Program-made: the position numbers and the translations under genes
Notes under the pieces: generated by a model
What the model was told of the DNA's origin: nothing
Seen by the model: the letters and a program-made list of their open reading frames with translations, nothing else
Databases searched by the model: none
Part shown: in pieces, positions 1 to 64,000 of the stretch
How positions within the stretch are numbered: the stretch's first letter is position 1
How the letters are laid out: every line of letters starts with the position of its first letter
Assembly (NCBI GenBank): GCA_049280815.1
Contig: JBAPQW010000053.1
Span: 125,108-189,107 of the forward strand
DNA length: 64,000 bases
Reading direction: 5' to 3'
From: Verrucomicrobiia bacterium
Lineage (GTDB): Bacteria > Verrucomicrobiota > Verrucomicrobiia > Limisphaerales > UBA11358

Positions 1-108
1 CGGCACGCCACCTCCCAACCAAGCCCCGTTGGGGCGGCATATTCCGCCAATCTCAATTCTTTGCCCGGCATTATTCATTCGTTTCCGAAGTTGCTCCTGA
101 CGGAGCTT

Positions 109-495
109 TTATTTAGCCGTTTTCTTTTTGGCGATATATTTCACATCGTCGAGTCCTTCAAAGTCATCGTCTTGCGTCCACAGGGTTGCATCTTGTGCGC
201 GGGCGGTGGCCAGAATAATGGAATCGGCCATCGGCAGCTTCATTTCCAGACTTAACCGCGCGGCGCTCATGGCCAGCGTCGCATCCAAATCAACGATGCT
301 GCCTTGCTGCATCAGGGCCATCGCCTCCAGTGCATGGCGTTCTCCGAGTTCGCGCCGCATCCAGCGGCACACCTCAAAAACACAAATTGTCGGCACGACC
401 AGGCGTGAAGCATCGCTGACGGCTTTGGCGAAGAAATCCGCGTTTGCCCCGCCGCCGAGAAACTCAATCCAGCCGGAGGAATCCACGACATTCAC
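109..495 (-). CDS. vapC: PIN-domain toxin (VapC-like ribonuclease)
   Basis: 128-aa ORF with PIN-type acidic residues (D5 in MNVVDSSG, E in VFEVCRW, D in MADSIILATA, DDD near the C-terminus). Its start overlaps the upstream antitoxin stop by 4 nt (ATGA). Confidence 0.8.
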   Translation of the reverse strand: MNVVDSSGWIEFLGGGANADFFAKAVSDASRLVVPTICVFEVCRWMRRELGERHALEAMALMQQGSIVDLDATLAMSAARLSLEMKLPMADSIILATARAQDATLWTQDDDFEGLDDVKYIAKKKTAK

Positions 496-698
496 AGTCG
501 ATCCGCTTCCCTTTCAAAGTCCGTGTTCATTCCCTTGAATGCGCCGCGCATTCCCTTGATGGGGCGCAGCGGCACCATGACAACCTGGCCTTCAAAGTTG
601 ATCATCTGCATCTTTTGGCCGGCCTTAAGATGCAGTGATTCGCGAATTCGCTGCGGGATTACCACCTGGAACTTGGGTGATAGTGTGACGGTATCCAT
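492..698 (-). CDS. vapB: AbrB/SpoVT-type antitoxin (VapB-like)
   Basis: 68-aa ORF with a SpoVT/AbrB-like N-terminus (KFQVVIPQRIRESLHLKAGQ). It lies directly upstream of, and overlaps, the PIN toxin gene. Confidence 0.75.
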   Translation of the reverse strand: MDTVTLSPKFQVVIPQRIRESLHLKAGQKMQMINFEGQVVMVPLRPIKGMRGAFKGMNTDFEREADRL

Positions 699-718
699 AT
701 CGTTATTATGTCCGTATT

Positions 719-747
719 ACGATAGTATGTTCGATAGTTAATGTCAA
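719..747 (-). promoter_or_regulatory. candidate vapBC promoter with direct-repeat operator
   Basis: Minus strand reads TTGACA (747-742), 17 nt, TATCGT (724-719), about 20 nt upstream of the vapB ATG. Two ACTATCG direct repeats (738-732 and 726-720) overlap the spacer and -10. Confidence 0.4.
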
Positions 748-768
748 CTACGCGGGTTGAGAGCCGTT

Positions 769-1548
769 CTATTTCTCATAAAAATGAACCTCGCCGGTGG
801 AAAGGTCGTACATGCCGCCGACCAGGCTGATCTGGCCGTTGTCCAGCATCTCGCGCAGGATGGGGCTGCGTTCGCGGATTTGTTGCATGACCAGCCGGAC
901 GTTGGCTTCGGAGACCTTATCCACAAACTCAAGATTCTTTGAATTGCGCGGCTGGACATCGGCGGGGACCTGGGCTATCGCCGGCTGAATCTTGGCGAGC
1001 AAACCGGTGAGGTTGCCCAGATCCACGCTGTCCACGGCACCCTTGATGGCACCGCAATTGGAATGGCCGATGACGGCAATCAATTTGGCGCCCGAGACCT
1101 TGCAGGCAAATTCCATGCTGCCGAGAATGTCATCGTTCAGCACGTTGCCGGCGACGCGCGCGCTGAAAATGTCGCCGATGCCCTGGTCGAGGACGATCTC
1201 GATGGGCTGGCGCGAATCCAGACAGCTCAAAACCACGGCAAAAGGATACTGGCCGGCGGCCGTGGCCTTGACATCGGCGGGTTGGTTGCGGACCAGCGGG
1301 TGGCCGGCCACAAACCGGGCGTTGCCTGCCTTCAATTCCGCCAGCGCCGATTGCGGCGTCATCGCCGCCTGCGATTCCTTGGTGGGCGGTGCTGCCGAGG
1401 CAAACACCGTACAAACGGGCACCGGCGCCGAACAACAGGCGCCCGAAGCATTCTTGGAAGATTGACAGCCGGTCGCAAGCAAAACTGCCACCGTCAGGCC
1501 GGCGAACAACGAAAAACGACAGGATGATTTTTTCATAATTAGATTCAT
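769..1548 (-). CDS. beta-class carbonic anhydrase, lipoprotein
   Basis: 259-aa ORF with beta-CA zinc-ligand motifs CLDSR and HSNCGA. The N-terminal signal carries the lipobox LLATGC. The start could instead be Met5 (1536). Confidence 0.85.
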   Translation of the reverse strand: MNLIMKKSSCRFSLFAGLTVAVLLATGCQSSKNASGACCSAPVPVCTVFASAAPPTKESQAAMTPQSALAELKAGNARFVAGHPLVRNQPADVKATAAGQYPFAVVLSCLDSRQPIEIVLDQGIGDIFSARVAGNVLNDDILGSMEFACKVSGAKLIAVIGHSNCGAIKGAVDSVDLGNLTGLLAKIQPAIAQVPADVQPRNSKNLEFVDKVSEANVRLVMQQIRERSPILREMLDNGQISLVGGMYDLSTGEVHFYEK

Positions 1549-1878
1549 GGAACCATTTCAAAAGTTCTGCGTCATTTGTGAAAAATAGCTGGACGGCATT
1601 GCTGCTGCAATGGAATTGGCTGTGAAGATGGCGTTTGGCGAGGAAAGCCTTCACGTTGGGGGAAACTCCAACTTGCAGCCTTCAGACAGCCAATTGAAAA
1701 TTTTTAGCTCAACGGAAACACCCCCCAACTGTGGAATGTTTGATGTTTGGTTCAGCGGTTCGGGGTGGACTGAAAAAAGTCCTTGCAAATCTATGGAGTA
1801 GGCGGAAAATCGCCAAAAAGGTCCACGCTGGTCGTGGGCCGGAAATCAGAAATACCAGTCAAAAGTAACCTGTAATAT

Positions 1879-2457
1879 ATGATTACATCCTCCCGCGCCA
1901 ACTCATGCTTGATCATCATTCCGACGCTGCTGCTTCTCACGTGTGTCGTGCTTTTAGTCAGCGGCTGCGCGGCACCATCAACGCAGGATCATGCCTTTTC
2001 AGAACAAAATAAAATCAAAGGAAATTCGGAATCCATACCCGCTTCCATGGATGTCACTTGGGGGAGTGTTTTAGAAGTGATAGCCGAGCGTGGCTGGCTC
2101 ATGCAACAAGCCGATACCAAAAGCCACGTGATCCTGGCTACTCGGGAAATACGTGACGAAAATGATAAAGATCTCTCGCATTCACTTTCAGCCACCGTAA
2201 CCCTTGTCCCGGTGTCCGAGCAGATTACGCATGTGATCGCGGCAGCGAATGAGACCACCGAGTTGCATAAGAAATCCCATGATTGGTGGCATTTGCTGTG
2301 GCTGATCCCGATTTTTCCCACCGGAACGGAATACACCACTGTCGTAGTCAATCGAGACACGGTGCAAAATCCACAGATCTACCAGGACTTCTTTGATGCC
2401 GTAACAAAAAAATGTAATGAGAAAAAGGCGTCGTCAACCCCCGCGTCTGCGCCCTGA
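1879..2457 (+). CDS. hypothetical lipoprotein
   Basis: 192-aa ORF with a hydrophobic signal and lipobox LVSGC. It sits in a visibly AT-richer segment. No family recognised. Confidence 0.55.
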   Translation: MITSSRANSCLIIIPTLLLLTCVVLLVSGCAAPSTQDHAFSEQNKIKGNSESIPASMDVTWGSVLEVIAERGWLMQQADTKSHVILATREIRDENDKDLSHSLSATVTLVPVSEQITHVIAAANETTELHKKSHDWWHLLWLIPIFPTGTEYTTVVVNRDTVQNPQIYQDFFDAVTKKCNEKKASSTPASAP

Positions 2458-2845
2458 ACCCCGCTCACATTTACGGCAAACCACATCTTTCCGAAACCAT
2501 CGAATCGGGAAGAAATGAGTCAGAACTAACTTTTGATGCCAGAACCCGGAATGGAGCAGTTCATTTCTGCTTTACCGCCTTTGACTCATCCTTCCCCTGG
2601 GCAAAACGTCGCCGCTTGGCGCCGTGATTCCCGTTAAGCCAAGCTGAGTCCATTTTCCAAGTCGGTTGGTATGACTGCGGCCAGGATGGACTTTCTCGTC
2701 TTAAATTCCATGGGATTTGGTTGATTTGGAACCCCTTCAATCGGCCAAAAGACAATGCAGGGCAAAGTTGAGTTGCGAGCAATAATCAAGAATTCAGCTT
2801 TAAAAATTGACGACCCTGGGTTCCGCCTGTTTTTGCAAAGATTCT

Positions 2846-3877
2846 TCAGAACTGGCGCAGAAACCGCACGTCGTTTTCGTAAAAGAGCCGGATGTCATTG
2901 ATGCTGTAACGAATCATGGCGATGCGTTCGATGCCAAAGCCGAACGCCCAGCCGGTCCAGATTTCGGGGTCATACCCGACGTTCTCGAACACCTGCGGAT
3001 GCACCATGCCGCAACCGGCGATTTCCAGCCAGTCCTTGCCCATCTTTTTGACCAGCGCGCTGCTGAAATCGATTTCGAAGCTCGGCTCAGTGTAGCTGAA
3101 ATAATGCGGGCGGAAACGGATCTTCACGTCGCTGCCGAGCAGTTCCTTGAAGACGAACTCGACCGTGCCTTTGAGGTCGCCGACGGTGACGCCCTTGTCC
3201 ACGTAAAGCCCTTCAATCTGCTGGAAGGTCGGATTGTGGGTGGCGTCGGCATTGTCGCGGCGATAGACGCGGCCCGGGACGATGATGCGCACCGGCGGCG
3301 GCTGCGATTTCATGACGCGGATTTGGACCGAAGAGGTGTGGGTGCGTAAAAGGAGTTGAGAGTTGACGGTTGATGGTTGAGAGCCATCAGGCTTTGCAAG
3401 GTAGAACGTATCCTGGGCGTCGCGGGCAGGGTGGTCGGCGGGGGTGTTGAGCGCGTCGAAACAATGATACTCGTCCTCGATTTCCGGGCCGTCGGCGACG
3501 GCGAAGCCGAGCTTGCGGAAGGCGCGGACGATGTCTTCGGTCACCTGGGTGAGCGGATGCAGTTTGCCCAGTGCGCGGCGGCGGCCAGGGAGGGTGAAAT
3601 CGGTTGGCTCCTTGGGCAGCGCAGCCTGGAGTTCGAGTTCCGCACGCCGGTCGGCCAGCGCGGCTTCAAGTTCGACCTTGGCGGCGTTGATGAGTTTGCC
3701 GGCGGCGGGCTTTTCCTCCTTGGAGAGCGTGCCGAGCTGTTTCATCAGCGCAGTGAACTTGCCATTAGGCCCGATCCAGGCGCCCTTGGTCTGTTCGAGC
3801 GCGGCGAGGTCGGGCGCGGCTTTTAAATCCGCCAGGGCGGTTTGTTTTAGCGGCTCAATGTCATTGAGAAGTCCCAT
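2846..3877 (-). CDS. pheS: phenylalanine--tRNA ligase alpha subunit
   Basis: Class II aaRS core is recognisable (FRPHYFSYTEPSFE, GWAFGFGIERIAMI). The ORF-track start at 3919 is TTG, so I chose the ATG at 3877 (MGLLNDIEP), giving 343 aa. Confidence 0.9.
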   Translation of the reverse strand: MGLLNDIEPLKQTALADLKAAPDLAALEQTKGAWIGPNGKFTALMKQLGTLSKEEKPAAGKLINAAKVELEAALADRRAELELQAALPKEPTDFTLPGRRRALGKLHPLTQVTEDIVRAFRKLGFAVADGPEIEDEYHCFDALNTPADHPARDAQDTFYLAKPDGSQPSTVNSQLLLRTHTSSVQIRVMKSQPPPVRIIVPGRVYRRDNADATHNPTFQQIEGLYVDKGVTVGDLKGTVEFVFKELLGSDVKIRFRPHYFSYTEPSFEIDFSSALVKKMGKDWLEIAGCGMVHPQVFENVGYDPEIWTGWAFGFGIERIAMIRYSINDIRLFYENDVRFLRQF

Positions 3878-3911
3878 ATGAATCGAAGCTGGAGGATAGA
3901 GGATGGCAGAG

Positions 3912-3954
3912 GGAAACAAAAGAAAAACGGGCGAGCCTTCTCAGGTCGCCCGTT
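3912..3954 (-). terminator. intrinsic terminator between rplT and pheS
   Basis: Minus strand reads AACGGGCGA / loop CCTGAGAAGGC / TCGCCCGTT, followed by TTTTTCTTTTGTTT. It lies 21 nt after the rplT stop and 35 nt before the pheS ATG. Confidence 0.8.
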
Positions 3955-3975
3955 AAGATTTGTTGCCGAACCCGA

Positions 3976-4359
3976 TCAGGCCTTGGCCAGGGTGGCGGCG
4001 GGTTTGGCCTTCAGCGCGTTTTTGGCGATATTGACCAGTTCATTGAAGGCGGCGGCATCGGTCGCGGCGAGATCGGCGAGCACTTTGCGGTCGAGCGCGC
4101 ATTTAGCGGCCTTGAGTCCCTCGATAAATCGGCTGTATGTCAGACCGGCGGCGCGCGCGGCGGCGTTGATGCGGATCTGCCAGAGATAACGGAAATTGCG
4201 CTTCTTGGTGCGGCGGTCGCGATAGGCATATTGCCGGCCATGGTCCACGGCGTCGGAGGCGTAACGGTACAGTTTGGAGCGGCGCATCCGGTAGCCTTTG
4301 GCGGCTGTGACCATCCGTTTGCGGCGTTTGCGGGAGGCGGCGGCGTTGGTAACTCGCAT
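3976..4359 (-). CDS. rplT: 50S ribosomal protein L20
   Basis: 127 aa with typical L20 sequence (KGYRMRRSKLYR, YAYRDRRTKKRNFR). It follows rpmI. Confidence 0.95.
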   Translation of the reverse strand: MRVTNAAASRKRRKRMVTAAKGYRMRRSKLYRYASDAVDHGRQYAYRDRRTKKRNFRYLWQIRINAAARAAGLTYSRFIEGLKAAKCALDRKVLADLAATDAAAFNELVNIAKNALKAKPAATLAKA

Positions 4360-4395
4360 GGTTTAAATGAGCGTTGAGGTTAAATTGGGGTCCGG

Positions 4396-4605
4396 TCAGT
4401 GGCTGAACGGCAGGTTCTGGGTGATGCGATACGTGTCGGTGGGGTCCACCGCGGTCATGCCGCGCAGGGAACGCCGGCGCTTGGGGTTTTTGGTCTGGGC
4501 CAGATGGCGCCGGCCCGCGCTCGATCGCATGACTTTTCCCGTGCCCGTGATCTTGAAACGTTTGGCCACGGATTTTTTCGTTTTGATGCCTTTGGGTCGT
4601 CGCAT
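4396..4605 (-). CDS. rpmI: 50S ribosomal protein L35
   Basis: 69 aa, basic, with L35-like sequence [20 protein letters not shown]. Confidence 0.95.
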
Positions 4606-4639
4606 AAATTCTTTAAATCTTTATCGCAAAAGAGCGCAA

Positions 4640-4668
4640 ACTATATGCGGCGGAAGTCGCCGAGGCAA
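4640..4668 (-). promoter_or_regulatory. candidate sigma70-type promoter of rpmI-rplT
   Basis: Minus strand reads TTGCCT (4668-4663), 17 nt, TATAGT (4645-4640), about 35 nt upstream of the rpmI ATG. Confidence 0.4.
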
Positions 4669-4737
4669 GCGATTTTTAACGGCAAATTGGGCGTGGCTGC
4701 TTGCCATGGGCGGGGGGGGTCATTTATTTTTGCTCCG

Positions 4738-5919
4738 ATGAAATATCGTCGTTTTGGCCGGACGGAGCTGGCGATGCCCGTGATTTCCTGCGGAGGAATG
4801 CGCTATCAATTCAAGTGGCAGGACGTGGACCCGAAGGACGTCCCGCGGGACAACCAGGACAACCTCGAGGCCACCATCCACCGCGCCATCGAACTGGGCA
4901 TCAACCACATCGAAACCGCGCGCGGCTACGGCACCTCCGAGATGCAGCTCGGCAACGTGCTGCCGAAGCTGGCGCGTGAAAAAATCATCGTCCAGACCAA
5001 GGTCGCGCCGAAGGCGACCGCCCGGGAATTTCTCGAAACATTTGAGACTTCGATGAAATATCTGAAGCTCGACCATGTGGATTTGCTGTCGTTGCATGGC
5101 ATCAACAACCGCGGGCTGCTGGATTGGTCGTTGAAGCCGGACGGTTGCCTGTCCGCGGCACGCCGGCTACAAAAGGACGGCCGGGTGCGGTTCATCGGCT
5201 TTTCCACGCACGCGACGACGGATGTCATCCTGAAAGCGGTGAACACCGGCGAGTTCGACTACTTCAACGTCCACTGGTATTTCGTGAATGACCTGAACTG
5301 GCCCGCGCTTGAGGCGGCGCAACGGCGGGACATGGGTGTCTTCATCATCAGCCCGAATGACAAGGGCGGGAAACTTTACGAGCCCCCGAAAAAGCTGGTG
5401 GATCTGTGCGCGCCGCTGTCGCCGATGGCATTCAACGACCTTTATTGCCTGGGACGACAGGAAGTCCACACGTTGAGTTGCGGCGCGGCGCGGCCGGGTG
5501 ATTTTGACGAGCACGTTGCCGCGCTGAAGTTTTACGACCGGATTCCCGAGACGATCGCGCCGGTGGAAAAACAGCTGCGCGGGGAAATGGAGCGCGTGCT
5601 GGGTGCCGACTGGTGTGGTCGGTGGTTTGAGGGCCTGCCGAATTTTGGGGACGTGCCGGGGCAGATCAACGTGTCGGAAATCCTGCGGCTGTGGACTTAC
5701 GCGAAGTCACTCGACCTCGTGGCGTGGGGCAAGATGCGTTACAATTTGCTGGGACAGGCCGACCACTGGTTTCCCGGCGAAAATGCGGCAAAGGTTCGTG
5801 AGGTGAATCTCCAGCCGGTGTTGGGACACAGTCCCTTTGCCGGCCGGATTCCCGCGATCCTGGAAGAATCGCACCGGATGCTGTTCGAGAAGCCGGTGCA
5901 GCGGTTGAGCGCCGGTTGA
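4738..5919 (+). CDS. aldo/keto reductase family oxidoreductase
   Basis: 393 aa from the ATG at 4738 ([23 protein letters not shown]). AKR-like motifs are present ([19 protein letters not shown]). The upstream part of the ORF-track frame (4399-4737) is antisense to rpmI and is excluded. Confidence 0.85.
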
Positions 5920-5983
5920 GGCGTGCGCCTCTCCGGCTGAATCCTGCAATCAGCCGGCGATCGTCCGGTGACAAGTTTCCGGA

Positions 5984-6622
5984 TTACGGTTGGTTGGTGC
6001 CGAATATCAATGACGAGGGGGAGGGCGCCACCGGGGTGGACAGAGCGCTGATCGGCGCTCCGGCGTTGAGTTGCTTGAGAACCGCGTCGGTCAGATCATT
6101 TTCGCCGTTGCTGTAAACCACGGCCGTGGTGGCGTTGGCGGTTTCCGCCGCGGCGTCGATGACCAGGGTGTAACCGGCGGCCCTGGCCTGGACGGCGATG
6201 GCGGCCTTGATTTCGGTGAGAATGTTTTCGCGCATCCGCTGACCCTGTTCAGACAAGGTAACCTGAGCCTGGCGTTCGAAGGTATCAATGGCGGATTTGG
6301 AATCCTGCAACGACTTCAGTTTGTCCGCGGCAGCCGCTTTGCGGCGGTCGCGTTCGTCGGCGGAAATGGCCTGGTCATTCGCTTGTTCCAAGAGCTTCTG
6401 ATAATCATCGCCGCCCTTCTTCAAGTCGTCGCGCATGCCCTTGTCGTCCTTGTCGAGTTGCGTCTTCCGGTCGTTGAGCGCCGCCTGCGCCTGCTTGGTC
6501 TTCCAATAGCCGTCAAACAGCTTGCGCAAGTCCACCGTGCCGATTTTGGTTTGGGCCAGCGCGGGAACGCTCAAACAGGCCAGCAACGTAATGGTCAAAA
6601 CGGTCTTTCGTAAAAATTTCAT
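5984..6622 (-). CDS. skp: OmpH/Skp-like periplasmic chaperone
   Basis: 212 aa from the ATG at 6622. It has a signal peptide (..PALA-QTK) followed by a long K/Q/D/A-rich coiled-coil region typical of Skp. It lies in the bamA operon context. Confidence 0.75.
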   Translation of the reverse strand: MKFLRKTVLTITLLACLSVPALAQTKIGTVDLRKLFDGYWKTKQAQAALNDRKTQLDKDDKGMRDDLKKGGDDYQKLLEQANDQAISADERDRRKAAAADKLKSLQDSKSAIDTFERQAQVTLSEQGQRMRENILTEIKAAIAVQARAAGYTLVIDAAAETANATTAVVYSNGENDLTDAVLKQLNAGAPISALSTPVAPSPSSLIFGTNQP

Positions 6623-6691
6623 GGGAATAGGAAAGCAAATTTCATGGATTTCGCCAACTGAAAACTGATGGGTCAAACCGGTGCGGCGGAA

Positions 6692-9600
6692 TCAAGGCAT
6701 TTGCAGCAAATAGAATTCCTGCGCTGAGTTGGTTTGCGCGGTGTTGGTGAAAATGAAGCCCCCGAAGCTGTCAAATTGATTGGTCGCAATGGACGTCCAG
6801 TTGGTCACCGGCACCAGAAGATTGGACGACATCAGGACGTAATAGGTGCCATTGTTCGTGCCGCCGAAACCGCTCAAAATAAAAGCCCCACCACCCGGCG
6901 CCGCGACAATGCCGGTAAAACTCAGCGAACCCACGGTCAGGAGCGCGTTGGAACTGGTCACCGACCCCGCGAGGTTCGTGATGGTAACCGTGTAGGTGCC
7001 GTCGTTGGTCAGTTGCACATTGCTGATGATCAGGATATTGCTGATCGAGCCGCTGAACTGGCCCCCATCCACCAGGTTTGTCTCGTTCATCTGCCACTGG
7101 TAACTCAACGGCGCCGTTCCGGTCGCAAGGACGGTCAGGGTCACGGTGGATCCCAGCCCCGCCGTCTGGTTCGTCGGCTGCACGATGATGGCCGGCGGGA
7201 TATTTGTCACCGTCAGGAGGGCATTGGTACTGGTGACGGATCCGCCGGCATTGGTGATGGTGACCGTGTAGTTTCCGATGTTGGTCGTCTGCACATTGGT
7301 GATGGTCAGCACATTGGTGGTCGCGCCGCTGATCTGGCCTCCATCCACCAGGAGGTTCGTCTCGTCCACCTGCCATTGGTAGCTCAATGGCGCCGTCCCG
7401 GTTGCGGTGACCACGAAGGTAATGGTCGATCCCGCCCCCACGGTCTGGTTCGTCGGCTGCAGGGTGATCGCCGGCGGGATATTCGTCACCGTCAAGACGA
7501 CGTAGGAACTGGTCACCGACCCGGCGCTGTTCGTGATGACGACGTTGTAATTTCCGCTGCTGATCTGTCGCACGTCGCCAAAGGTCAGCACCGTGTTGGT
7601 CGCGCCACTGATGAATCCTCCGTTGTAAGGGCCGTTGATCAAGTTCGTCCCGTTCAACTGCCAGTGATAACTCAGCGGTGCCAACCCAATGGCGGTGACC
7701 GCAAAGCTCGGATTCGATCCCACCGCCACGGCCTGGTTCGTTGGCTGCAGTGCCAGGATCACCGGCGACGACGCCACCGCCAGGCCGACCGAACCGGTTA
7801 CCGAACCCCCATAATTGGTGACGACGACCGTGTAGTTTCCGGTGTTGTTCGTCTGCGCATTGTTGATCTTCAATACGGTGGTGGTCACGCCACTGATGTT
7901 GCCGGCGTTCGTCAGGTTCACCCCGCCCACCTGCCATTGATAACTCAACGGCGCGGTTCCAGTTGCGGTGATAGTGAAGGTAACATTCGATCCCGCCACC
8001 ACCGACTGGTTCGTCGGTTGCAAGCTGGTGATCATCGGAGGGATATTTGTCACCAACAGGCTGGCGACCAAGCTGGTGACCGACCCGGAAATGTTCGTTA
8101 CCGTGACCGTGTAGTTGCCGCTGTTGTTCGTCTGGGCGTTGCTGATGTTCAACTGAACGGTGGCGGCGCCACTAATGTTCGCGCCATTAAAAGTTCCATT
8201 CTTCACCAGGTTCGTCCCGTCCCACCATTGGTAAATCAATGGCACCGTACCGATGGCGGTGACAGTAAAGGTCGCCGTTGCTCCCACCGCCATCGATTGA
8301 TCGGTTGGTTGTGCGACAATTATCGGCGACGCCTGCACAGTCAGGGTAGCAACGGAACTGGTGACCGAGCCTCCAAAATTGGTGATGATGACCGTGTAAT
8401 TTCCGCTGTTGGTCAGTTGCACCGTGCTGATCTTCAACGCATTGGTCGTCGCGCCACTGAACTGGCCTCCATTGACGAGGTTGGTCCCGTTCAATTGCCA
8501 GCGGTAACTCAACGGCGCCGTTCCGGTGGCGGTGACCGCCAGGGTCACCGTTGTCCCCACTCCATTCGTCTGGCTCATCGGCTGCATGGTGATCGCCGGC
8601 GGGATGTTCGTCACCGTCAGGCTCGCGACAAGGCTGGTCACCGACCCGGCGAGATTTGTGACGACGACCGTGTAGTTGGGACTGCTGTTGTTCGTCTGCG
8701 CATTGCTGATGATCAGATTGGTGCTGGTGGCGCCGCTGATCTGACCTCCGTTGACCAGATTCGTCCCGTTCAATTGCCAGTGGTAACTCAACGGCACCAT
8801 TCCGATGGCGGTGACATTAAACGTTGCATTCGATCCGACGGCAATTGACAGGTTGGTTGCCGGTTGCATGGTGATCACCGGCGCTCCCAGCACCGTCAGG
8901 CTGACGACCGAACTGGTGACCGAGCCTCCCAAATTGGTGATGACCACCGAGTAGTTGGTGCTGCTGTAGTTCGTGGAAGCGTTGCTGATTTTCAAGATGT
9001 TTGTGCTCGCGCCGGTAATGCTGCCTCCATTCACCAGGTTTGTGCCGTCCACCTGCCATTGGTAACTTAACGGCGCCGGCCCGGTCGCGGTGACGACGAA
9101 GGTTGCCAGCGAACCCATGGATATCGTCTGATTCGTCGGCTGCAGGGTGATCGTTGGCGGGATGTTCGTCACGGTCAGGAGGGCATTCGAACTGGTCGCC
9201 GAGCCGCCGAAATTGGTGACGATGACCGAGTAGCTGCCGCTGTTGGTGGCCTGGGCATTGCTGATGGTCAGCTTGTTGGTGGTCGCGCCACTGATGCTGC
9301 CGCCATTCGCCAGGTTCGTCCCGCCCACCTGCCATTGATAACTTAAAGGCGCCGTCCCGGTCGCGGTGACTGTGAAGGTTACGTTCGATCCCGCCGCCAA
9401 CGTCAGGTTCGTCGGTTGCAAGCTGATGATCGTGGGCGGGATATTGGTCACCGACAGGCTGGCGACCGAACTGGTCACCGATCCGGAAACATTTGTAATG
9501 CTGACCGTATAGTTTCCAGTATTGGTCGTTTGCGCATTGCTGATGATCAGCACATTGGTGGTCGCGCCACTGATGGTCGGGCCGTGGTTGACGGTGCCAT

Positions 9601-12600
9601 TCTTCACCTGGTTCGTTCCATCCCACCATTGGTATCGTAACGGCACCGTTCCGATGGCGGTGACGGCAAAGATCGCCGTCGAACCCACCGCCATCGACTG
9701 GTTGGTGGCCGGTTGCACGGTGATTACGGGGGCCGCCAGCACGGTCAGCACGGCATTGGAACTGGTTACGGATCCGCCATTGTTCGTGATGATGAGCGAG
9801 TAGAATCCGCTGTCGTTTGTCTGCACGCCGGTGATGGTAAGCGTGAAGTTGGTGGCGCCGCTGATGCGCCCGCCATTCACCAGGTTCGTCCCGCTTTTCT
9901 GCCATTGAAATGAGAATGGCTGCGTGCCGCTCCCGCTGACGGTAAATGTCACGGTGGTGCCCACCCCGTTCGTCTGGCTGATTGGTTGAACGGTGATTGA
10001 CGGAGGGATGTTCGTCACCGTGAGGACGGCATTGGAGCTGGTCACCGATCCGGAAATGTTCGTGACGGTGAGCGTGTAGGTGCCGCTGTTGGTGGTCTGC
10101 GCATTGCTGATGGTCAGCACATTGGTGGTCGCGCCACTGATGGTCGGGCCGTTGTTAACGGTGCCATTCTTCACCTGGTTCGTCCCATCCCACCATTGGT
10201 ACCTTAAAGGCACCGTTCCGACTGCGGTGGCGGCAAAGACGGCCGTCGATCCCACGGCCATCATCTGGTTGGTGGCCGGTTGCACGAGGATCACCGGTGA
10301 CGATAGCACCGTCAGGACGGCATTGGAACTGGTTGCCGAGTTGGTGATTCCAGTCATGTTTGTGACGATGACGGTGTAGGTGCCACTGTTGGTCAGCTGC
10401 ACCCCGGTGATGGTCAGCACGTTGGTGGTTGCGCCGCTGAACTGGCCTCCATTCTTCACCAAATTCGTCCCGTCCAACCACCACTGGTAACTCAGCGGCG
10501 CCGTTCCGATGGCGGTGACCGCCAGGGTTACGGTCGTTCCCACCCCGTTTGTCTGGCTGGCCGGTTGCACGACGATCGACGGGAATACATTCGTCACGCC
10601 CAAATACGCAGGGGAACTGGTTATCGCTCCCCCATAATTTGTGACAATCAGCCAGTAGGCTCCGGCGTTGGTTAACTGCGCGGAGCTGATGGTCAGGGTG
10701 GCGCTGTTGGTTGCGCCGCTGATATTTCCCCCATTCACCACGTCAACCCCGTAACGTTGCCATTGCAAATAGAAAGGAAAGGTCCCGGTTCCCGAGGCGC
10801 TGAGGTTCACACTCGTACCGACCCCCACCGTTTGGCTTGCTGGTTGTGTCGTAATGACCGGCGGCTGGGTCGTCAGCGTGATTATGGTCAAAAAGGCGTC
10901 GCTCACGCCGTTAAGGCTGGGATGCAGGGCGCTGTTGGTCAGGAAGTTTGCGGAAAGCGTCTGGCCGATGACGTAGGCATTGCCATTGGTGTAAACCGCG
11001 ATGCCGTAGCCATAATCATTGTTCTGGCCGCCCAGATAGGTGGAATACAACAGGTTGGTGACGGTGGCGCTGAACGCGATGACGAAGGCGTCGCTCTGGC
11101 CGGCATTGTTGGTGAGCATCAGGCTGGGAACGTTGAAGGTCGGAAAATTGACCGAGGAAGCCGAGCCGGTCACAAATATATCTCCCGCCGGGTCCAAGGC
11201 CACCGCGTTGCCGATGTCCACGCCATTGCCGCCGAACAGGGCGGACCAGGCTATGACCGCATTCGTTCCGTCGTCGGTGATTTTGGTGAGAAAAACATTT
11301 GTGGCGAGTGAGCCGGAGGTGTTGGTGGCCAGGAACGACGAGAGGCCAGGGATGCTCGTGCCGATGGTGTTCGGGAAATTGGATGAAATGGTCCCCCCGG
11401 TGACATAGGCGGCGCCGGTGTTGTCCACGACAATGCCCGTGGCCACGTCGTTATTGGTGCTGCCGAGCAGGGTTGAATACACCAGGTTCGTGCCGGTGGG
11501 ATCAAGTTTGGCCACGAAGGCGTCGTAGCTGAAAGTGATGTTGGTCGAGCGGTTCAGCAAATTACCTTCGACCATATTGCCGCCGATCAATTGATGGACG
11601 AAATTGGTGGTTGGAAAATTGGTTGAGGCGGTGTAGCCGGTGACATAAACAAATCCGTTGGTGTCCACGGCGATGCCGGTGCCCGAGTCAAAATTGGTGC
11701 CGCCAAAGTAGGTGGAATAAACCAGCGGCGAACCGCCGGGGCCGATTTTGGCAATGAAGGCGTTGGCGTTGTAGAAAAAGGAATTGGTACAGGCCTGGTT
11801 TTTCTGCAGTGCGTTGACCGTAGGGAAGTTGCTGGAATAGGTGAAGCCAGTCACGTAGGCATTACCTGTCGCATCCAAAGCGATCGCCTTGCCGCAATCC
11901 GTGCTTGAACCGCCGAGATAGGTGGAATAAACCAGATTGGAGCCGCTGGAATCCAATTCCGTCACGAAGGCGTCGACCGGATAATAACCATAACTTGGGT
12001 CGAGTATGCCGCTGATTGTCTTGTAAAGCGCGTTGGTGGAGGTCGGAAAATTGGGCGAATCTGTAAAACCGGTTAAATAGGCGTTGCCGGCGGGATCAAC
12101 GGCGATGCCGAAGGCCCCATCGTCGGCGCTGCCGCCAAGATAGGTGAGATAAGCGGGGACATGGTTTTGAGCGTTAAACTTGCAGACAAACGCGTCCCCG
12201 GTCAAACCGCCCCCGGCAAAATTTGTCTGGAATGCGCCGGGTGTGGAAAAAGATTTGGTGGCGCTAAACTGCGTGGAAAGCGTCTGGCCGGTCACATAGA
12301 CATTGCCATTGGTGTCCAAAGCCACGGCATAAGCCGTGTCACCGTTATTGCCGCCGAAGTAACTTGAATAGCTCAAAAACGGATCAATGACCAGCGGCTG
12401 GCTGAGATCATATTTACCAACCGTGAAGGCGACCGTGTGTGCATCCACCATCCGGTAACCGCCGGTTATTTCTTTTCGCCCGTCAGCCGTTGTCTGGTAA
12501 ATCACCGGTTTGGGCTGCCGAATTTCGCCCCCCGCCAGACTCAAAACCAGTTCGTCCTGCGGGCTGATGGTGATTTTATCCGCTCCGTCAAAATGCATGG

Positions 12601-13087
12601 TGATGGCCTGCGGGTTGGCGCCCGGCGCCACGGTGAAATCATATTCAAGCCGATGCTGATTGCCGTAGTAAACCAGATCCACGCCGGGATAAAGCCCGCC
12701 GACGCGGACCTGGGCGAACATGGGCACGCCCGTACGCCACCGCTCGGGATTGTTGCCGGTGAGGTAGTTGATTTTGCCGGGCAATTCGGTGCCGCCGCAG
12801 ATGAGCGCCTGCAGATTGGCGCCGGCGAATTGCAGGTGTACGCCGGCGGGCTTGGCGCCGGTCTGGCGAAGTCCAATTTGCACTTCGGTCGGCGCAATCA
12901 AAAATTGGTAATCCTGGCCGCGGGCCATGAACTGCTCCGGGGCATCGGCCTGAACCTGCCTGGCCTCAAAGTAAAGCGGCAGATCGACCGGCATCGCGGT
13001 TGGCGCGGCCATGGCCGGCAACACCAGCAGGCCCAAGGCCAGCCCGGGGAGGCCCGCCGACAGAATGTTTTTTGCCAGACGAATCAT
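6692..13087 (-). CDS. giant secreted repeat protein: 7 SBBP beta-propeller repeats plus 14 Ig-like (I-set-like) domains
   Basis: 2131 aa from the ATG at 13087, with signal peptide MIRLAKNILSAGLPGLALGLLVLPAMAAP. There are seven Y[VL]TG.T.S.NFPT-type repeats, then 14 domains of about 90-95 aa. The domain pattern is QP..Q.V..GS..TF.V.A.GT.PLSYQWQ..G.NL...(ISGATT).L.I.N.Q..N.G.Y.V.VTN..GSVTS. The C-terminal module of about 85 aa is unassigned. Confidence 0.85.
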   Translation of the reverse strand: MIRLAKNILSAGLPGLALGLLVLPAMAAPTAMPVDLPLYFEARQVQADAPEQFMARGQDYQFLIAPTEVQIGLRQTGAKPAGVHLQFAGANLQALICGGTELPGKINYLTGNNPERWRTGVPMFAQVRVGGLYPGVDLVYYGNQHRLEYDFTVAPGANPQAITMHFDGADKITISPQDELVLSLAGGEIRQPKPVIYQTTADGRKEITGGYRMVDAHTVAFTVGKYDLSQPLVIDPFLSYSSYFGGNNGDTAYAVALDTNGNVYVTGQTLSTQFSATKSFSTPGAFQTNFAGGGLTGDAFVCKFNAQNHVPAYLTYLGGSADDGAFGIAVDPAGNAYLTGFTDSPNFPTSTNALYKTISGILDPSYGYYPVDAFVTELDSSGSNLVYSTYLGGSSTDCGKAIALDATGNAYVTGFTYSSNFPTVNALQKNQACTNSFFYNANAFIAKIGPGGSPLVYSTYFGGTNFDSGTGIAVDTNGFVYVTGYTASTNFPTTNFVHQLIGGNMVEGNLLNRSTNITFSYDAFVAKLDPTGTNLVYSTLLGSTNNDVATGIVVDNTGAAYVTGGTISSNFPNTIGTSIPGLSSFLATNTSGSLATNVFLTKITDDGTNAVIAWSALFGGNGVDIGNAVALDPAGDIFVTGSASSVNFPTFNVPSLMLTNNAGQSDAFVIAFSATVTNLLYSTYLGGQNNDYGYGIAVYTNGNAYVIGQTLSANFLTNSALHPSLNGVSDAFLTIITLTTQPPVITTQPASQTVGVGTSVNLSASGTGTFPFYLQWQRYGVDVVNGGNISGATNSATLTISSAQLTNAGAYWLIVTNYGGAITSSPAYLGVTNVFPSIVVQPASQTNGVGTTVTLAVTAIGTAPLSYQWWLDGTNLVKNGGQFSGATTNVLTITGVQLTNSGTYTVIVTNMTGITNSATSSNAVLTVLSSPVILVQPATNQMMAVGSTAVFAATAVGTVPLRYQWWDGTNQVKNGTVNNGPTISGATTNVLTISNAQTTNSGTYTLTVTNISGSVTSSNAVLTVTNIPPSITVQPISQTNGVGTTVTFTVSGSGTQPFSFQWQKSGTNLVNGGRISGATNFTLTITGVQTNDSGFYSLIITNNGGSVTSSNAVLTVLAAPVITVQPATNQSMAVGSTAIFAVTAIGTVPLRYQWWDGTNQVKNGTVNHGPTISGATTNVLIISNAQTTNTGNYTVSITNVSGSVTSSVASLSVTNIPPTIISLQPTNLTLAAGSNVTFTVTATGTAPLSYQWQVGGTNLANGGSISGATTNKLTISNAQATNSGSYSVIVTNFGGSATSSNALLTVTNIPPTITLQPTNQTISMGSLATFVVTATGPAPLSYQWQVDGTNLVNGGSITGASTNILKISNASTNYSSTNYSVVITNLGGSVTSSVVSLTVLGAPVITMQPATNLSIAVGSNATFNVTAIGMVPLSYHWQLNGTNLVNGGQISGATSTNLIISNAQTNNSSPNYTVVVTNLAGSVTSLVASLTVTNIPPAITMQPMSQTNGVGTTVTLAVTATGTAPLSYRWQLNGTNLVNGGQFSGATTNALKISTVQLTNSGNYTVIITNFGGSVTSSVATLTVQASPIIVAQPTDQSMAVGATATFTVTAIGTVPLIYQWWDGTNLVKNGTFNGANISGAATVQLNISNAQTNNSGNYTVTVTNISGSVTSLVASLLVTNIPPMITSLQPTNQSVVAGSNVTFTITATGTAPLSYQWQVGGVNLTNAGNISGVTTTVLKINNAQTNNTGNYTVVVTNYGGSVTGSVGLAVASSPVILALQPTNQAVAVGSNPSFAVTAIGLAPLSYHWQLNGTNLINGPYNGGFISGATNTVLTFGDVRQISSGNYNVVITNSAGSVTSSYVVLTVTNIPPAITLQPTNQTVGAGSTITFVVTATGTAPLSYQWQVDETNLLVDGGQISGATTNVLTITNVQTTNIGNYTVTITNAGGSVTSTNALLTVTNIPPAIIVQPTNQTAGLGSTVTLTVLATGTAPLSYQWQMNETNLVDGGQFSGSISNILIISNVQLTNDGTYTVTITNLAGSVTSSNALLTVGSLSFTGIVAAPGGGAFILSGFGGTNNGTYYVLMSSNLLVPVTNWTSIATNQFDSFGGFIFTNTAQTNSAQEFYLLQMP
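6935..10875 (-). repeat. in-frame tandem array encoding 14 Ig-like domains
   Basis: I counted 14 [LF].[YF][QHR]W[QW] motifs. Units are about 270-290 bp, and some non-adjacent units are about 90% identical at DNA level (for example 9531-9720 vs 10098-10287). Confidence 0.8.
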
Positions 13088-13088
13088 T

Positions 13089-15560
13089 TTAAAAGGGGCG
13101 TTGCCAGCCGACACCGAATTGGAAACGGCCGCCCCCGCCGTTGTACTGATCGTGATGGATCGGAATGCCATATTCAAGCCGCAACGGACCAAGTTTCGGA
13201 ATGTTGATATGCAGGCCAAGGCCCCAGTCATCATCAAAATTTCCCGAGGTCGCATAGGAATAGGATTTCATGCCAACTTCGCCGATATCATAGAACAGGG
13301 CGAAGCGCACGCCAGGACCGTTGTCGGTTTCAAAAACGGGCAGGGTGTATTCCACCGAGCCGAACCACATGGTGTCGCCGCCAATCGGTTCGTTGGCCAT
13401 ATTGGGGTTGATGCCGTACGTCGGGTCGCGCGGAGAGACATTGCGGAATTTGAAGCCGCGGAGCGAATAAAGGCCGCCGAGGTAATACTGGTCATAAAAT
13501 GGCACGTCGCCGCCGCTCAGACTGTCCGCAATCCCGGTGCGTCCCACCACCTCCAGCACGTGGCCGGTGAACAGGCCGGGGAAATACCAGGCGGTTTTGA
13601 TTTGCAGTTTGTAATACGTGATGTCCCCGAGGCTGATTTCCGGGTCGAATTCCGTTCGTTGGCCGTGGTTCGGCAGTTTCGTGCTGTTGCGGGTGTCATA
13701 GGCGATCGTGGTGCCAAAACGGTTGTACAAATGATCGCCGGTTTGCTCGATTATGGCCGTAGGCGTATTCCCCTGCACCGGTTGTGGAACTCCATTTATC
13801 GTCTGGAATTCGTTTCCATGCCAACCGCTGTTCAGGCTGATGCCCACGTCCTCGAGGGTATAGCTGATGCTGCCGATGAAAAAGTCGCTCCACAGCGCGC
13901 GCGTCAAGCTCAGGCGCATGCCGGTGCGGGTTTCGTCATAAATATTGTTGGGGCTTTCGAAATTCAATTGATGCCGGTAGAGATCCACGCCGAACGCGAG
14001 CTTCTTGTTCATAAACCACGGTTCGACAAACGACAGCTCATAGTCCTGGCGCTTGGTGCCGAGCTGAACGAACAGGCGCAGTTTCTGGCCGGCGCCGGTG
14101 AACGTGGGCGGATGGAACAGGTCCGCATTCCCTTGCGAAACCTCGACGTAACCGACGAGCGAATCCACGGAACTGAAGCCGGCGCCGAGCATGAAGTTGC
14201 CGGTGTTCTTTTCATCCACGTTCACGATCAAATCCTTGCGCCCGGCAATCGGGGGATCGGTCGCTTGCGGCCGCATGTCCACCTTCTCAAAATAATCGAG
14301 CCCTTCGAGGCGTTGCTGGCTGATCTTGACGCGCACCATGTCAAACACCTCGCCCGGCGCAATCGCCAGTTCCCGGCGGATGACCTTGTCCTTGGTTTTT
14401 TCATTGCCGCGGATGTCGATTCTTTCGACGTGGGATTTATCGCCTTCCTTGATTTGAAATTCCAGGTCCATCGTGCCCGTTTCCACGTTGGGAATGTACT
14501 CGGCGCGCAGCGTCGGTCCCCGCACCACGTCAATGTAACCCTTGCTGCCGTAAAAATCCTCGATGGCCTGCGTGTCCTTGTCCAGACCCTCGGGGGTGAA
14601 AATGCCGCCGGTATCCATCGCCAGGCCATGCGGTCCGAGTTTGGCCTTGGAATGCTGGAAGTCGTGGACGGCTTCCAGGCCGAGGTGGATTTGTTCCACG
14701 GTGAACAGTTTGTTGCCGGTGAAGACGACCGAGCCGACCTTGTATTGCCGTCCTTCGTAAAGGTAAAACTTGATGACCATCGAGTTGGTGGTCGGGTGGT
14801 CGAACCGCACGTCCTTGATTTCAAAGTCCAGATAGCCGTGATTGTGGTAAAAGTCGGTGAGCGCTTCGCGGTCATCCTGGAACTGGTCCTCCTTGAACAC
14901 GCCGTTGCCGGACAGCCACGACCACATCCAGTGCCGCTTGGTCTTGATCTGTTTGCGCAGCTCCTTTTGGGTGTAGGCGGCCGCGCCGATGAAATCGAGC
15001 GCCTGGATTTTGATCTTCGTCGCCTCGGTGATGACAAACGTGACCGTGCCGCGTCCGGCATTTTCGTCTATGTCCAGGACATACTTTGCCTGCGAGCCGG
15101 CATAACCGTATTTTTCGTAAAGCTTCTGGATTTCCTGGCTGTCGGTGAACAGCTTCTGCTCGTCGAGCGGCTGGCCCGTCTTGACCGTGATTTTTTTCTT
15201 TATCTTTGAGGTGCTGACCTTTTTGTTGCCCTCAATTTTGATGTCCGTCAGCCGCGGCCTCGCCTGCACCAGATAAGTCAGGATCACGCCGCCGGCATCG
15301 CCCGGGTCCACCGTGACGCGGATGTTGTAAAACTGTCCGGTCGCATAGAGCGAATGGATGTCATCCTCGGTGGCGGCGGGGAAATAGGTGTCGCCCGCCT
15401 TGAGGCGGATGTTGGCCCGGACGTAGGGCTCGCTGACCGAGGCGGGGCCGACATACTTCACGTCCAGCCGCTCGATTTTCGGGCCGGCGGGCTGCGACCA
15501 CGCGACCGACGCGCAGGCCAGCAACAGCCAGGCCCCGAAAAGGCGGGAAAAATATTTCAT
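13089..15560 (-). CDS. bamA: outer membrane protein assembly factor BamA
   Basis: 823 aa with a signal peptide. It has POTRA-like N-terminal repeats (IERLDVKYVG, IKIEGNKKVS, IQALDFIGA, VVFTGNKLF, IDIRGNEKT) and an Omp85 barrel ending in QRPF. Confidence 0.9.
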   Translation of the reverse strand: MKYFSRLFGAWLLLACASVAWSQPAGPKIERLDVKYVGPASVSEPYVRANIRLKAGDTYFPAATEDDIHSLYATGQFYNIRVTVDPGDAGGVILTYLVQARPRLTDIKIEGNKKVSTSKIKKKITVKTGQPLDEQKLFTDSQEIQKLYEKYGYAGSQAKYVLDIDENAGRGTVTFVITEATKIKIQALDFIGAAAYTQKELRKQIKTKRHWMWSWLSGNGVFKEDQFQDDREALTDFYHNHGYLDFEIKDVRFDHPTTNSMVIKFYLYEGRQYKVGSVVFTGNKLFTVEQIHLGLEAVHDFQHSKAKLGPHGLAMDTGGIFTPEGLDKDTQAIEDFYGSKGYIDVVRGPTLRAEYIPNVETGTMDLEFQIKEGDKSHVERIDIRGNEKTKDKVIRRELAIAPGEVFDMVRVKISQQRLEGLDYFEKVDMRPQATDPPIAGRKDLIVNVDEKNTGNFMLGAGFSSVDSLVGYVEVSQGNADLFHPPTFTGAGQKLRLFVQLGTKRQDYELSFVEPWFMNKKLAFGVDLYRHQLNFESPNNIYDETRTGMRLSLTRALWSDFFIGSISYTLEDVGISLNSGWHGNEFQTINGVPQPVQGNTPTAIIEQTGDHLYNRFGTTIAYDTRNSTKLPNHGQRTEFDPEISLGDITYYKLQIKTAWYFPGLFTGHVLEVVGRTGIADSLSGGDVPFYDQYYLGGLYSLRGFKFRNVSPRDPTYGINPNMANEPIGGDTMWFGSVEYTLPVFETDNGPGVRFALFYDIGEVGMKSYSYATSGNFDDDWGLGLHINIPKLGPLRLEYGIPIHHDQYNGGGGRFQFGVGWQRPF

Positions 15561-15563
15561 CGG

Positions 15564-17036
15564 CTATCGGTCCACCGGCACGTCTTCGTCGCTGACTTTG
15601 GCTGCGCTTTCAAAACGAGTGTACGGCTTCAAAAAGGTTAAATTCACATCGCCCGTGGGGCCATTGCGCTGCTTGGCGATCAACAGATTGACCGGCAGGC
15701 CCTCCGGCTCTTCCGCCGCGGCACCCTCTTCATCGTCGCCGGCGTTCGGTTTGTACAACAGACCTACCACGTCGGCATCCTGTTCAATCGCGCCGGATTC
15801 GCGCAGATCAGACAACCGCGGCTTGCGGCTCTTGTCCTTCTCCAGTTCGCGGTTCAACTGGCTGAGCACGAGCACCGGCACCTTCAATTCCTTCGCCAGC
15901 GCCTTGAGACCGCTGGAAATGTCCGCAATTTCCTGCTGCCGGTTCTCCTGTGAACGCCGCGCAGTAGAATGCAATAACTGGAGATAATCAACCACAAAAA
16001 GCTTCACCCCGTGCTGCTGCGCCAGCCGCCGCGCCCGCGCCCGGAGCTGCAGAATTGAAAGCCCCGCCGAATCATCAATGAACAACGGCGCGTTCGCCAG
16101 CCGGCCCGCCGCGCTGGTCAGCTTCGGAAAATCCGACTCGCTCATGAAACCTTCCCGGATGCTCCGCAGGTTCACCCGCGCGATGGAACACATCATGCGC
16201 AAGACCAGCGCCTCGGCGCTCATTTCCAGGCTGAACACGGCCGCCGGCAGCTTTTGCTCCAGCACGACGTGCTCCACGATGTTCATCGCGAGGGACGTCT
16301 TGCCCATGGATGGCCGCGCGGCGATGACGACCATCTCGCTCCCGTGCAGCCCGTCGGTCATCCGGTCCAGGTCCGCAAAGCCCGTCCCCAGCCCGCTCAA
16401 CACACCCTTGCGGCTGAAATAATTCTCAATCGTCCCGATCGCCTTGCCCACCAGTTCCTTGGTTGACAGCACGGCGCCCTGCACGCGCGCCTCGCTGATG
16501 CGCAACACGTCGCGCTCCACCTCGTCCATCAGCGCGTCCACCTCGCCCTCGTAATCATAGACCCGCCCGACGACGTCCGTGCAGGTGTGGATCATTTTCC
16601 GCAGCAGGAATTTCTCGCGTACGATCTCCAGATAGTAGGAAAGATTCGCCGCGCTCGGCACCGCGTCCTGCAACTGTGCCAGGTAGGCAATGCCGCCAAC
16701 CTGCTCCAGGAGTTGCTGGTCCTTGAGCCGTTGCTGGACCGTGATGACGTCGATGGCCTCGCGCGTGTCGAACATGGTCACGAGGGTTTCGAAAATTGTC
16801 TGGTGCCGCAGGTCGTAGAAAACCTCCCGGCCGTCCCCCCGGATTTTTTCCAGGCATTCGCCCATGCACTCGTTCGGCGAGAGCAGGACGCAGCCCAGCA
16901 CGCCCTGTTCGGCCTCGGGCGAATGCGGCGGCAACCGGTCAACGGTGGGGCGGGCGTCGGCGCGCGCCGCTTTTTGCCGGCGGGTCTTCTTTAAATCGGC
17001 GGCGGCCCCGGCGGCTTCGGAAACGGAATCAATCAT
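15564..17036 (-). CDS. dnaB: replicative DNA helicase DnaB
   Basis: DnaB N-terminal domain (PPHSPEAEQGVLGCVLL), Walker A (ARPSMGKTS) and the RecA-like core are present. The start is the ATG at 17036 or the upstream codon at 17060. Confidence 0.9.
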   Translation of the reverse strand: MIDSVSEAAGAAADLKKTRRQKAARADARPTVDRLPPHSPEAEQGVLGCVLLSPNECMGECLEKIRGDGREVFYDLRHQTIFETLVTMFDTREAIDVITVQQRLKDQQLLEQVGGIAYLAQLQDAVPSAANLSYYLEIVREKFLLRKMIHTCTDVVGRVYDYEGEVDALMDEVERDVLRISEARVQGAVLSTKELVGKAIGTIENYFSRKGVLSGLGTGFADLDRMTDGLHGSEMVVIAARPSMGKTSLAMNIVEHVVLEQKLPAAVFSLEMSAEALVLRMMCSIARVNLRSIREGFMSESDFPKLTSAAGRLANAPLFIDDSAGLSILQLRARARRLAQQHGVKLFVVDYLQLLHSTARRSQENRQQEIADISSGLKALAKELKVPVLVLSQLNRELEKDKSRKPRLSDLRESGAIEQDADVVGLLYKPNAGDDEEGAAAEEPEGLPVNLLIAKQRNGPTGDVNLTFLKPYTRFESAAKVSDEDVPVDR

Positions 17037-17072
17037 GGCGCAACAAGAGGGGAGTTCCACCCCGGTGGCAAA

Positions 17073-17109
17073 TTTGACTTATTGGTTTTTGATAACACGA
17101 TCTTCACAA
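17073..17109 (+). repeat. 37-nt direct repeat, copy 1
   Basis: TTTGACTTATTGGTTTTTGATAACACGATCTTCACAA. It matches copy 2 at 36 of 37 positions. Confidence 0.9.
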
Positions 17110-17186
17110 TCAACAAGCTTCCTGTGGATACTTTCAGAACAAGTTCCAGTTGTCAGCAGAAAGATTGTTTGGGAAATTAGAAATAG

Positions 17187-17300
17187 AATGCAGGCCGAGG
17201 GCGGTTTTGGAAGCCGCCAGTTTGACATCGGTTGCCTAATCAGCGTGGTTGAGTTTGGACCTCAACAACTCGCCGACACCAAAACAACCCGGCCTGCATT
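17187..17300. other. inverted-repeat-closed structured element (candidate ncRNA/leader or MITE)
   Basis: A perfect 11-bp inverted repeat, AATGCAGGCCG (17187-17197) and CGGCCTGCATT (17290-17300), encloses two hairpins. These are GGCGG-N9-CCGCC (17200-17218) and GTTGAG-TTTGGAC-CTCAAC (17248-17266). Confidence 0.35.
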
Positions 17301-17333
17301 TAATGTTTTATGTGAAAGTGGCAGGGTTGAAAG

Positions 17334-17370
17334 TTTGACTTATTGGTTTTTGATAACACGGTCTTCACAA
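17334..17370 (+). repeat. 37-nt direct repeat, copy 2
   Basis: TTTGACTTATTGGTTTTTGATAACACGGTCTTCACAA. It lies 261 bp downstream of copy 1 and 73 nt upstream of the MFS ATG. Confidence 0.9.
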
Positions 17371-17442
17371 AGAGAATTAAATTCCCCGCGGCCAACTTGG
17401 TTGACTCGTCTCCAAACAACACTAGACTTTGCGCGGTTCAAA

Positions 17443-18732
17443 ATGTATCGCAAGCCATCATTGCTGGTTGTTTTCCTGACGGTCTTCATTGACCTCATCG
17501 GTTTCGGCATCGTTGTGCCGCTGGTGCCGATCTTCAGCCGGCATTACGGCGCGGGCGGCTTTGTCATCGGCGCCATCATCGCCTCCTTCTCCGCGATGCA
17601 ATTTGTTTTCTCGCCGATTTGGGGACGGCTTTCCGACCGGCACGGTCGCCGGCCAATTTTGCTCCTCAGCACCGCCGGTGCGGCATTGTCGTACATGCTG
17701 TTCGCCATCGGTTCGGGTTTTGAAAATCACACTGCCGCGCTTTGGGCCCTGCTGGTCTCGCGCCTCTTCGCCGGCATCTGCGGCGGCAACATCACCGTCG
17801 CCCAGGCTTACATCGCCGACATCACCCCGCCGGAAAACCGGTCCAAACGGATGGGACTCATCGGCATGGCCTTCGGACTGGGGTTTATTTTCGGTCCGGC
17901 AATCAGCGGGATCGCCCTGCATTTCTTTGGCGCCACCGGTCCGGGTTGGGCCGCCGCGGCGCTTTGCGCGGCCAATTTCATCCTGGCGTACTGCATCCTT
18001 GCTGAAAGCTTGAAACCAGAATCCAGCCAGGCGGCCCGGCGCCCGCATTTTGCGCAATGGGGGCACACCCTGACCCAGCCGAAAATCGGTTTGTTGATCC
18101 TGATTTTCTTCCTGGCCACGTTCGCCTTCAGTTGTTTTGAAAGCACCCTGCCATTGCTGGTCAGCGACAATTTTAATCTCGGCATCACCGTGGACGAAAC
18201 CAGGCCCGCGACGACGGTCATCTCGTTGTTTGTCTTTTGCGGGCTCATCGGCGCCTTCATCCAGGGCGGCGCCATCGGCCGGCTGGTCAAAATCTTCGGC
18301 GAACCGAAACTGATTTCGCTGAGCCTGGTGTTGACCGGCATCAGCCTGATCCTCCTGCCGTACATCAAAGGCGACGGCCAGCTCAAGTGGTTGGCCGTTC
18401 TGCACGCGACCGACTGGCCGTGGATTAAAATGCTTCTGGCCCTGGCGCTGCTGGCCATCGGTTCCGCTCTGACGCGCCCGCCGCTCTTCGGATTGCTTTC
18501 AAATCTCGCCCCCGCCAACGAACAGGGCGCCACCATCGGTGTGGCGCAGAGCGCCGGGGCCTTGGCGCGCATTCTCGGCCCGCTGTTTGCCGCCATCCTT
18601 TACCTGCGCATCGCGCCCTTGCCGTATGTCGTTTGTGGAGGATTGTCCATCCTGGCCGCCCTGTTGACCTGGCTGTATCTCTGCCGGAAAAACTCCGCGC
18701 CGACGGGCGTGGCCGGAATTCCACCGCAATAA
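17443..18732 (+). CDS. MFS transporter (DHA1/TetA-like efflux type)
   Basis: 429 aa from the ATG at 17443 (MYRKPSLLVVFLTVFIDLIGFGIVVPLVP). It has the MFS motif GRLSDRHGRRP and about 12 hydrophobic segments. Confidence 0.85.
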   Translation: MYRKPSLLVVFLTVFIDLIGFGIVVPLVPIFSRHYGAGGFVIGAIIASFSAMQFVFSPIWGRLSDRHGRRPILLLSTAGAALSYMLFAIGSGFENHTAALWALLVSRLFAGICGGNITVAQAYIADITPPENRSKRMGLIGMAFGLGFIFGPAISGIALHFFGATGPGWAAAALCAANFILAYCILAESLKPESSQAARRPHFAQWGHTLTQPKIGLLILIFFLATFAFSCFESTLPLLVSDNFNLGITVDETRPATTVISLFVFCGLIGAFIQGGAIGRLVKIFGEPKLISLSLVLTGISLILLPYIKGDGQLKWLAVLHATDWPWIKMLLALALLAIGSALTRPPLFGLLSNLAPANEQGATIGVAQSAGALARILGPLFAAILYLRIAPLPYVVCGGLSILAALLTWLYLCRKNSAPTGVAGIPPQ

Positions 18733-18888
18733 ACCGGTGTCATGTCGTCGCTGTGCGCCGATTTCGAGCTGCAGGCTCGACGCTACAACAAACTGGGCAC
18801 CGCAAAAAATGCAGGCGGCGAATTGACTGCTTCGCACCCGGCTATTGCAGAACAACCCGCCGCCTTTCCGCTCACACGAGCAGAATCA

Positions 18889-19443
18889 TCATTCGCCCGG
18901 AGGCGGTTCGTCCGGCGCACCCTCAGGAGGCGGCATCTGGTCGCCATTCGGTGTGTCGCTATTTTGCCCGGGCGGCGGTCCCCTGTGCGGGCGCGGCCCG
19001 ATGAATTCATCCGGCGTCAGCTTGCCGTCGCCATTCTTGTCGAGCGCTTGCAACGCGGCGGGCGCGTTGGCGATTTCATTGGCGTCGATCACGCCGTCAC
19101 CGTTCACGTCGAGCGCCTTCACAATCGCCGGCACAAGCGGGCGGGGTGCATCTTTCGACGCGGCGGCCGGCAACGTCGGCAGGTATTCGTCCGGGGTCAA
19201 CTGGCCGTCGCCATTTTTGTCCAGTGTTTTCAACGCGGCACTGGCATTGGCGATTTCATTGGAGTCAATCACGCCGTCGTGATTGGCATCCAGGACAATG
19301 ACCAAGGGCAGGGGTGGCGGATGATGTCTGCCCGGTCCCGGACGGTTGGGCGGGGGCGCGCCGTTGTCATCCTGGGCATTCACGAGCAGCGCCGACGCTC
19401 CAAGCGCCAGCAGTGCCGCTGCGATTTTGATTTTCGTTTTCAT
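18889..19443 (-). CDS. secreted EF-hand calcium-binding protein (4 EF loops)
   Basis: 184 aa from the ATG at 19443, with signal peptide MKTKIKIAAALLALGASALLVNA. The four EF loops are DANHDGVIDSNE, DKNGDGQLTPDE, DVNGDGVIDANE and DKNGDGKLTPDE. The flanks are Pro-rich. Confidence 0.8.
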   Translation of the reverse strand: MKTKIKIAAALLALGASALLVNAQDDNGAPPPNRPGPGRHHPPPLPLVIVLDANHDGVIDSNEIANASAALKTLDKNGDGQLTPDEYLPTLPAAASKDAPRPLVPAIVKALDVNGDGVIDANEIANAPAALQALDKNGDGKLTPDEFIGPRPHRGPPPGQNSDTPNGDQMPPPEGAPDEPPPGE

Positions 19444-19588
19444 AATTGTTCTTTCTCGGTTTAGCCGGGTGTTATCTTCACGCACACTCTACACGCGGAA
19501 ACCTTAAGCGGACGTGAAGCCCGAAAACGGCACGATTTATCTCGCCCCCAGCTTCCGTCCCACCGTGTGAAAGGATAACAATCTTTTA

Positions 19589-19622
19589 ACGAAACTTTGT
19601 CGTATATACGACAAAGTTTCGT
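19589..19622. promoter_or_regulatory. perfect 34-bp palindrome (candidate operator)
   Basis: ACGAAACTTTGTCGTATATACGACAAAGTTTCGT is fully self-complementary. It sits in the divergent intergenic region, 146 nt from the EF-hand ATG and 132 nt from the response-regulator ATG. There is no flanking U tract. Confidence 0.6.
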
Positions 19623-19753
19623 AGCGTCCGAATCTGGGTGTGGGTTGTTACAGGCGGATTTCTTTCATCCCGGCCTTCATCTTCCCTTAAGGTGGCGACT
19701 GCGAGAGTGACGGCGGCAACCGGTTGTGTTAAACCAGCCGCGACACGGCAACC

Positions 19754-20404
19754 ATGAGAATCCTGATTGTTGAAGACGAGCCCGACCTGCTCCGCAGCGT
19801 GGCCCAGGCGTTGCGCGAGCAAGGTTATGCCGTGGACACTGCCAACGACGGCGAGGACGGCTTGTTCAAGGCGGAAAGTTACGACTACGACGCCATTGTC
19901 CTCGACGTGATGCTGCCCAAGCTGGACGGCTGGGAAATTCTGAAACGTCTGCGCCACACCAAAATGACCCCCGTGCTCATGCTCACCGCCCGTGACCTGT
20001 CCCGCGACCGCGTCAAAGGCCTCGACACCGGCGCGGACGATTATGTGGTCAAGCCGTTCGATTTGCAGGAATTGTTCGCCCGCCTCCGTGCGCTCATCCG
20101 CCGCAGTGCAAACAAGACCACGAACGTCATCGAAATCGGCGAGGTGGCCATTGACACCGCCGCGCGGAACGTGACCCGGGGCAGCGTGCCGGTGGAATTG
20201 ACGGCGCGAGAATATGCGCTGTTGGAATTTCTCGCGCTGCACCGTGGGCAAGTAGTGACCCGAACGCAGCTTTACGAGCATCTCTTCGACGAAAACGAAA
20301 GTTCGCTTTCCAACCTGCTCGACGTCCACGTCTCCAACCTCCGCAAAAAGCTCGGCGCGGAATTCATCACCACCCGCCGCGGCCATGGCTATTGCATTGA
20401 ATGA
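19754..20404 (+). CDS. OmpR-family response regulator
   Basis: 216 aa with a receiver domain (MRILIVEDEP, VLDVMLPKLDG, KPF) and a winged-helix output (LTAREYALLEFL, GHGY). Confidence 0.9.
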   Translation: MRILIVEDEPDLLRSVAQALREQGYAVDTANDGEDGLFKAESYDYDAIVLDVMLPKLDGWEILKRLRHTKMTPVLMLTARDLSRDRVKGLDTGADDYVVKPFDLQELFARLRALIRRSANKTTNVIEIGEVAIDTAARNVTRGSVPVELTAREYALLEFLALHRGQVVTRTQLYEHLFDENESSLSNLLDVHVSNLRKKLGAEFITTRRGHGYCIE

Positions 20405-21819
20405 AGATTTTCAAATCCATCAAGTGGCGGCTGCAGGTCTGGTACGGTTTGGTTCTTGCCATCACCGTCGTGGCGCTCACGGGCGCTTCCTATCAACTGG
20501 AGCGAGACAGAAGATTTGAAAACATTGACAGTTATTTGAAAGCCCATTTTGACCGGGTGATGGATTTGATGCAAAGTCCGCCGCCTTTCCGGGGAGGTGA
20601 ACAATTTTCCGGAGTTCCGCCGCCCGAACCACCATTTCCAGATCGTCAGTCTGGCAGGCCCCCTTTGCCATTCTCCGCACTCAGTTCGTTTATTAACAAT
20701 CAGGCCTTTGATATGCCAGGCACAAATCCTTCTTACTACGTAATCTGGTCACCGGACGGCGAAGAATTGATTCGTTCAACGAATGCGCCTGCTGAGTTTA
20801 TGATGCCAGATCATCGCGAAATACGAACACGTGGCATATACCGTGAACATATTAACGACGGGTTGCCGGGCTTTGTAATTCTTGTCGGGCGCAATATTGC
20901 ACCGGAACTGAATGAACTCCGCCAATATCTGTTTAAGCAAATAGCAGTTGGAGCACTCATACTGTTCATGGGGCTTTACGTTGGTTGGCGAGTCGCAGAT
21001 CGGGCGATCAAACCGGTCGAAAACATCAGCGCAACCGCCATAAAAATCTCCGCCGGCGATTTGTCGCAACGCATCAATGTCGCTGAAACCGAAAGCGAAC
21101 TGGGCCAACTGGCGGGCGTTTTGAATTCCACCTTCGCCCGGCTGGAGGCTGCGTTCGCGCAGCAACAGCAATTCACGGCCGATGCCGCTCACGAATTACG
21201 CACGCCGGTTTCAGTGATGCTCACGCAGACCCAGACGGCATTGGGCCGCGAGCGGAGCGCGTCTGAATATCGTGAGACCCTCGAAGCCTGCCAGCGCGCC
21301 ACCCAGCGGATGCGCCGGCTGATTGAATCGCTGCTCGAACTGGCACGGCTGGACGCCGGTCAGGAACCGATGAAGCGGCTGCAGTTTGATTTGTCGAAGA
21401 TGGCCCTGGATTGTGTGGAATTGATCCGTCCGCTTGCCGACGAACGGGGTTTGAAAGTCCATTGCGAACTCCCATCGCTCGAATGCCATGGCGATGCCGA
21501 GCGGTTGGCGCAGGTCATCACCAATTTGCTGGCCAATGCCGTGCAATACAACAAGGCCAACGGCGAGGTCCGCATCAGCGCGAAATTGCAGGGCAGTATG
21601 ATCCTCTTGGCGGTTAGCGACACGGGAGAGGGCATCGCGGCGGCGGATTTGCCGCGGGTGTTCGAGCGGTTTTATCGCGCCGACCAGTCGCGTTGGTCGG
21701 GCCAGACCGGGCTGGGGCTCGCCATTTCCAAGGGGATTGTCGAGGCGCATGGCGGAACCATCGAAGTGTCCAGCCAGCCGGATGTCGGGACAACCTTCTC
21801 TGTGAGGCTGCCGGTTTGA
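20401..21819 (+). CDS. sensor histidine kinase
   Basis: 472 aa with two TM segments flanking a periplasmic region that has a Pro-rich stretch. It has a HAMP-like linker, the H-box FTADAAHELRTP, and N/G boxes (NAVQYN, DTGEGI, GLGLAI). A 4-nt overlap joins it to the RR gene. Confidence 0.9.
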   Translation: MKIFKSIKWRLQVWYGLVLAITVVALTGASYQLERDRRFENIDSYLKAHFDRVMDLMQSPPPFRGGEQFSGVPPPEPPFPDRQSGRPPLPFSALSSFINNQAFDMPGTNPSYYVIWSPDGEELIRSTNAPAEFMMPDHREIRTRGIYREHINDGLPGFVILVGRNIAPELNELRQYLFKQIAVGALILFMGLYVGWRVADRAIKPVENISATAIKISAGDLSQRINVAETESELGQLAGVLNSTFARLEAAFAQQQQFTADAAHELRTPVSVMLTQTQTALGRERSASEYRETLEACQRATQRMRRLIESLLELARLDAGQEPMKRLQFDLSKMALDCVELIRPLADERGLKVHCELPSLECHGDAERLAQVITNLLANAVQYNKANGEVRISAKLQGSMILLAVSDTGEGIAAADLPRVFERFYRADQSRWSGQTGLGLAISKGIVEAHGGTIEVSSQPDVGTTFSVRLPV

Positions 21820-21835
21820 ATTTTAGCCGAGGATT

Positions 21836-21857
21836 GGAGCGCGGACAGCTTGTCCGC
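21836..21857 (-). repeat. REP-like GC hairpin, family A (inverted copy)
   Basis: GGAGCGCGGACAGCTTGTCCGC, containing the hairpin GCGGACA-GCT-TGTCCGC. It is in the convergent spacer between the HK gene and hemW. Confidence 0.6.
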
Positions 21858-21881
21858 AAGTTGCCATTGCAGGTTGGGCTC

Positions 21882-21903
21882 GCGGGCAGGCTGCCCGCGC
21901 TCC
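21882..21903 (+). repeat. REP-like GC hairpin, family A (direct copy)
   Basis: GCGGGCAGGCTGCCCGCGCTCC, containing the hairpin GCGGGCA-GGC-TGCCCGC plus a GCTCC tail. It mirrors the copy at 21836-21857. Confidence 0.6.
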
Positions 21904-21911
21904 TGGCTAGC

Positions 21912-23090
21912 TCAGCGCAGGAAGAGTTCAGCCGCCGAATCCGCAAAGCGCAGCCCCTGTGAGTTGAGCTGAAATCGTTGGGTGTCCCGCGCCGCCCATC
22001 CCCGCGCCGTCAGTTGCTCCATTTCCCGCGACCACTCGTTGCGCAGATCAAAATCGGTCGTGCCTTGGAATTCTTCAAATCCCCAGCCGGCATTCATGCG
22101 CAAGCCAAAGGCGGCGGTTTCACCGGCCCGTCGCAGCGGCGTCAGTTCCTCGCGGGATTCAAAGGCGCGTTTTCCTTTTTCCAGTTGTTCGCAATACAGC
22201 TGCGTGTTCGACCAGTTTTTGGTCCGCACGCCGCGCACATAACCCGTCGCGCTGGGACCCAGCCCGTAAAACGAACCGCCGCGCCAGTAATTCACGTTGT
22301 GCCGGCAGGCATGGCTCGGGAGGTTGAAAGTTGAGGGTTGAGGGTTGAGGGTTTTGTGGCGGGCGAAATTGGCGACCTCGTATTGCTGGAAACCGGCGGC
22401 AACTGCGTGTTCCACCAGCGCTTCATACATGTCGCAGGCGAGGTTCTCGTCCACGTCGAATTCGCCGGCCTGCAGTTGCGCGAACAGCGGCGTGTCATCC
22501 TCGTAAATCACCTCGTAGCTGGACAGATGCTCGCTGCCAAGCGCCAGCGCCTCGGCCAGGGTCGCCCGCCAGATTTCCAGGGTCTGGCCGGGAATCGCGA
22601 ACATGAGGTCGAGGTTGAGATTGTCAAAACCGGCCTGGCGCAGGATGTCGAACGACCTGAACACCATGTCGCGGGTGTGGATCCGGCCAAGACGGTCGAG
22701 CAAGGATTCATCGAGTGATTGCACGCCCATGGAGATGCGGTTGACGCCGGAGTCCCGCAGCAATTTCGCCTTGTCAGCCGAAACGGTGGCGGGGTTGCAT
22801 TCGACGGTGAATTCCTCCGCGCCGGCGAGGTTCAGCCGCTCGAGCGTGCGGAGAATTTGCTCCCACTGGCGGAGATTCAACAGCGACGGGGTGCCGCCGC
22901 CGAAGAAAATCGTTTTGGGCTTGAGATCATCCGCCACCAGTTCCAGCTCCTGGATGAGTGCGGCGACGTATCGATTGATGAGGTCGCCGCCGGACGGTTC
23001 GGAATAAAACGCGCAGTATGCGCATTTCTGGGCGCAGAACGGGACATGAATATAGAGGCTTTCGACTCTGGTCGTGGTGGAACCGGCCAT
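21912..23090 (-). CDS. hemW: radical SAM heme chaperone HemW (HemN-like)
   Basis: 392 aa with the radical SAM motif CAQKCAYC near the N-terminus (YIHVPFCAQKCAYCAFYS) and HemN-like C-terminal domain length. Confidence 0.85.
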   Translation of the reverse strand: MAGSTTTRVESLYIHVPFCAQKCAYCAFYSEPSGGDLINRYVAALIQELELVADDLKPKTIFFGGGTPSLLNLRQWEQILRTLERLNLAGAEEFTVECNPATVSADKAKLLRDSGVNRISMGVQSLDESLLDRLGRIHTRDMVFRSFDILRQAGFDNLNLDLMFAIPGQTLEIWRATLAEALALGSEHLSSYEVIYEDDTPLFAQLQAGEFDVDENLACDMYEALVEHAVAAGFQQYEVANFARHKTLNPQPSTFNLPSHACRHNVNYWRGGSFYGLGPSATGYVRGVRTKNWSNTQLYCEQLEKGKRAFESREELTPLRRAGETAAFGLRMNAGWGFEEFQGTTDFDLRNEWSREMEQLTARGWAARDTQRFQLNSQGLRFADSAAELFLR

Positions 23091-23127
23091 GGAGGAAGAA
23101 TACTCCCTTCGCTCATGACTGGCGAAC

Positions 23128-23150
23128 GAAAAACTCCCGCTGCGCGGGAA
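23128..23150 (-). terminator. candidate terminator of cspA
   Basis: Minus strand reads TCCCGC-GCA-GCGGGA then GTTTTTCG, about 25 nt after the cspA stop. The stem is short. Confidence 0.5.
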
Positions 23151-23172
23151 CTGCCGGCGGGGAAGGCCGGCG

Positions 23173-23382
23173 CTAGGCCGGCGTCACGCGCTGGACATTC
23201 TGGGCTTTGAGGCCCTTGTCGCTGGGTACAACTTCGAAGGAGACTTCGTCGCCTTCATTGAGGGTCTTGAATCCCTGGCCGATGATGGACGTGTGGTGAA
23301 CGAATACGTCCTGCCCTGAATTTTGGGCGATGAAGCCGAACCCTTTTTTGTTGTCGAACCACTTAACTTTGCCGCTAGCCAT
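23173..23382 (-). CDS. cspA: cold-shock protein (CspA family)
   Basis: 69 aa with RNP1 KGFGFI and RNP2 VFVHH motifs. Confidence 0.95.
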
Positions 23383-23411
23383 AATTAAACTCCTGAGCTG
23401 TCGAGGTGCTT

Positions 23412-23448
23412 CTCAAAAAGAAAAAAGACACGACTGAAACCAGTCGTG
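23412..23448 (-). terminator. terminator-like hairpin inside the cspA leader
   Basis: Minus strand reads CACGACTG-GTTT-CAGTCGTG (8-10 bp) followed by TCTTTTTTCTTTTT. It ends only about 30 nt upstream of the cspA ATG. Confidence 0.6.
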
Positions 23449-23494
23449 CCCCCCTTCACTTTTTAAAAGTGTTCATGCCTCAATTAGTAGGGCC

Positions 23495-23522
23495 ATCATA
23501 AAAGCCGTCCGGCCAAAGTCAA
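23495..23522 (-). promoter_or_regulatory. candidate cspA promoter
   Basis: Minus strand reads TTGACT (23522-23517), 16 nt, TATGAT (23500-23495). The predicted 5' UTR is about 105 nt. Confidence 0.5.
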
Positions 23523-23594
23523 GCGCAAGTTTCACCCGGGTTACACACAGGTTACGCACAGGTTTCCAGCCCCATTGCCGGCCACGACCAGGCC

Positions 23595-23966
23595 TCAGAC
23601 CTGCAACGCCTGGTTCAGCAGTTGCGGCAGATAATTCCCAATCGTGGCCTCGCCAACGACGAGGGTGGCGCCGGCTTTTTGCGCGGCAGCCTGCAACGCC
23701 GTCGCCTGTTCGCCGGCAAACGCAATGATGGGAATGTGCTGGGTGGCGGCATCCGTCTTTAAGGCGGCGATGGTGCGGCAAACGTCTCCGCGCTTCGACT
23801 CCAGGTCCACCACCACCAGCATCGGGCCTTCCGTTTGCGCGCATCCCAGGAGCGCCGGAAGATCGTTGGCGGTCTGGACGCGGTAATTCAGATCCTGCAG
23901 CCGGTTTACCAACTGGCTGCCGGGCAGCAATTTTTCATAGAAAACCAACGCGAGCGGTTGCGTCAT
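23595..23966 (-). CDS. receiver-like (CheY-fold) single-domain protein, atypical
   Basis: 123 aa with a receiver-like alpha/beta pattern (LVVVDLES, IPIIAFAG). The N-terminal acidic pair and the KP motif are not evident. Confidence 0.5.
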   Translation of the reverse strand: MTQPLALVFYEKLLPGSQLVNRLQDLNYRVQTANDLPALLGCAQTEGPMLVVVDLESKRGDVCRTIAALKTDAATQHIPIIAFAGEQATALQAAAQKAGATLVVGEATIGNYLPQLLNQALQV

Positions 23967-24093
23967 TCAAACAGCGTGGCCGGTAAACGAGGAAATTGCA
24001 AAACAGTTTTTGATGCAGACGGTTTTACATCCTTTTTACAAACCTTTGACCCGGCCATGACAACTTCCGCCAGCCATCGGGCACAGTGGGAGC

Positions 24094-25404
24094 ATGAATA
24101 AAACACTGCTTATCATTGGTCTGGCGACCGGCCTGGCTGTCAGCCTGTCCGCCGGAGAAACTCTGCATCTCAACCTGGTCCCGGATCGCGAGGTCCTGTT
24201 GAAGGGTTCGCCGCAGGAGGTCGTCGTGAAGATCGACCTCAACGCGATTGGCGACCATCATAAGCACCGGCGCACCCCGCTCAACTTGGCCGTCGTTTTG
24301 GACAAGTCCGGATCGATGACCGGCGCGAAACTGGAGAAAACGAAACAAGCCGCCAGGCAATTGGTGGATCGCCTCGCGCCCGACGATGTTTTTTCCCTGG
24401 TCATTTTCAGTGACGAGGCGCGGGTGCTGGTGCCGGCGCAGAAGGTCGAAGACAAGGAGGCGCTCAAGGAAAAAATTGAAAGCATTGAAGCCGGCGGCAG
24501 CACGGCGCTTTATGCCGGGGTCAGGACGGGTGCCCGGCAGCTCCAGGAATATTTTTCCCTCAAACGGATCAATCGCGTCATCCTGCTATCCGATGGGCTG
24601 GCGAATGTCGGCCCCAGCTCCACCCAGGACCTGCGCCGTCTGGGGCGTGAGCTGGCCGAAACGGGCGTTGCCGTGACCACGATTGGCGTCGGGGACGATT
24701 ACAACGAGGATTTGATGGCCGGCCTGGCGGAAGCCAGTGACGCAAATTATTATTATGTCCAGGACACGGAAAAGCTCCCGGAAATCTTTGCCCGGGAACT
24801 GGGCGAACTTCAGACGGTCGCCGCGCGCGAAATCCGCATTGAAATCACCTGCCCGGACGGAGTGGAGCCGCTTGGCTTCATCGGCCGCAGCGAGAAGTTT
24901 GAAAACCAGCGGGCCTCGGTGAATTTGAGTCAGTTCACGCTGGGCCAGGGCCGGTACCTGTTTCTGCGTTGCCGGGTGACCCGGCCCGAACCCGAAGTGG
25001 CGCGTGTCAAGGTCAGTTATACGGACGAACTCGACAATGGCAGCGCACAATCCACCAGCGGCGTGGTGAAAATCCGTTACACCGACGACCAGACCGTCGC
25101 GGACCAGTCGGTCAACTCCGCCGTCAACGCGGAAAAAGTGCTCGTGCTCACCGCCGTCGCCAAGGACGAAGCCATCGCCCAGGCGGACGCAGGCAATTAC
25201 CAGCAGGCGGCCAAAACGTTGGCCGAACAAAGACAGGTCCTTGGGGCTCTCTATGCGAATGCTCCGGCGGCGGTCCAGGTTCAAATCCGGGCGGAGACCA
25301 ACAACCTGGGGGACTTCACCGACCAGCTTGTTGACGGCAGTTATGGCGGCGCCTCGCGCAAATCCCTGCAATCGCAATCCTTCAATACTCGCAACTCCAA
25401 ATAA
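24094..25404 (+). CDS. secreted von Willebrand factor A domain protein (YfbK-like)
   Basis: 436 aa with a signal peptide, VWA MIDAS residues (DKSGSM, GGSTAL, LLSDG) and a C-terminal extension. Confidence 0.85.
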   Translation: MNKTLLIIGLATGLAVSLSAGETLHLNLVPDREVLLKGSPQEVVVKIDLNAIGDHHKHRRTPLNLAVVLDKSGSMTGAKLEKTKQAARQLVDRLAPDDVFSLVIFSDEARVLVPAQKVEDKEALKEKIESIEAGGSTALYAGVRTGARQLQEYFSLKRINRVILLSDGLANVGPSSTQDLRRLGRELAETGVAVTTIGVGDDYNEDLMAGLAEASDANYYYVQDTEKLPEIFARELGELQTVAAREIRIEITCPDGVEPLGFIGRSEKFENQRASVNLSQFTLGQGRYLFLRCRVTRPEPEVARVKVSYTDELDNGSAQSTSGVVKIRYTDDQTVADQSVNSAVNAEKVLVLTAVAKDEAIAQADAGNYQQAAKTLAEQRQVLGALYANAPAAVQVQIRAETNNLGDFTDQLVDGSYGGASRKSLQSQSFNTRNSK

Positions 25405-25429
25405 GTTCGATTGGTGGGCCCTGGGAGCA

Positions 25430-25453
25430 CGCCGTCGTCTCGACGGCGATTTT
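25430..25453 (+). terminator. candidate terminator after the VWA gene
   Basis: CGCCGTCG-TCT-CGACGGCG followed by ATTTT. It lies 26 nt after the stop. Confidence 0.5.
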
Positions 25454-25570
25454 GGCTGATGCCCTGATTCACCGCCGGCGGGACGCCGGCGCTCCCAGGA
25501 GTCCCGCCCCGCCGGGACAGAATGAGCTTGGTTATGAATGCGGACTTGGGATATTTGCCGGAGCAAGCCA

Positions 25571-27670
25571 ATGAAAAAAGTCGCGCTGGTTTTTGTGGTG
25601 GCGGTCCTGCTGCCGAGCTTGGTGCTCGCGTGGCTGGCCGTGCGCTCGCTGCGCGACCAGCAGTTTCTGCTCGAACGCCAGCAATCGCTGCTCTGCCAGC
25701 GCGTGACCGATGCCCTCGCCCAGAATATTTCCGATTACCTGGCGCAACAGCAGCAGGCTTTTGGCGCGCAGGTCGAGGATCTCGCCGCGGGCAAGGACGC
25801 CCAGGCCGTGGCCGCGGAATTCGACAGCGAACTGCGCACCCGCTGGCCGCTGGCCGAGGTCGGTTTTTGTGTCACGCTGTCCGGCAAAATCCTTGCGCCC
25901 TCGCTCAACGGGCGGGCCGCGGCGCGGACTTTTTACACGGACAACAGCGGTTTCCTTGGGAATCGCGAGGCGGTCGAGGTTTATGGCAATGCTGGTTTGG
26001 ATAATCTCGGCGCCTTAAGCTTTGCCCGCAATGGTGTCAGCCAGCCGGCTCCGGTCAACGGCGTGTTCACTGGCAATTCCAGCCAGAGCCAGCTGCAACA
26101 ACCGCTGGCCGGCAGCCCTGCTGCCCTCCAGCCGGCGCGGCAGGAATTGGCAGCCAATCGGCCGGCTGCGGATGGTTTCGGTGGTGCGTTGTTTGCCGCA
26201 AAGGATGAGTTAAACCATCCAGCACCCGGGGCGGTTGCCGCGGTTCCGCTGGCAGAGCCCAAGGTTGCCCCCACGACGGACCGGCCAATTCAATCCAGAG
26301 ATTCGCTAACGGACGCCAATCTCGTAAACGCCCCGTCGCCAGTTCAAACTTCCTCCAATTACAAGGCCCAAGCCCGCAAGGTTGTGCCCCAGAGCAGTGC
26401 TTATCAGCAGGCCGCAAACTTCCGGGCCGATCTGGGCGATCAGCAAGTCAACCTGTCCAAGGTGATTCCTGCCGAGGCGGAATTTGGCCAGCTCATCGGC
26501 AACGGCACGGACGGCATGCTGGCGCGGTTTCTTCAGAACAAGCTCCGCCTCATGTTCTGGCACCGGCTCAGCACCGAACCGGATTTGATCTTCGGCGCGC
26601 AGTTGAATCTGGATCGCCTGGTGGACGGATTGCACAGTCTCGTGCAGGTCGACACAGAAATGCACGATGAAATCTGCGTTGCCATTCTCGACGACAACGC
26701 CAAACCGGTGGTGCTGTCACACGCCGGTTTCACGGCCAGTTGGAAGCGTCCCTTTGTGGCCACCGAAATCGGCGAGGCGCTGCCGCATTGGGAAGTGGCC
26801 GCTTATCTCGTCAATCCCGCGCAACTGACCCGGGCGGCCCACACCGCCGCATTGACGCTCGGCCTGCTGGTGGCGGTGCTGCTGCTGGCCATCGGGGTGG
26901 GCAGCTGGCTCATCGTCAGCAGCCTCAATTCCGAACTCAAACTGGCGCGCCAGAAAACCGATTTTGTCAGCAACGTGTCGCATGAATTGAAAACCCCGCT
27001 GACGTCCATCCGCATGTTCTCCGAATTGCTCGCCGAGGGACGGGTGACGGACCCGGCCAAACAGCGTTCGTATCTGGACATCATCACGGCGGAGGCGGCG
27101 CGGCTCACCCGGCTCATCAACAACGTGCTGGACTTCTCGCGCCTGGAACGCGGCGAAAAGAAATACAACTTCCAATCGTGCGACCTCGTTGAGGTCGTCC
27201 GCGCCGCCGCGCAGACGTTCCGTCCGCACCTGGAAGCCGGTGGATTCAAGTTTGATTGCGTGCTGCCGGCCACGACCGTGTTTGTGCGTGGCGATGCCGA
27301 TGCCTTGTCACAAATCATCGTCAACCTGTTGTCGAACGCCGAAAAATATTCCAACGACCACAAGGAAATCGCGCTGGAACTGGCCCGGCGTCAAACGCCG
27401 TTGCCGCACGCGGAGGTGAAGGTGCTCGACCGCGGCCGGGGCGTGCCGCGCGGCAGCGGGGAAATGATTTTTGAAAAATTCTACCGCGCGCATGATTCGT
27501 TGAGCAGCGGCGTCCAGGGGTCGGGCCTCGGCCTGACCATTGCGCGGCAGATCGCGCGGGCGCACGGCGGCGACGTGGTGTACGAGCCGCGCGAAGGCGG
27601 CGGCAGTTGTTTTATTTTGCGTCTGCCGTTGATGGGGAATTCTGTAGGAGCCGACGTAAGGAGGCTTTGA
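25571..27670 (+). CDS. sensor histidine kinase with a large periplasmic domain
   Basis: 699 aa from the ATG at 25571. The N-terminal TM is followed by a roughly 400-aa extracytoplasmic region with a Q/A/P-rich stretch, then a second TM. It has the H-box FVSNVSHELKTP and N/G boxes. The last 8 codons and the stop lie in a REP hairpin. Confidence 0.85.
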   Translation: MKKVALVFVVAVLLPSLVLAWLAVRSLRDQQFLLERQQSLLCQRVTDALAQNISDYLAQQQQAFGAQVEDLAAGKDAQAVAAEFDSELRTRWPLAEVGFCVTLSGKILAPSLNGRAAARTFYTDNSGFLGNREAVEVYGNAGLDNLGALSFARNGVSQPAPVNGVFTGNSSQSQLQQPLAGSPAALQPARQELAANRPAADGFGGALFAAKDELNHPAPGAVAAVPLAEPKVAPTTDRPIQSRDSLTDANLVNAPSPVQTSSNYKAQARKVVPQSSAYQQAANFRADLGDQQVNLSKVIPAEAEFGQLIGNGTDGMLARFLQNKLRLMFWHRLSTEPDLIFGAQLNLDRLVDGLHSLVQVDTEMHDEICVAILDDNAKPVVLSHAGFTASWKRPFVATEIGEALPHWEVAAYLVNPAQLTRAAHTAALTLGLLVAVLLLAIGVGSWLIVSSLNSELKLARQKTDFVSNVSHELKTPLTSIRMFSELLAEGRVTDPAKQRSYLDIITAEAARLTRLINNVLDFSRLERGEKKYNFQSCDLVEVVRAAAQTFRPHLEAGGFKFDCVLPATTVFVRGDADALSQIIVNLLSNAEKYSNDHKEIALELARRQTPLPHAEVKVLDRGRGVPRGSGEMIFEKFYRAHDSLSSGVQGSGLGLTIARQIARAHGGDVVYEPREGGGSCFILRLPLMGNSVGADVRRL

Positions 27671-27708
27671 CTGCCACATGAAATAATGAGCCTCCTCACG
27701 TCGGCCCC
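27647..27708. repeat. REP-like family B, inverted pair forming a 20-bp hairpin
   Basis: GGAGCCGACGTAAGGAGGCT (27647-27666) and AGCCTCCTCACGTCGGCCCC (27689-27708) are complementary at 18 of 20 positions. The 22-nt loop contains the HK stop codon (27668-27670). Confidence 0.7.
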
Positions 27709-27720
27709 CACTGGAATAAA

Positions 27721-28419
27721 ATGATGAAAACGAAAATTTTAATTGTTGAAGATGACCCGCACATCCTGCTGGGTCTCGAGGAGGTGCTGAAAAGCGAGGA
27801 CTATGACGTGGCGTCGTGCAATCGCGGCGACCAGGCCCTGGCCGCCGTGGCCAAACACCGGCCGGCGCTCGTGGTGCTGGATGTGATGTTGCCGGGCCTG
27901 AGCGGCTACGACATCTGCAAACAATTACGGGCAAAAAAAATCACCGTGCCCATTCTCATGCTGACGGCCAAGGGCCAGGAAATTGACAAGGTGGTCGGCC
28001 TCGACCTGGGCGCGGATGATTACGTCACCAAGCCCTTTGGCGTGCGCGAGCTGCTGGCGCGCATCCAGGCGTTGCTGCGCCGCAGTGGCAGCGACGCCGC
28101 GTCGCAAACCGCCGATGAAAAATCATTCAACATTGGATCGGCGACCATTGATCCGAAGACCTTCCAGGTCAAACGTGGCAGGACCACCGGAGAACTCACC
28201 GCCCGGGAGTTGAAACTGCTCCAGTTTTTCCACGCGCACGCGGGCGAGGTCCTGTCGCGCGACAAACTGTTGAGCGAGGTCTGGGGCTATAATTATTACG
28301 GCACGACGCGCACGCTGGACCAGGTGGTGGTGCAATTGCGCAAGAAGCTTGGCGACCACGGCAGCGAACCCGGACATCTGCTGACCATCCACGGCGTCGG
28401 TTACAAATTGGTGGTTTAA
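27721..28419 (+). CDS. OmpR-family response regulator
   Basis: 232 aa with a receiver domain (ILIVEDDP, VLDVMLPGLSG, KPF) and a winged-helix output (LTARELKLLQFF, GVGY). Confidence 0.9.
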   Translation: MMKTKILIVEDDPHILLGLEEVLKSEDYDVASCNRGDQALAAVAKHRPALVVLDVMLPGLSGYDICKQLRAKKITVPILMLTAKGQEIDKVVGLDLGADDYVTKPFGVRELLARIQALLRRSGSDAASQTADEKSFNIGSATIDPKTFQVKRGRTTGELTARELKLLQFFHAHAGEVLSRDKLLSEVWGYNYYGTTRTLDQVVVQLRKKLGDHGSEPGHLLTIHGVGYKLVV

Positions 28420-28599
28420 TTTGCCGCAACAAGACACACAAGTCAGCGCGCGTCACCGTGGCGCGCCGCCCAAAACCAAGTCCCGGTCACCAGCCCCGAA
28501 TAAAACTCCGAAAGACGCCAACCCCGCGAAACCGGACGAGTCAGTCCACCCAACAGCGATGGCCTACGCTCGAGTCAGTTGGTAAAAGGGCAAAAGAAC

Positions 28600-28615
28600 T
28601 GGCACGGGATATGCG
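28600..28615 (+). promoter_or_regulatory. sigma54-like -24/-12 element
   Basis: TGGCACGGGATATGCG has the correct GG-N10-GC spacing, and TGGCACG is a perfect -24 half. However, it would place the TSS only about 4 nt before the ATG at 28630. Confidence 0.3.
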
Positions 28616-28629
28616 CATTTGTGGCGATT

Positions 28630-29010
28630 ATGAACGAGCACGCTGGCAGGCAAAGACACATATTGGTTGTGGACGACGAACCCTTGGTCCGCTCCACCGT
28701 CCAGATGCTGCTTGAGGATGATGGCTATGTCGTTGAGGAGGCTGAAAGCGGTCCCCAAGCGCTGGCCATGTTTGAGCCCGGCAAATTCGACATGGTTTTC
28801 ACCGACTACTGCATGCCCGACATGAGAGGCGATCAATTGGCGGCTGCCATCAAGCGGCGTTCGCCCAAGCAAGCCGTTGTGATGATTACTGCCTTCCCGG
28901 AAAAACTGACGTGTTCTGATTGTCCACTGGGTGGCGTTGATTCCTTCATCTGCAAACCCTTCGAAGTCGATGCCCTGCGGACGGCAATTGCCCGGTTCGC
29001 TCACTCCTGA
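28630..29010 (+). CDS. stand-alone response-regulator receiver protein
   Basis: 126 aa from the ATG at 28630, with HILVVDDEP, MVFTDYCMPDMRG, VVMITAF and CKPF. Confidence 0.8.
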   Translation: MNEHAGRQRHILVVDDEPLVRSTVQMLLEDDGYVVEEAESGPQALAMFEPGKFDMVFTDYCMPDMRGDQLAAAIKRRSPKQAVVMITAFPEKLTCSDCPLGGVDSFICKPFEVDALRTAIARFAHS

Positions 29011-29276
29011 AATCTGGGACGCGCGCCGGCCAGGTGAGGCCGAACGTCTTTGGCGCGGTGGGGAACATCGACCCTCCAGCAATTCAACATCCGCCGCGGC
29101 CTGTCTCTGGTGCTTTTTGGCGACAAATAAAATCTCCGTTTATCTGCGCAATCTGCGGATAAAAACCTGGCGTTTCTGGTGCCGTGACGGTTAAAAAGCC
29201 GTTCGCGTGGTTGGTGGAGTTCGCGGTTTACCTCGCCCGGTCAGCCATCCCTTCTTCCCGGTGGTGGGAAGCGTTG

Positions 29277-30761
<1,485 letters not shown>

Positions 30762-30800
30762 CTTAGTTCAGGTTTTGATTCCAGATTATTTGCGGCGCGC

Positions 30801-33800
30801 TCAATGGCCGCCCTTCACGTTTTCCTCGAACGCCGCCATGATGGCTTCGTCGCCGGTCAGGCCCTGCGACTGCACTTTTTTGAGCGACTGCAAGACGCGT
30901 TTGTAATCCTGCGGCATCACCTTCACAAATTTCGGGATGAAATTTTTCCAGTCCCCGAGAATTTTTGCGGCGCGCTCGCTTTGGGTGAAAGCCTGGTGGC
31001 GCTGGATCAGTTTCCAGACCGCCTCGATCTCGTCCGGGTCGGTGAGTTTTTCCAGGCCGACCAGTTCCATATTGCAGCGCGTGGCGAAGTCCCCGGCTTC
31101 ATCGAGCACGTAGGCGATGCCGCCGCTCATGCCCGCGGCAAAATTCCTGCCGGCGGTGCCGATAACCACCACCTGACCGCCGGTCATGTATTCGCAACCA
31201 TGGTCGCCCACGCCTTCCACGACGGCGTTCACCCCGGAGTTGCGGACGGCGAAGCGTTCGCCGGCCATGCCGCGCACAAAAATCTCGCCGGCCGTTGCGC
31301 CGTAAAGCGCCACATTGCCGATGATGATGTTGTCCTCCGGCACAAACGTCGAACCTTTCGGGGGGTAAACGATCAGCTTGCCACCGCTCAAGCCCTTGCC
31401 AAAATAATCGTTCGCGTCGCCTTCGAGCTCGATGGTCATGCCCCTGGGCGTGAACGCCCCGAGGCTCTGGCCGGCGCTGCCGTTGAATTTCAGATGTACG
31501 GTGTCTTCCGGCAATCCGTCCGGGCCATGTTTCCTGGTGATTTCGCTCCCGACGATCGTGCCGACAACGCGGTTCACGTTGCGGATGGGCAATTCTGCCT
31601 TCACCTTTTCGCCGCGCTCGATGGCCGGCTGGCAGATCGCCAGCAGCTTCGTGACGTCGAGCGATTTGTCGAGGCCGTGATCCTGATCCCGCTGGCGGAA
31701 ACGGCCGACTTCGGGCCCGGCTTCGGGCTGGTACAAAATCGGCGTGAGGTCGAGTCCTTTCGCCTTCCAATGCTCGATGGCTTTCCACGGCACCAGCTTG
31801 TCGGTGCGCCCCACCATGTCTTCGAGTTTCCGGAAGCCCAGCTTGGCCATGATCTCGCGCAGTTCGCCGGCGATGAAACGCATGAAATTGACGACGTGAT
31901 CGGGGTTGCCGGTGAACCGGGCGCGTAATTCCGGGTTCTGCGTGGCCACGCCGACGGGACAGGTGTTCAGATGGCAGACGCGCATCATGATGCAACCCAT
32001 CACGACGAGCGGCGCGGTGGCGAAACCAAATTCCTCCGCGCCGAGCAAGGCGGCCACCGCCACGTCCCGGCCGGTCTTCATCTGACCGTCGGCTTCCACG
32101 AAAATGCGGCTGCGGAGATTGTTCAGCACGAGCGTCTGATGCGTTTCGGCGAGGCCGAGTTCCCACGGCCCGCCCGCATGCTTGATGGAGGACAGCGGCG
32201 ACGCGCCGGTGCCGCCGTCGTGGCCGGAAATCAAAACGACATCGGCGTGCGCCTTCGCGACGCCCGCCGCGACCGTGCCGACGCCGACCTCGGCGACGAG
32301 CTTGACGCTGATGCGCGCGTTGCGGTTGGAATTTTTCAAGTCATGGATCAATTCCGCCAGATCCTCGATGGAATAAATGTCGTGGTGCGGCGGCGGGGAA
32401 ATCAAACCGACGCCGGCGGTCGTGCCGCGGGTTTTGGCAATGGGCGGATACACCTTCTTGCCGGGCAGTTCGCCGCCCTCGCCCGGTTTCGCGCCCTGGG
32501 CCATCTTGATTTGCAGCTCCTTCGCGTTGACGAGGTAATGGCTGGTCACACCGAACCGTCCGCTGGCCACCTGCTTGATCGCGGAGTTTTTCGAGTCCCC
32601 GTTGGGTTCCAGGACATAGCGCGCCGGATCTTCGCCGCCTTCGCCGGTGTTGGATTTCCCGCCAAGCCGGTTCATCGCCACAGCTAGGGTTTCGTGCGCC
32701 TCCTTGGAAATGGAACCGTAGCTCATGGCGCCGGTCTTGAAGCGTTTGACCAGGCTCTCGACGGATTCAACTTCCTCCAGCGGAATCGCCGTTTCGGCAA
32801 ATTTGAAGTCCAGCAAGCCGCGCAAGGTGCACAGGTGCTTCGCCTGGTGGTTCACGAGTTCGGCGTATTCACGGTAAATCTTTTCGCTGCCGAGGCGGCA
32901 CGCGGTCTGCAATTTATGGATCGTCTGCGGATTGAACAGGTGATATTCGCCGCTGTCGCGCCATTGATACTGGCCGCCGGCCTCGAGTTCGCCATTGACC
33001 ATTTCGCGCGGGAAGGCGTGGCGATGCCGCCTGATGGCTTCCTCGGCAACGACACTGAGACCAACCCCTTCGATGCGCGACGGCGTCCACGTGAAATATT
33101 TGTCCACGACCTCGCTGTTGAGGCCGACCGCTTCAAAGATTTGCGCGCCGCGATAACTTTGCACCGTCGAGATGCCCATCTTGGCCATCGTTTTGACCAC
33201 GCCCTTGATGGCGGCCTTGATGTATTTCTTGACGGCAGTCTTGTGGTCGGTCTTGAGCAGCAGGCCTTCCTTGATCAGATCGTCAATCGTCTCGTAAGCG
33301 AGATACGGATTGATGGCGCTGCAGCCGTAGCCGATGAGCAGGGCGAAATGATGCACCTCGCGCGGTTCGGCGGATTCCAGCACCAGGCCGATGCGTCCGC
33401 GGGTGCCGGTGCGGATGAGATGATGATGCAAGCCCGCCGTGGCGAGCAGGGCCGGGATGGGCGCCAGTTCCGGCGAAACGCCGCGATCGGACAGGATCAA
33501 AATATTCGCGCCGTCCTCGATGGCTTGATCGGCGGTGGCGAACAATTCTTCCAGCGCCTGATCGAGGCCTTTCTCGCCATCCGCGGCTTTGAAAAGAATC
33601 GGCAGCGTCGCGGCCAGAAAACCGGGCCGGTTGACCTGCCGGAGTTTTTCCAGATCCTCGTTGGTGAGGATGGGCTGTTCCAGCCGGATGAGCGAGCAAC
33701 TGTCGGGTTTGGGATTCAGCAGTCCGCCGCGGGAACCGACCATGGTGTGCGTGGCCGTGACAATTTCCTCCCGGATCGGATCAATCGGCGGGTTCGTCAC

Positions 33801-35420
33801 CTGCGCGAACAACTGCTTGAAATAGTTGTAAAGCAGTTGCGGCTGGTTCGAAAGCACCGCCAGCGGCGTGTCCGTGCCCATGGAGCCGAGCGGCTGAACG
33901 CCGTCGTTCGCCATCGGACCGATGATGAAGCGCAGGTCTTCGTAGGTATAACCGAACGCCTGCTGATGCTGCAAAATTTTCCGGTGCGACGGCTCGCTGT
34001 GTCCCGAAGGCTCCGGCAGATTTTCGAGCAGGACGTGATGTTTGTCCAGCCACTCGCGATACGGATGCGCGGAGGTGTATTTCTTTTTGAGTTCCTCGTC
34101 GGCAATGATGCGGCCCTGCTCGGTATCAATGAGAAACATGCGGCCCGGCTGCAAACGGCCCTTGCTCGCGACGCGCTCCGGCGCCACCGGCAGCACGCCG
34201 GCTTCCGACGCCATGATCACCAGGTCGTCCTTGGTGACGTAATAACGCGACGGACGCAGCCCGTTGCGGTCGAGGCAGGCGCCGATGCGGATGCCGTCCG
34301 TGAACGCCATCGAGGCCGGGCCGTCCCACGGTTCGATGAGGCAGGAATTATATTCGTAGAAGGCGCGGCGTTCCGCGTCCATGCTCTCATGATTTTCCCA
34401 CGGTTCGGGAATCATCATCATCATGGCGTGGGGCAGTTCGCGGCCGGCCATGACAAGGAGTTCGAGGCAGTTGTCAAACTGCGCCGAGTCGCTGCCGTCC
34501 TCATTGATGACGGGGATGACCTTCTTGATGTCCTTGCCGAACAGGGCCGATTTGAAATTCGCCTGGGCCGCCTTCATCCAGTTCACGTTGCCGCGCAGCG
34601 TGTTGATTTCGCCGTTGTGGGCGATGTAACGGTTCGGATGCGCGCGGTCCCAGCTGGGAAACGTGTTGGTGGAAAAACGGGAATGCACGAGCGCCAGCGC
34701 CGTGACCATGCTCTCATCGCGCAGATCCGGATAATACTTCGCCACCTGCTCCGGCATGAGCATGCCTTTGTAGATCACGGTCCGCACCGAGAGGCTGGAA
34801 ACATAAAACCATTTGCCGCCGTCAATCTTGCTGCCGTAACGGATCTTCTGCTCTGCCAGTTTGCGGATGACATAAAGCTTGCGCTCAAACGCCGCTTCGT
34901 CCTTCAGCGCCGGATTGCGCCCGATGAACACCTGCGCCATGTGCGGTTCGGCGGCGACCGCCGTTTTGCCGAGCGAGGAATTGTCCGTCGGCACATCGCG
35001 CCAGCCGAGCAGCGTCTGGCCCTCGGCGGAAACGATCTTGGCAAAGGCGGTCTTGACGGCATTGCGCTCCAGCGGATTCGGCGGCAGGAACATCATGCCC
35101 ACGCCGTAGTCGCCGAACGGCGGCAGCTTGAAGCCGAGCTTGCCGGTTGCCTTGACGAGAAATTCATGCGGCGTTTGGATGAGGATGCCCGCGCCGTCGC
35201 CGGTGTTGGGCTCGCAGCCGACGGCGCCGCGATGGTCGAGATTCACGAGGATCTGCAATCCGTCCGCCACCAGCTGATGGGACTTCCGCCCCTTCATGTT
35301 GACGACGAAGCCTATGCCGCAGGAGTCGTGTTCAAACTGCGGATCGTACAGCCCTTGTTTGGCCGGCGGTGTCGTACGCACCCCGCCGTGATTGTGTCTC
35401 TGCTCGGTTCTGCTGGTCAT
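30801..35420 (-). CDS. gltB: glutamate synthase large subunit
   Basis: 1539 aa with the Ntn amidotransferase start (HDSCGIGFV), FMN/Fe-S central domains and the C-terminal GXGXG beta-helix. Confidence 0.95.
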
Positions 35421-35660
35421 CTCTTCGGCGATTATAGCCCTTCGTTCGCCTATTTTTTACTCCATTTTGACCCAGGTGCAATAAATGTTTTTAAAAAATG
35501 TCGCGTCCCAACCCATTAGAATTCCGTTTTCTTACCCTGCGTTCCAGTAGGAAGCGATCCGACGGCATTATTTTGAGCTCCAATGTGTCCCGGAACGATG
35601 TCGGACTGGGACTGGCTCCGAATGCTTTCGGGGCGGTTGGCCGGCTCGATCAAATCGTTT

Positions 35661-36755
35661 TTATCGCTGCAAGTCGCCGGGTTTTTCGGGGATGCCCGGA
35701 TCATCCAGCATCTGGACGGCGGTCGCCGGGCCGAGATCGGTCCAGTCCTTGAGCGTCCAGATGACTTTCTTGTCCGGCGTGACCTCAATCAACTGGCAGG
35801 TTTTGCCGCTGTCGCCCCGGGAACAGATGACGGTGTTGCCATTGGCCAGGCGGACGCAGCTCTGCGAACCGCTGAAGTTGATGCCGGGCGGGAGGTCGGT
35901 TTTTAAGTCAAACTCCCAGACCGTCTCTCCCTTGGGATTCACTTCGCGGGTGACCTGGTCCTTTTCGCCGGTGATGAGCGTGTTGCCGTTATGCAGGCGG
36001 ATGGCCGCCCAGGCTGAGGGAATTTTATAGGACCAGATTGCGTTGAAGTTTTTGTCGTACTCGACCACCTTGCCCATTTGGAGGTAAGGGGCGAGATAAG
36101 TGCCGCTGGCGGTCATGCGGAAGCGGCGGAACTGGCCATGAACGCCCGCGCCGGCATCGGGAATGACGTGCTCTGTCACGACGGCTCCGGTCTTGATGTT
36201 GATGATCAACATCCGGGGCGGCGTCCCGTTCTCCACGAGCAGGACTTTGTCCAGGCCGACGGGTTGAACCGTGTGAATTTCGGTTCCCTTGGGCGCGTCG
36301 AGCCGCCAGACCACTTTTTTTTGCGGCGTCACCTCGGCGGCGTAAGCCATGCGGGAGAAAAGAATGTTGCCATTGGACAGCAGCCAGATGTCGTCATATT
36401 CCCAGCCTTTCCCGGTGGAATAGGTCCAGATGACCTTGCCGTCATTCACGAGGAAAATCTTGTTGCAGCCTTCGCCGATGTAAAGCATCGGGTGCTGCGC
36501 GAGGCCTTTGCCGGGCAGGCTGGTGTCCGGTGGCGACACCTGCCAATTGGGCGGATCCACCGGGATTTCGTCGGGACCCAAGGCGGGCACATTGGCGGCT
36601 GTAAATTGCGGCAGCACCTCCAGTGCCGGGGTGCGCGAAGATTCCATCTTTCCGGTCGTGGAGCAGCCTGAGACCAAAAGCGCGAGACTGAATATGGCAA
36701 CAGCGATCTGAACCAGGATTGGTGAGCGGATGGTTGCAGGGATGGCGGTCTTCAT
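35661..36755 (-). CDS. hypothetical lipoprotein, beta-propeller-like
   Basis: 364 aa with lipobox LVSGC. Repeated (V)VW-type strand motifs are present (KVIWTY, KVVWRL, NAIWSY, ETVWEF, KVIWTL). The family was not identified with certainty. Confidence 0.6.
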   Translation of the reverse strand: MKTAIPATIRSPILVQIAVAIFSLALLVSGCSTTGKMESSRTPALEVLPQFTAANVPALGPDEIPVDPPNWQVSPPDTSLPGKGLAQHPMLYIGEGCNKIFLVNDGKVIWTYSTGKGWEYDDIWLLSNGNILFSRMAYAAEVTPQKKVVWRLDAPKGTEIHTVQPVGLDKVLLVENGTPPRMLIINIKTGAVVTEHVIPDAGAGVHGQFRRFRMTASGTYLAPYLQMGKVVEYDKNFNAIWSYKIPSAWAAIRLHNGNTLITGEKDQVTREVNPKGETVWEFDLKTDLPPGINFSGSQSCVRLANGNTVICSRGDSGKTCQLIEVTPDKKVIWTLKDWTDLGPATAVQMLDDPGIPEKPGDLQR

Positions 36756-36932
36756 GGTTGCGGCGTGATGATGGGAAACATGATTCGTGATTTTATTTTG
36801 ATCGGATTAAAAGTCCACAGGCAATTTGGCGGAGGAACGTTTTGCAACTTTCGGTGGGCGAGCGTCCTCGCAGCCGCAAAAGTTTGAAAAATTAAATGTC
36901 TGATTTCGCGGCCATCGGCAATAAATAGTCAA

Positions 36933-38675
36933 ATGTCCGATGTGAGCGACATGGAACTGTTGCGGGATTACGACCGGCAAGGCTCGGAAGCCGCTTTTGC
37001 CGAACTGGTCCGGCGGCACATCAACCTGGTCTATTCGGTCGCGTTCCGTCACGTCAGCATGGCCGCGCAAGCCGAGGAAATCACGCAGGCGGTCTTTGTC
37101 ATTCTCGCGCGCAAAGCCGCCGGCCTCCGCCCGGGCACCATCGTGGAAGGCTGGCTGCACGAAACCACGCGGCTGACGGCGCTGAGCTTCCTGCGTGGGG
37201 AACGCCGCCGGCAATTTCGCGAACAGGAGGCTTATATGCAATCCACCCTTCAGGAATCTGCCGAGGCCTCAGCCTGGAATCAACTCGCGCCGCTGCTGGA
37301 TGAAGCCATGTCGCGGCTGGGCAAAAAGGATCGCGACGCCGTCGTGTTGCGGTTTTTCAAAGACAAAAATGTTTGCGAAGTCGCGGCGGCGTTGAGCGTC
37401 AGCGAGGCGGCGGCGCAAAGGCGGGTTCTGCGCGCGGTGGAGAAATTGCGGCGGTTTTTCACGAAACGCGGTGTCGTGCTTCCGGCTGCGGTCCTCACGG
37501 CGGCGCTGTCCGCCAACTCCGTTCAGGCCGCACCGGCCCTGCTGGCAAAAACGGCCACCGCGGCGGCGATATCCAAGGGCGCGGCGGCCAGCGGTTCAAC
37601 CTTAACCCTCATCAAAGGAGCATTGAAACTTATGGCATGGACCAAGGCAAAAACTGCAATCATTGCCGGCGTGGGCGTGCTGCTGGTGGCAGGAACAGCT
37701 ACGATGGTCGTCAACGAATTCGCCCCGCATCCGGCACCATCCGACACTCCGGCGGACATGAATATCCGGTGGCAGGCCGGCAAGACCTACGCCATGCGGG
37801 CAGAGATGGTTGAAACCGTGGAGTCAAAGTCGTCCGGCCAGCCCCAGTCGTTTAAACAGTCGGTGAGCCTGATGCAGGATTACACCCTGTCCGTCCGCAA
37901 GGAACTCGACAACGGTGGCCGGCAATTGCAGCTGGAATTTACCGACGAAACCATGGCCGTTAGCGTGGACGGGCGCCAGGTGTCGAGTTTCGATTCCAAA
38001 CAGGATTCGGCGCAGGAAGGCGGCGTTCCCATGGCGGCCATGCAGCGAAAACTGCTCGGCACCCGCTTCCAATATTTTACCGCCGCGGACGGCCAGGTGG
38101 AGAAAGTGGAGGGCATGGAGGAATTGATGCGACAAATCGGGACCATCGGAAAGCCGCAGGACCGGGCGATATTCCAACAAATGTTCAGCGGGGACCTGCT
38201 AAAGGAATATGCATCGTTTGGGGGGATGATGACCAACCGGCCGGTGAAGGTGGGCGATCACTGGCGGAAAACAAAGGACTTTGTCAGTCCGGTCGGTGTT
38301 GTGGCCACCGACATGGAGTACACCTTCAAGAATTGGGAACAACATGACGATCGCAAGTGCATCCGAATTGCGGTTGCGGGCACCATTTCAGCCAAACCTG
38401 ATGCAACGGCTCAAAACAGTCCTCGACGAAACATAAAAGGGGAATTTACCGGTGATGCCTGGTTCGATCCCGCGCTCGGGATGGTTGTGGATGCCAACTA
38501 CGATCAGAACATAGCAATGGAAACCATGAATCGGGGACAAACTGTTCCCATTCAAATAACCGAAAAAATCCGTTTCACCCTGGTGGATGTGGAAGAGGCT
38601 GAACGGTTGCCGGGAGCCCGGGCCATCCAAACCATTTTACATGCTGCCCGCGCATTGTATAATGTCCCTCTGTGA
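36933..38675 (+). CDS. ECF sigma factor fused to a TM helix and a ~310-aa extracytoplasmic domain
   Basis: 580 aa. Sigma70 region 2 is present (FAELVRRHINLVYSVAFRHV). Region 4 HTH follows (DRDAVVLRFFKDKNVCEVAAALSVSEAAAQRRVLRAVEKLRRFF). A TM segment (TAIIAGVGVLLVAGTATMVV, about nt 37659-37728) is followed by a non-repetitive C-terminal domain. Confidence 0.8.
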   Translation: MSDVSDMELLRDYDRQGSEAAFAELVRRHINLVYSVAFRHVSMAAQAEEITQAVFVILARKAAGLRPGTIVEGWLHETTRLTALSFLRGERRRQFREQEAYMQSTLQESAEASAWNQLAPLLDEAMSRLGKKDRDAVVLRFFKDKNVCEVAAALSVSEAAAQRRVLRAVEKLRRFFTKRGVVLPAAVLTAALSANSVQAAPALLAKTATAAAISKGAAASGSTLTLIKGALKLMAWTKAKTAIIAGVGVLLVAGTATMVVNEFAPHPAPSDTPADMNIRWQAGKTYAMRAEMVETVESKSSGQPQSFKQSVSLMQDYTLSVRKELDNGGRQLQLEFTDETMAVSVDGRQVSSFDSKQDSAQEGGVPMAAMQRKLLGTRFQYFTAADGQVEKVEGMEELMRQIGTIGKPQDRAIFQQMFSGDLLKEYASFGGMMTNRPVKVGDHWRKTKDFVSPVGVVATDMEYTFKNWEQHDDRKCIRIAVAGTISAKPDATAQNSPRRNIKGEFTGDAWFDPALGMVVDANYDQNIAMETMNRGQTVPIQITEKIRFTLVDVEEAERLPGARAIQTILHAARALYNVPL

Positions 38676-39820
38676 ATCCGGAAAAGCGCACGCGCGTGGT
38701 CTGCGGCATGAGCGGGGGAGTGGACTCCTCCGCCACGGCGGCATTGTTGCTGGAGCAGGGCTACGACGTCATCGGCATCACGCTCAAGCTCTGGCCGCAG
38801 GACTGCGTGAACCGCGCCGAGGACAAATGCTGCGGTCCGCAGGCCGTCACCGATGCGCGGTCGGTCTGCCACAAGCTGGGCATTCCGTATTACCTCATTG
38901 ACGAGGCGGCGGAATTCCAGAAACACGTCATCAATTACTTTGCCGACGAATACAAGGCCGGGCGCACGCCGAACCCGTGCGTGATGTGCAATCAGACTCT
39001 CAAGTTCGGCCGGCTCATTGACCGGGCTGACCAGCTTGGCGCGCAATACATCGCCACCGGCCATTTCGCGCGGGTTGAATTTTCCCCTCACCTGGCTGGT
39101 AAGACTGACCTGCCGGTCAGCCCGGACGCGCGGCAGCGCATCCCTACCAAGTCTGCGGGCCGGTATCACCTCAAGCGGGGGCGCGATTTGAAAAAGGATC
39201 AGAGCTATTTCCTTTTTTCGCTGCGACAGGACCAGCTGGCGCGCGCACTGTTTCCGCTGGGCGAAAAGACCAAGAGCGACACGCGCGAGGTCGCGCGGCA
39301 CTGCCAGCTCAAGACCGCCGACAAGGCGGAGAGCATGGAAATCTGTTTCGTGCCGGACAAGGACTACGGGAAATTTCTCCAGGAAGCAAACCTGGCGCAG
39401 AAGCATCACGGCAATATCGTGGATTTGCACGGGCAGGTGCTCGGTCATCACGACGGGATTGAGTTTTACACCATCGGCCAGCGGAAGGGGTTGGGCCTCA
39501 CCACGTCCAAGCCAGTTTACGTGATCGAGCTGGATGCGGAAAGCAACCGGGTCGTGGTCGGGGACGACTCGGCGCTGGATCGTGACGAGTTCATCGTGGA
39601 GCGCTGCAACTGGATTGCGTTCGATGAGCTGTCCGCGCCGGCCGAAGTGACGGCGAAGATCCGTTACAACCATCCCGGGACGGCGGCGACGCTGACGCCT
39701 TTGGGGCCGGGCCGGGCCAGGGTGAAGCTCCATGAACCCCAACGCGCCATCACCCCCGGCCAGGCGGCGGTGTTTTATCAGGACGATCTGGTGTTGGGCG
39801 GCGGCTGGATCACAAAATAG
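38672..39820 (+). CDS. mnmA: tRNA 2-thiouridine(34) synthase MnmA
   Basis: 382 aa with a GTG start overlapping the sigma gene stop (GTGA). It has the PP-loop CGMSGGVDSS, NPCVMCN and KDQSYFL. Confidence 0.9.
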   Translation: MNPEKRTRVVCGMSGGVDSSATAALLLEQGYDVIGITLKLWPQDCVNRAEDKCCGPQAVTDARSVCHKLGIPYYLIDEAAEFQKHVINYFADEYKAGRTPNPCVMCNQTLKFGRLIDRADQLGAQYIATGHFARVEFSPHLAGKTDLPVSPDARQRIPTKSAGRYHLKRGRDLKKDQSYFLFSLRQDQLARALFPLGEKTKSDTREVARHCQLKTADKAESMEICFVPDKDYGKFLQEANLAQKHHGNIVDLHGQVLGHHDGIEFYTIGQRKGLGLTTSKPVYVIELDAESNRVVVGDDSALDRDEFIVERCNWIAFDELSAPAEVTAKIRYNHPGTAATLTPLGPGRARVKLHEPQRAITPGQAAVFYQDDLVLGGGWITK

Positions 39821-40307
39821 GGCGGCGCCCGTTGCGCCGCCCTGGTACAACTTGAGACGGGAAACAACAGAACCCATCCCGGTCCTTTCCACCCATAGGG
39901 TGTTGGTGGAAAAACCACGATTGAGAGGACTGACCGGCGGAAAAGTTTCCGCCCGAAGTTTTTTTTGAAATCCAGAAAGGTCAGCAGCTGCCGTCATGTT
40001 AACTTAAGCGGCCTTGAACGGGGACGGCATTTGCCGGGGAATCTTGGCGCGGGCGGTTTGCCACCGCCCTGCTCGTTTTCAAGACAACTTCTGTCTTAAG
40101 GTTTTTCTATTAAACCGGATGGACTGCCGCCAATTGAGGCATGGCGGGTGAAGGAAACTACAGCTTGCGACTTCCGAGCTGAAAGCATTGAGTTCTGCAA
40201 GACAATCGCCGGAACTCATGTTGTCCAAAAGTGTGTCACTCATTTCCAAAAAATGCCTGTGCCGGTGGTGGCATGTTGGCAAGGCTTATGCGTAGAGAAC
40301 ACGCAAG

Positions 40308-43300
40308 ATGTACAAAGCAGGAGCAGTACCGGTTCGTACGGGGCGTTTTAGTCTTGGTTCTTTTCTTTGTTTCGCCTTGTTTTTAACAACGCGGCTTTCA
40401 GTCTTGGCGGCCGGAAGCGTAACGTTGGCCTGGAATCCCAGCGCCGATCCTCTGGTGGTGGGTTACAATGTCTATTATGGTGCAGCCAGTGCCACCTATA
40501 CCAACGAGATTTCTGCAGGAACAGCAACGAATATCAGCATTTCCGGCTTGGTCCCAGGCACCACCTATTATTTTGCGGCGACCACCTACAATGCCGCCAA
40601 CATGGAAAGTGCGTATTCCAGCGAAGTCTCCTACTTGGTTCCCCAGAATGTTTCGGGCAACCAGCCGCCGACGTTGAACCCCATCGCCAACCTCACCATC
40701 AATGAAAACACCGGCCTGCGAACCGTCAGTTTATCCGGCATCACTTCCGGCGCGCCGAATGAAATTCAGACACTTACCGTCACCGCTTTTTCCAGCAACA
40801 CCAATCTGATTCCCAATCCGGCGGTCAGTTACGTCAGCGCCAACACCACCGGCTCCCTGTCCTTCACGCCGGTGATCAATGGCAATGGCACCGCCATCAT
40901 TACTGTCACGGTCAACGATGGCGGAGCGAGCAATAACCTCGTCACCCAGACATTCACGGTCACGGTCAGCCCGGTGAACCAGCCGCCGACGTTGAACGCG
41001 ATCAGCCCCCTGACCATCAATGAGAACGCCGGATTGCAAACGGTGAACCTGTCCGGCATCACCTCCGGCGCGGCCAATGAAAACCAGACGCTGACGGTCA
41101 CGGCTGCATCGAGCAACACCGGTTTGGTTCCCAATCCGACGGTCAATTATGCCAGCGCGAACCCCACGGGCTCCCTGACCTTCACCCCGGTGGTCAATGG
41201 CAACGGAACCGCCACCATTACCGTCAAGGTTAATGACGGCGGAACCAGCAATAATATCGTCACCCAAACATTTACGGTCAAGGTCAACCCGGTAAATCAG
41301 CCACCCACGTTGAACGCGATCAATCCTTTGACCATCAATGAGAATGCCGGATTGCAAACGGTGAACCTGTCCGGCATCACCTCCGGCGCGGCCAATGAAA
41401 ACCAGACGCTGACAGTCACGGCCGCGTCGAGCAACACCGGCTTGATTCCCAACCCGACCGTCAATTACACCAGTGCGAAAACCAACGGCACCATCACCTT
41501 TACGCCGGTGGTCAACGCCAACGGAACCGCCACCATTACCGTCAAGGTCAACGACGGCGGAGCCAGCAATAATATCGTTACCCGGACCTTTACCGTTACG
41601 GTCAACCCGGTGAACCAGCCGCCGACGTTGAACGCCATCGGCAATCTGACCATCAACAAAAACGCCGGTCTGCAGACGGTGAACCTGTCCGGCATCAGTT
41701 CCGGCGCGGCCAACGAAAACCAGACGCTGACGATCACGGCCACTTCGAGCAACACTGGCTTGATTCCCAACCCGACGGTCAACTACACCAGCCCGAACCC
41801 AGCCGGCAGTTTGACCTTTGCGCCGTTGGCCAACACCAATGGGTCAGCCATCATTACGGTTACCGTCAACGATGGCGGTACAAGCAATAACCTCGTTACC
41901 CAAACCTTTACGATCAATGTTCTGGCAGTCAACGATCTCACCCGGCCCACGGCTCAAATCACGGCCCCGACGTCGAACCAGCAGTTGACCAATGGCGGAT
42001 TTACGGTGACGGGCAAGGCCAGTGACAACGTGGCGGTAGCAGCGGTGTATTGTTCCATCAACGGGTCGGGCTGGAGCCCGGCCGCGACGGTCAACGGGTG
42101 GACGAACTGGACGGCAAACGTGACGCTAACGCCCGGGCCGAACACGATTCAGGCTTATGCGGTGGACACGAGCGGGAACCTCTCGCCTACCAACAGTGTG
42201 AGTTTTACCTATGCAGTCTATGCTCCGCTAACCGTGAAGGTCAATGGCGGCGGAAGCGTGAACCCGAACTGTAATGGGATGCGGCTGATGGTTGGAGAGC
42301 CTTATGCAATGACAGCGAACGCGGCGGGCGGATTTGTATTTACGAACTGGACAGTTGGCGGGAGCACGGTGTTGACCAACAAGCAGACGCTGTCGTTCAC
42401 GATGGCGTCAAACCTGGTGTTCACGGCGAACTTTGTGGATGTGGCCAAGCCGACGTTGAACATTGTGGCGCCAACGTCGAACCAGCAGCTGACGAATGGG
42501 GGATTTACGGTGACGGGGACGGCGCAGGACAATTTGGCGGTGGGCACGGTGCGTTACTCGTTGAATGGGTCGAGCTGGACGGCGGCGACGACGGTCAACG
42601 GGTGGACGAACTGGACGGCGAACGTGACGCTGACGCCCGGGCCGAACACGATCCAGGCATATGCGGTGGACACGACGGGGAACATCTCCTCGACGAACAG
42701 CGTGACCTTCCACTATGTGGTGTACACGCCGCTGACGGTGAAGGTCAACGGCGGTGGGAGCATCAATCCGAATTACAACGGGGTGCAGCTCAAGGTAGGG
42801 GAACCCTACGCGATGACGGCCAATGCGGCGGGCGGATTTGTGTTTACGAACTGGACGGGCGGCGGGAGCACGGTGTTGACCAACAAGCAGACGCTGTCAT
42901 TTACGATGGCGTCGAACCTGGTGTTCACGGCGAACTTTGTGGATGGGGCCAAGCCGACGTTGAGCCTTGTGGCGCCGACGTCGAACCAGCAGTTGACCAA
43001 TGGCGGATTTACGGTGACGGGCAAGGCCAGTGACAACGTGGCGGTGGGTACGGTGCATTACTCGCTGAACGGGTCGGGCTGGACGCCGGCGACGACGGTC
43101 AACGGGTGGACGAACTGGACGGCGAACGTGACGCTGACGCCCGGGCCGAACACGATTCAGGCATATGCGGTGGACACGACAGGGAACATCTCGTCGACGA
43201 ACAGCGTGACCTTCCATTATGTGGTGTACACGCCGCTGACGGTGAAGGTCAACGGTGGTGGGAGCATCAATCCGAATTACAACGGGGTGCAACTCAAGGT

Positions 43301-45020
43301 AGGGGAACCCTACTCGATGTCGGCCAGTGCGGCGGGAGGTTGTATCTTCACCAATTGGACGGGCGGCGGGAGCACGGTGTTGACCAACAAGCAGACGCTG
43401 TCATTTACGATGGCGTCGAACCTGGTGTTCACGGCGAACTTTGTGGATGTGACCAAGCCAACCATCTCAATCTCGGCCCCGGGGATGAATTCGCATGTGG
43501 CCAGCGCTGCGTTCGTGGTGACGGGTCAAGCCGGGGACAACGTGGCGGTAACCAATGTTTATTACTCGTTGAACGGATCGGGCTGGATCCCGGCAATGAC
43601 AGCCAACGCGTGGAAAAACTGGACGGCAAACGTAACGCTGACGCCCGGCGCGAACACGCTCCTGGCTTATGCGGTGGACACCACCGGGAACCGCTCGTCG
43701 ACCAACAGCGTCAGTTTTGTGTATGATTCATCGCCGAGTTCAATTTCCGGGTTGATGGGGGCGGTGAATGAGAATGGCGGCGGCACATTTTACCTGTGCT
43801 TTGGCAATGGCACCTTCAGCCAGAATTCCGGCAATACCAACTATGATAATGGCGTGGGCAACTACAGCTACCAGAAGCTGACGGCGAATACGGCCAAGGT
43901 GGCACTTACCTACACCGCCCCGCCCAGTCTGGCCGGCTCCTCGAACATCGTGTTGCTGACGTTCATCACCAATAACTTCTGTGTCTTCAGCAACCAGTAC
44001 GATGCGGCGAACACCGGCACGATCAGTTTCTGGACGGTGCCCAATTGGGCCACGGTGTCATTGAACGGCAGGAAGTCGGCGCTGATTGCTGGCGGAGGAC
44101 AGACCACCGTGGGGTTTGGTGGGAACACACTCACCATCACCAATGCCATCGGCCAGGTTAAAAACGGGACTTACACGTTCAAGCAATACAGCCCGGTGGG
44201 AGCGCTCGTGACGGAGATTCTGCCGCAGGAAACGAACTACCTGGAACTCACCTTTGCCGCAACCAATTATGGCATCTTTGCCAACACCGCCTATGTCGGT
44301 TCCAGCAATGCGCCGACGGCGGAGGCGGGCATATTTGCACTGCTCTCACAATTGCCGGGCGGGAATGCGCCGATGGCATTGTCAGGTCAGGCAGCGCAGG
44401 TGACCCAGCCGGATGCTGTGTTTGGGATGGGTTTTGGGATTGCCACGTTCAGCCAGGACTCGTCCGACACCAATTACGCGAATGGTGTGGGGAGTTATAC
44501 TTACACCCGGTTGGGTACGAACAGCGCCCAGTTGAGTATGGTCTATACCGCGCCGCCAACTTCCGGCAGCACCGTTGGCCCCGTGGTCCTGACATTTATC
44601 GCGCCGAATTTCTGCGTGCTGACCAATCAGGACGGCAGCGGCAGCAATACGCTGGCGGCCATGAGCTTTTGGACCCCGCCGACCAATTGGGTGCCAACCT
44701 CATTGACCGGTCGGATCATTTCTACGACGAACGCGGAAGGGGTGGTGGACGTGGTCACCTATAATGGCGACGGCACATTCAGCCAGACGGAGACCGGCTC
44801 CAGCAGTCCCGGGGTCTCGTCGGGCACCTATGTTTTCACACCTTACAGCCCCGTGGGCGCGATGCTGGTGTTGACTTACAATGGCGGCGTGCAGGCCGGA
44901 AGCGTGGCTTATATCCAGATCACCTTCACGGGCCAGGGAGCGGGCAGCTTCTTTGTGACGTTCTATGACGCCCTGGCGGATCCGCCGGTGGCCGGCTACG
45001 GCGATTTTGGCATCCAATAA
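40308..45020 (+). CDS. giant secreted repeat protein (FN3, 4 x 106-aa beta-sandwich repeats, 3.5 x 168-aa Ig/InlB-B-repeat-like units, unknown C-terminal region)
   Basis: 1570 aa with a signal peptide (..LSVLAAGS) and an FN3-like start (VTLAWNPSADPLVVGYNVYYG). The NQPPTLN..TVNDGG repeats follow. Then come units made of an Ig-like part (APTSNQQLTNGGFTVTG..DNVAV) plus LTVKVNGGGS..FTNWTGG..FTANFVD. Confidence 0.85.
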   Translation: MYKAGAVPVRTGRFSLGSFLCFALFLTTRLSVLAAGSVTLAWNPSADPLVVGYNVYYGAASATYTNEISAGTATNISISGLVPGTTYYFAATTYNAANMESAYSSEVSYLVPQNVSGNQPPTLNPIANLTINENTGLRTVSLSGITSGAPNEIQTLTVTAFSSNTNLIPNPAVSYVSANTTGSLSFTPVINGNGTAIITVTVNDGGASNNLVTQTFTVTVSPVNQPPTLNAISPLTINENAGLQTVNLSGITSGAANENQTLTVTAASSNTGLVPNPTVNYASANPTGSLTFTPVVNGNGTATITVKVNDGGTSNNIVTQTFTVKVNPVNQPPTLNAINPLTINENAGLQTVNLSGITSGAANENQTLTVTAASSNTGLIPNPTVNYTSAKTNGTITFTPVVNANGTATITVKVNDGGASNNIVTRTFTVTVNPVNQPPTLNAIGNLTINKNAGLQTVNLSGISSGAANENQTLTITATSSNTGLIPNPTVNYTSPNPAGSLTFAPLANTNGSAIITVTVNDGGTSNNLVTQTFTINVLAVNDLTRPTAQITAPTSNQQLTNGGFTVTGKASDNVAVAAVYCSINGSGWSPAATVNGWTNWTANVTLTPGPNTIQAYAVDTSGNLSPTNSVSFTYAVYAPLTVKVNGGGSVNPNCNGMRLMVGEPYAMTANAAGGFVFTNWTVGGSTVLTNKQTLSFTMASNLVFTANFVDVAKPTLNIVAPTSNQQLTNGGFTVTGTAQDNLAVGTVRYSLNGSSWTAATTVNGWTNWTANVTLTPGPNTIQAYAVDTTGNISSTNSVTFHYVVYTPLTVKVNGGGSINPNYNGVQLKVGEPYAMTANAAGGFVFTNWTGGGSTVLTNKQTLSFTMASNLVFTANFVDGAKPTLSLVAPTSNQQLTNGGFTVTGKASDNVAVGTVHYSLNGSGWTPATTVNGWTNWTANVTLTPGPNTIQAYAVDTTGNISSTNSVTFHYVVYTPLTVKVNGGGSINPNYNGVQLKVGEPYSMSASAAGGCIFTNWTGGGSTVLTNKQTLSFTMASNLVFTANFVDVTKPTISISAPGMNSHVASAAFVVTGQAGDNVAVTNVYYSLNGSGWIPAMTANAWKNWTANVTLTPGANTLLAYAVDTTGNRSSTNSVSFVYDSSPSSISGLMGAVNENGGGTFYLCFGNGTFSQNSGNTNYDNGVGNYSYQKLTANTAKVALTYTAPPSLAGSSNIVLLTFITNNFCVFSNQYDAANTGTISFWTVPNWATVSLNGRKSALIAGGGQTTVGFGGNTLTITNAIGQVKNGTYTFKQYSPVGALVTEILPQETNYLELTFAATNYGIFANTAYVGSSNAPTAEAGIFALLSQLPGGNAPMALSGQAAQVTQPDAVFGMGFGIATFSQDSSDTNYANGVGSYTYTRLGTNSAQLSMVYTAPPTSGSTVGPVVLTFIAPNFCVLTNQDGSGSNTLAAMSFWTPPTNWVPTSLTGRIISTTNAEGVVDVVTYNGDGTFSQTETGSSSPGVSSGTYVFTPYSPVGAMLVLTYNGGVQAGSVAYIQITFTGQGAGSFFVTFYDALADPPVAGYGDFGIQ
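40659..41930 (+). repeat. 4 in-frame tandem repeats of 318 bp
   Basis: Units start at 40659, 40977, 41295 and 41613, each at the codons for NQPPTLN. DNA similarity is high (for example 41010-41110 vs 41328-41428). Confidence 0.9.
41943..43725 (+). repeat. 3.5 in-frame tandem repeats of 504 bp
   Basis: Units start at 41943, 42447, 42951 and 43455. Units 2 and 3 are about 95% identical over roughly 400 bp (42601-43000 vs 43105-43504). Confidence 0.9.
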
Positions 45021-45198
45021 GGTGGTGGCACAAGACCGCGAAAGTGGCTGATTGAACTGCGATTGATCGGCCAACAAAATCTCTGACTCCGGGCGGCCCG
45101 TTGGCAGGAGGGGGAACCAGTTCCTGGCCCCCCATGCTTTTCCAAAATTGACACTTGCTTCGAGTGCGTTGGTTGTTACAGTCCCTCCACAATTTCAT

Positions 45199-45221
45199 CC
45201 GCCGACTGCGGCGGTTTTTTT
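45199..45221 (+). terminator. intrinsic terminator
   Basis: CCGCCG-ACTG-CGGCGG followed by TTTTTTT. It lies 180 nt after the giant-gene stop and 28 nt before the prs start. Confidence 0.75.
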
Positions 45222-45248
45222 CATTTTAACCAGAAATAAATTTAACGC

Positions 45249-46193
45249 GTGAAAATTTTCAGCGGCACATCCAACGAACCTCTGGCCCGGGCCATCTGCA
45301 AATCCATCGGCAGCGAACTCGGCAAGTGCTCCGTCCAGCCGTTTCCCGATGGCGAGACGTTTGTGAAGATTGAGGAGAACGTGCGGGGCGAGGACGTGTT
45401 CATTGTCCAGCCCACGTCGCCGCCCACCAACCACAATCTGATGGAGCTCTTCATCATGATTGACGCGGTGCGGCGGGCGAGCGCGACGCGCATCACGGCG
45501 GTGCTGCCGTTTTATGGTTACGCGCGCCAGGACCGCAAGGACCAGCCCCGCGTGCCCATTACCGCCAAACTCGTGGCGAACCTGCTCGTGGCCGCCGGCG
45601 CCGGCCGCATTCTGGCCATGGACCTCCACGCGCAGCAGATCCAGGGTTTCTTCGACATCCCCGTGGACCATCTCTATGCCGCGCCCGTGATGTATGAGTA
45701 TTTGAAGAAAAAAAACCTCACCGACCTGGTCGTGGTCAGCCCGGATGTGGGCGGGCTGAAAATGGCGCACGCGTATTCCCAGGTTCTCGGGGGCGGCCTC
45801 GCCATCGTGGCCAAACGCCGCAAGAGCGCGACGGAAGTTGAGTCCATGGCGGTCATCGGTGATATCAAGGGCAAGAATGTGCTGCTGGTGGATGATCTGA
45901 CGGAAACGGCGGGAACCTTGACGCAGGCTTCGGCGCTGCTGAAAAAGAAGGGGGCGAAACAGATTCTGGCCTGTGTTTCCCATGCCATTTTGAATGACGT
46001 GGGCATCGAAAGATTGCGAAAATCGGTGATTGACGAATTGATTACAACTGATACAGTCCAACGCCCTGCAATTGACGGTGTGAAAATTACCACATTGTCA
46101 GTGGCCGGGCTGTTGGGCGAAGCCATCAAGCGGATTCACAGCAATTCGTCGGTGAATTCGCTGTTTGAATTCAAAGGCGGGCGCACCAGTTAG
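45249..46193 (+). CDS. prs: ribose-phosphate pyrophosphokinase
   Basis: 314 aa with a GTG start and typical Prs sequence (MKIFSGTSN, DLHAQQIQGFFDIPVDHL, VDDLTETAGT). Confidence 0.95.
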   Translation: MKIFSGTSNEPLARAICKSIGSELGKCSVQPFPDGETFVKIEENVRGEDVFIVQPTSPPTNHNLMELFIMIDAVRRASATRITAVLPFYGYARQDRKDQPRVPITAKLVANLLVAAGAGRILAMDLHAQQIQGFFDIPVDHLYAAPVMYEYLKKKNLTDLVVVSPDVGGLKMAHAYSQVLGGGLAIVAKRRKSATEVESMAVIGDIKGKNVLLVDDLTETAGTLTQASALLKKKGAKQILACVSHAILNDVGIERLRKSVIDELITTDTVQRPAIDGVKITTLSVAGLLGEAIKRIHSNSSVNSLFEFKGGRTS

Positions 46194-46217
46194 CGCCAAA
46201 CAATTTATTATTTTAAG

Positions 46218-47021
46218 ATGAAATCAGTGCCGTTAAAAGCGTATCCCCGGACGCAGTCGCGTCGGAACGGGGCCAGGAAATTGCGTGCTGCCGGGCGTGT
46301 CCCCGCCGTCATTTATGGCCGGCAGGACAAACCGCAAAACCTCGAGATCAGCGCCAAGGAACTTGGCGACCTCATCCACCGTTCCGTTTCGGAAAACCTG
46401 CTGGTGGACCTGTCCGTCGAAAACGATGCGCGGTCCAGGCGCCTCGTGCTGGTCCAGGAAATCCAGCACCACCCGCTGGGCGGCGACGTGCTTCATGTGG
46501 ACTTCCACGAAGTGACCGAGAACGAGAAGGTTGTCATTTTGGTGCCCTTGGAAACCGCCGGCGAAGCGGCGGGCGTTAAAAACAGCGGCGGGGTGCTCGA
46601 ACACGTGGTGTTCAAAGTGAAGGTGCGCGCCCTGCCCAAGGATTTGCCGGAGCAACTGATCGTGGACGTCACCAACCTCGAACTCGGCAAATCCATCCAC
46701 CTCGGCGACATCAAGCCGCCCGAGGGGGTCGAGATAATCGGCGACAAACATATTTCGGTCATCTCCGTCGCCCTGCCGCGAACGGAGGAAGAGGAAGCGA
46801 CAGCCGTGGTGGAGGGTGAGGCGGCCGCTGGCGATGTCGAAATGATCAAGGAAAAGAAGGAAGATGGCGAAGAAGGTGCGGCCCCGGCCAAGGGCGAGAA
46901 GGGTGCCGCCAAGCCCGGCGAAAAAGCGCCGGCGAAGGGCGCCGAGAAGGGCGCTGCCGCAGCCGCGGAGAAGGGTGCCGCCAAGCCCGGCGAAAAAGCG
47001 CCGGCGGAGAAAAAGAAGTAA
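46218..47021 (+). CDS. rplY: 50S ribosomal protein L25/Ctc with a K/A/E/G-rich tail
   Basis: 267 aa with an L25/Ctc N-terminal domain (RKLRAAGRVPAVIYG) plus a beta-barrel domain. The C-terminal roughly 60 aa are low-complexity (EKGAAKPGEKAPA repeated). Confidence 0.9.
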   Translation: MKSVPLKAYPRTQSRRNGARKLRAAGRVPAVIYGRQDKPQNLEISAKELGDLIHRSVSENLLVDLSVENDARSRRLVLVQEIQHHPLGGDVLHVDFHEVTENEKVVILVPLETAGEAAGVKNSGGVLEHVVFKVKVRALPKDLPEQLIVDVTNLELGKSIHLGDIKPPEGVEIIGDKHISVISVALPRTEEEEATAVVEGEAAAGDVEMIKEKKEDGEEGAAPAKGEKGAAKPGEKAPAKGAEKGAAAAAEKGAAKPGEKAPAEKKK

Positions 47022-47063
47022 TTTTGCCGGCGATCGACGAGGGTCGCCGCCCCCGCGCCGCGC

Positions 47064-47669
47064 ATGGAGAATTTGCATCTCATCGTGGGTTTGGGCAATC
47101 CCGGCGCGGAGTACGCGAAGACACGCCACAATGCCGGCTTCACGCTGGTTGAGATGCTGGCGGTCCGCTGGCAGGCAGACTGGGCGAACGAATGCAGGTT
47201 CAATGCCCGTGTCGCGCGTGCCGAACGCAACGGCTTGCGCGTTTTGCTCTGCCAGCCGCAGACGTTCATGAATTTGAGCGGCGAGGCGGTCGGTGCCATA
47301 AAGAATTTTTACCAGCTGCCGCTGGCCGGGCTGGTGGTGGTGGTGGACGACGCGGATTTGCCGTTGGGCGAGATTCGCCTTCGGGCGGCTGGTGGCAGCG
47401 GAGGCCATCACGGGCTTGAGTCCATCGGGCAACATCTGGGTTCGGGCGAATTTGCGCGGCTGCGGCTCGGCATCGGCCGGGCGGATGGCGCGCGGGAAAT
47501 CACGGACCATGTGCTCGGACGGTTTGACGCGGTCGAGGCCGCGCTGATGGAAAAGGTTTTTGGCCGCGCCGCCGACCAGATGGAATGCTGGCTGGCGGCC
47601 GGAATTGAGAAAGCAATGAACCGGTTTAATGGAGTCGTGGACTCCGCCAACGAAGAAAAAAAATCGTGA
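47064..47669 (+). CDS. pth: peptidyl-tRNA hydrolase
   Basis: 201 aa with LIVGLGNPGAEYAKTRHNAGF, in the conserved prs-ctc-pth order. Confidence 0.95.
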   Translation: MENLHLIVGLGNPGAEYAKTRHNAGFTLVEMLAVRWQADWANECRFNARVARAERNGLRVLLCQPQTFMNLSGEAVGAIKNFYQLPLAGLVVVVDDADLPLGEIRLRAAGGSGGHHGLESIGQHLGSGEFARLRLGIGRADGAREITDHVLGRFDAVEAALMEKVFGRAADQMECWLAAGIEKAMNRFNGVVDSANEEKKS

Positions 47670-47971
47670 AACGATACGAAGGTCTGTTCATCCTGAATAC
47701 GGCGGGCAAGGAAGAGAGCGTCAAGGACGCCCTCGACAAAATTTCCGCGGAAATCGAGGCGGCGGGCGGCAAGGTCGAGACCGTGCAAAAGATGGACAAA
47801 AAGAGCTTTGCGCGCGTGGCGGACAAAAAGCACAACGCCGGCTTTTACGCGAATGTGATTTTCACCGGCTCGTCAACCATCATCTCGCAGTTGCGCGCCA
47901 AGTTTGCGCTGAACGAGGAAGTGTTCCGCGTGCTGTTCACCTCCGCCCCTGAACCCAAACCCGCCAAGTAA
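47666..47971 (+). CDS. rpsF: 30S ribosomal protein S6
   Basis: 101 aa with a GTG start overlapping the pth stop. MKRYEGLFIL is a typical S6 start. Confidence 0.9.
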   Translation: MKRYEGLFILNTAGKEESVKDALDKISAEIEAAGGKVETVQKMDKKSFARVADKKHNAGFYANVIFTGSSTIISQLRAKFALNEEVFRVLFTSAPEPKPAK

Positions 47972-47985
47972 CGAAAGGTTCCGCC

Positions 47986-48444
47986 ATGGCCAGCTTCAAT
48001 AAAGTCATCCTCGCCGGCAATTTGACCCGCGATCCGGAGTTGCGCTACACGTCCAAGGGCACGGCCGTCGCCCGCATCGGGCTGGCCTGCAACCGCAAGT
48101 GGAAGAGCGAAACCGGCGAGATGAAGGAAGAGGTCACCTTTGTGGACGTGGACGCGTTTGGCCGTACGGCCGAAACCATCGGCCAATACTTGAAAAAAGG
48201 CCGCCCCATTTTGATCGAAGGCCGCCTGCGCTACGAAACCTGGGAAGACAAGCAGACCAAACAAAAGAAAAGCAAACTCGGGGTGGTGCTGGAAAATTTC
48301 CAATTTCTTGATTCCGGCGGCGGCCGGGGTGAGAGTGGTCCCGCCGAAACTCCAGCTACGCGGCCCGCTGCCACGGCTTCAGCCCCGGCGCCCGAAGGCG
48401 GCGAAGCGGACGGCCCCCCGGAAGGCGACGACGTTCCCTTTTGA
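47986..48444 (+). CDS. ssb: single-stranded DNA-binding protein
   Basis: 152 aa with an OB fold (NKVILAGNLTRDPELRYT), a Gly/Pro-rich linker and the acidic tip DDVPF. Confidence 0.95.
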   Translation: MASFNKVILAGNLTRDPELRYTSKGTAVARIGLACNRKWKSETGEMKEEVTFVDVDAFGRTAETIGQYLKKGRPILIEGRLRYETWEDKQTKQKKSKLGVVLENFQFLDSGGGRGESGPAETPATRPAATASAPAPEGGEADGPPEGDDVPF

Positions 48445-48506
48445 TCTCAAGTTTGGGAGATGCTCGATCTCTCAGCCATCAACTCGCAACTCTCAACCAT
48501 TTTCAT

Positions 48507-49208
48507 ATGCCAAAGACTGAAGTCATCCTCACGCACAACATCGTCGGCCTTGGCGCCGAATCCGACCAGGTGAAGGTCGCCGCCGGTTACGCGCGCAACT
48601 ATCTGTTTCCGCAACGCCTGGCTGTTCCGCTCACGCAGGCCAACAAACGGCAGATCGAGGCCTTGCGCCAGCGCCGGGCCGACCGTGAAGCGCACGAGTT
48701 CAACACCATGAGCGAGCTCGCCAAGGGCGTGGCCAAACTGATTTGCCTCATCAAAGTCAAGGCGGGCGAGGACGGCAAGATGTTCGGCTCGGTGACGGCC
48801 GGGGTGATCGCCGACGAATTGAAGCACCAGTTCGACATCCTGCTCGACCGGCGGAAGATCCACCTCGAGCATCCGATTCGCGCGCTGGGCGACCACGAAA
48901 TCGAATTGCACCTCCATGCCGAGGTAAAGGGCACCCTGAAGGTACGGGTTGAGAGTCTCACGCCGGTTGTCGCCCCGGCAACGGCTGCGGCGGACGCCAA
49001 GCCCCGGACTGAAAAGCGCGGCCGGCATGCTGAAGGTGAAAAGACCGGAAAACCTGAAGCCGCCGAAACCAAAACCAAGGGTGAGAAACACGCCAAAATT
49101 GAAAAAGCCGAAGCCGTTGAGACCAAACCCAAAGCCGAGAAACACGTAAAAGCGGAGAAGGCACCCAAGGCGCCGAAAGCCGAGAAGAAAGAAAAGAAGG
49201 CCGAATAG
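48507..49208 (+). CDS. rplI: 50S ribosomal protein L9 with a Lys-rich tail
   Basis: 233 aa from the ATG at 48507 (MPKTEVILTHNIVGLGAESDQVKVAAGYARNYLFP). The C-terminal roughly 85 aa form a K/E/A/P-rich extension. Confidence 0.9.
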   Translation: MPKTEVILTHNIVGLGAESDQVKVAAGYARNYLFPQRLAVPLTQANKRQIEALRQRRADREAHEFNTMSELAKGVAKLICLIKVKAGEDGKMFGSVTAGVIADELKHQFDILLDRRKIHLEHPIRALGDHEIELHLHAEVKGTLKVRVESLTPVVAPATAAADAKPRTEKRGRHAEGEKTGKPEAAETKTKGEKHAKIEKAEAVETKPKAEKHVKAEKAPKAPKAEKKEKKAE

Positions 49209-49237
49209 TCCGGTAACGCATCAATCTGTTTTTAACC

Positions 49238-49268
49238 AGCCGCGGAAATTTTCCGCGGCTTTTTTGTT
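49238..49268 (+). terminator. intrinsic terminator after rplI
   Basis: Perfect 10-bp stem AGCCGCGGAA-ATT-TTCCGCGGCT followed by TTTTTGTT. Confidence 0.85.
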
Positions 49269-49323
49269 GCACGAAATTCTTTGACCGGCGGCAGCCGCTC
49301 TGTTTTGCTGCGCGGCGGCAGCA

Positions 49324-50790
49324 ATGATTCCAGCATACCTGTATCCGGCCACGATTGCATTTTGTCTGGTGGCGATTGTCGTCGTCTATTTCTTCAATAA
49401 TCCCATGCGGCATGGACGCTGGTTCATGATGCGCCGCTTCATCAACTGGTTCCCGCTGGGGATGACTTACGCATTTTTGTGCATGGGGCGCTACAACCTG
49501 ATTGTCGCCAAGAGCGCCCTGGGAACGTTGATGTCCAAGGGAGACCTCGGAATCATTTTCGGGGTGGGTACGTGGGTTTACGCGCTGTCGTTTCTGGTCA
49601 ACGGCCCGCTCATTGACAAAAAGCTGGGCGGGAAGCGCGGGATGATCATTTCCGCCCTCGGCGCCTCGCTGGCGAACGTCGCCCTCGGCGTGCTGACCTG
49701 GCTGATTGTCGCCAAAAACCTGAAGGTGAACCTCGTCGCCAGTTTTTCGGTCCTTTATGCGATCAACATGTATTTCCAGAGCTTCGGCTCCATGTCCATC
49801 ATCAAGGTCAAGGCGTATTGGTTTCACGTGCGCGAACGCGGCGTTTTCGGCGCCATTTTCGGGTCGCTGATTTCGATCGGCGTCTATTTTGCATTTGATT
49901 GGGGAGGCGCCATCATTGACCAGACGAAGGCGGATGCCTCCGGCTTGCTGCATACGGTATTTGCGCCCGCCGGCCCGCCCTTGGATGCGACCTGGGCGGT
50001 GTTTTACATTCCGGCGGCCATTTTGCTCGTCTGGGTTCTGCTGGATTGGTGGCTCATCAAGGATTCGCCGGAGGAGGCGGGACTGCCGCACTTCGACACC
50101 CACGACGCCTCGTCCGGCCAGATGCACATTGAACTGACCGTGTTTGACCTGCTGAAAAGGGTTTTCACCAGCCGGCTGATGCTGTTGATTGCCTGCGTCG
50201 AGCTGACGGGCGGGGTTTTTCGTTACAGCATGACCCAGTGGTATTCCATTTTTGCCGCTGAAGTGAAACAGCCCGGCGCCGAATTTTTCTCGCAGCATTG
50301 GGGCTGGTACACCTGCGTGTTCGGGATTGTCGGCGGATTTTCCGGCGGCTTGATTTCCGACAAGCTGTTCCAATCCCGCCGCGGACCGCCCGCCGCCTTG
50401 CTGTGCGGCTTCGTCCTGATCATGGCGGTGCTGATGTCCCTGTGCCTGTTTTCCCAGCCCGTGGTGGTGGGCTGGGCGGCGGTGTTCATCGTCATGGCCT
50501 CCATTGGCATCACGTCCCTGATGTCCGGCACCGCGGCAACGGATTTCGGCGGACGCAAGGCGACGGCGACCAGCATGGGCATCGTGAACGGCTTTGCCTA
50601 TGTCGGCAGCGGCATTCAATCCTTCAGCCTCGGCTTTTTATTGGCAAACAAGGGGGGAAGCTGGCAATGGTTGCCGGTTTTTGTAATTCCCTTCGCCATC
50701 ATCGGAACATTTATTGCCATCAAAATCTGGCATGACCTGCCCGCCGCCACCCGCAAATACATCGACGATGTTGAGCAAAAAAGGGCCTAA
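49324..50790 (+). CDS. MFS transporter (organophosphate/anion-antiporter-like)
   Basis: 488 aa with about 12 TM segments and MFS-like loops (GPLIDKKLGGKRG, SDKLFQSRRGP). The substrate is not inferable. Confidence 0.8.
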   Translation: MIPAYLYPATIAFCLVAIVVVYFFNNPMRHGRWFMMRRFINWFPLGMTYAFLCMGRYNLIVAKSALGTLMSKGDLGIIFGVGTWVYALSFLVNGPLIDKKLGGKRGMIISALGASLANVALGVLTWLIVAKNLKVNLVASFSVLYAINMYFQSFGSMSIIKVKAYWFHVRERGVFGAIFGSLISIGVYFAFDWGGAIIDQTKADASGLLHTVFAPAGPPLDATWAVFYIPAAILLVWVLLDWWLIKDSPEEAGLPHFDTHDASSGQMHIELTVFDLLKRVFTSRLMLLIACVELTGGVFRYSMTQWYSIFAAEVKQPGAEFFSQHWGWYTCVFGIVGGFSGGLISDKLFQSRRGPPAALLCGFVLIMAVLMSLCLFSQPVVVGWAAVFIVMASIGITSLMSGTAATDFGGRKATATSMGIVNGFAYVGSGIQSFSLGFLLANKGGSWQWLPVFVIPFAIIGTFIAIKIWHDLPAATRKYIDDVEQKRA

Positions 50791-50807
50791 ACCGGCCAAA
50801 ACAGGGC

Positions 50808-50836
50808 TTGACCGCTGTGCCTCAGGGATTTAAACT
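50808..50836 (+). promoter_or_regulatory. candidate promoter of the ilvB leader
   Basis: TTGACC (50808-50813), 17 nt, TAAACT (50831-50836). The predicted TSS is 1-3 nt before the leader ATG. Confidence 0.45.
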
Positions 50837-50845
50837 GAAACCGCA

Positions 50846-50917
50846 ATGTTGAAAAATGCCATCCAAGTCGTCACACTGGTCGTCGTCGTAGTTAGCGACG
50901 CCGTTGGCGCTTGTTGA
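50846..50917 (+). CDS. Val-rich leader peptide of ilvB (attenuation leader)
   Basis: 23 codons encoding MLKNAIQVVTLVVVVVSDAVGAC. There are 8 Val (5 consecutive at 50879-50893) plus Ile and 2 Leu. It lies immediately upstream of a terminator hairpin and ilvB. Confidence 0.6.
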   Translation: MLKNAIQVVTLVVVVVSDAVGAC

Positions 50918-50937
50918 ATGGTACAATTTAACAAGAA

Positions 50938-50972
50938 CCCACGGCTGCAAAACGGCTGTGGGTTTTTTGTTT
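50938..50972 (+). terminator. attenuator/terminator hairpin upstream of ilvB
   Basis: CCCACGGCTG-CAAAA-CGGCTGTGGG (10 bp, 2 G-U pairs) followed by TTTTTTGTTT. It lies 20 nt after the leader stop and 35 nt before the ilvB ATG. Confidence 0.8.
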
Positions 50973-51006
50973 AAGCCCGCGCCGGCGGCCGCAACCGAAA
51001 GAGCCC

Positions 51007-52929
51007 ATGAGCAAGACAACTGAAATCGCTGGATCCGCCTCCGCCGCAAAAACGGCTTCGGCGCGACGAGACAAAAAAACCAACGCCGCGCGTGCCGAGG
51101 TAGGCCCGACCATGCCCGGACGCGACATCCTGGTCGAAGCTCTCGAACGCGAAGGCGTGGAAGTCATTTTCGCCTATCCCGGCGGGGCGAGCATGGAAAT
51201 CCACCAGTCGCTGACAAAATCTAAAATCCGCACCATCCTGCCGCGCCATGAACAAGGCGGCAGTTTTGCGGCGGAGGGTTACGCCCGGGCGACCGGCAAG
51301 GCCGGCGTCTGCATGAGCACCAGCGGTCCCGGCGCGACGAACCTCGTCACCGCCATCGCCGATGCCTACCTCGATTCCTGCCCGCTCATCGCCATCACCG
51401 GCCAGGTCAACCAGAACATGATCGGCCGCGGCGCGTTCCAGGAGACCGACATCATCGGGGTGACGCTGCCCATCGTGAAGCACAGCTATCTGGTCACGGA
51501 CGTGAATGACATTCCGCGCATCGTGAAGGAGGCGTTTTACATCGCGCAATCCGGACGTCCCGGTCCGGTGGTGATTGACGTGCCGAAAAACATCCAGCAG
51601 GCCAAAACCCAGCCGGTGTGGCCAACGCTCGAACAGGTCAAGAAAGGCCTGCGTGGCTACAACCAGCCCGATCTGCGCGCCGATGAAGTGGCCTTGAATG
51701 AAATCATGGGCCTGATCGAAAAAGCCGAGCGCCCGGTGATTTATTGCGGCGGGGGCATCATCAGCAGCGGCGCGGCGGCGGAACTGAAAAAGTTTGCCGA
51801 AGCGACGAACATTCCCGTGACCACCACGATCATGGGCATCGGCGGCTTTCCGGAAACGCATCCGCTGTCGATGCGCTGGCTCGGGATGCACGGCGCGGCC
51901 TACGCGAACTGGGCCGTCAGCGGCGAATACAAACAGCGCCTCGATCCCAACGAGCCGATGGTGAAGCTCAAGGACGGCGCCGATTTGCTGCTCGCGTTCG
52001 GGGTGCGATTCGACGATCGCGTGACCGGCAAGTTCGAGGAGTTTTGCAAATACGGCACGATCGTCCACCTGGACATTGACGCGTCCGAGTTGAACAAAAA
52101 CCGGCGGGCCAACCTGGCCGTGGTGGGGGACATCAAGGACGCCCTGACGCGGCTCAACGCGATGCTTGCCAAGCGTCCGCTCAATAAAAAGCACACCCCG
52201 TGGCTTGATCAAATTGAGGAATGGAAGAAGAAGGCCCCGTTTGCCTACGCCATCACCCAGGAAATCGCCGGCAGCGACCACATGAAGGACCATCTCAACG
52301 GCCAGCAAGACCAGATCATTCTGCAGCAGATGGTGGTCGAGGCGCTGTACGAATTGAGCAAGGGCGAAGCCATCATCACCACCGGCGTGGGCCAGCACCA
52401 GATGTGGGCCGGCCAGTGGTACAAGTACAAATATCCGCGCCAGTTCATCACCAGCGGCGGGCTGGGTTCCATGGGCTACGGCTATCCCGCCGCGCTCGGT
52501 GTCAAGATCGCGCATCCGGACAAGGAAGTGGTGGACATTGACGGTGACGGTTCATTCCTGATGAACATCCAGGAACTGGCCACCGCGCACGTCGAGAAAA
52601 TCAACGCCAAGGCCATCATCCTGAACAACCAGCACCTCGGCATGGTGGTGCAATGGGAGGACAAGTTTTATGCCGGCAACCGCGGCCACACTTACCTCGG
52701 CGATCCGGACCATCGCGCGGAGATTTATCCAGACTACGTGCGTGTCTGCAATTCCTTCAACGTGAAGTGCGAGCGGGTGATGTTCAAAAAGGACCTGCGC
52801 CCCGCCATCCAGCGGATGCTGGACGCAAAGGAACCGTATGTGCTCGACGTGGTGGTGCCCTACACCGAACACGTGCTGCCCTTCGTGCCGGCCAACCGCA
52901 CCGTGGCCGACATGATTTGGAAGGCCTAA
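51007..52929 (+). CDS. ilvB: acetolactate synthase (AHAS) large subunit
   Basis: 640 aa with TPP-enzyme motifs (GGLGSMGYGYPAALG, IDGDGSFLMN) and FAD and N-terminal Pyr domains. An alternative in-frame start at 51112 (MPGRDILVEAL) is possible. Confidence 0.95.
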   Translation: MSKTTEIAGSASAAKTASARRDKKTNAARAEVGPTMPGRDILVEALEREGVEVIFAYPGGASMEIHQSLTKSKIRTILPRHEQGGSFAAEGYARATGKAGVCMSTSGPGATNLVTAIADAYLDSCPLIAITGQVNQNMIGRGAFQETDIIGVTLPIVKHSYLVTDVNDIPRIVKEAFYIAQSGRPGPVVIDVPKNIQQAKTQPVWPTLEQVKKGLRGYNQPDLRADEVALNEIMGLIEKAERPVIYCGGGIISSGAAAELKKFAEATNIPVTTTIMGIGGFPETHPLSMRWLGMHGAAYANWAVSGEYKQRLDPNEPMVKLKDGADLLLAFGVRFDDRVTGKFEEFCKYGTIVHLDIDASELNKNRRANLAVVGDIKDALTRLNAMLAKRPLNKKHTPWLDQIEEWKKKAPFAYAITQEIAGSDHMKDHLNGQQDQIILQQMVVEALYELSKGEAIITTGVGQHQMWAGQWYKYKYPRQFITSGGLGSMGYGYPAALGVKIAHPDKEVVDIDGDGSFLMNIQELATAHVEKINAKAIILNNQHLGMVVQWEDKFYAGNRGHTYLGDPDHRAEIYPDYVRVCNSFNVKCERVMFKKDLRPAIQRMLDAKEPYVLDVVVPYTEHVLPFVPANRTVADMIWKA

Positions 52930-52951
52930 ACCATACCGGGGAAAATTCAAC

Positions 52952-52986
52952 CGGCCGGGTGAATGTTTTTCATCCGGCCGTTTTTT
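52952..52986 (+). terminator. intrinsic terminator after ilvB
   Basis: CGGCCGG-15 nt loop-CCGGCCG followed by TTTTTTG, 23 nt after the stop. Confidence 0.7.
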
Positions 52987-53363
52987 GTACCGACCTCAAC
53001 CCCAGGCGCCCTGGTCACCCGGTAGTATATCCGGATCGAGCTCCTTCAGGATTTTCTCGACACCACGGCGAGCCGCTGAAATTTTCTAGCGCCCAATCCC
53101 TTTTCCGCGCGCTTGGATTCAGCCCATTGTTCCACCGACGGCCTGTCCCCAGGGTTTTGTTTGGCGATGCCGCGAAAGGCATCGATCTGTTTGTGAACAT
53201 CGGCACGGGTAAGCTTTTTGGTGCTGGCCATCCCGTGATGCTGCCACAGACCCTGGCGGGGAGCGAGCCCAAACAAATCGTCCCTTGCCGAAAGTCGAAT
53301 GAGGGATAAAATTTTAGCCAATCCCGGCTCGGAACCCAAACCAGCCTGCGGCATCCTGGAATC

Positions 53364-53555
53364 ATGGCAACCATCAAACATAATCTTACCATCGCCGCAT
53401 CCATGGAAAAAGTTTATGCCGCCGTGACCACGATGGAGGGCTTGAGCGGCTGGCGGAAGGCGTCTGATTTTTACGGCCTGTGCAATTTTCATTGGGGCCG
53501 GTTCATGGTCAGCCTCAGTCCCTGTGCGAAAACGGCAAGGGCGAGCCACAGGTGA
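53364..53555 (+). pseudogene. possible truncated SRPBCC/AHSA1-like gene fragment
   Basis: The 63-aa ORF has an N-terminus (IKHNLTIAASMEKVYAAVTTMEGLSGW) resembling the start of SRPBCC-family proteins. It diverges and stops after about 60 codons, whereas family members are normally about 140-160 aa. Confidence 0.3.
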
Positions 53556-53684
53556 TGGGTTGACGGTCGGTGAGGATGGACGCTTCCGCGGTGAGCAACC
53601 CCGAAATGAACCGGGGGATGATGCGCGGCGCGGATTTGACTTCTAATTCTTAAAAACCCGAATAATCTGCGGGCAAATAAAACC

Positions 53685-54122
53685 ATGGATCTTTCCATCG
53701 AGCATATTGCCGTTCCTGCTGCCAACCCCGCGGCCCTGAGAGACTGGTATGTACGCGTGTTGGGGGCGCGACCGGTCTGGGACAACGGCGAGAACCCGCC
53801 AGTCTGCCTCATCGCGCTATCCGGGGCCTGGCTGGAGATTTACGCGGCGGAGGCGCCCCTGCCCGAACGCGGCAACAACAAGCTGGCCGGGTGGCGGCAT
53901 GTGGCGTTGCGGGTGGATTCCCTGGACGCGGCAAAGGCTGAATTGAGCCAACGCGGCGTGAAGTTTGATGGAACCACCCGGCCGGCGGCGGGCGGGGGAA
54001 AGGTTTTGTTCTTCGAGGATGGCGAAGGCAACCTGCTGCATTTGGTGGAGCGGCCGAAGGATTCAGTGCTCGGCAGTTTGCAGGAGCCGGGGGTGCCGGG
54101 GCTCAAATCGTCGTTGGGCTGA
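53685..54122 (+). CDS. VOC (glyoxalase/bleomycin-resistance/dioxygenase) family protein
   Basis: 145 aa with the typical VOC pattern (IEHIAVPAANP, HVALRVDSLDAAKAEL, GVKF, FFEDGEGNLLHL). Confidence 0.8.
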   Translation: MDLSIEHIAVPAANPAALRDWYVRVLGARPVWDNGENPPVCLIALSGAWLEIYAAEAPLPERGNNKLAGWRHVALRVDSLDAAKAELSQRGVKFDGTTRPAAGGGKVLFFEDGEGNLLHLVERPKDSVLGSLQEPGVPGLKSSLG

Positions 54123-54131
54123 AGCAGAACA

Positions 54132-54151
54132 AGCCTCCTTACGTCGGCCCC
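54132..54151. repeat. REP-like family B, single copy
   Basis: AGCCTCCTTACGTCGGCCCC, nearly identical to the arms at 27647-27708. It contains the uspA stop codon (54139-54141, minus strand). Confidence 0.6.
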
Positions 54152-54579
54152 TGCTTTTTTGGCGCGCGGACGACGAGGATCGGAATTGAAGTTCTGTGCC
54201 GGACCTGGGTGATGGTGCTGCCATGAAAAATGTCACCGAACAAACGATGGCCATGGCCCGCCATCGCGATCAAATCACAACCTTCGCCCTCCGCAACCTT
54301 GATGATTTCCGTCGGCGGGTCGCCGAGCGCCAGCATGGTTTCAACGGAAAATCCGTCGCTGTGGAGCTGGCCGGCGACTTTTTCCAGATACTCGCGGTCG
54401 TTTTTCATTTCCTCGGACTCGGCCAGCTCGAGCTGGTTGAAATTGCGCGCCACCCAGCCGTCGGCGACGTGCAGCAGCAACAACTTCGCCTTCGTCAGGC
54501 GGACGAACGGCTTGAAGTGGTCAAGAATGACCTGGTCGGTGGCGCTGTTTTCGAGGGCGATAAGGATCTTTTTGTACAT
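54139..54579 (-). CDS. uspA: universal stress protein (UspA family)
   Basis: 146 aa from the ATG at 54579 (MYKKILIALENS). It has the ATP-binding-type motif GHGHRLFGDIFHGST. It lies 28 nt downstream of mntH. Confidence 0.85.
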   Translation of the reverse strand: MYKKILIALENSATDQVILDHFKPFVRLTKAKLLLLHVADGWVARNFNQLELAESEEMKNDREYLEKVAGQLHSDGFSVETMLALGDPPTEIIKVAEGEGCDLIAMAGHGHRLFGDIFHGSTITQVRHRTSIPILVVRAPKKQGPT

Positions 54580-54607
54580 GGGATTCGGATTCAGGTTCTG
54601 GTTTGCC

Positions 54608-56017
54608 TTATCTGCCGATGATGACATGCCAGGCATCTTTGAGCGCATCCGGCAGGCTGTAAATATCCATCCCGGTAATCGCAATCACGCTGCCCCAGCC
54701 CAGGAGCAGCAGGAACCAGCCGTTGCGCCACCGGCCCATGATTTTACGCGAGGAGGTGAAGTGCAGCAACGGAAACATGGCGAACGGCAGGACGAGGCAG
54801 AGATAGACCTGGCTCAAGTTTACCAGGTCGGTGATGCTGCCGTTGCCACGGATGCCGATGATCAGGATGGCCGGGATCACGGCCAGCAGCCGCGAAATCA
54901 TCCGGCGCAGCCACGGCCGGATGCGCCAGTTCATGAAGCCTTCCAACACCACCTGCCCGGCCAGGGTGCCGGTGATCGTGCTGCTCTGGCCGCTGGCGAG
55001 CAGCGCTATGGCGAACAAGGTGCTGGCGGCCACCGTGCCCAGCAACGGCGCCAGCGTCAGATAGGCAACGCGGATCCAGTCGCTGTCGGGGCTGAACGCG
55101 ATGACCTGCCCGCCGGCCACGGTGACGCTGGTCTTGCCGTAGAAAACCAGCGCCGCCAGCACAAGAATGGCCGCGTTGACGAAGAACGCAATGATCAGCG
55201 CGACGCTGGAATCCAAGGTGTTGAACCGGATGGCGGTCCGAATGGAGCTTTCATCGCGTCCGACATTTCGCGACTGCACCAGGGCCGAATGCAGGTAAAG
55301 GTTGTGCGGCATCACGGTTGCGCCAATCATGCCGACCGCAATCACCAGCATGCCGGCCTGGTGCAGGTCCGGTCGCACGAGCGCCCGGGCCATTTCGGAG
55401 AAGACGGGCTGGGTCTGCGGGAAAATAAATATCTCAATGGCGTAGCACACGCCGATGGTCAGCACGAAAACGGCGACCACCGCCTCAATCATTCTCATGC
55501 CCATCCCCTGCAACGACAGCAACAGCAGCACGTCGAACGCGGTGATGACAATCGCCCACAAAATCGGGATGTGGAAAAGCAGGTTCAGGGCGACCGCGCT
55601 GCCCAGCGACTCGGCCAGGTCCGTGGCGCACACGGCAATTTCCATGGTGATCCAGTTGGGCCAGCGGGTCCAACGGGGATAAAAATCGCGGCTGCATTGC
55701 GCCAGGTCCTTGCCGGTGGCAATGCCGAGCCGCGCGGAAATGACCTGAAGAATCAAAGCCATGAAACTGGCCATGGCCACGACCCAGAGCAGCCCGTATT
55801 TGAACTGCGCGCCGCCGGCGAGGTCCGTACCCCAGTTGCCAGGGTCCATGTAGCCCACGCTGATGAGGATCGCCGGTCCGGAGAAAGCCATCCATTGCCG
55901 CCAGAAGCCGGCTTGGGCATTTGGCACCGGCACGGTGTGGTGAACTTCCGACAGCGAAACCTGTCCCGCCGGTTTGCGCCAGTCGGAGCCAGGTGTTGGA
56001 GTTGGTTTGGAGTCCAT
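54608..56017 (-). CDS. mntH: Nramp-family divalent metal (Mn2+) transporter MntH
   Basis: 469 aa from the ATG at 56017, with the signature GYMDPGNW and about 11 TM segments. Confidence 0.95.
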   Translation of the reverse strand: MDSKPTPTPGSDWRKPAGQVSLSEVHHTVPVPNAQAGFWRQWMAFSGPAILISVGYMDPGNWGTDLAGGAQFKYGLLWVVAMASFMALILQVISARLGIATGKDLAQCSRDFYPRWTRWPNWITMEIAVCATDLAESLGSAVALNLLFHIPILWAIVITAFDVLLLLSLQGMGMRMIEAVVAVFVLTIGVCYAIEIFIFPQTQPVFSEMARALVRPDLHQAGMLVIAVGMIGATVMPHNLYLHSALVQSRNVGRDESSIRTAIRFNTLDSSVALIIAFFVNAAILVLAALVFYGKTSVTVAGGQVIAFSPDSDWIRVAYLTLAPLLGTVAASTLFAIALLASGQSSTITGTLAGQVVLEGFMNWRIRPWLRRMISRLLAVIPAILIIGIRGNGSITDLVNLSQVYLCLVLPFAMFPLLHFTSSRKIMGRWRNGWFLLLLGWGSVIAITGMDIYSLPDALKDAWHVIIGR

Positions 56018-56030
56018 AAACAAGAATGAA

Positions 56031-56912
56031 TCAATAGCGCCATGTCATTCCCACCCATGGATGCCAATCATCCGCGGCCGCCGTTACACCGATGTAGACG
56101 CCGCCGTCAAAAATCAGATTTGGGTTGGCCTGATAGGTAAACCAGGTGTCGAACGTGCCAATCCAATCGGAATTTTGTTCCGTGCTGATGCTGCTGAAAA
56201 ATTCCACGTGATACTCCAGTGGACCGAGGACCGCATGGCCAATGCTGACGGAATTGTCAAATTCAGCATGGTAGCCGCTTCCAACATGGTTGCGGTTGCA
56301 GTTGAAAGTGGTTTGGAAACCCACGTCCCAATTCGGAACGTCAAAGGCATAGGGAATCCCCACACCCCCTTGGACGGAGCCAGCGCCCAGATTTTCCTGG
56401 CTGGTTGGCAACGTTGCAAAGGGAATAAGCGCCAGCGCAAAAAAACCGCCGTCATTGCCTGTGAGGTTCTCTTTGATGCGCAGAGTGGTGTCGCCAAATC
56501 CGGACAGGTGCTCGACGGTGCCCGGGCTGCCTTGCTCGGTGCGTTCCCATTGCCAGGGTGCCAGCACCAGCTGAAAATCCGTGTTGTTGAAGACACCGAC
56601 TTTAAGATTCATTGGCACAATCTGATATTCTTCGGACTGGGTGTTGCCGTGTTCCGAATTGGGCGAGTCGTAGGTGAAGTTGGCGAAATCCATTTCCAGT
56701 TGAAAGTGCCCGGCGTCCACCGTATATGGGCTGTCCGTTTTGTCAGGCCGGTCTGGACTTATTTCCCGCATATATTTATCCGGCGTCGGATTGAACAGGT
56801 TGTACCCGCTTTTGTCCGGCGGAACGGCGTTGGCTTCCTGCGCGTCCGCGCCTGCGCCAGACGCCGACGCCCAAACCATTGTAGCAACGCCCATTCTTTT
56901 TATCAAATGCAA
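56031..56912 (-). CDS. outer-membrane beta-barrel (MetA-pathway/phenol-degradation-like transporter family)
   Basis: 293 aa (TTG start at 56912, or ATG at 56894) with a signal peptide. It has a SGYNLFNPTP...DRPD.TDSPYTVDAGHFQ.E start, alternating beta-strand pattern and an aromatic C-terminus (WRY). Its stop lies 13 nt before the mntH ATG. Confidence 0.8.
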   Translation of the reverse strand: MHLIKRMGVATMVWASASGAGADAQEANAVPPDKSGYNLFNPTPDKYMREISPDRPDKTDSPYTVDAGHFQLEMDFANFTYDSPNSEHGNTQSEEYQIVPMNLKVGVFNNTDFQLVLAPWQWERTEQGSPGTVEHLSGFGDTTLRIKENLTGNDGGFFALALIPFATLPTSQENLGAGSVQGGVGIPYAFDVPNWDVGFQTTFNCNRNHVGSGYHAEFDNSVSIGHAVLGPLEYHVEFFSSISTEQNSDWIGTFDTWFTYQANPNLIFDGGVYIGVTAAADDWHPWVGMTWRY

Positions 56913-56917
56913 AATAA

Positions 56918-56933
56918 TGTAGCCTTAGTTACA
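56918..56933. promoter_or_regulatory. MntR-box-like site 1
   Basis: TGTAGCCTTAGTTACA has a 6-4-6 architecture (TGTAGC-N4-GTTACA) with 5 of 6 complementary half-site positions. It lies next to the start of the OM-barrel gene. Confidence 0.5.
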
Positions 56934-56960
56934 ATCTGAGCGGCCGGCTGTCAACTGGTT

Positions 56961-56976
56961 TGTAGCCGAAGTTACA
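56961..56976. promoter_or_regulatory. MntR-box-like site 2
   Basis: TGTAGCCGAAGTTACA is identical to site 1 except for the central 2 nt. It lies 49 nt upstream of the mntR start. Confidence 0.5.
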
Positions 56977-57024
56977 AAATAAAACCTCGACTAATAAACC
57001 GGCTTCGGATTCACTCTCCAGGTT

Positions 57025-57489
57025 GTGCCCCGCGCCATTCGCAAACCGCCCGCCGCCGTCCGGAATCCGGAGGCGCGTTCGTCCGCGCAGCAGCACGCCG
57101 AAATCTTCCGCCGTTCACGCCGGGATCGAGCCGCGGAGATCACGCAGGATTATGTCGAAGCCATCGCTGAGCTTTCGGCTTCATGGGGCGAGGCGAGGGT
57201 GGTGGACCTGGCGCGGCAGCTGGGCGTGACCCATGTGACGGTCAACCGCACCTTGGCCCGGTTGCGACAGGCAGGCTATGTGAATACGAGGCCTTACCGG
57301 GCGATTTTTCTAACCGAGGCTGGGCACAAACTGGCCGAGGAATGCCGGCGGCGGCATAAAACGGTGGTGACGTTTTTACGGTCGCTTAACATTTCAGAAA
57401 AGGTGGCCGAGATGGATGCCGAAGGGATTGAACACCACGTCAGTCCGGAAACACTGGCGGCATTTGAACGGCTGTTGAAGAAGCGTTGA
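57025..57489 (+). CDS. mntR: DtxR-family manganese-dependent regulator MntR
   Basis: 154 aa with a GTG start. It has an HTH (ITQDYVEAIAELSASWGEARVVDLARQLGVTHVTVNRTLARL) and a metal/dimerisation domain (RRHKTVVTFL, DAEGIEHHVS). It is divergent from the mntH operon. Confidence 0.85.
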   Translation: MPRAIRKPPAAVRNPEARSSAQQHAEIFRRSRRDRAAEITQDYVEAIAELSASWGEARVVDLARQLGVTHVTVNRTLARLRQAGYVNTRPYRAIFLTEAGHKLAEECRRRHKTVVTFLRSLNISEKVAEMDAEGIEHHVSPETLAAFERLLKKR

Positions 57490-57800
57490 TGAAACCGGTG
57501 GACATTCAACCGATTGGCCGCGAGCTGGCCATCAAATGGGATGATGGCGGCGAGAATTTCATTCCGCTGGAGAAACTGCGTCGGTGTTGCCCTTGTGCGG
57601 GATGCAAGGGCGAGGTGGACATTTTGGGCAACGTTTACAAAAACCCGGACAAGGTGCTGACCCCGCAGGCCTTTGAATTGGTTCGCATTGCAGGCGTGGG
57701 CGGATATGCCGTCCAGCCGGTGTGGGCCGACGGACATTCGTCGGGGATCTATTCCTTTGATTACCTGAAGCGGGTGGCGGATGAAAATCCCGGCAATTGA
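57486..57800 (+). CDS. DUF971 (gamma-butyrobetaine hydroxylase-like N-terminal domain) protein
   Basis: 104 aa with LAIKWDDG, CPCAGC and the tail GHSSGIYSFDYL. A 4-nt overlap joins it to mntR. Confidence 0.8.
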   Translation: MMKPVDIQPIGRELAIKWDDGGENFIPLEKLRRCCPCAGCKGEVDILGNVYKNPDKVLTPQAFELVRIAGVGGYAVQPVWADGHSSGIYSFDYLKRVADENPGN

Positions 57801-57835
57801 AAACAAAAACGGCGCGTTTCGAAAAACGCGCCGTT
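57801..57835. terminator. bidirectional terminator between DUF971 gene and pilQ
   Basis: Perfect 12-bp stem AACGGCGCGTTT-CGAA-AAACGCGCCGTT. The minus strand continues with TTTTTGTTTT, making it strong for pilQ. The plus-strand tail is weaker. Confidence 0.8.
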
Positions 57836-57864
57836 AGATTATCCGGAAACACTCCGGCGTTCAG

Positions 57865-59655
57865 CTATTTTTTATCGTATTCTCCGGCAACCGGGTTTGG
57901 GTTGCTCCAATCACCATGAGGTTCGGCGCCATCCATATATGAATTAGGATTGATCTGGCCTTTCATCACCGTCGGTTTGGATTTGAGGAAATCGGTATTG
58001 GCGGATGAGGCCAGTTGGAAGTCGCTGTCCTTGATGATGGTGGGCGTCAAGAAAATGATCAGGTTGTCCTTGATCGTCTCTTTGGTCTGGCTGCTGAAGG
58101 CCCATTTTAGTCCGGGGATATCGCCCAAGACAGGTACTTTGGTGTAAGTTTCCGTCGGATTGTCATTGACCATGCCGCCCATGACTAGGGTATCGCCATT
58201 GGGTATCATCGCCTGCGAATCCAACTTGCGATAATCAAACAATGGAACCGGGTACGTTGTTGAGCCATTGCCGCCTCCGCCAGACACGGTGACGATGACA
58301 TCGCCAAAATGGTCAGAAACGACAGGCAGCACTTTCAACCAGATGAAATCATTGGCCGAAATGCGTGGGGTTACATCCAGGATGGTTCCGACGTTGGAAT
58401 AGGTGATCGACGAGCTGCCGGAGTTGTTTGCCGTTCCGCCACTCAGGTTGATGATCGGGTAGCTGCGGGTGACTTCGATGTGGGCCGTTTCGTTGTCCAA
58501 AGTGACGACGCGGGGGGTGGAAGTAATCTGGGCGTCGTAAGTTGAATTCAGGAAGGAGAGCACGGCACTCGCGCCGTCGGCATTAAGAAACCCAATCCCC
58601 GGTGTGAAGCCGCTGGCCGTATTGTAGGACACGCCACCAGCGCCCTGGATAATCTTCAGCGCAGTCGAAGAGGGTGTGCCAGGAATCGTGGTTGTCGTCG
58701 CGGAAACTGGACTCATCAAGCCGTTTCCAAAAGTGACGTGTTGTGCCGCCAGCGTGCCGGACCAATCAACTCCCTTGGAGGTCTTGGGGTCGGTGGAAAT
58801 CTGGACCAGTTTGGTTTCAATCAATACCTGCCGGGTGGGTTTGTCGAGTTGGTTCAATAGCGAGTCCACGGCTTCCTGTTCGCTCTCAGTGGACACGACC
58901 ACCAACTGGCTGGTGCGCACATCCGGCAATACCTTGCTGCGCTTGTCCGTGAAGGAAGCGGTGATCGAATCCACCATGTTCGAGGTGCTGGCGTACTTGA
59001 GTTGAACGACGCGCGTCACCAGCGGGATCGGGGCCGAGGGATCCTTGGTGGAGATGCGGGCAATCTGGCTCTTGCGATCGGAAACGAGTTGCAAACCATA
59101 GTTGTCAAGCAAGGCCGTAAGCGCCTGCTCGGCGGTGACATTTTCCCAACGGATGGACAGCGTGGGTTCGGGTTTAATCACCCCATTCTGGTCAGGCTGG
59201 CCGTAACCGATCTTCGGATCGATCAGGTAATTGATTCCCGCCTGGCGGGCCAGGTTTTCAATGGCCGTGGTGATCGGGACGTCCTGAAATTGAATCAAGG
59301 GTATGGTGGGCGGTGCCGCCGGCTGGGGGCTGGCCGCGCTGGCGTTATCATTGCTGCTGGCCGTCGCGGGAGGTTCGCTCGTGGCGGCGGTGGCGGCGGT
59401 ATTGGTGCTGGTCGCAGCCGGAGTATCGCTGGCGCTGGCCACCGCTGGCGCCGTTGGAGTGGCGGCGGCGGCATCGGTGCCGGTCGTCGCGGGAGCCGCC
59501 GTCGCGTTGGCGGCAGCGGCAGAGGCGGGCTGGGTCGCGGGCGCAACGCCATCCGAGGTGGCTGGGTTGGTTGCAATGGTATCAGTTTGGGACAAGGCCC
59601 CCTGCTGCCATGCAAGGCATCCCAGCAGTGTTGCGATTAGTATTTTTGTTTTCAT
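57865..59655 (-). CDS. pilQ: type IV pilus secretin PilQ
   Basis: 596 aa with a signal peptide and an A/T/P-rich low-complexity N-terminal region. The secretin C-domain motifs are VPVLGDIPGLKWAFS and LIIFLTPTII. Confidence 0.85.
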   Translation of the reverse strand: MKTKILIATLLGCLAWQQGALSQTDTIATNPATSDGVAPATQPASAAAANATAAPATTGTDAAAATPTAPAVASASDTPAATSTNTAATAATSEPPATASSNDNASAASPQPAAPPTIPLIQFQDVPITTAIENLARQAGINYLIDPKIGYGQPDQNGVIKPEPTLSIRWENVTAEQALTALLDNYGLQLVSDRKSQIARISTKDPSAPIPLVTRVVQLKYASTSNMVDSITASFTDKRSKVLPDVRTSQLVVVSTESEQEAVDSLLNQLDKPTRQVLIETKLVQISTDPKTSKGVDWSGTLAAQHVTFGNGLMSPVSATTTTIPGTPSSTALKIIQGAGGVSYNTASGFTPGIGFLNADGASAVLSFLNSTYDAQITSTPRVVTLDNETAHIEVTRSYPIINLSGGTANNSGSSSITYSNVGTILDVTPRISANDFIWLKVLPVVSDHFGDVIVTVSGGGGNGSTTYPVPLFDYRKLDSQAMIPNGDTLVMGGMVNDNPTETYTKVPVLGDIPGLKWAFSSQTKETIKDNLIIFLTPTIIKDSDFQLASSANTDFLKSKPTVMKGQINPNSYMDGAEPHGDWSNPNPVAGEYDKK

Positions 59656-59861
59656 ACTTTTATCTCCGATCCGGCTCCGACTTGTTTTTATGTTAAACTT
59701 GGCTGTAAAATTTCCGGCGGCGTCCGGCGGTTTTGGCGGTCGCCTGTTTCAATGCTTCCGATGTGGAAAGAAAGTTTCATGCCAGCACGCAATCCCTTTG
59801 GTAAAAGGATTGTCCGGGCCGACTGGTCAGAAATGAAGGCGGGTGCGTCCATATTTGGGAT

Positions 59862-60305
59862 TCAAGGATTGGTGGTGTACTTCAATTCGTGGTTCTCGCC
59901 GCCGGATTCAACCACCACGGAATGATCCTTGATTTCGACACAGCGGATGTGAATCCGGCCCTGGGAGGTGGCCAGGTCCTGTTCATCGCCGACGGCAAAG
60001 GTGTGATTATTGATGATGGCCAGACGATGATCCGGCGGGCCGGAAATGCCCCTTAAAACAACCGCCGTCATGTCTGCGACATTCACTTTACCCGCCGGCG
60101 CATTCTCATACGGCCGGTTGGAACTGGGGAAAAACGGATCGCGCCCTTGCTGCGGGTTTGTGGGAATGACGAAGACAGAACGTGATGCCGCCCCCGGCGC
60201 GTTGGCTGCGGGGCTGGGGGCTGCCGCCAGCGGCAACACCATGAGCCACGCCATCGAAAGCCCGGCCGCCATTGCGCTTTTGCAGGAATTAATGGAGCGG
60301 TTCAT
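59862..60305 (-). CDS. pilP: PilP-like pilus assembly protein
   Basis: 147 aa with an N-terminal hydrophobic segment, RDPFFP and L.GISG....LAIINN..F.VGD patterns. It sits between pilO and pilQ. Confidence 0.5.
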   Translation of the reverse strand: MNRSINSCKSAMAAGLSMAWLMVLPLAAAPSPAANAPGAASRSVFVIPTNPQQGRDPFFPSSNRPYENAPAGKVNVADMTAVVLRGISGPPDHRLAIINNHTFAVGDEQDLATSQGRIHIRCVEIKDHSVVVESGGENHELKYTTNP

Positions 60306-60315
60306 ACTGTGTCAA

Positions 60316-60891
60316 TCATGAGGGGTTGTTTTTCACCAGGGCCACGATGTCCATTCTGAAGGAAATCTTCTCGGTGCTGCCGTCCGCACCGGGCATGGGT
60401 TCGAGGGACAGGTTAACCACCCGGGCATGCGGAAAGTTATTTTCAAAGTCGGCGATGAACTTGCCCAGGTCGTGGTAATAAGCCGTCCCATTGATGTTGA
60501 ATTTGATTTGCTTGTAGGGGAAGGACGGCAGCAAATCCATCTCGCCGATTATTGGATGGCCAACATCCGGAATTTCCACCCGGTACGATTGTTTGAAGTG
60601 GCGGATCGTGTCATAGGTCCAGGAATACAGATCGCCGGAAGCCAGATCCCCCTCGGTGTCGGTGAGGGCCTGGGATGTTTCCACCAGGCTGCTCGCCACC
60701 GTTTTGGCGTTGGTAACCGTATTCTTGATGCCCAGCAGTTGGGTCTGTGCCGCGCTCTTGTCCCGGGCGATTCTGCTCAGGGAGGCGAACTGGGGCTGGA
60801 TCAAACCGAAATAAATCATTCCCAGCACCGCCAGCGTGACGATGCCGACCGTGACCAGTTGATTGCGTTTTTCTCGGGATAATTTTTTCAT
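60316..60891 (-). CDS. pilO: PilO-like pilus assembly protein
   Basis: 191 aa from the ATG at 60891 (ATGA overlap with the pilN stop). It has a single TM, a coiled coil and a C-terminal ferredoxin-like region. The call is mostly positional. Confidence 0.65.
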   Translation of the reverse strand: MKKLSREKRNQLVTVGIVTLAVLGMIYFGLIQPQFASLSRIARDKSAAQTQLLGIKNTVTNAKTVASSLVETSQALTDTEGDLASGDLYSWTYDTIRHFKQSYRVEIPDVGHPIIGEMDLLPSFPYKQIKFNINGTAYYHDLGKFIADFENNFPHARVVNLSLEPMPGADGSTEKISFRMDIVALVKNNPS

Positions 60892-61559
60892 CGGGTGTTC
60901 TCCGGGAAATTGCATTCGATGTTAAACAACACGAAGGCCTTGCCATCCGGACCAACTTGGGATGGCGACAAATAGGTCAATTGTACCCCGTTGGTTTTGC
61001 TCAACATCGTTTTGAAATAGGTTTCATCGGCAATGGCCTGTTTGAATTTGTTGACCTGATCACCCGGGTTGGCGCTGGAGTCCCGGGCGTCGAGCGATAC
61101 GATGATTTTTTCCCTCACCGTGCCGGAACGGCCGGGGACGACCCGGGTGCCGACGGTCTGCGCCCGGCCTCCTTCCGTGTAAGTATAAAACTGGTCCACT
61201 TTTATCCGCATCAGTTGCACCCCGGCCACATTGACCTTTTGCAAGGCATTGAGCAGGTTGCCCTGGAGAAAGCGGCTGGCGGTCATTTGATTCAACGAGT
61301 CCAGCTTGGCTTTTACGTCCGCCATTTTCTTCTGGTCCGCCTGCACCTGCTGGAATTCATTGGTGTGCGTCTGAATCTCCGTTTGCTGGTCCGACACATC
61401 CTTTTTGGCGAGCATCGCTTTGAGCTGGAGCGAACTGCTCCAGACCAGTATCAGCGCCACCAGCAGCGCCGCGCAAAAAATCATGCGCTTGACAGGATCG
61501 CGGCGGCGCAATTCTTCCGCGGCCTGAGCCTCTGCCAGCAAGTTGATGCGAATCGGCAT
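60888..61559 (-). CDS. pilN: PilN-like pilus assembly protein
   Basis: 223 aa with the MPIRINLL start typical of PilN, followed by a TM and coiled coil. Confidence 0.7.
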   Translation of the reverse strand: MPIRINLLAEAQAAEELRRRDPVKRMIFCAALLVALILVWSSSLQLKAMLAKKDVSDQQTEIQTHTNEFQQVQADQKKMADVKAKLDSLNQMTASRFLQGNLLNALQKVNVAGVQLMRIKVDQFYTYTEGGRAQTVGTRVVPGRSGTVREKIIVSLDARDSSANPGDQVNKFKQAIADETYFKTMLSKTNGVQLTYLSPSQVGPDGKAFVLFNIECNFPENTR

Positions 61560-61571
61560 AATTCAAATCGT

Positions 61572-62645
61572 TTAAAAAGCCGCCAGCGCGGTGCCAATCG
61601 CCACGCACAATTGCGGTCCAATGTGTTCAATTTCCACCGCCTGTTGACCGGGCAGCGCCAGTTGCAACGACGACGTCGGGTTCCACGCCTTGCAATCCGC
61701 GATCAATTCCGCATGCAACATTTGCAGTATCATCTCCGACCGGGCCGACCCGCCGGTGACATAGACCTGCGATACGGGGCGGTCCTGCTGGTGTTCAAAA
61801 AAGTCGAGGGAGGCGCGCAATTCGCGTCCCAAGGGCTGCACCTGGGCTTCCAGCGTGGACTGGACTTCCGGCGCCATGCCCACCTTGATGCCTTCGGCTT
61901 CGGCGTAGGTGATGTTCATTGCCTCGGCCAGTCCCGTGGTCAATTTGTCACCGCCGATGTTGACCACGCGGCTCAAGACCAATTCGCCTCGATCCACCAC
62001 GCAAATGGAGGAATGTTTGAAGCCGACATCCACCAAGGCGACCGATTCGCTGGCAAACGCCTCGGGGAGCGCCAGTTCAAATGCATTTACCGGTCCGATG
62101 AGCCCGGGCACAATATGATCCGGCGTCAGCCCGGCATCCCGGATCGCCTGTTGCAAATCGTCAACCACCTGTTGCTTCATGCCGGCCACGAGCACCTTCA
62201 ATTTAGGAATGGTCCCCGCTTTGGGGGCTTCGGCGGATTTGCCCTGCGCCTTCGGCGGGAAAACGTGACAGTCAAACACATGGTTCGGCATGTCCTGTTG
62301 CAAATATCCCTTGGTGTTGTTCTTCAAGACCAGCCGCATTTCGTCCACCGGGATCTGTGGCAGCTCCACCTGCCGGACCACGGTGTCGTCCAGACCGATC
62401 GCCAGGGTGACGAGCTTGGTTTGCGATCCCAAGGCCTGGGCCACGGCCCGCAAATGTTCGGTGAGCAATTCCGGGGAAATTTTTTTCTCGTAAATCGGCG
62501 CGTCAATCAACGCAAAACGGGTGAGGGCCAGGACTTCGCCGCGCCGTTCCAGGAGAACGGCCTTGGTGGTCCGGCCACCCAGATCCATCACCATCATCTG
62601 GGCCCGCTTCTTCCTCATTACGCCGTTTAGAAATGGCAGTGCCAT
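61572..62645 (-). CDS. pilM: type IV pilus assembly protein PilM (actin-like ATPase fold)
   Basis: 357 aa with MDLGGRTTK, VDVGFKHSSICVV and NIGGDKLT, typical of PilM/FtsA-like proteins. Confidence 0.85.
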   Translation of the reverse strand: MALPFLNGVMRKKRAQMMVMDLGGRTTKAVLLERRGEVLALTRFALIDAPIYEKKISPELLTEHLRAVAQALGSQTKLVTLAIGLDDTVVRQVELPQIPVDEMRLVLKNNTKGYLQQDMPNHVFDCHVFPPKAQGKSAEAPKAGTIPKLKVLVAGMKQQVVDDLQQAIRDAGLTPDHIVPGLIGPVNAFELALPEAFASESVALVDVGFKHSSICVVDRGELVLSRVVNIGGDKLTTGLAEAMNITYAEAEGIKVGMAPEVQSTLEAQVQPLGRELRASLDFFEHQQDRPVSQVYVTGGSARSEMILQMLHAELIADCKAWNPTSSLQLALPGQQAVEIEHIGPQLCVAIGTALAAF

Positions 62646-62714
62646 GTTGTTGCTTTGTTATTTTTTCAGTTTCAGAATTGCGAACGGCAATTCAAATCGA
62701 ACTGGAAGTGTTTT

Positions 62715-62731
62715 AGCAACTGCTGCGCCAA
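62715..62731 (-). promoter_or_regulatory. sigma54-like -24/-12 promoter upstream of pilM
   Basis: Minus strand reads TTGGCGCAGCAGTTGCT, with correct GG-N10-GC spacing and a TTGCT -12 half. The predicted TSS is about 60 nt upstream of the pilM ATG. No EBP gene is in the window. Confidence 0.4.
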
Positions 62732-62862
62732 GTAGGCCGGTCCAAGCGGTCTGACATGGAATTCGTTGCCGTGCGAAGTTGCCGGGCCGGGGAAAACCCT
62801 CAAAACCAGCGGGGTTGTCCCGACCTAGGGCGGGAGGTGTCTCGGAACTTGCCGCGCATGTT

Positions 62863-63735
62863 TCATGCCAGCTCTTTTGCCCGCAACTTCGATTCCTCGA
62901 TGAAGGCCTCCAACAATGGAGTTACGTGTCCGTGCCACAGCGCGGCAATCTTGATCGGGGCGAAACCCGGCAACGGCAGCGCCCGCACGCCGGCCGGCAG
63001 AGCCTTCTTCGGAATCGCCACCGACAAGCCGATGCCGAGTCCCTTGGACACATAGATTTCGATCAGGTCTGTCGAGCTGGCTTCGATGCTCGGAAACCAT
63101 TCCACGCCCAGATGGTTGAGCTGGTTGAGAAAATTCCGGGAAAGCGCTTCCGCGGGCGGCAGGCAGATCAGGGATTCATCGATCCGGTCGCGCTGCCACA
63201 ACTCCTCCGCGGATTTGATCCGACAGGTTTTGTCCACGAGCAACACCAGCGGCAATTCCAGCAGCGTCAACGACTGGAATCCCGGCGGATGTTTCTTTTC
63301 CATCAAGGTGATGGCCAGGTCAATCTCATCGTGTTCCAGCAGCGTATGCAGGTGGGCGGGAAAGCCTTCGCGCAGGGACACCTTCAGCCCGGGGAATTTT
63401 TTGCGCACGCCCTGCAGCAGCCGGGGAACGTGGTCGCGCAGGATGATCGTCGAGGCGCCGATCCGGATGTGCCGCGCCTGTCCCCCCTGAAGTTCGCCGG
63501 CGATTTTGTCGAGGTTCGAAAAGAACGGCAGGATGAATGCGTAAAGTTTGCCGCCGTCCGGGGTCAGCGAAAACGGCCGCCGGTGAAACAATTTCACGCC
63601 GAGAAATTCCTCGAGCTGGGCCACCTGGGCGCTCACCGCCGGCTGCTGGATGCCGTAGGGAATATTCCGCACCGCCGGCATGATGCCGCCGTGCCGGGCA
63701 ACGAAATAAAACAGTTCGAGATGATGAACGTTCAT
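62863..63735 (-). CDS. LysR-family transcriptional regulator
   Basis: 290 aa from the ATG at 63735 (MNVHHLELFYFVARHGGIMPAVRNIPYGIQQPAVSAQVAQLEEFLGVKLFHRR) plus a LysR substrate-binding domain. Confidence 0.9.
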   Translation of the reverse strand: MNVHHLELFYFVARHGGIMPAVRNIPYGIQQPAVSAQVAQLEEFLGVKLFHRRPFSLTPDGGKLYAFILPFFSNLDKIAGELQGGQARHIRIGASTIILRDHVPRLLQGVRKKFPGLKVSLREGFPAHLHTLLEHDEIDLAITLMEKKHPPGFQSLTLLELPLVLLVDKTCRIKSAEELWQRDRIDESLICLPPAEALSRNFLNQLNHLGVEWFPSIEASSTDLIEIYVSKGLGIGLSVAIPKKALPAGVRALPLPGFAPIKIAALWHGHVTPLLEAFIEESKLRAKELA

Positions 63736-63842
63736 TGAGCCAGCCGATGTCCGGCAAAGTTTTATCAATTAACACCCTTTCGGCAAGCCGCGATAATCTC
63801 GGCGGGCCGATTGAACTTTCAACCAGGAAATGAAAGGCAACC

Positions 63843-64000
63843 ATGAAAACAATATTAAGTCTTCTCTGCGGTTTGGGCTGCTGGTGGTTTGACGGCGGAA
63901 TGGCGGCCATGGCGGGTGACCCGTCTTTTACCAACCTTGCACCGGTTCGCATCGGCCTTTACGATTCGCGCGCCGTGGCTTACGCCCACTTCTGGAGCGA
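63843..64000 (+). CDS. partial CDS (5' end only), signal-peptide protein
   Basis: The ATG at 63843 opens MKTILSLLCGLGCWWFDGGMAAMAGDPSF... and stays open to the window end. It is divergent from the LysR gene. Confidence 0.35.
   Translation, partial: MKTILSLLCGLGCWWFDGGMAAMAGDPSFTNLAPVRIGLYDSRAVAYAHFWS

Follow-up and report, generated by a model that had tools for sequence, protein, structure and literature searches.

A candidate small-RNA gene beside dnaB in uncultured Limisphaerales-like Verrucomicrobia

Introduction

Verrucomicrobiota subdivision 3 (Limisphaerales/Pedosphaerales) is abundant in soils and peat and mostly uncultured, and to our knowledge almost no regulatory RNAs have been described from it. 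In an uncultured soil or peat Verrucomicrobium of a Limisphaerales-like clade, the spacer between dnaB and a divergent MFS transporter gene holds a foldable element framed by direct repeats. Is this element an RNA and, if so, is it a leader of one of its neighbours or a small RNA (sRNA) with a gene of its own? We addressed this question in a 64-kb stretch of DNA that contains the spacer (the window), and in related genomes and metagenome contigs.

The two neighbouring genes are readily assigned. dnaB encodes a replicative DNA helicase of 490 aa (15564-17036, minus strand; Pfam DnaB, E = 4e-30; DnaB_C, E = 3e-98), and the MFS gene encodes a transporter of 429 aa (17443-18732, plus strand; Pfam MFS_1, E = 7e-61); an exact-sequence look-up found neither protein recorded. 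A first-pass annotation of the window had described the spacer as AT-richer than its flanks, and so it is, at 42-47% GC between flanks of about 60%. The reading frame of the MFS gene stays open through the entire spacer, so that gene callers may mask an RNA here beneath an over-extended ORF.

Results

The element folds into five helices supported by compensatory changes

The structured core occupies 17186-17301 and is given here as read on the plus strand. It is closed by helix P1 (17186-17199 with 17288-17301), which includes a perfect 11-bp inverted repeat, AATGCAGGCCG and CGGCCTGCATT, at 17187-17197 and 17290-17300. Within P1 lie P2 (17200-17207 with 17211-17218), whose loop reads (U)UUUGGAA(G), and P3 (17221-17232 with 17272-17283), which in turn encloses P4 (17233-17235 with 17243-17245) and P5 (17248-17253 with 17261-17266), with the loop UUUGGAC. 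The inverted repeat that closes a 114-nt region had been reported in the first-pass annotation, as had two hairpins at 17200-17218 and 17248-17266 with TTTGG in both loops, and all are present. The three-way-junction-like fold proposed there was right in having a junction but wrong in having a single one, because the comparative data give two that are nested, P1/P2/P3 and P3/P4/P5. The fold is more stable than that of shuffled sequence on either strand (z = -3.9 on the plus strand and -5.1 on the minus strand).

We assembled 40 homologues, five from DnaB-anchored loci in 80 related genomes and 35 from metagenome contigs. Full-length matches to the covariance model, at 105-137 bits, were obtained at 5 of the 80 genomic loci and for all 35 metagenome pattern matches. 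Because the metagenome search pattern demanded GGCCGAG, TTTTGGA and GAGTTTGGA, the invariance of those stretches is partly built in. The loops of P2 and P5 share an invariant UUUGGA. When the homologues were aligned to the model, 93.5% of cells were paired and 14 pairs had changed on both sides, compared with 33-41% of cells paired in slid controls; an independent MAFFT alignment gave 95.1% paired cells and 10 doubly changed pairs, with slid controls at 28-40%. None of 500 shuffles matched the observed pairing and double-change values in either alignment. P3 pairs swap UA for AU and CG for UA between two sequence types, and compensatory changes are found elsewhere, from CG to UA in P1 and from GC to AU in P2. 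Each of the helices P1-P5 has support from compensatory changes, and the 114-nt structure is not a chance fold. Conservation and covariation, whose absence had been named as evidence against a functional RNA, are thus both present.

A further pairing and a sequence likeness were considered and set aside. A pseudoknot between GUUUUGG of the P2 loop and CCAAAAC is broken in type II sequences, whereas P3 compensates. The likeness is between GTTTTGGAAGCCGCC of P2 and codons 5-9 of dnaB, identical at 13 of 15 positions, which we take to be chance in a GC-rich, Ala/Gly-coding context.

The element is tied to dnaB and not to the gene downstream

In all loci with sufficient flank, the 5' end of the element lies 139-179 nt from the start codon of dnaB, on the opposite strand, and every metagenome match with flank adjoins dnaB. 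This constancy bears on the first-pass suggestion that the element is either a small RNA or a cis-regulatory leader of the MFS gene. A riboswitch or other leader of the downstream efflux gene would account for a structured, conserved element without a known family, and the element does lie upstream of an MFS gene and on its strand, in the window as in about 20 further loci. In many loci, however, the downstream gene is a different one or sits 1.1-9.9 kb away, while the distance to dnaB holds. Further, a promoter of the MFS gene's own (TTGACT-16-TAGACT, 17401-17428, plus strand, found by promoter scan) follows the element and is conserved in RNA-bearing and RNA-free relatives alike; neither a terminator nor a sequestering hairpin separates element and ORF; and the element is missing from near-identical strains that carry the same MFS gene. 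The link to the MFS gene is thus largely refuted and we give it very little credence; the small-RNA half of the suggestion is the one that conservation, covariation and a conserved promoter (see below) favour.

The element lies in an accessory unit bracketed by a duplicated dnaB-upstream block

The first-pass annotation had also pointed to two near-identical 37-mers in the same orientation, and these we confirmed at 17073-17109 and 17334-17370 (36 of 37 matches; 261-bp period). A repeat search extended this core to 46 nt at 91% identity (42 of 46 positions), giving a dnaB-proximal copy 1 at 17064-17109 and a distal copy 2 at 17325-17370. No further copies of the repeat occur within the 64-kb window, where shuffles lead one to expect 0 matches, and a search of the window for a second occurrence of GAATAACTTTGTGAA, from the dnaB-upstream block, found none.

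Comparison with relatives identifies the repeat. All relatives have a conserved block some 30 nt upstream of dnaB, which in RNA-free ones is a single-copy homologue of copy 1 (type A) at the same distance from dnaB, and the distal 37-mer is a second copy of this block. The repeat had been read as a possible duplicated promoter or operator module, which is partly right: it is a duplicated conserved upstream block, one that belongs to dnaB and not to the MFS gene. On the dnaB strand, copy 1 carries a promoter-like TTGTGA-N17-ACCAAT (TTCAAT in relatives) and includes TGTGAAGAT, which is similar to a DnaA box. The distal block follows P1 by about 35 nt in every RNA-bearing locus and is usually diverged ('type B', CAAGACAAAGTTGTTTTTCTTGTTCACAAAGTTATTCGCC), with no convincing sigma-70 promoter assignable in that type; the 35 nt separating the element from copy 2 are poorly conserved.

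RNA-free strains have one copy of the dnaB-upstream block and a spacer shorter by about 260 bp. Four pairs of near-identical strains differ in this way (L005/L082, L016/L099, L034/L104 and L072/L113), and their flanks are about 100% identical as far as the dnaB ATG and repeat copy 2. The indel is bounded by these two points, which lie outside P1 by about 150 nt and by 25-35 nt, respectively. Some strains of this clade carry the unit of about 260 bp and near-identical ones lack it, which makes it an accessory, cassette-like locus.

A unit that comes and goes between flanking repeats might be a MITE-like element with P1 as its terminal inverted repeats and a long duplicated target, its structure being selected as DNA or not at all. 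The inverted repeat of 11-14 bp that bounds the 114-nt core is of the kind this would require, and the sRNA sequence types are discordant with the DnaB tree. By contrast, many dispersed copies, which the first-pass annotation had named as pointing to a plain mobile repeat, were not found: each locus has a single copy, neither the rest of the 64-kb window nor any of 75 'empty' loci has another, and all metagenome matches with flank are at the same site. The indel ends at the dnaB ATG and copy 2 and not at the ends of P1, the internal helices show compensatory changes, and the duplication of 37-46 nt contrasts with the short target duplication expected of a MITE or REP. Plasmid, phage and viral matches to the element were sought by blastn and by a pattern scan of viral contigs, and there were none. 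What survives of the mobile-element proposal is its insertion-like aspect, in the presence/absence pattern and the flanking duplication; as an account of the element as a whole we consider it quite improbable.

Conserved promoter-like blocks suggest a separate transcript on the plus strand, probably ending in a U-rich tail

Directly upstream of the core, on the strand opposite dnaB, lies a predicted promoter for the sRNA (17150-17178, plus strand), with TTGTCA as -35 element (17150-17155), TGG+GAAATT as extended -10 element (17170-17178) and a spacer of 17 nt. It stops about 7 nt short of P1, and its general form among the homologues is TTGTCA-N14-TGn-GAAAnT. The pattern TTGnnA-N14-TGn-RRRAnT fits 32 of 35 distinct homologues, all 32 with a spacer of 17 nt. 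The blocks keep a fixed distance to P1, and 26 of the 32 have 11 nt from the end of the -10 element to GCAGGC. The -10 hexamer of the window (GAAATT) is weak, and a simple consensus promoter scan did not flag it. The conservation of these blocks suggests that the sRNA has a promoter of its own.

At the other end, P1 is followed by a U-rich tail (17302-17315, plus strand; AUUUAAUGUUUUAU in the window, counted from 17299), which we take to be the probable region of the 3' end. Its consensus is A-U-Y-U-M-A-A-W-U-Y-U-U-C, and of 33 sequences 32 have A at +7 and 31 have U at +9; T makes up 41% of the tail, compared with 21% of the window. A scan of the window found no canonical terminator after the element. 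Transcription of the candidate sRNA, and the positions of both its ends, are predictions.

Which strand is read as RNA is indicated by the kinds of pairs that are tolerated. When core pairs are read on the plus strand, G-U outnumbers A-C by 58 to 24, and alternations of U-G with U-A, which would be A-C mismatches on the minus strand, are frequent at two pairs. RNAalifold energies (-71.8 for the plus and -75.0 for the minus strand) do not separate the strands. The G-U counts, which come from few positions, and the promoter lend moderate support to the plus strand.

These observations bear on a further explanation, in which the structure is read on the minus strand within a long 5' leader of dnaB that starts from copy 2 (17325-17370) and regulates dnaB in cis. 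Such a leader would explain why the linkage of the element to dnaB is strict and constant, and why a distal block is found in every RNA-bearing locus when the same block adjoins dnaB in element-free strains; and the minus strand folds no worse than the plus strand. On the other hand, the G-U bias and the U-G/U-A alternations favour the plus strand, the conserved blocks between the element and dnaB are spaced like a plus-strand promoter, the stretch that would join copy 2 to the element is the poorly conserved one, and dnaB retains its proximal block, copy 1. We therefore regard a dnaB leader as unlikely, while a plus-strand sRNA remains the reading that we prefer.

The predicted start site also lies 1-4 nt upstream of an NTG triplet that 39 of the 41 sequences have in the corresponding place, and the first 26 codons appear conserved, as would be expected of a leaderless gene for a small protein beginning at ATG 17188 (MQAEGGFGSRQFDIGCL...). 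Stops and frameshifts refute this possibility. Two sequences (L107 and L113) have TAG at codon 2, made by a compensatory change in P1; others stop after 10 codons (L097) or 21 (L082); and three are frameshifted (L071, L090 and L017), one of which (L017) reads GTA where the start codon would be. A difference of 1 nt separates the two main length classes of the element, and substitutions are compensatory and not clustered at third codon positions. The element is non-coding, and the chance that it is a protein gene is minimal.

Between the divergent dnaB and sRNA promoters, at 17123-17131 on the minus strand, there is a DnaA-box-like nonamer, GTATCCACA, that matches TTATCCACA at 8 of 9 positions, and an alignment of the upstream regions of 35 distinct sequences shows the TGTGGATAT/TGTGAATAC block to be conserved. 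DnaA may bind the predicted nonamer. The conservation of DnaA-box-like nonamers in an AT-richer spacer between divergent genes could suggest a replication element acting as DNA, either an origin or a DnaA-binding cruciform adjoining dnaB. Yet DnaA boxes are not enriched, the window holding 9 where 6.9 are expected and the spacer a single 8-of-9 match; GC skew does not change sign at 17 kb, the unit is missing from near-identical strains, and the G-U bias suggests selection at the level of RNA. A role as an origin is accordingly hardly credible.

The element resembles several known RNAs in part and matches none

The first-pass annotation had recognized no known RNA family in the spacer, and database searches agree: Rfam 15 gave no match to 17184-17303 when the whole window was scanned at gathering thresholds, none at E <= 10 in 16500-18000, and none at E <= 5 in seven homologous loci. 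ARAGORN found 0 tRNA-like genes in the window, and our literature search found no description of an sRNA adjoining dnaB in Verrucomicrobia.

A close likeness in loop design is the TwoAYGGAY RNA motif (RF01731), a candidate sRNA of unknown function with two hairpins that share the same GGA-containing terminal loop (nYGGAn). It is listed as a probable RNA that is not cis-regulatory (PMC2864571). Its sources are the human gut, Gammaproteobacteria and Clostridiales, whereas our element occurs in other taxa. Like TwoAYGGAY, the element has two hairpins with the same short GGA loop, here UUGGAC and UUGGAA. Unlike it, the element begins each loop with U and not A, sets the hairpins within a fold of five helices that a long stem closes, and gives no match to the covariance model at E <= 10.

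Repeated GGA in hairpin loops is also a feature of CsrB, RsmY and RsmZ, independently transcribed sRNAs that sequester protein and have 5-22 GGA loops in an A(N)GGA context. A dimeric protein could likewise bridge two loops of the element, but these are only two and their context is UUUGGA(A/C). We know of no CsrB/Rsm-type sRNA in Verrucomicrobiota. A tblastn search for CsrA and Hfq with approximate query sequences found neither in the window or in 115 loci, which cover less than 2% of each genome.

Other sRNAs present the same seed in several hairpin loops, among them RsaE/RoxS, with C-rich loops, and the alphaproteobacterial anti-Shine-Dalgarno 'cuckoo' sRNAs. The element shares with them an identical motif in two loops, a stand-alone gene and a (predicted) promoter of its own; its UUUGGA is neither C-rich nor anti-Shine-Dalgarno. 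We found no conserved target site in the neighbouring dnaB or MFS leaders, and the pairing that RNAduplex predicts between the RNA and the 5' region of dnaB was not better than for shuffled sequence (z from +0.6 to -2.8), with no conserved site.

The loops can also be compared with anticodon loops. The thrS operator has two anticodon-like hairpins that are bound by dimeric ThrRS, and the element similarly has two stem-loops with 7-nt loops in anticodon-loop format (U-U-UGG-A-N), though it is not in the leader of a synthetase mRNA. Its loop sequence resembles that of tRNA-Pro(UGG), UUUGGGA, except that position 37 is A and not G.

Finally, pairing of the two transcript ends in one long helix is typical of stable, protein-bound RNAs, and the predicted 5' and 3' ends of the element pair in this way, as do those of 6S RNA, 4.5S/SRP RNA and Y RNA. 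It differs from these in that it has no Rfam match to any of them and two nested three-way junctions, and lacks both a central bubble and the motifs of SRP domain IV, and it is accessory (5 of 80 related genomes) where 6S and SRP RNAs are near-universal.

Discussion

We conclude that 17150-17315 (plus strand) is probably a self-contained gene for a small RNA that belongs to an undescribed family. A sigma-70-type promoter with an extended -10 element (TTGTCA-N14-TGG-GAAATT) would start the RNA at about 17185, at the foot of P1. The transcript, of some 115-130 nt, would fold with P1 as a long closing helix around the two nested junctions, display a UUUGGA loop on each of P2 and P5, and probably terminate in the U-rich tail right after P1. 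The gene would stand back to back with dnaB, inside the upstream regulatory region of dnaB and with the conserved block of that region duplicated on either side, and the unit of about 260 bp has probably been exchanged or lost through recombination.

Such an RNA would probably act in trans, with the twin UUUGGA loops as its contact surface. One option is that the loops bind a dimeric RNA-binding protein, which may be a CsrA-like GGA binder or a reader of the tRNA-Pro(UGG) anticodon loop; another is that they are redundant seeds for base-pairing with UCCAAA of target mRNAs. The RNA gene and dnaB share a divergent promoter region with a conserved DnaA-box-like site, and would probably be co-regulated through it. 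We infer both the partner and this regulatory connection.

There is a rather slim chance of a bolder scheme, in which the unit is a new accessory cassette of promoter plus RNA that targets the duplicated dnaB regulatory block, or is retained only in it, and in which the loops, being like the tRNA-Pro(UGG) anticodon loop and also containing GGA, titrate a dimeric protein, or the duplicated distal dnaB promoter drives antisense transcription through the RNA gene. If this were true, replication would have an RNA-based layer of control that varies between strains and, with antisense drive, its expression and that of the helicase would be mutually coupled.

As a small-RNA gene, the element would represent a new RNA family for this clade, well supported by its covariation, its promoter and its constant genomic position. 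Its site is unusual, within the control region of an essential helicase gene and bracketed by a duplication of that region. Its concealment under an over-extended MFS ORF is an annotation risk. The twin UUUGGA loops offer a concrete, testable handle for a partner search, and near-identical strains with and without the RNA constitute a natural experiment on its role.

A structured region flanked by direct repeats lies between dnaB and an MFS gene

The spacer between dnaB (15564-17036, minus strand) and an MFS transporter gene (17443-18732, plus strand) is less GC-rich than its surroundings (42-47% vs ~60% in the flanks), as the first-pass annotation had it. The pair of 37-mers described there (36/37 matches) is present and is contained in a longer direct repeat of 46 nt (17064-17109 and 17325-17370; 91% identity, period 261 bp), recovered by a repeat search; with up to three mismatches allowed, the 37-mer has no third site in the 64-kb window, and shuffles expect 0. 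Also present are the perfect 11-bp inverted repeat AATGCAGGCCG / CGGCCTGCATT (17187-17197 and 17290-17300) and two hairpins (17200-17218 and 17248-17266), each with TTTGG in its loop. A stretch of 136 nt forms a better fold than shuffled sequence does, on either strand (z = -3.9 and -5.1). Rfam 15 gave no match, neither at gathering thresholds nor at E <= 10, in keeping with the first-pass annotation, which recognized no riboswitch or RNA family there; the whole window contains no tRNA gene and no Rfam match.

The MFS reading frame is free of stops from 16864 to the end of the gene at 18732 (plus strand), running open across the dnaB start, the spacer and the structured region, with ATG 17188 in frame; gene prediction could extend the MFS N-terminus too far and so hide the RNA. 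Downstream of dnaB, on the minus strand, are genes for a BamA-type Omp85/POTRA protein (13089-15560) and a 2187-aa protein (6692-13255) with ~14 immunoglobulin I-set domains, SBBP beta-propeller repeats and a DUF7948 domain.

Compensatory changes among relatives support a selected RNA

A DnaB-anchored scan with one genome per species yielded 80 loci, all from MAGs of Verrucomicrobiota (Limisphaerales, 'subdivision 3') whose DnaB shares 74-91% identity with that of the window; blastn, followed by a covariance model from the first matches, found the element in just five (L012, L017, L035, L054 and L071). Metagenome contigs were scanned with a pattern derived from the RNA alone, GGCCGAGNNNNNTTTTGGA-N30-55-GAGTTTGGA, without use of dnaB. 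This returned 35 contigs, chiefly from peat, bog and soil, every one with a full-length covariance-model match (105-137 bits). Viral contigs gave no match to this pattern, nor did plasmids and phages to the spacer by blastn. Ten contigs (L023, L026, L030, L032, L035, L048, L049, L058, L060 and L064) are labelled Bifidobacteriaceae, Bifidobacterium, Pseudomonadales, Methylomirabilota or Acidiferrales and encode DnaB 78-86% identical to the window's verrucomicrobial protein; their bins are probably mislabelled or contaminated.

The consensus from 35 distinct sequences comprises five helices: P1 (17186-17199 with 17288-17301), P2 (17200-17207 with 17211-17218), P3 (17221-17232 with 17272-17283), P4 (17233-17235 with 17243-17245) and P5 (17249-17253 with 17261-17265, plus one extra pair, 17248/17266). 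In the model-fitted alignment 93.5% of cells are paired and 14 pairs have changed on both sides; an independent MAFFT alignment of 25 sequences gives 95.1% and 10 pairs. These values are reached in neither alignment by any of 500 shuffles, a control that ignores relatedness among the sequences, and slid partners are only 33-41% and 28-40% paired, respectively.

Covariation is clearest in P3, which occurs as two sequence types, UUUGACAUCGG...CCGACGCCAAA and AUUUUUGUCGG...CCAACAUCAAU; there, 21 sequences have UA and 9 have AU at pair 39/103, and at pair 44/97 the split is 16 CG to 12 UA. P1 changes from CG to UA in L107 and L113, P2 varies among GGCAG/CUGCC, GAGCGG/CCGCU and AGUGG/CCACC, and the pair extending P5 is A-U in 18 sequences, G-C in 10, G-U in 3 and unpaired A-C in 4. 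P2 and P5 carry one invariant loop core, UUUGGA, within the loops UUUGGAA and UUUGGAC. Because the search pattern fixed the P2 loop, half of P5 and some of P1, invariance there is in part imposed, although these stretches are also invariant in the six sequences found without it. The conservation and covariation that the first-pass annotation had proposed looking for are thus evident in relatives, and we conclude with high confidence that the element is a real, selected RNA.

Pair types and a promoter signature favor the plus strand

RNAalifold did not separate the strands. The pair types favor the plus strand, on which core pairs include 58 G-U and 24 A-C. Two pairs alternate between U-G and U-A (19 vs 15 and 25 vs 7), and these alternations would be A-C mismatches on the minus strand. 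In the 70 nt upstream on the plus strand, evenly kept distances separate conserved blocks, and the sequence between them varies: TTGTCA-N14-TGn-GAAAnT fits 32 of the 35 distinct sequences, always with a 17-nt spacer (32/32), and 11 nt separate the end of the -10 from GCAGGC in 26 of the 32. This signature also argues for the plus strand. The blocks of the predicted promoter in the window (-35 at 17150-17155; TGG+GAAATT at 17170-17178, plus strand) would place the start site at ~17185, at the foot of P1. P1 is followed by a conserved U-rich tail, A-U-Y-U-M-A-A-W-U-Y-U-U-C (41% T vs 21% in the window), from which we infer the 3' end, no canonical terminator following the element in the window. 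Together, these features give moderate support to the plus strand and to independent transcription.

An NTG at 17188, near the predicted start, in 39 of 41 sequences led us to consider a leaderless small ORF. We rejected it: TAG is codon 2 in L107 and L113, through the C-to-U change that P1 compensates; the frame stops after 10 codons in L097 and after 21 in L082; L071, L090 and L017 are frameshifted; and there are two main length classes, 1 nt apart.

Linkage of the element to dnaB rather than the MFS gene

Wherever a locus includes enough flank, the dnaB start codon sits on the other strand, 139-179 nt upstream of where the element begins (its 5' end), and this is so although dnaB played no part in the metagenome scan. 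A dnaB match is missing from just two loci, L083 and L087, in both of which the element is at a contig end. An MFS transporter lies 241-410 nt from the 5' end in ~20 loci; elsewhere the downstream gene is different or the MFS gene is 1.1-9.9 kb distant. A promoter of its own (TTGACT-16-TAGACT, 17401-17428) serves the MFS gene and is conserved in relatives without the element. The constant dnaB distance, variable downstream gene and separate MFS promoter tie the element to the dnaB upstream region; the suggestion of a small RNA or leader for the MFS gene therefore keeps its small RNA, backed by covariation and promoter, and loses its MFS link. A second covariance model, built from all 41 element sequences, found no further copy in the window or in 75 element-free loci, so the element is not a dispersed repeat, as the MITE option would have it. 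An origin was also rejected: DnaA boxes are not enriched (9 found vs 6.9 expected) and GC skew keeps its sign near 17 kb. The element is neither an MFS riboswitch, a MITE, a tRNA-like gene, a small ORF nor an origin.

In two contigs dnaB itself appears split, perhaps by an intein or other insertion: L105 has DnaB residues 247-488 2.4 kb from the element and the start codon adjoining it, and in L103 residues 1-246 alone match beside the element.

In element-free relatives the spacer measures 135-172 bp and contains one conserved block ~30 nt from the dnaB start (for example CAAAACGGAGTTATTGAATCTTAATGACACGTTCTTCACAAG in L003). Across the order the type A block, TTGTGA-N17-TTCAAT-AACTC on the dnaB strand, has the look of a promoter and includes the DnaA-box-like TGTGAAGAA; in other lineages the block is shorter (type B or type C), with GAATAACTNTGTGAAY in common. 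At 406 bp, the window's spacer is longer than such an empty one by 261 bp, precisely one repeat period. Loci with the RNA are all arranged alike: dnaB comes first, followed by block copy 1, a conserved TGTGGATAT box (8/9 matches to a DnaA box), the small RNA promoter, the small RNA, ~35 poorly conserved nt and block copy 2. The earlier idea of a duplicated promoter/operator module holds to the extent that the 37-mer is a duplicated, promoter-like block, but that block belongs to dnaB. The two copies are near-identical in few lineages alone (41/42 in L012, 41/44 in L104, 42/46 in the window, 37/47 in L097, 35/43 in L085), the remaining loci sharing just the core AAAGTTnTTCACAA. Lineage-specific bases common to both copies (TTGGTTTTTG in the window, TTGAATTTTG in L012) suggest recent homogenization and not an ancient perfect duplication.

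Near-identical strains differ in carrying the RNA unit

Carriers and non-carriers are interleaved on a DnaB neighbor-joining tree, down to near-identical DnaB pairs (L005/L082, L016/L099, L034/L104 and L072/L113). Pairwise alignments show flanks ~100% identical, with divergence from the dnaB ATG to the start of block copy 2. P3 type is not congruent with this tree: the window has type I and its closest DnaB relative, L097, type II. By these comparisons, the unit acts as an accessory allele or cassette that recombination probably exchanges or removes. L025 (~3600-3900; dnaB-MFS spacer 402 bp) looks like a decayed or disrupted copy, retaining the small RNA promoter along with 12 nt from the 5' end of the RNA (TTATGCAGGCCGAAC); the remainder is unrelated GC-rich palindromic sequence, and the second model scores only 14.6 bits.

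Other insertions occur at this site. L007, L015, L092, L101 (~836-1030), L093 and L008 share one, directly after the TTATTCGCC end of the dnaB-upstream block and starting GTCACCGGAGGTTCTTTCAAAAC(T/C)GTAGCAGCCGACG, that looks like a MITE-like repeat inserted repeatedly at one spot; its near-perfect hairpin in L101 (947-1022) is the source of chance miRNA-like Rfam matches. L019 and L029 (spacers ~700 bp), L031, L043 and L076 have unrelated insertions, including small ORF-like sequences. In this clade the region upstream of dnaB looks like a hot spot for insertions.

A candidate trans-acting small RNA divergent from dnaB

The best-supported reading is that the element would be a stand-alone, stable, trans-acting small RNA, transcribed divergently from dnaB, with a shared regulatory region that would serve both. 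Its UUUGGA loops might be GGA-in-loop sites for a dimeric protein, by analogy with CsrA/Rsm small RNAs or the TwoAYGGAY motif; tblastn found neither CsrA nor Hfq in the window and 115 loci, which cover <2% of a genome. The loops might instead mimic the anticodon loop of tRNA-Pro(UGG), with a 7-nt loop, U33, UGG and a purine at position 37 as the common features, or be duplicated seeds pairing with UCCAAA in targets. Our confidence in any specific partner is low. Predicted pairing of the RNA with the dnaB leader does not exceed that of shuffled sequence. The P2 hairpin GTTTTGGAAGCCGCC (17204-17218) resembles dnaB mRNA codons 5-9, GTTTCCGAAGCCGCC (17010-17024), at 13/15 positions, so that the 5' half of P2 could pair with dnaB mRNA there; this pairing does not differ significantly from that of shuffled sequence, and its conservation is only partial. 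As a secondary possibility, block copy 2 may serve dnaB as a distal promoter whose transcript runs antisense across the RNA gene, which would couple the two genes.

A literature search found no description of such an RNA. The element represents a new family in an established kind, the structured small RNAs of bacteria. To date it is limited to a single clade of uncultured Verrucomicrobiota from soil and peat, and its position in the dnaB control region is unusual and strain-variable.

Follow-up and report, generated by a model that had tools for sequence, protein, structure and literature searches.

A probable valine-responsive leader-peptide attenuator upstream of ilvB in Verrucomicrobiota

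Attenuation by a translated leader peptide is already known outside Proteobacteria. For ilvB, it has been shown by experiment in Corynebacterium glutamicum, where changing VVV to AAA in the ilvL leader peptide abolishes valine control (PMC11857589), and it has been predicted in other Actinobacteria (PMC1262725) as well as for the Leptospira and multi-phylum ilvB-OMG motifs (PMC10272879). In S. aureus, a Leu-rich attenuator peptide operates, again according to experiment (PMC5794164). Given these cases, the view in a preliminary description of the present locus that most documented examples of such attenuation are proteobacterial is outdated; of the extension in range that it proposed, what stands is the step into Verrucomicrobiota, for which a literature search found no earlier report of such an attenuator.

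The locus lies in a 64-kb stretch of DNA (the window) from a Pedosphaera-like genome of subdivision 3 of the Verrucomicrobiota (Limisphaerales/Pedosphaerales order), in keeping with the earlier impression of a non-proteobacterial genome. The presumed regulated gene, ilvB (51007 to 52929, plus strand), encodes the large subunit of a biosynthetic acetolactate synthase (TIGR00118; score of 670 bits, cutoff of 538). It is followed by its own intrinsic terminator, a 12-bp stem with a U run (52952 to 52986, plus strand; stem at 52952 to 52980, then the T run, as described before), suggesting that the unit is monocistronic. The downstream ORFs that were scanned (to 56939, plus 57865 to 59655) gave no match to ilvN or an ACT domain, in agreement with the earlier remark that no ilvN or ilvH adjoins ilvB. 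All sequence features listed in the preliminary description are present where it placed them, and its central proposal very probably holds: a classical ribosome-mediated leader-peptide attenuator would make transcription of ilvB depend on how much charged tRNA-Val is available. This reading is supported by conservation of the leader ORF, covariation in the terminator, mutually exclusive structures, the geometry of ribosome stalling, and independence from the upstream gene.

Directly 5' of this amino acid biosynthetic gene, 89 nt upstream, lies a short translatable ORF of 23 codons followed by UGA (50846 to 50917, plus strand), MLKNAIQVVTLVVVVVSDAVGAC. As reported earlier, its translation contains eight Val residues, five of them in a row (GTC GTC GTC GTA GTT, 50879 to 50893). 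Codons for the amino acid of the pathway are clustered in a regulatory zone (50867 to 50893, plus strand) made up of Val-Val (50867 to 50872), Thr, Leu (50876 to 50878), and the five Val (GUC GUC GUC GUA GUU), so that Val accounts for seven of its nine codons. When short ORFs were surveyed on both strands of the window, the leader was the only one to combine a run of an amino acid other than Arg with a terminator-like hairpin, besides its own antisense mirror. The latter, a minus-strand ORF (50830 to 50934) with a Thr run that mirrors the Val codons, has no promoter, terminator, or correctly oriented target gene and was rejected.

A consensus scan placed a promoter-like site, TTGACC (-35) and TAAACT (-10) with a 17-nt spacer (50808 to 50836, plus strand), upstream of the leader ORF; it was one of only two such matches in 5.5 kb. 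The motif TTGAC-N16-18-TAnnnT recurs in 78 of 79 homologous loci. Between the end of the -10 box and the leader start codon there are 9 nt in 48 of 78 loci and 7 to 8 nt in another 21. Since this short gap leaves no space for a Shine-Dalgarno site, we infer that translation of the leader ORF probably starts on a leaderless mRNA.

The whole unit, consisting of promoter, Val-rich ORF, antiterminator, and terminator, occurs once, immediately before ilvB, in each of the 87 related loci that have upstream sequence. The leader start, Val run, and stop are in frame in 78 of 78 genome loci with upstream sequence, and the leader is also kept in 8 metagenome loci, where ilvB is 70 to 88% identical; the family consensus reads MLKNVSQVVxLVVVVVSDAVGAC. 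The same leader precedes ilvB homologues of 83 to 92% identity, and it was absent, by covariance model and ORF scan, from all of the approximately 70 loci where ilvB identity is 61% or lower. The protein search for ilvB relatives returned only sequences of at least 85% identity, and the metagenome scan was seeded with a 50%-cluster representative that is 62% identical. The covariance model found a single copy in each locus, lying upstream of ilvB in every case where its position was checked (87/87), and one attenuator copy in the window. A second match (3910 to 4046, minus strand) corresponds to the rplT terminator before pheS, where there is no Phe leader, and was discarded. Comparison of related ilvB upstream regions, suggested earlier as a check, thus showed that the Val-rich ORF and the hairpin are kept and that terminator and antiterminator covary.

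Between the leader ORF and ilvB lies a predicted intrinsic terminator. Its core hairpin, CCCACGGCTG/CGGCTGTGGG (50938 to 50962), starts 20 nt past the leader stop and comprises 10 bp, two of them G-U, followed by TTTTTTGTTT; both the stem and the T run had been noted previously. In full, the hairpin extends from 50933 to 50967, with the U tract behind it, and reaches -22.9 kcal/mol when folded in isolation. Its 3' arm CGGCUGUGGG and the U tract UUUUUUGUUU form segment 4 of the leader RNA (50953 to 50972, plus strand). Across 79 sequences the terminator is 98.2% paired, with compensatory A-U to G-C changes in 17, and the first five positions of the U tract are each kept in at least 77 of the 79. 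Such a hairpin might alternatively be an intrinsic terminator that serves the preceding MFS gene (stop at 50790) or a general insulator, the Val-rich ORF being incidental. Indeed, no terminator of its own was found for the MFS gene before the leader, and read-through transcripts from that gene probably also end at the hairpin in the window. However, what lies upstream changes from locus to locus (about 21 have an MFS orthologue, about 12 have rplI, and most others have neither), which assigns the unit to ilvB instead of the MFS gene: ORF and hairpin are present where rplI or unrelated genes adjoin and so track ilvB. Moreover, a conserved promoter separates the MFS gene from the leader ORF, and the leader start codon, Val run, and stop are retained in 87 loci. 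This explanation, largely refuted by synteny, is therefore extremely unlikely.

Folding of the 140-nt leader region gave a z score of -4.5 against shuffles, and three segments upstream of segment 4 can compete for pairing. Segment 2 (GCGACGCCGUUGGCGCUUGUUGAA; 50895 to 50918, plus strand), which includes the final codons of the leader together with its stop, is the shared strand and can pair with either segment 1 or segment 3. Segment 3 (UUUAACAAGAACCCACGGCUG; 50927 to 50947, plus strand) has two roles: in the antiterminator it is the 3' strand, and in the terminator the 5' arm. The preliminary description had observed that GCCGTTGG (50900 to 50907) is complementary to CCCACGGC at seven of eight positions, which is correct, and had considered the resulting antiterminator weak, which is not: the 8-mer is the outer part of a conserved, covarying, 16-bp interrupted helix that joins 50900 to 50918 with 50927 to 50945 (19 nt) and reaches -23.5 kcal/mol as an isolated hairpin. 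Antiterminator pairing amounts to 94% in 79 sequences and 93.7% in 87, as against 25 to 57% for slid controls; C-G replaces U-A in 19 to 25 sequences, and two pairs covary. Antiterminator and terminator share positions 50938 to 50945, among which 50941 (A or G) retains pairing with its partners in both structures. Of the antiterminator, the outer 7 bp alone are truly incompatible with the terminator, alongside which the inner 9-bp helix can form; this outer part is almost invariant and hence shows little covariation. The antiterminator draws on the last part of the leader ORF and, from the sequences, is predicted to be mutually exclusive with the terminator.

Segment 1 (CAAGUCGUC...GUCGUCGU; 50864 to 50886, plus strand) pairs with segment 2 in the minimum-free-energy fold without a ribosome. 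Pairing between the Val codons and GACGCC reaches 89.5%, and 78 of 79 sequences pair CAAG with CUUG; since true compensatory change is absent, the support for this pairing is moderate. A contiguous register for the same helix, 81% paired and with covariation not above shuffles, was rejected.

We also compared the codons of the leaders. The longest Val run in the other leaders is three to six in 66 of 74 and two in the remaining eight. In the alignment, the codons of the run are constant at their first two positions (GU) and variable at the third; in the C-terminal codons, third positions are as invariant as first and second ones, pointing to a constraint at the RNA level. Leader Val codons are GUG in 3.4%, GUA in 27%, and GUU in 30% of cases, compared to 60.7, 1, and 6%, respectively, in the ilvB ORFs of the same genomes (chi-square, 1001), and this avoidance of GUG may stem from pairing constraints rather than from tRNA abundance. 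The strong conservation of the C-terminal residues D-A-V-G-A-C could instead reflect a functional hydrophobic microprotein with a conserved DAVGAC tail, or a leader RNA of about 125 nt acting in trans, attenuation being secondary or absent, and trans-acting leader peptides and attenuator sRNAs do exist in Sinorhizobium (peTrpL and rnTrpL; PMC7298713, PMC6614838). However, the conservation is found at the nucleotide level, includes synonymous positions, and coincides with the pairing of segment 2, while the N-terminal half of the peptide is variable. Furthermore, where UGA has become CGA, the tail is lengthened by variable residues (CRS, CRG, CRC, CRN), and a matching G is found in segment 3 in 19 of 29 such sequences, which indicates selection on RNA pairing and not on the peptide. 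We consider a peptide or RNA acting in trans as the primary function highly improbable.

When the complete leader was folded to equilibrium with ribosome masks, the antiterminator never appeared, the terminator winning at every ribosome position. We therefore folded the nascent RNA, ending at 50947, with the ribosome masked at successive codons. With the A site at any codon through the fourth Val of the run, the probability of the antiterminator was 0.84 to 0.99, and it fell to about 0 from the fifth Val through the stop. The last 10 codons up to this switch boundary are 57% Val, and in about 70 of 75 homologues masked folding put the boundary where the run of Val ends. The state without a ribosome is ambiguous, with antiterminator probabilities from 0 to 0.99 across homologues. 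The search for mutually exclusive structures by folding, as advised earlier, thus succeeded for nascent RNA, which switches where the Val run ends, but not for the full leader at equilibrium, which always forms the terminator. As the terminator is favored once segment 4 is present, the switch would have to be kinetic. Kinetic switching is usual for attenuators of this class. In this folding model, a ribosome stalled on the regulatory codons would leave the strand for the antiterminator free, and one that has reached the stop would cover that strand.

The switch might also be operated by a metabolite acting through a riboswitch, by a tRNA in the manner of a T-box, or by an RNA-binding protein, the uORF only modulating it. 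Other ilvB leaders were initially taken as riboswitch candidates (PMC10272879), and in Streptomyces coelicolor regulation of ilvB was unaffected when candidate regulatory codons were mutated (PMC1262725). At the present locus, however, the leader gave no match to T-box or riboswitch families even at E values up to 10, so that membership among T-box leaders was rejected as well. A conserved unpaired pocket is absent, the ORF, three helices, and U tract explaining nearly all conserved bases, and the agreement between Val-run end and in silico boundary also speaks against a switch of this kind, which we judge very unlikely.

In the attenuation mechanism that we propose, transcription would start about 7 nt past the -10 box, about at the leader AUG, and the leader would be translated as a leaderless mRNA. 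With ample Val-tRNA, the ribosome would pass the Val codons to reach the UGA at 50915, covering segment 2 and leaving segment 3 available for pairing with segment 4; the terminator and U tract (50933 to 50972) would then halt the polymerase 35 nt short of ilvB. Under a shortage of Val-tRNA, the ribosome would stall at the Val codons (50867 to 50890), mostly rare GUA, GUU, and GUC, and the exposed segment 2 would capture the emerging segment 3 to form the antiterminator GCCGU.GG..CUUGUUGAA with UUUAACAAG..CC.ACGGC. Terminator formation would come too late, and the polymerase would continue into ilvB. Without translation, segment 1, that is, the Val codons themselves, could pair with segment 2 and likewise favor termination. 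A more elaborate version seems improbable to us, namely, an independently evolved, leaderless, Val-specific PVC attenuator that senses one rare-codon isoacceptor, with the conserved GUA at 50888, in a loop, as the last productive stall site, and whose abundant terminated RNA of about 125 nt or invariant-tailed 23-aa peptide also acts in trans like rnTrpL/peTrpL of rhizobia.

Retention of the unit in 87 related genomes argues that the switch is real, though of a familiar kind. As the mechanism is textbook knowledge, the advance lies in range and annotation, not in concept: classical ribosome-mediated attenuation would now be placed in Verrucomicrobiota, which are abundant in soil and freshwater and genetically little studied, and a well-sampled RNA family absent from Rfam (87 members, one per genome) now has a covariance model. 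The family offers a compact case for the coupling of leaderless translation to transcription, for the question whether rare-codon choice (GUA/GUU over GUG) tunes sensitivity, and for the triple constraint of coding, antiterminator, and anti-antiterminator on one RNA strand.

Among described RNA families, Rfam gave no match at the gathering threshold, either in the window or in 10 related loci. The best sub-threshold match in a permissive scan was His_leader (RF00514), at 28.6 bits (E = 0.004) against a gathering threshold of 49. The whole model aligns over 50859 to 50970, mainly through the terminator and the overall layout; membership was rejected, the regulatory codons being Val and not His and many model pairs being broken. 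The Leptospira ilvB and ilvB-OMG motifs, candidates from the Breaker laboratory, likewise have conserved uORFs rich in branched-chain codons before ilvB, with at least three consecutive Val codons about 70 nt upstream of the gene in Leptospira (PMC10272879). However, they belong to other lineages and have other structures, and the ilvB-OMG alignment, of about 210 nt, is unlike the verrucomicrobial sequence.

The ilvL leader of C. glutamicum is similar in its peptide, MTIIRLVVVTARRLP, with a Val run, in a transcription start 1 nt from the leader start codon, which makes it leaderless, and in a three-hairpin model of anti-antiterminator, antiterminator, and terminator (PMC11857589; PMC10272879). 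Yet Corynebacterium ilvB-II/ilvL-ilvBNC comes from another phylum and shows no sequence similarity to the verrucomicrobial leader; its leader region spans 292 nt before ilvBNC, whereas the verrucomicrobial element spans about 130 nt before ilvB alone.

In E. coli, IvbL has 32 aa, includes Leu codons, and precedes an operon with ilvN, whereas the verrucomicrobial leader has 23 aa, is probably leaderless and Val-dominated with rare codons, and precedes a monocistronic ilvB with its own terminator. The verrucomicrobial covariance model matches the ivbL region (MTTSMLNAKLLPTAPSAAVVVVRVVVVVGNAP, then the terminator) weakly, at 21 bits, a score that reflects shared architecture and from which homology is not demonstrable. 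The likeness in layout, pointed out in the preliminary description, is nevertheless clear: in both cases a short ORF with Val runs (VVVVRVVVVV in E. coli) is followed about 30 nt on by a GC-rich hairpin and U tract just before ilvB, and the same logic of stalled ribosome, antiterminator, and terminator would apply.

Between the stop of an MFS-type gene (profile match to PF07690) at 50790 and the start of ilvB at 51007, we found every element listed in the preliminary description: a sigma-70-like promoter (TTGACC-17-TAAACT, 50808-50836, + strand, consensus scan), a 23-codon ORF (MLKNAIQVVTLVVVVVSDAVGAC, 50846-50917, +), and a hairpin with a U tract (50933-50972, +). ilvB (+) encodes the biosynthetic acetolactate synthase large subunit (TIGR00118, 670 bits); as described, it has its own terminator (52952-52980, +), and a profile scan of neighbouring ORFs revealed no adjoining small-subunit gene. 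TIGR00118 homology runs from residue 37 on, after a Lys/Ala/Thr-rich N-terminal extension of ~35 residues (MSKTTEIAGSASAAKTASARRDKKTNAARAEVGPT, 51007-51114) that was also matched in most relatives (tblastn, residues 1-640); there is a second ATG at 51112. The 140-nt leader folded much better than shuffled sequences (z = -4.5) and, except for its own antisense mirror, was unique in the window in combining a short ORF that contains a non-Arg amino acid run with a terminator-like hairpin behind it.

Among species-representative genomes, the 80 top-ranking ilvB matches came from MAGs of Verrucomicrobiota subdivision 3 (Limisphaerales/Pedosphaera group; 83-92% identity), and the leader ORF was found in 78/78 loci with upstream sequence. 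Alignment of these upstream regions, as proposed earlier, showed the Val-rich short ORF and the hairpin to be conserved: promoter hexamers, ORF, a UUUAACAAGAACCCACGGCU block, and hairpin plus U tract aligned cleanly, the peptide following the consensus MLKNVSQVVxLVVVVVSDAVGAC or a second flavour, MFGQIRQV...GACRS. A covariance model built from the alignment gave a single match per locus in 87/87 loci, upstream of ilvB wherever position was checked, and one real match in the window. A weak match on the pheS side (3900-4360, minus strand) was rejected because it arose through the rplT terminator only; there, a strong terminator (GGGCGACC...GGCUCGCCC plus a U run) lies downstream of rplT (L20) and immediately precedes pheS, and no Phe-rich leader ORF was seen, unlike the Phe leader arrangement of E. 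coli pheM-pheST.

To set the family boundary, metagenomes were scanned with a 62%-identical ilvB representative. The leader was present at ilvB identities of 70-88% (loci L081-083, L085-087, L115, and L125) and absent, by covariance model and ORF scan, from all ~70 loci with identities of ≤61%. Ten oddly labelled MAG records also carry a Limisphaerales-type ilvB (84-87% identity), namely, L010, L030, L031, L044, L058, L073, and L075 (titled Bifidobacterium or Bifidobacteriaceae), L048 (Pseudomonadales), L056 (Ca. Sulfotelmatobacter), and L068 (Akkermansia muciniphila). Nine of them have the verrucomicrobial leader, the record of L030 being without upstream sequence; the organism names on these records look like the result of mis-binning or mislabelling.

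The gene 5' of the unit was an MFS orthologue in ~21 loci, rplI in ~12, and neither in most others. The unit thus travels with ilvB, which largely rules out that the hairpin is a mere terminator of the MFS gene. In the window, that gene lacks a separate terminator between its stop and the leader promoter (50790-50846), and the attenuator hairpin probably also ends its read-through transcripts. Further upstream lie prs, rplY (L25/TL5), pth, ssb, and rplI (45249-49260; rplI terminator at 49238-49260). Some relatives have ilvB directly after rplI, and the MFS gene resembles a variable insertion that separates the ribosomal cluster from the ilvB unit. Fourteen relatives carry an additional insertion right at the start of ilvB, between attenuator terminator and ATG: an AT-rich imperfect palindrome of ~95 nt whose apex is GC-rich (2890-3000 in L005; likewise in L006, L008, L013, L014, L017, L020, L021, L026, L027, L032, L045, L058, and L067). 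The palindrome exists in two sequence variants, (GATTAAG)n...(CTTAATC)n and (GGATGATTGGAT)n...(ATCCAACAATCC)n, has folding energies of -28 to -35 kcal/mol (z about -5), and has no copy in the window. Since locus L086 carries a copy downstream of ilvB (4311-4380), it has the appearance of a mobile hairpin of the REP or MITE type.

The terminator (segments 3 and 4, 50933-47 with 50953-67) was 98.2% paired across relatives, against 46-61% in slid controls; a compensatory replacement of A-U by G-C is seen in 17 sequences, G-C/G-U exchanges occur elsewhere, and the closing loop is of the GNRA type in most relatives. The antiterminator (segments 2 and 3) pairs GCCGU.GG..CUUGUUGAA (50900-18) with UUUAACAAG..CC.ACGGC (50927-45). 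A weak 8-mer had been proposed here; its pairing held, but the real helix is much larger, and its isolated hairpin folds at -23.5 kcal/mol compared to -22.9 for the terminator. Pairing reached 94% in 79 sequences and 93.7% in 87 (slid controls, 25-57%), U-A to C-G swaps occurred in 19 to 25 sequences, and position 50941 (A or G) keeps pairing with both partners. In the putative anti-antiterminator (segments 1 and 2), Val codons GUCGUCGU face GACGCC (89.5% paired), and a near-invariant CAAG (Gln codon plus G) is base-paired to CUUG in 78/79 sequences; because the aligned sequences hold no compensatory change in this helix, we propose it with moderate confidence.

At equilibrium, the full leader favoured the terminator at every ribosome position, so that, in the folding model, the decision must be kinetic, as in other attenuators. 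When nascent RNA was folded to the end of segment 3 under a 28-nt ribosome mask, the antiterminator probability was 0.84-0.99 with the A site at any codon through Val 4 of the run and ~0 from Val 5 to the stop codon, in line with the mutually exclusive structures foreseen earlier. In ~70/75 homologues, too, the boundary fell where the Val run ends; the untranslated state was ambiguous (0 to 0.99). The distance from the end of the -10 box to the AUG is 9 nt in 48/78 loci and 7-8 nt in 21/78, and no Shine-Dalgarno sequence precedes the ORF, suggesting that the leader is probably translated from a leaderless transcript.

In the Val run, codon positions 1 and 2 are fixed and position 3 varies, whereas in the last six codons (D-A-V-G-A-C) third positions are no less invariant than first and second ones. 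Leaders with UGA changed to CGA encode peptides longer by two to three variable residues, and the matching segment 3 G is present in 19/29 of them. Together, these patterns indicate, at the sequence level, that the Val run is selected as amino acids and the C-terminal tail as RNA. An antisense ORF (50830-50934, minus strand) mirrors the Val codons with a TTTTT (Thr) run; as both share their wobble positions, variation at third positions cannot by itself distinguish the two strands, but context does. Leader Val codons (GUC 40%, GUU 30%, GUA 27%, GUG 3%) differ from those of ilvB in the same genomes (GUG 61%, GUC 32%, GUU 6%, GUA 1%; chi-square, 1001), and the GUA at 50888, in the segment 1-2 hairpin loop, is conserved in 67/77 sequences. 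Rare-codon sensing is a plausible explanation, pairing constraints being the alternative. Overall, conservation, covariation, and the in silico stall boundary support the ribosome-mediated attenuation originally suggested, and it is highly likely that this strongly conserved leader acts, as predicted, as a Val-responsive leader-peptide attenuator of monocistronic ilvB.

Neither gathering nor permissive scans of the window and related loci matched the ilvB leader to an Rfam family; His_leader scored 28.6 bits (threshold, 49), mostly from the terminator. Apart from the survey of Lopatovskaya et al. 2010 (cited in PMC4833913), which our search did not cover, we found no literature report of leader-peptide attenuation in Verrucomicrobia. 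The view that this mechanism is documented mainly in Proteobacteria is contradicted by C. glutamicum ilvL, a leaderless case with a VVV run, described by a three-hairpin model, in which a Val-to-Ala change removes valine control (PMC11857589), and by a working Leu-rich attenuator peptide in S. aureus (PMC5794164); candidate ilvB leaders are known from other Actinobacteria (PMC1262725) and from Leptospira and the multi-phylum ilvB-OMG motif (PMC10272879). Leader-peptide attenuation is thus not restricted to Proteobacteria. E. coli ivbL (peptide MTTSMLNAKLLPTAPSAAVVVVRVVVVVGNAP) shares the layout of the verrucomicrobial leader but scored no more than 21 bits with its covariance model. The ilvB leader is a new family, in Verrucomicrobiota, of an already known kind of attenuator.
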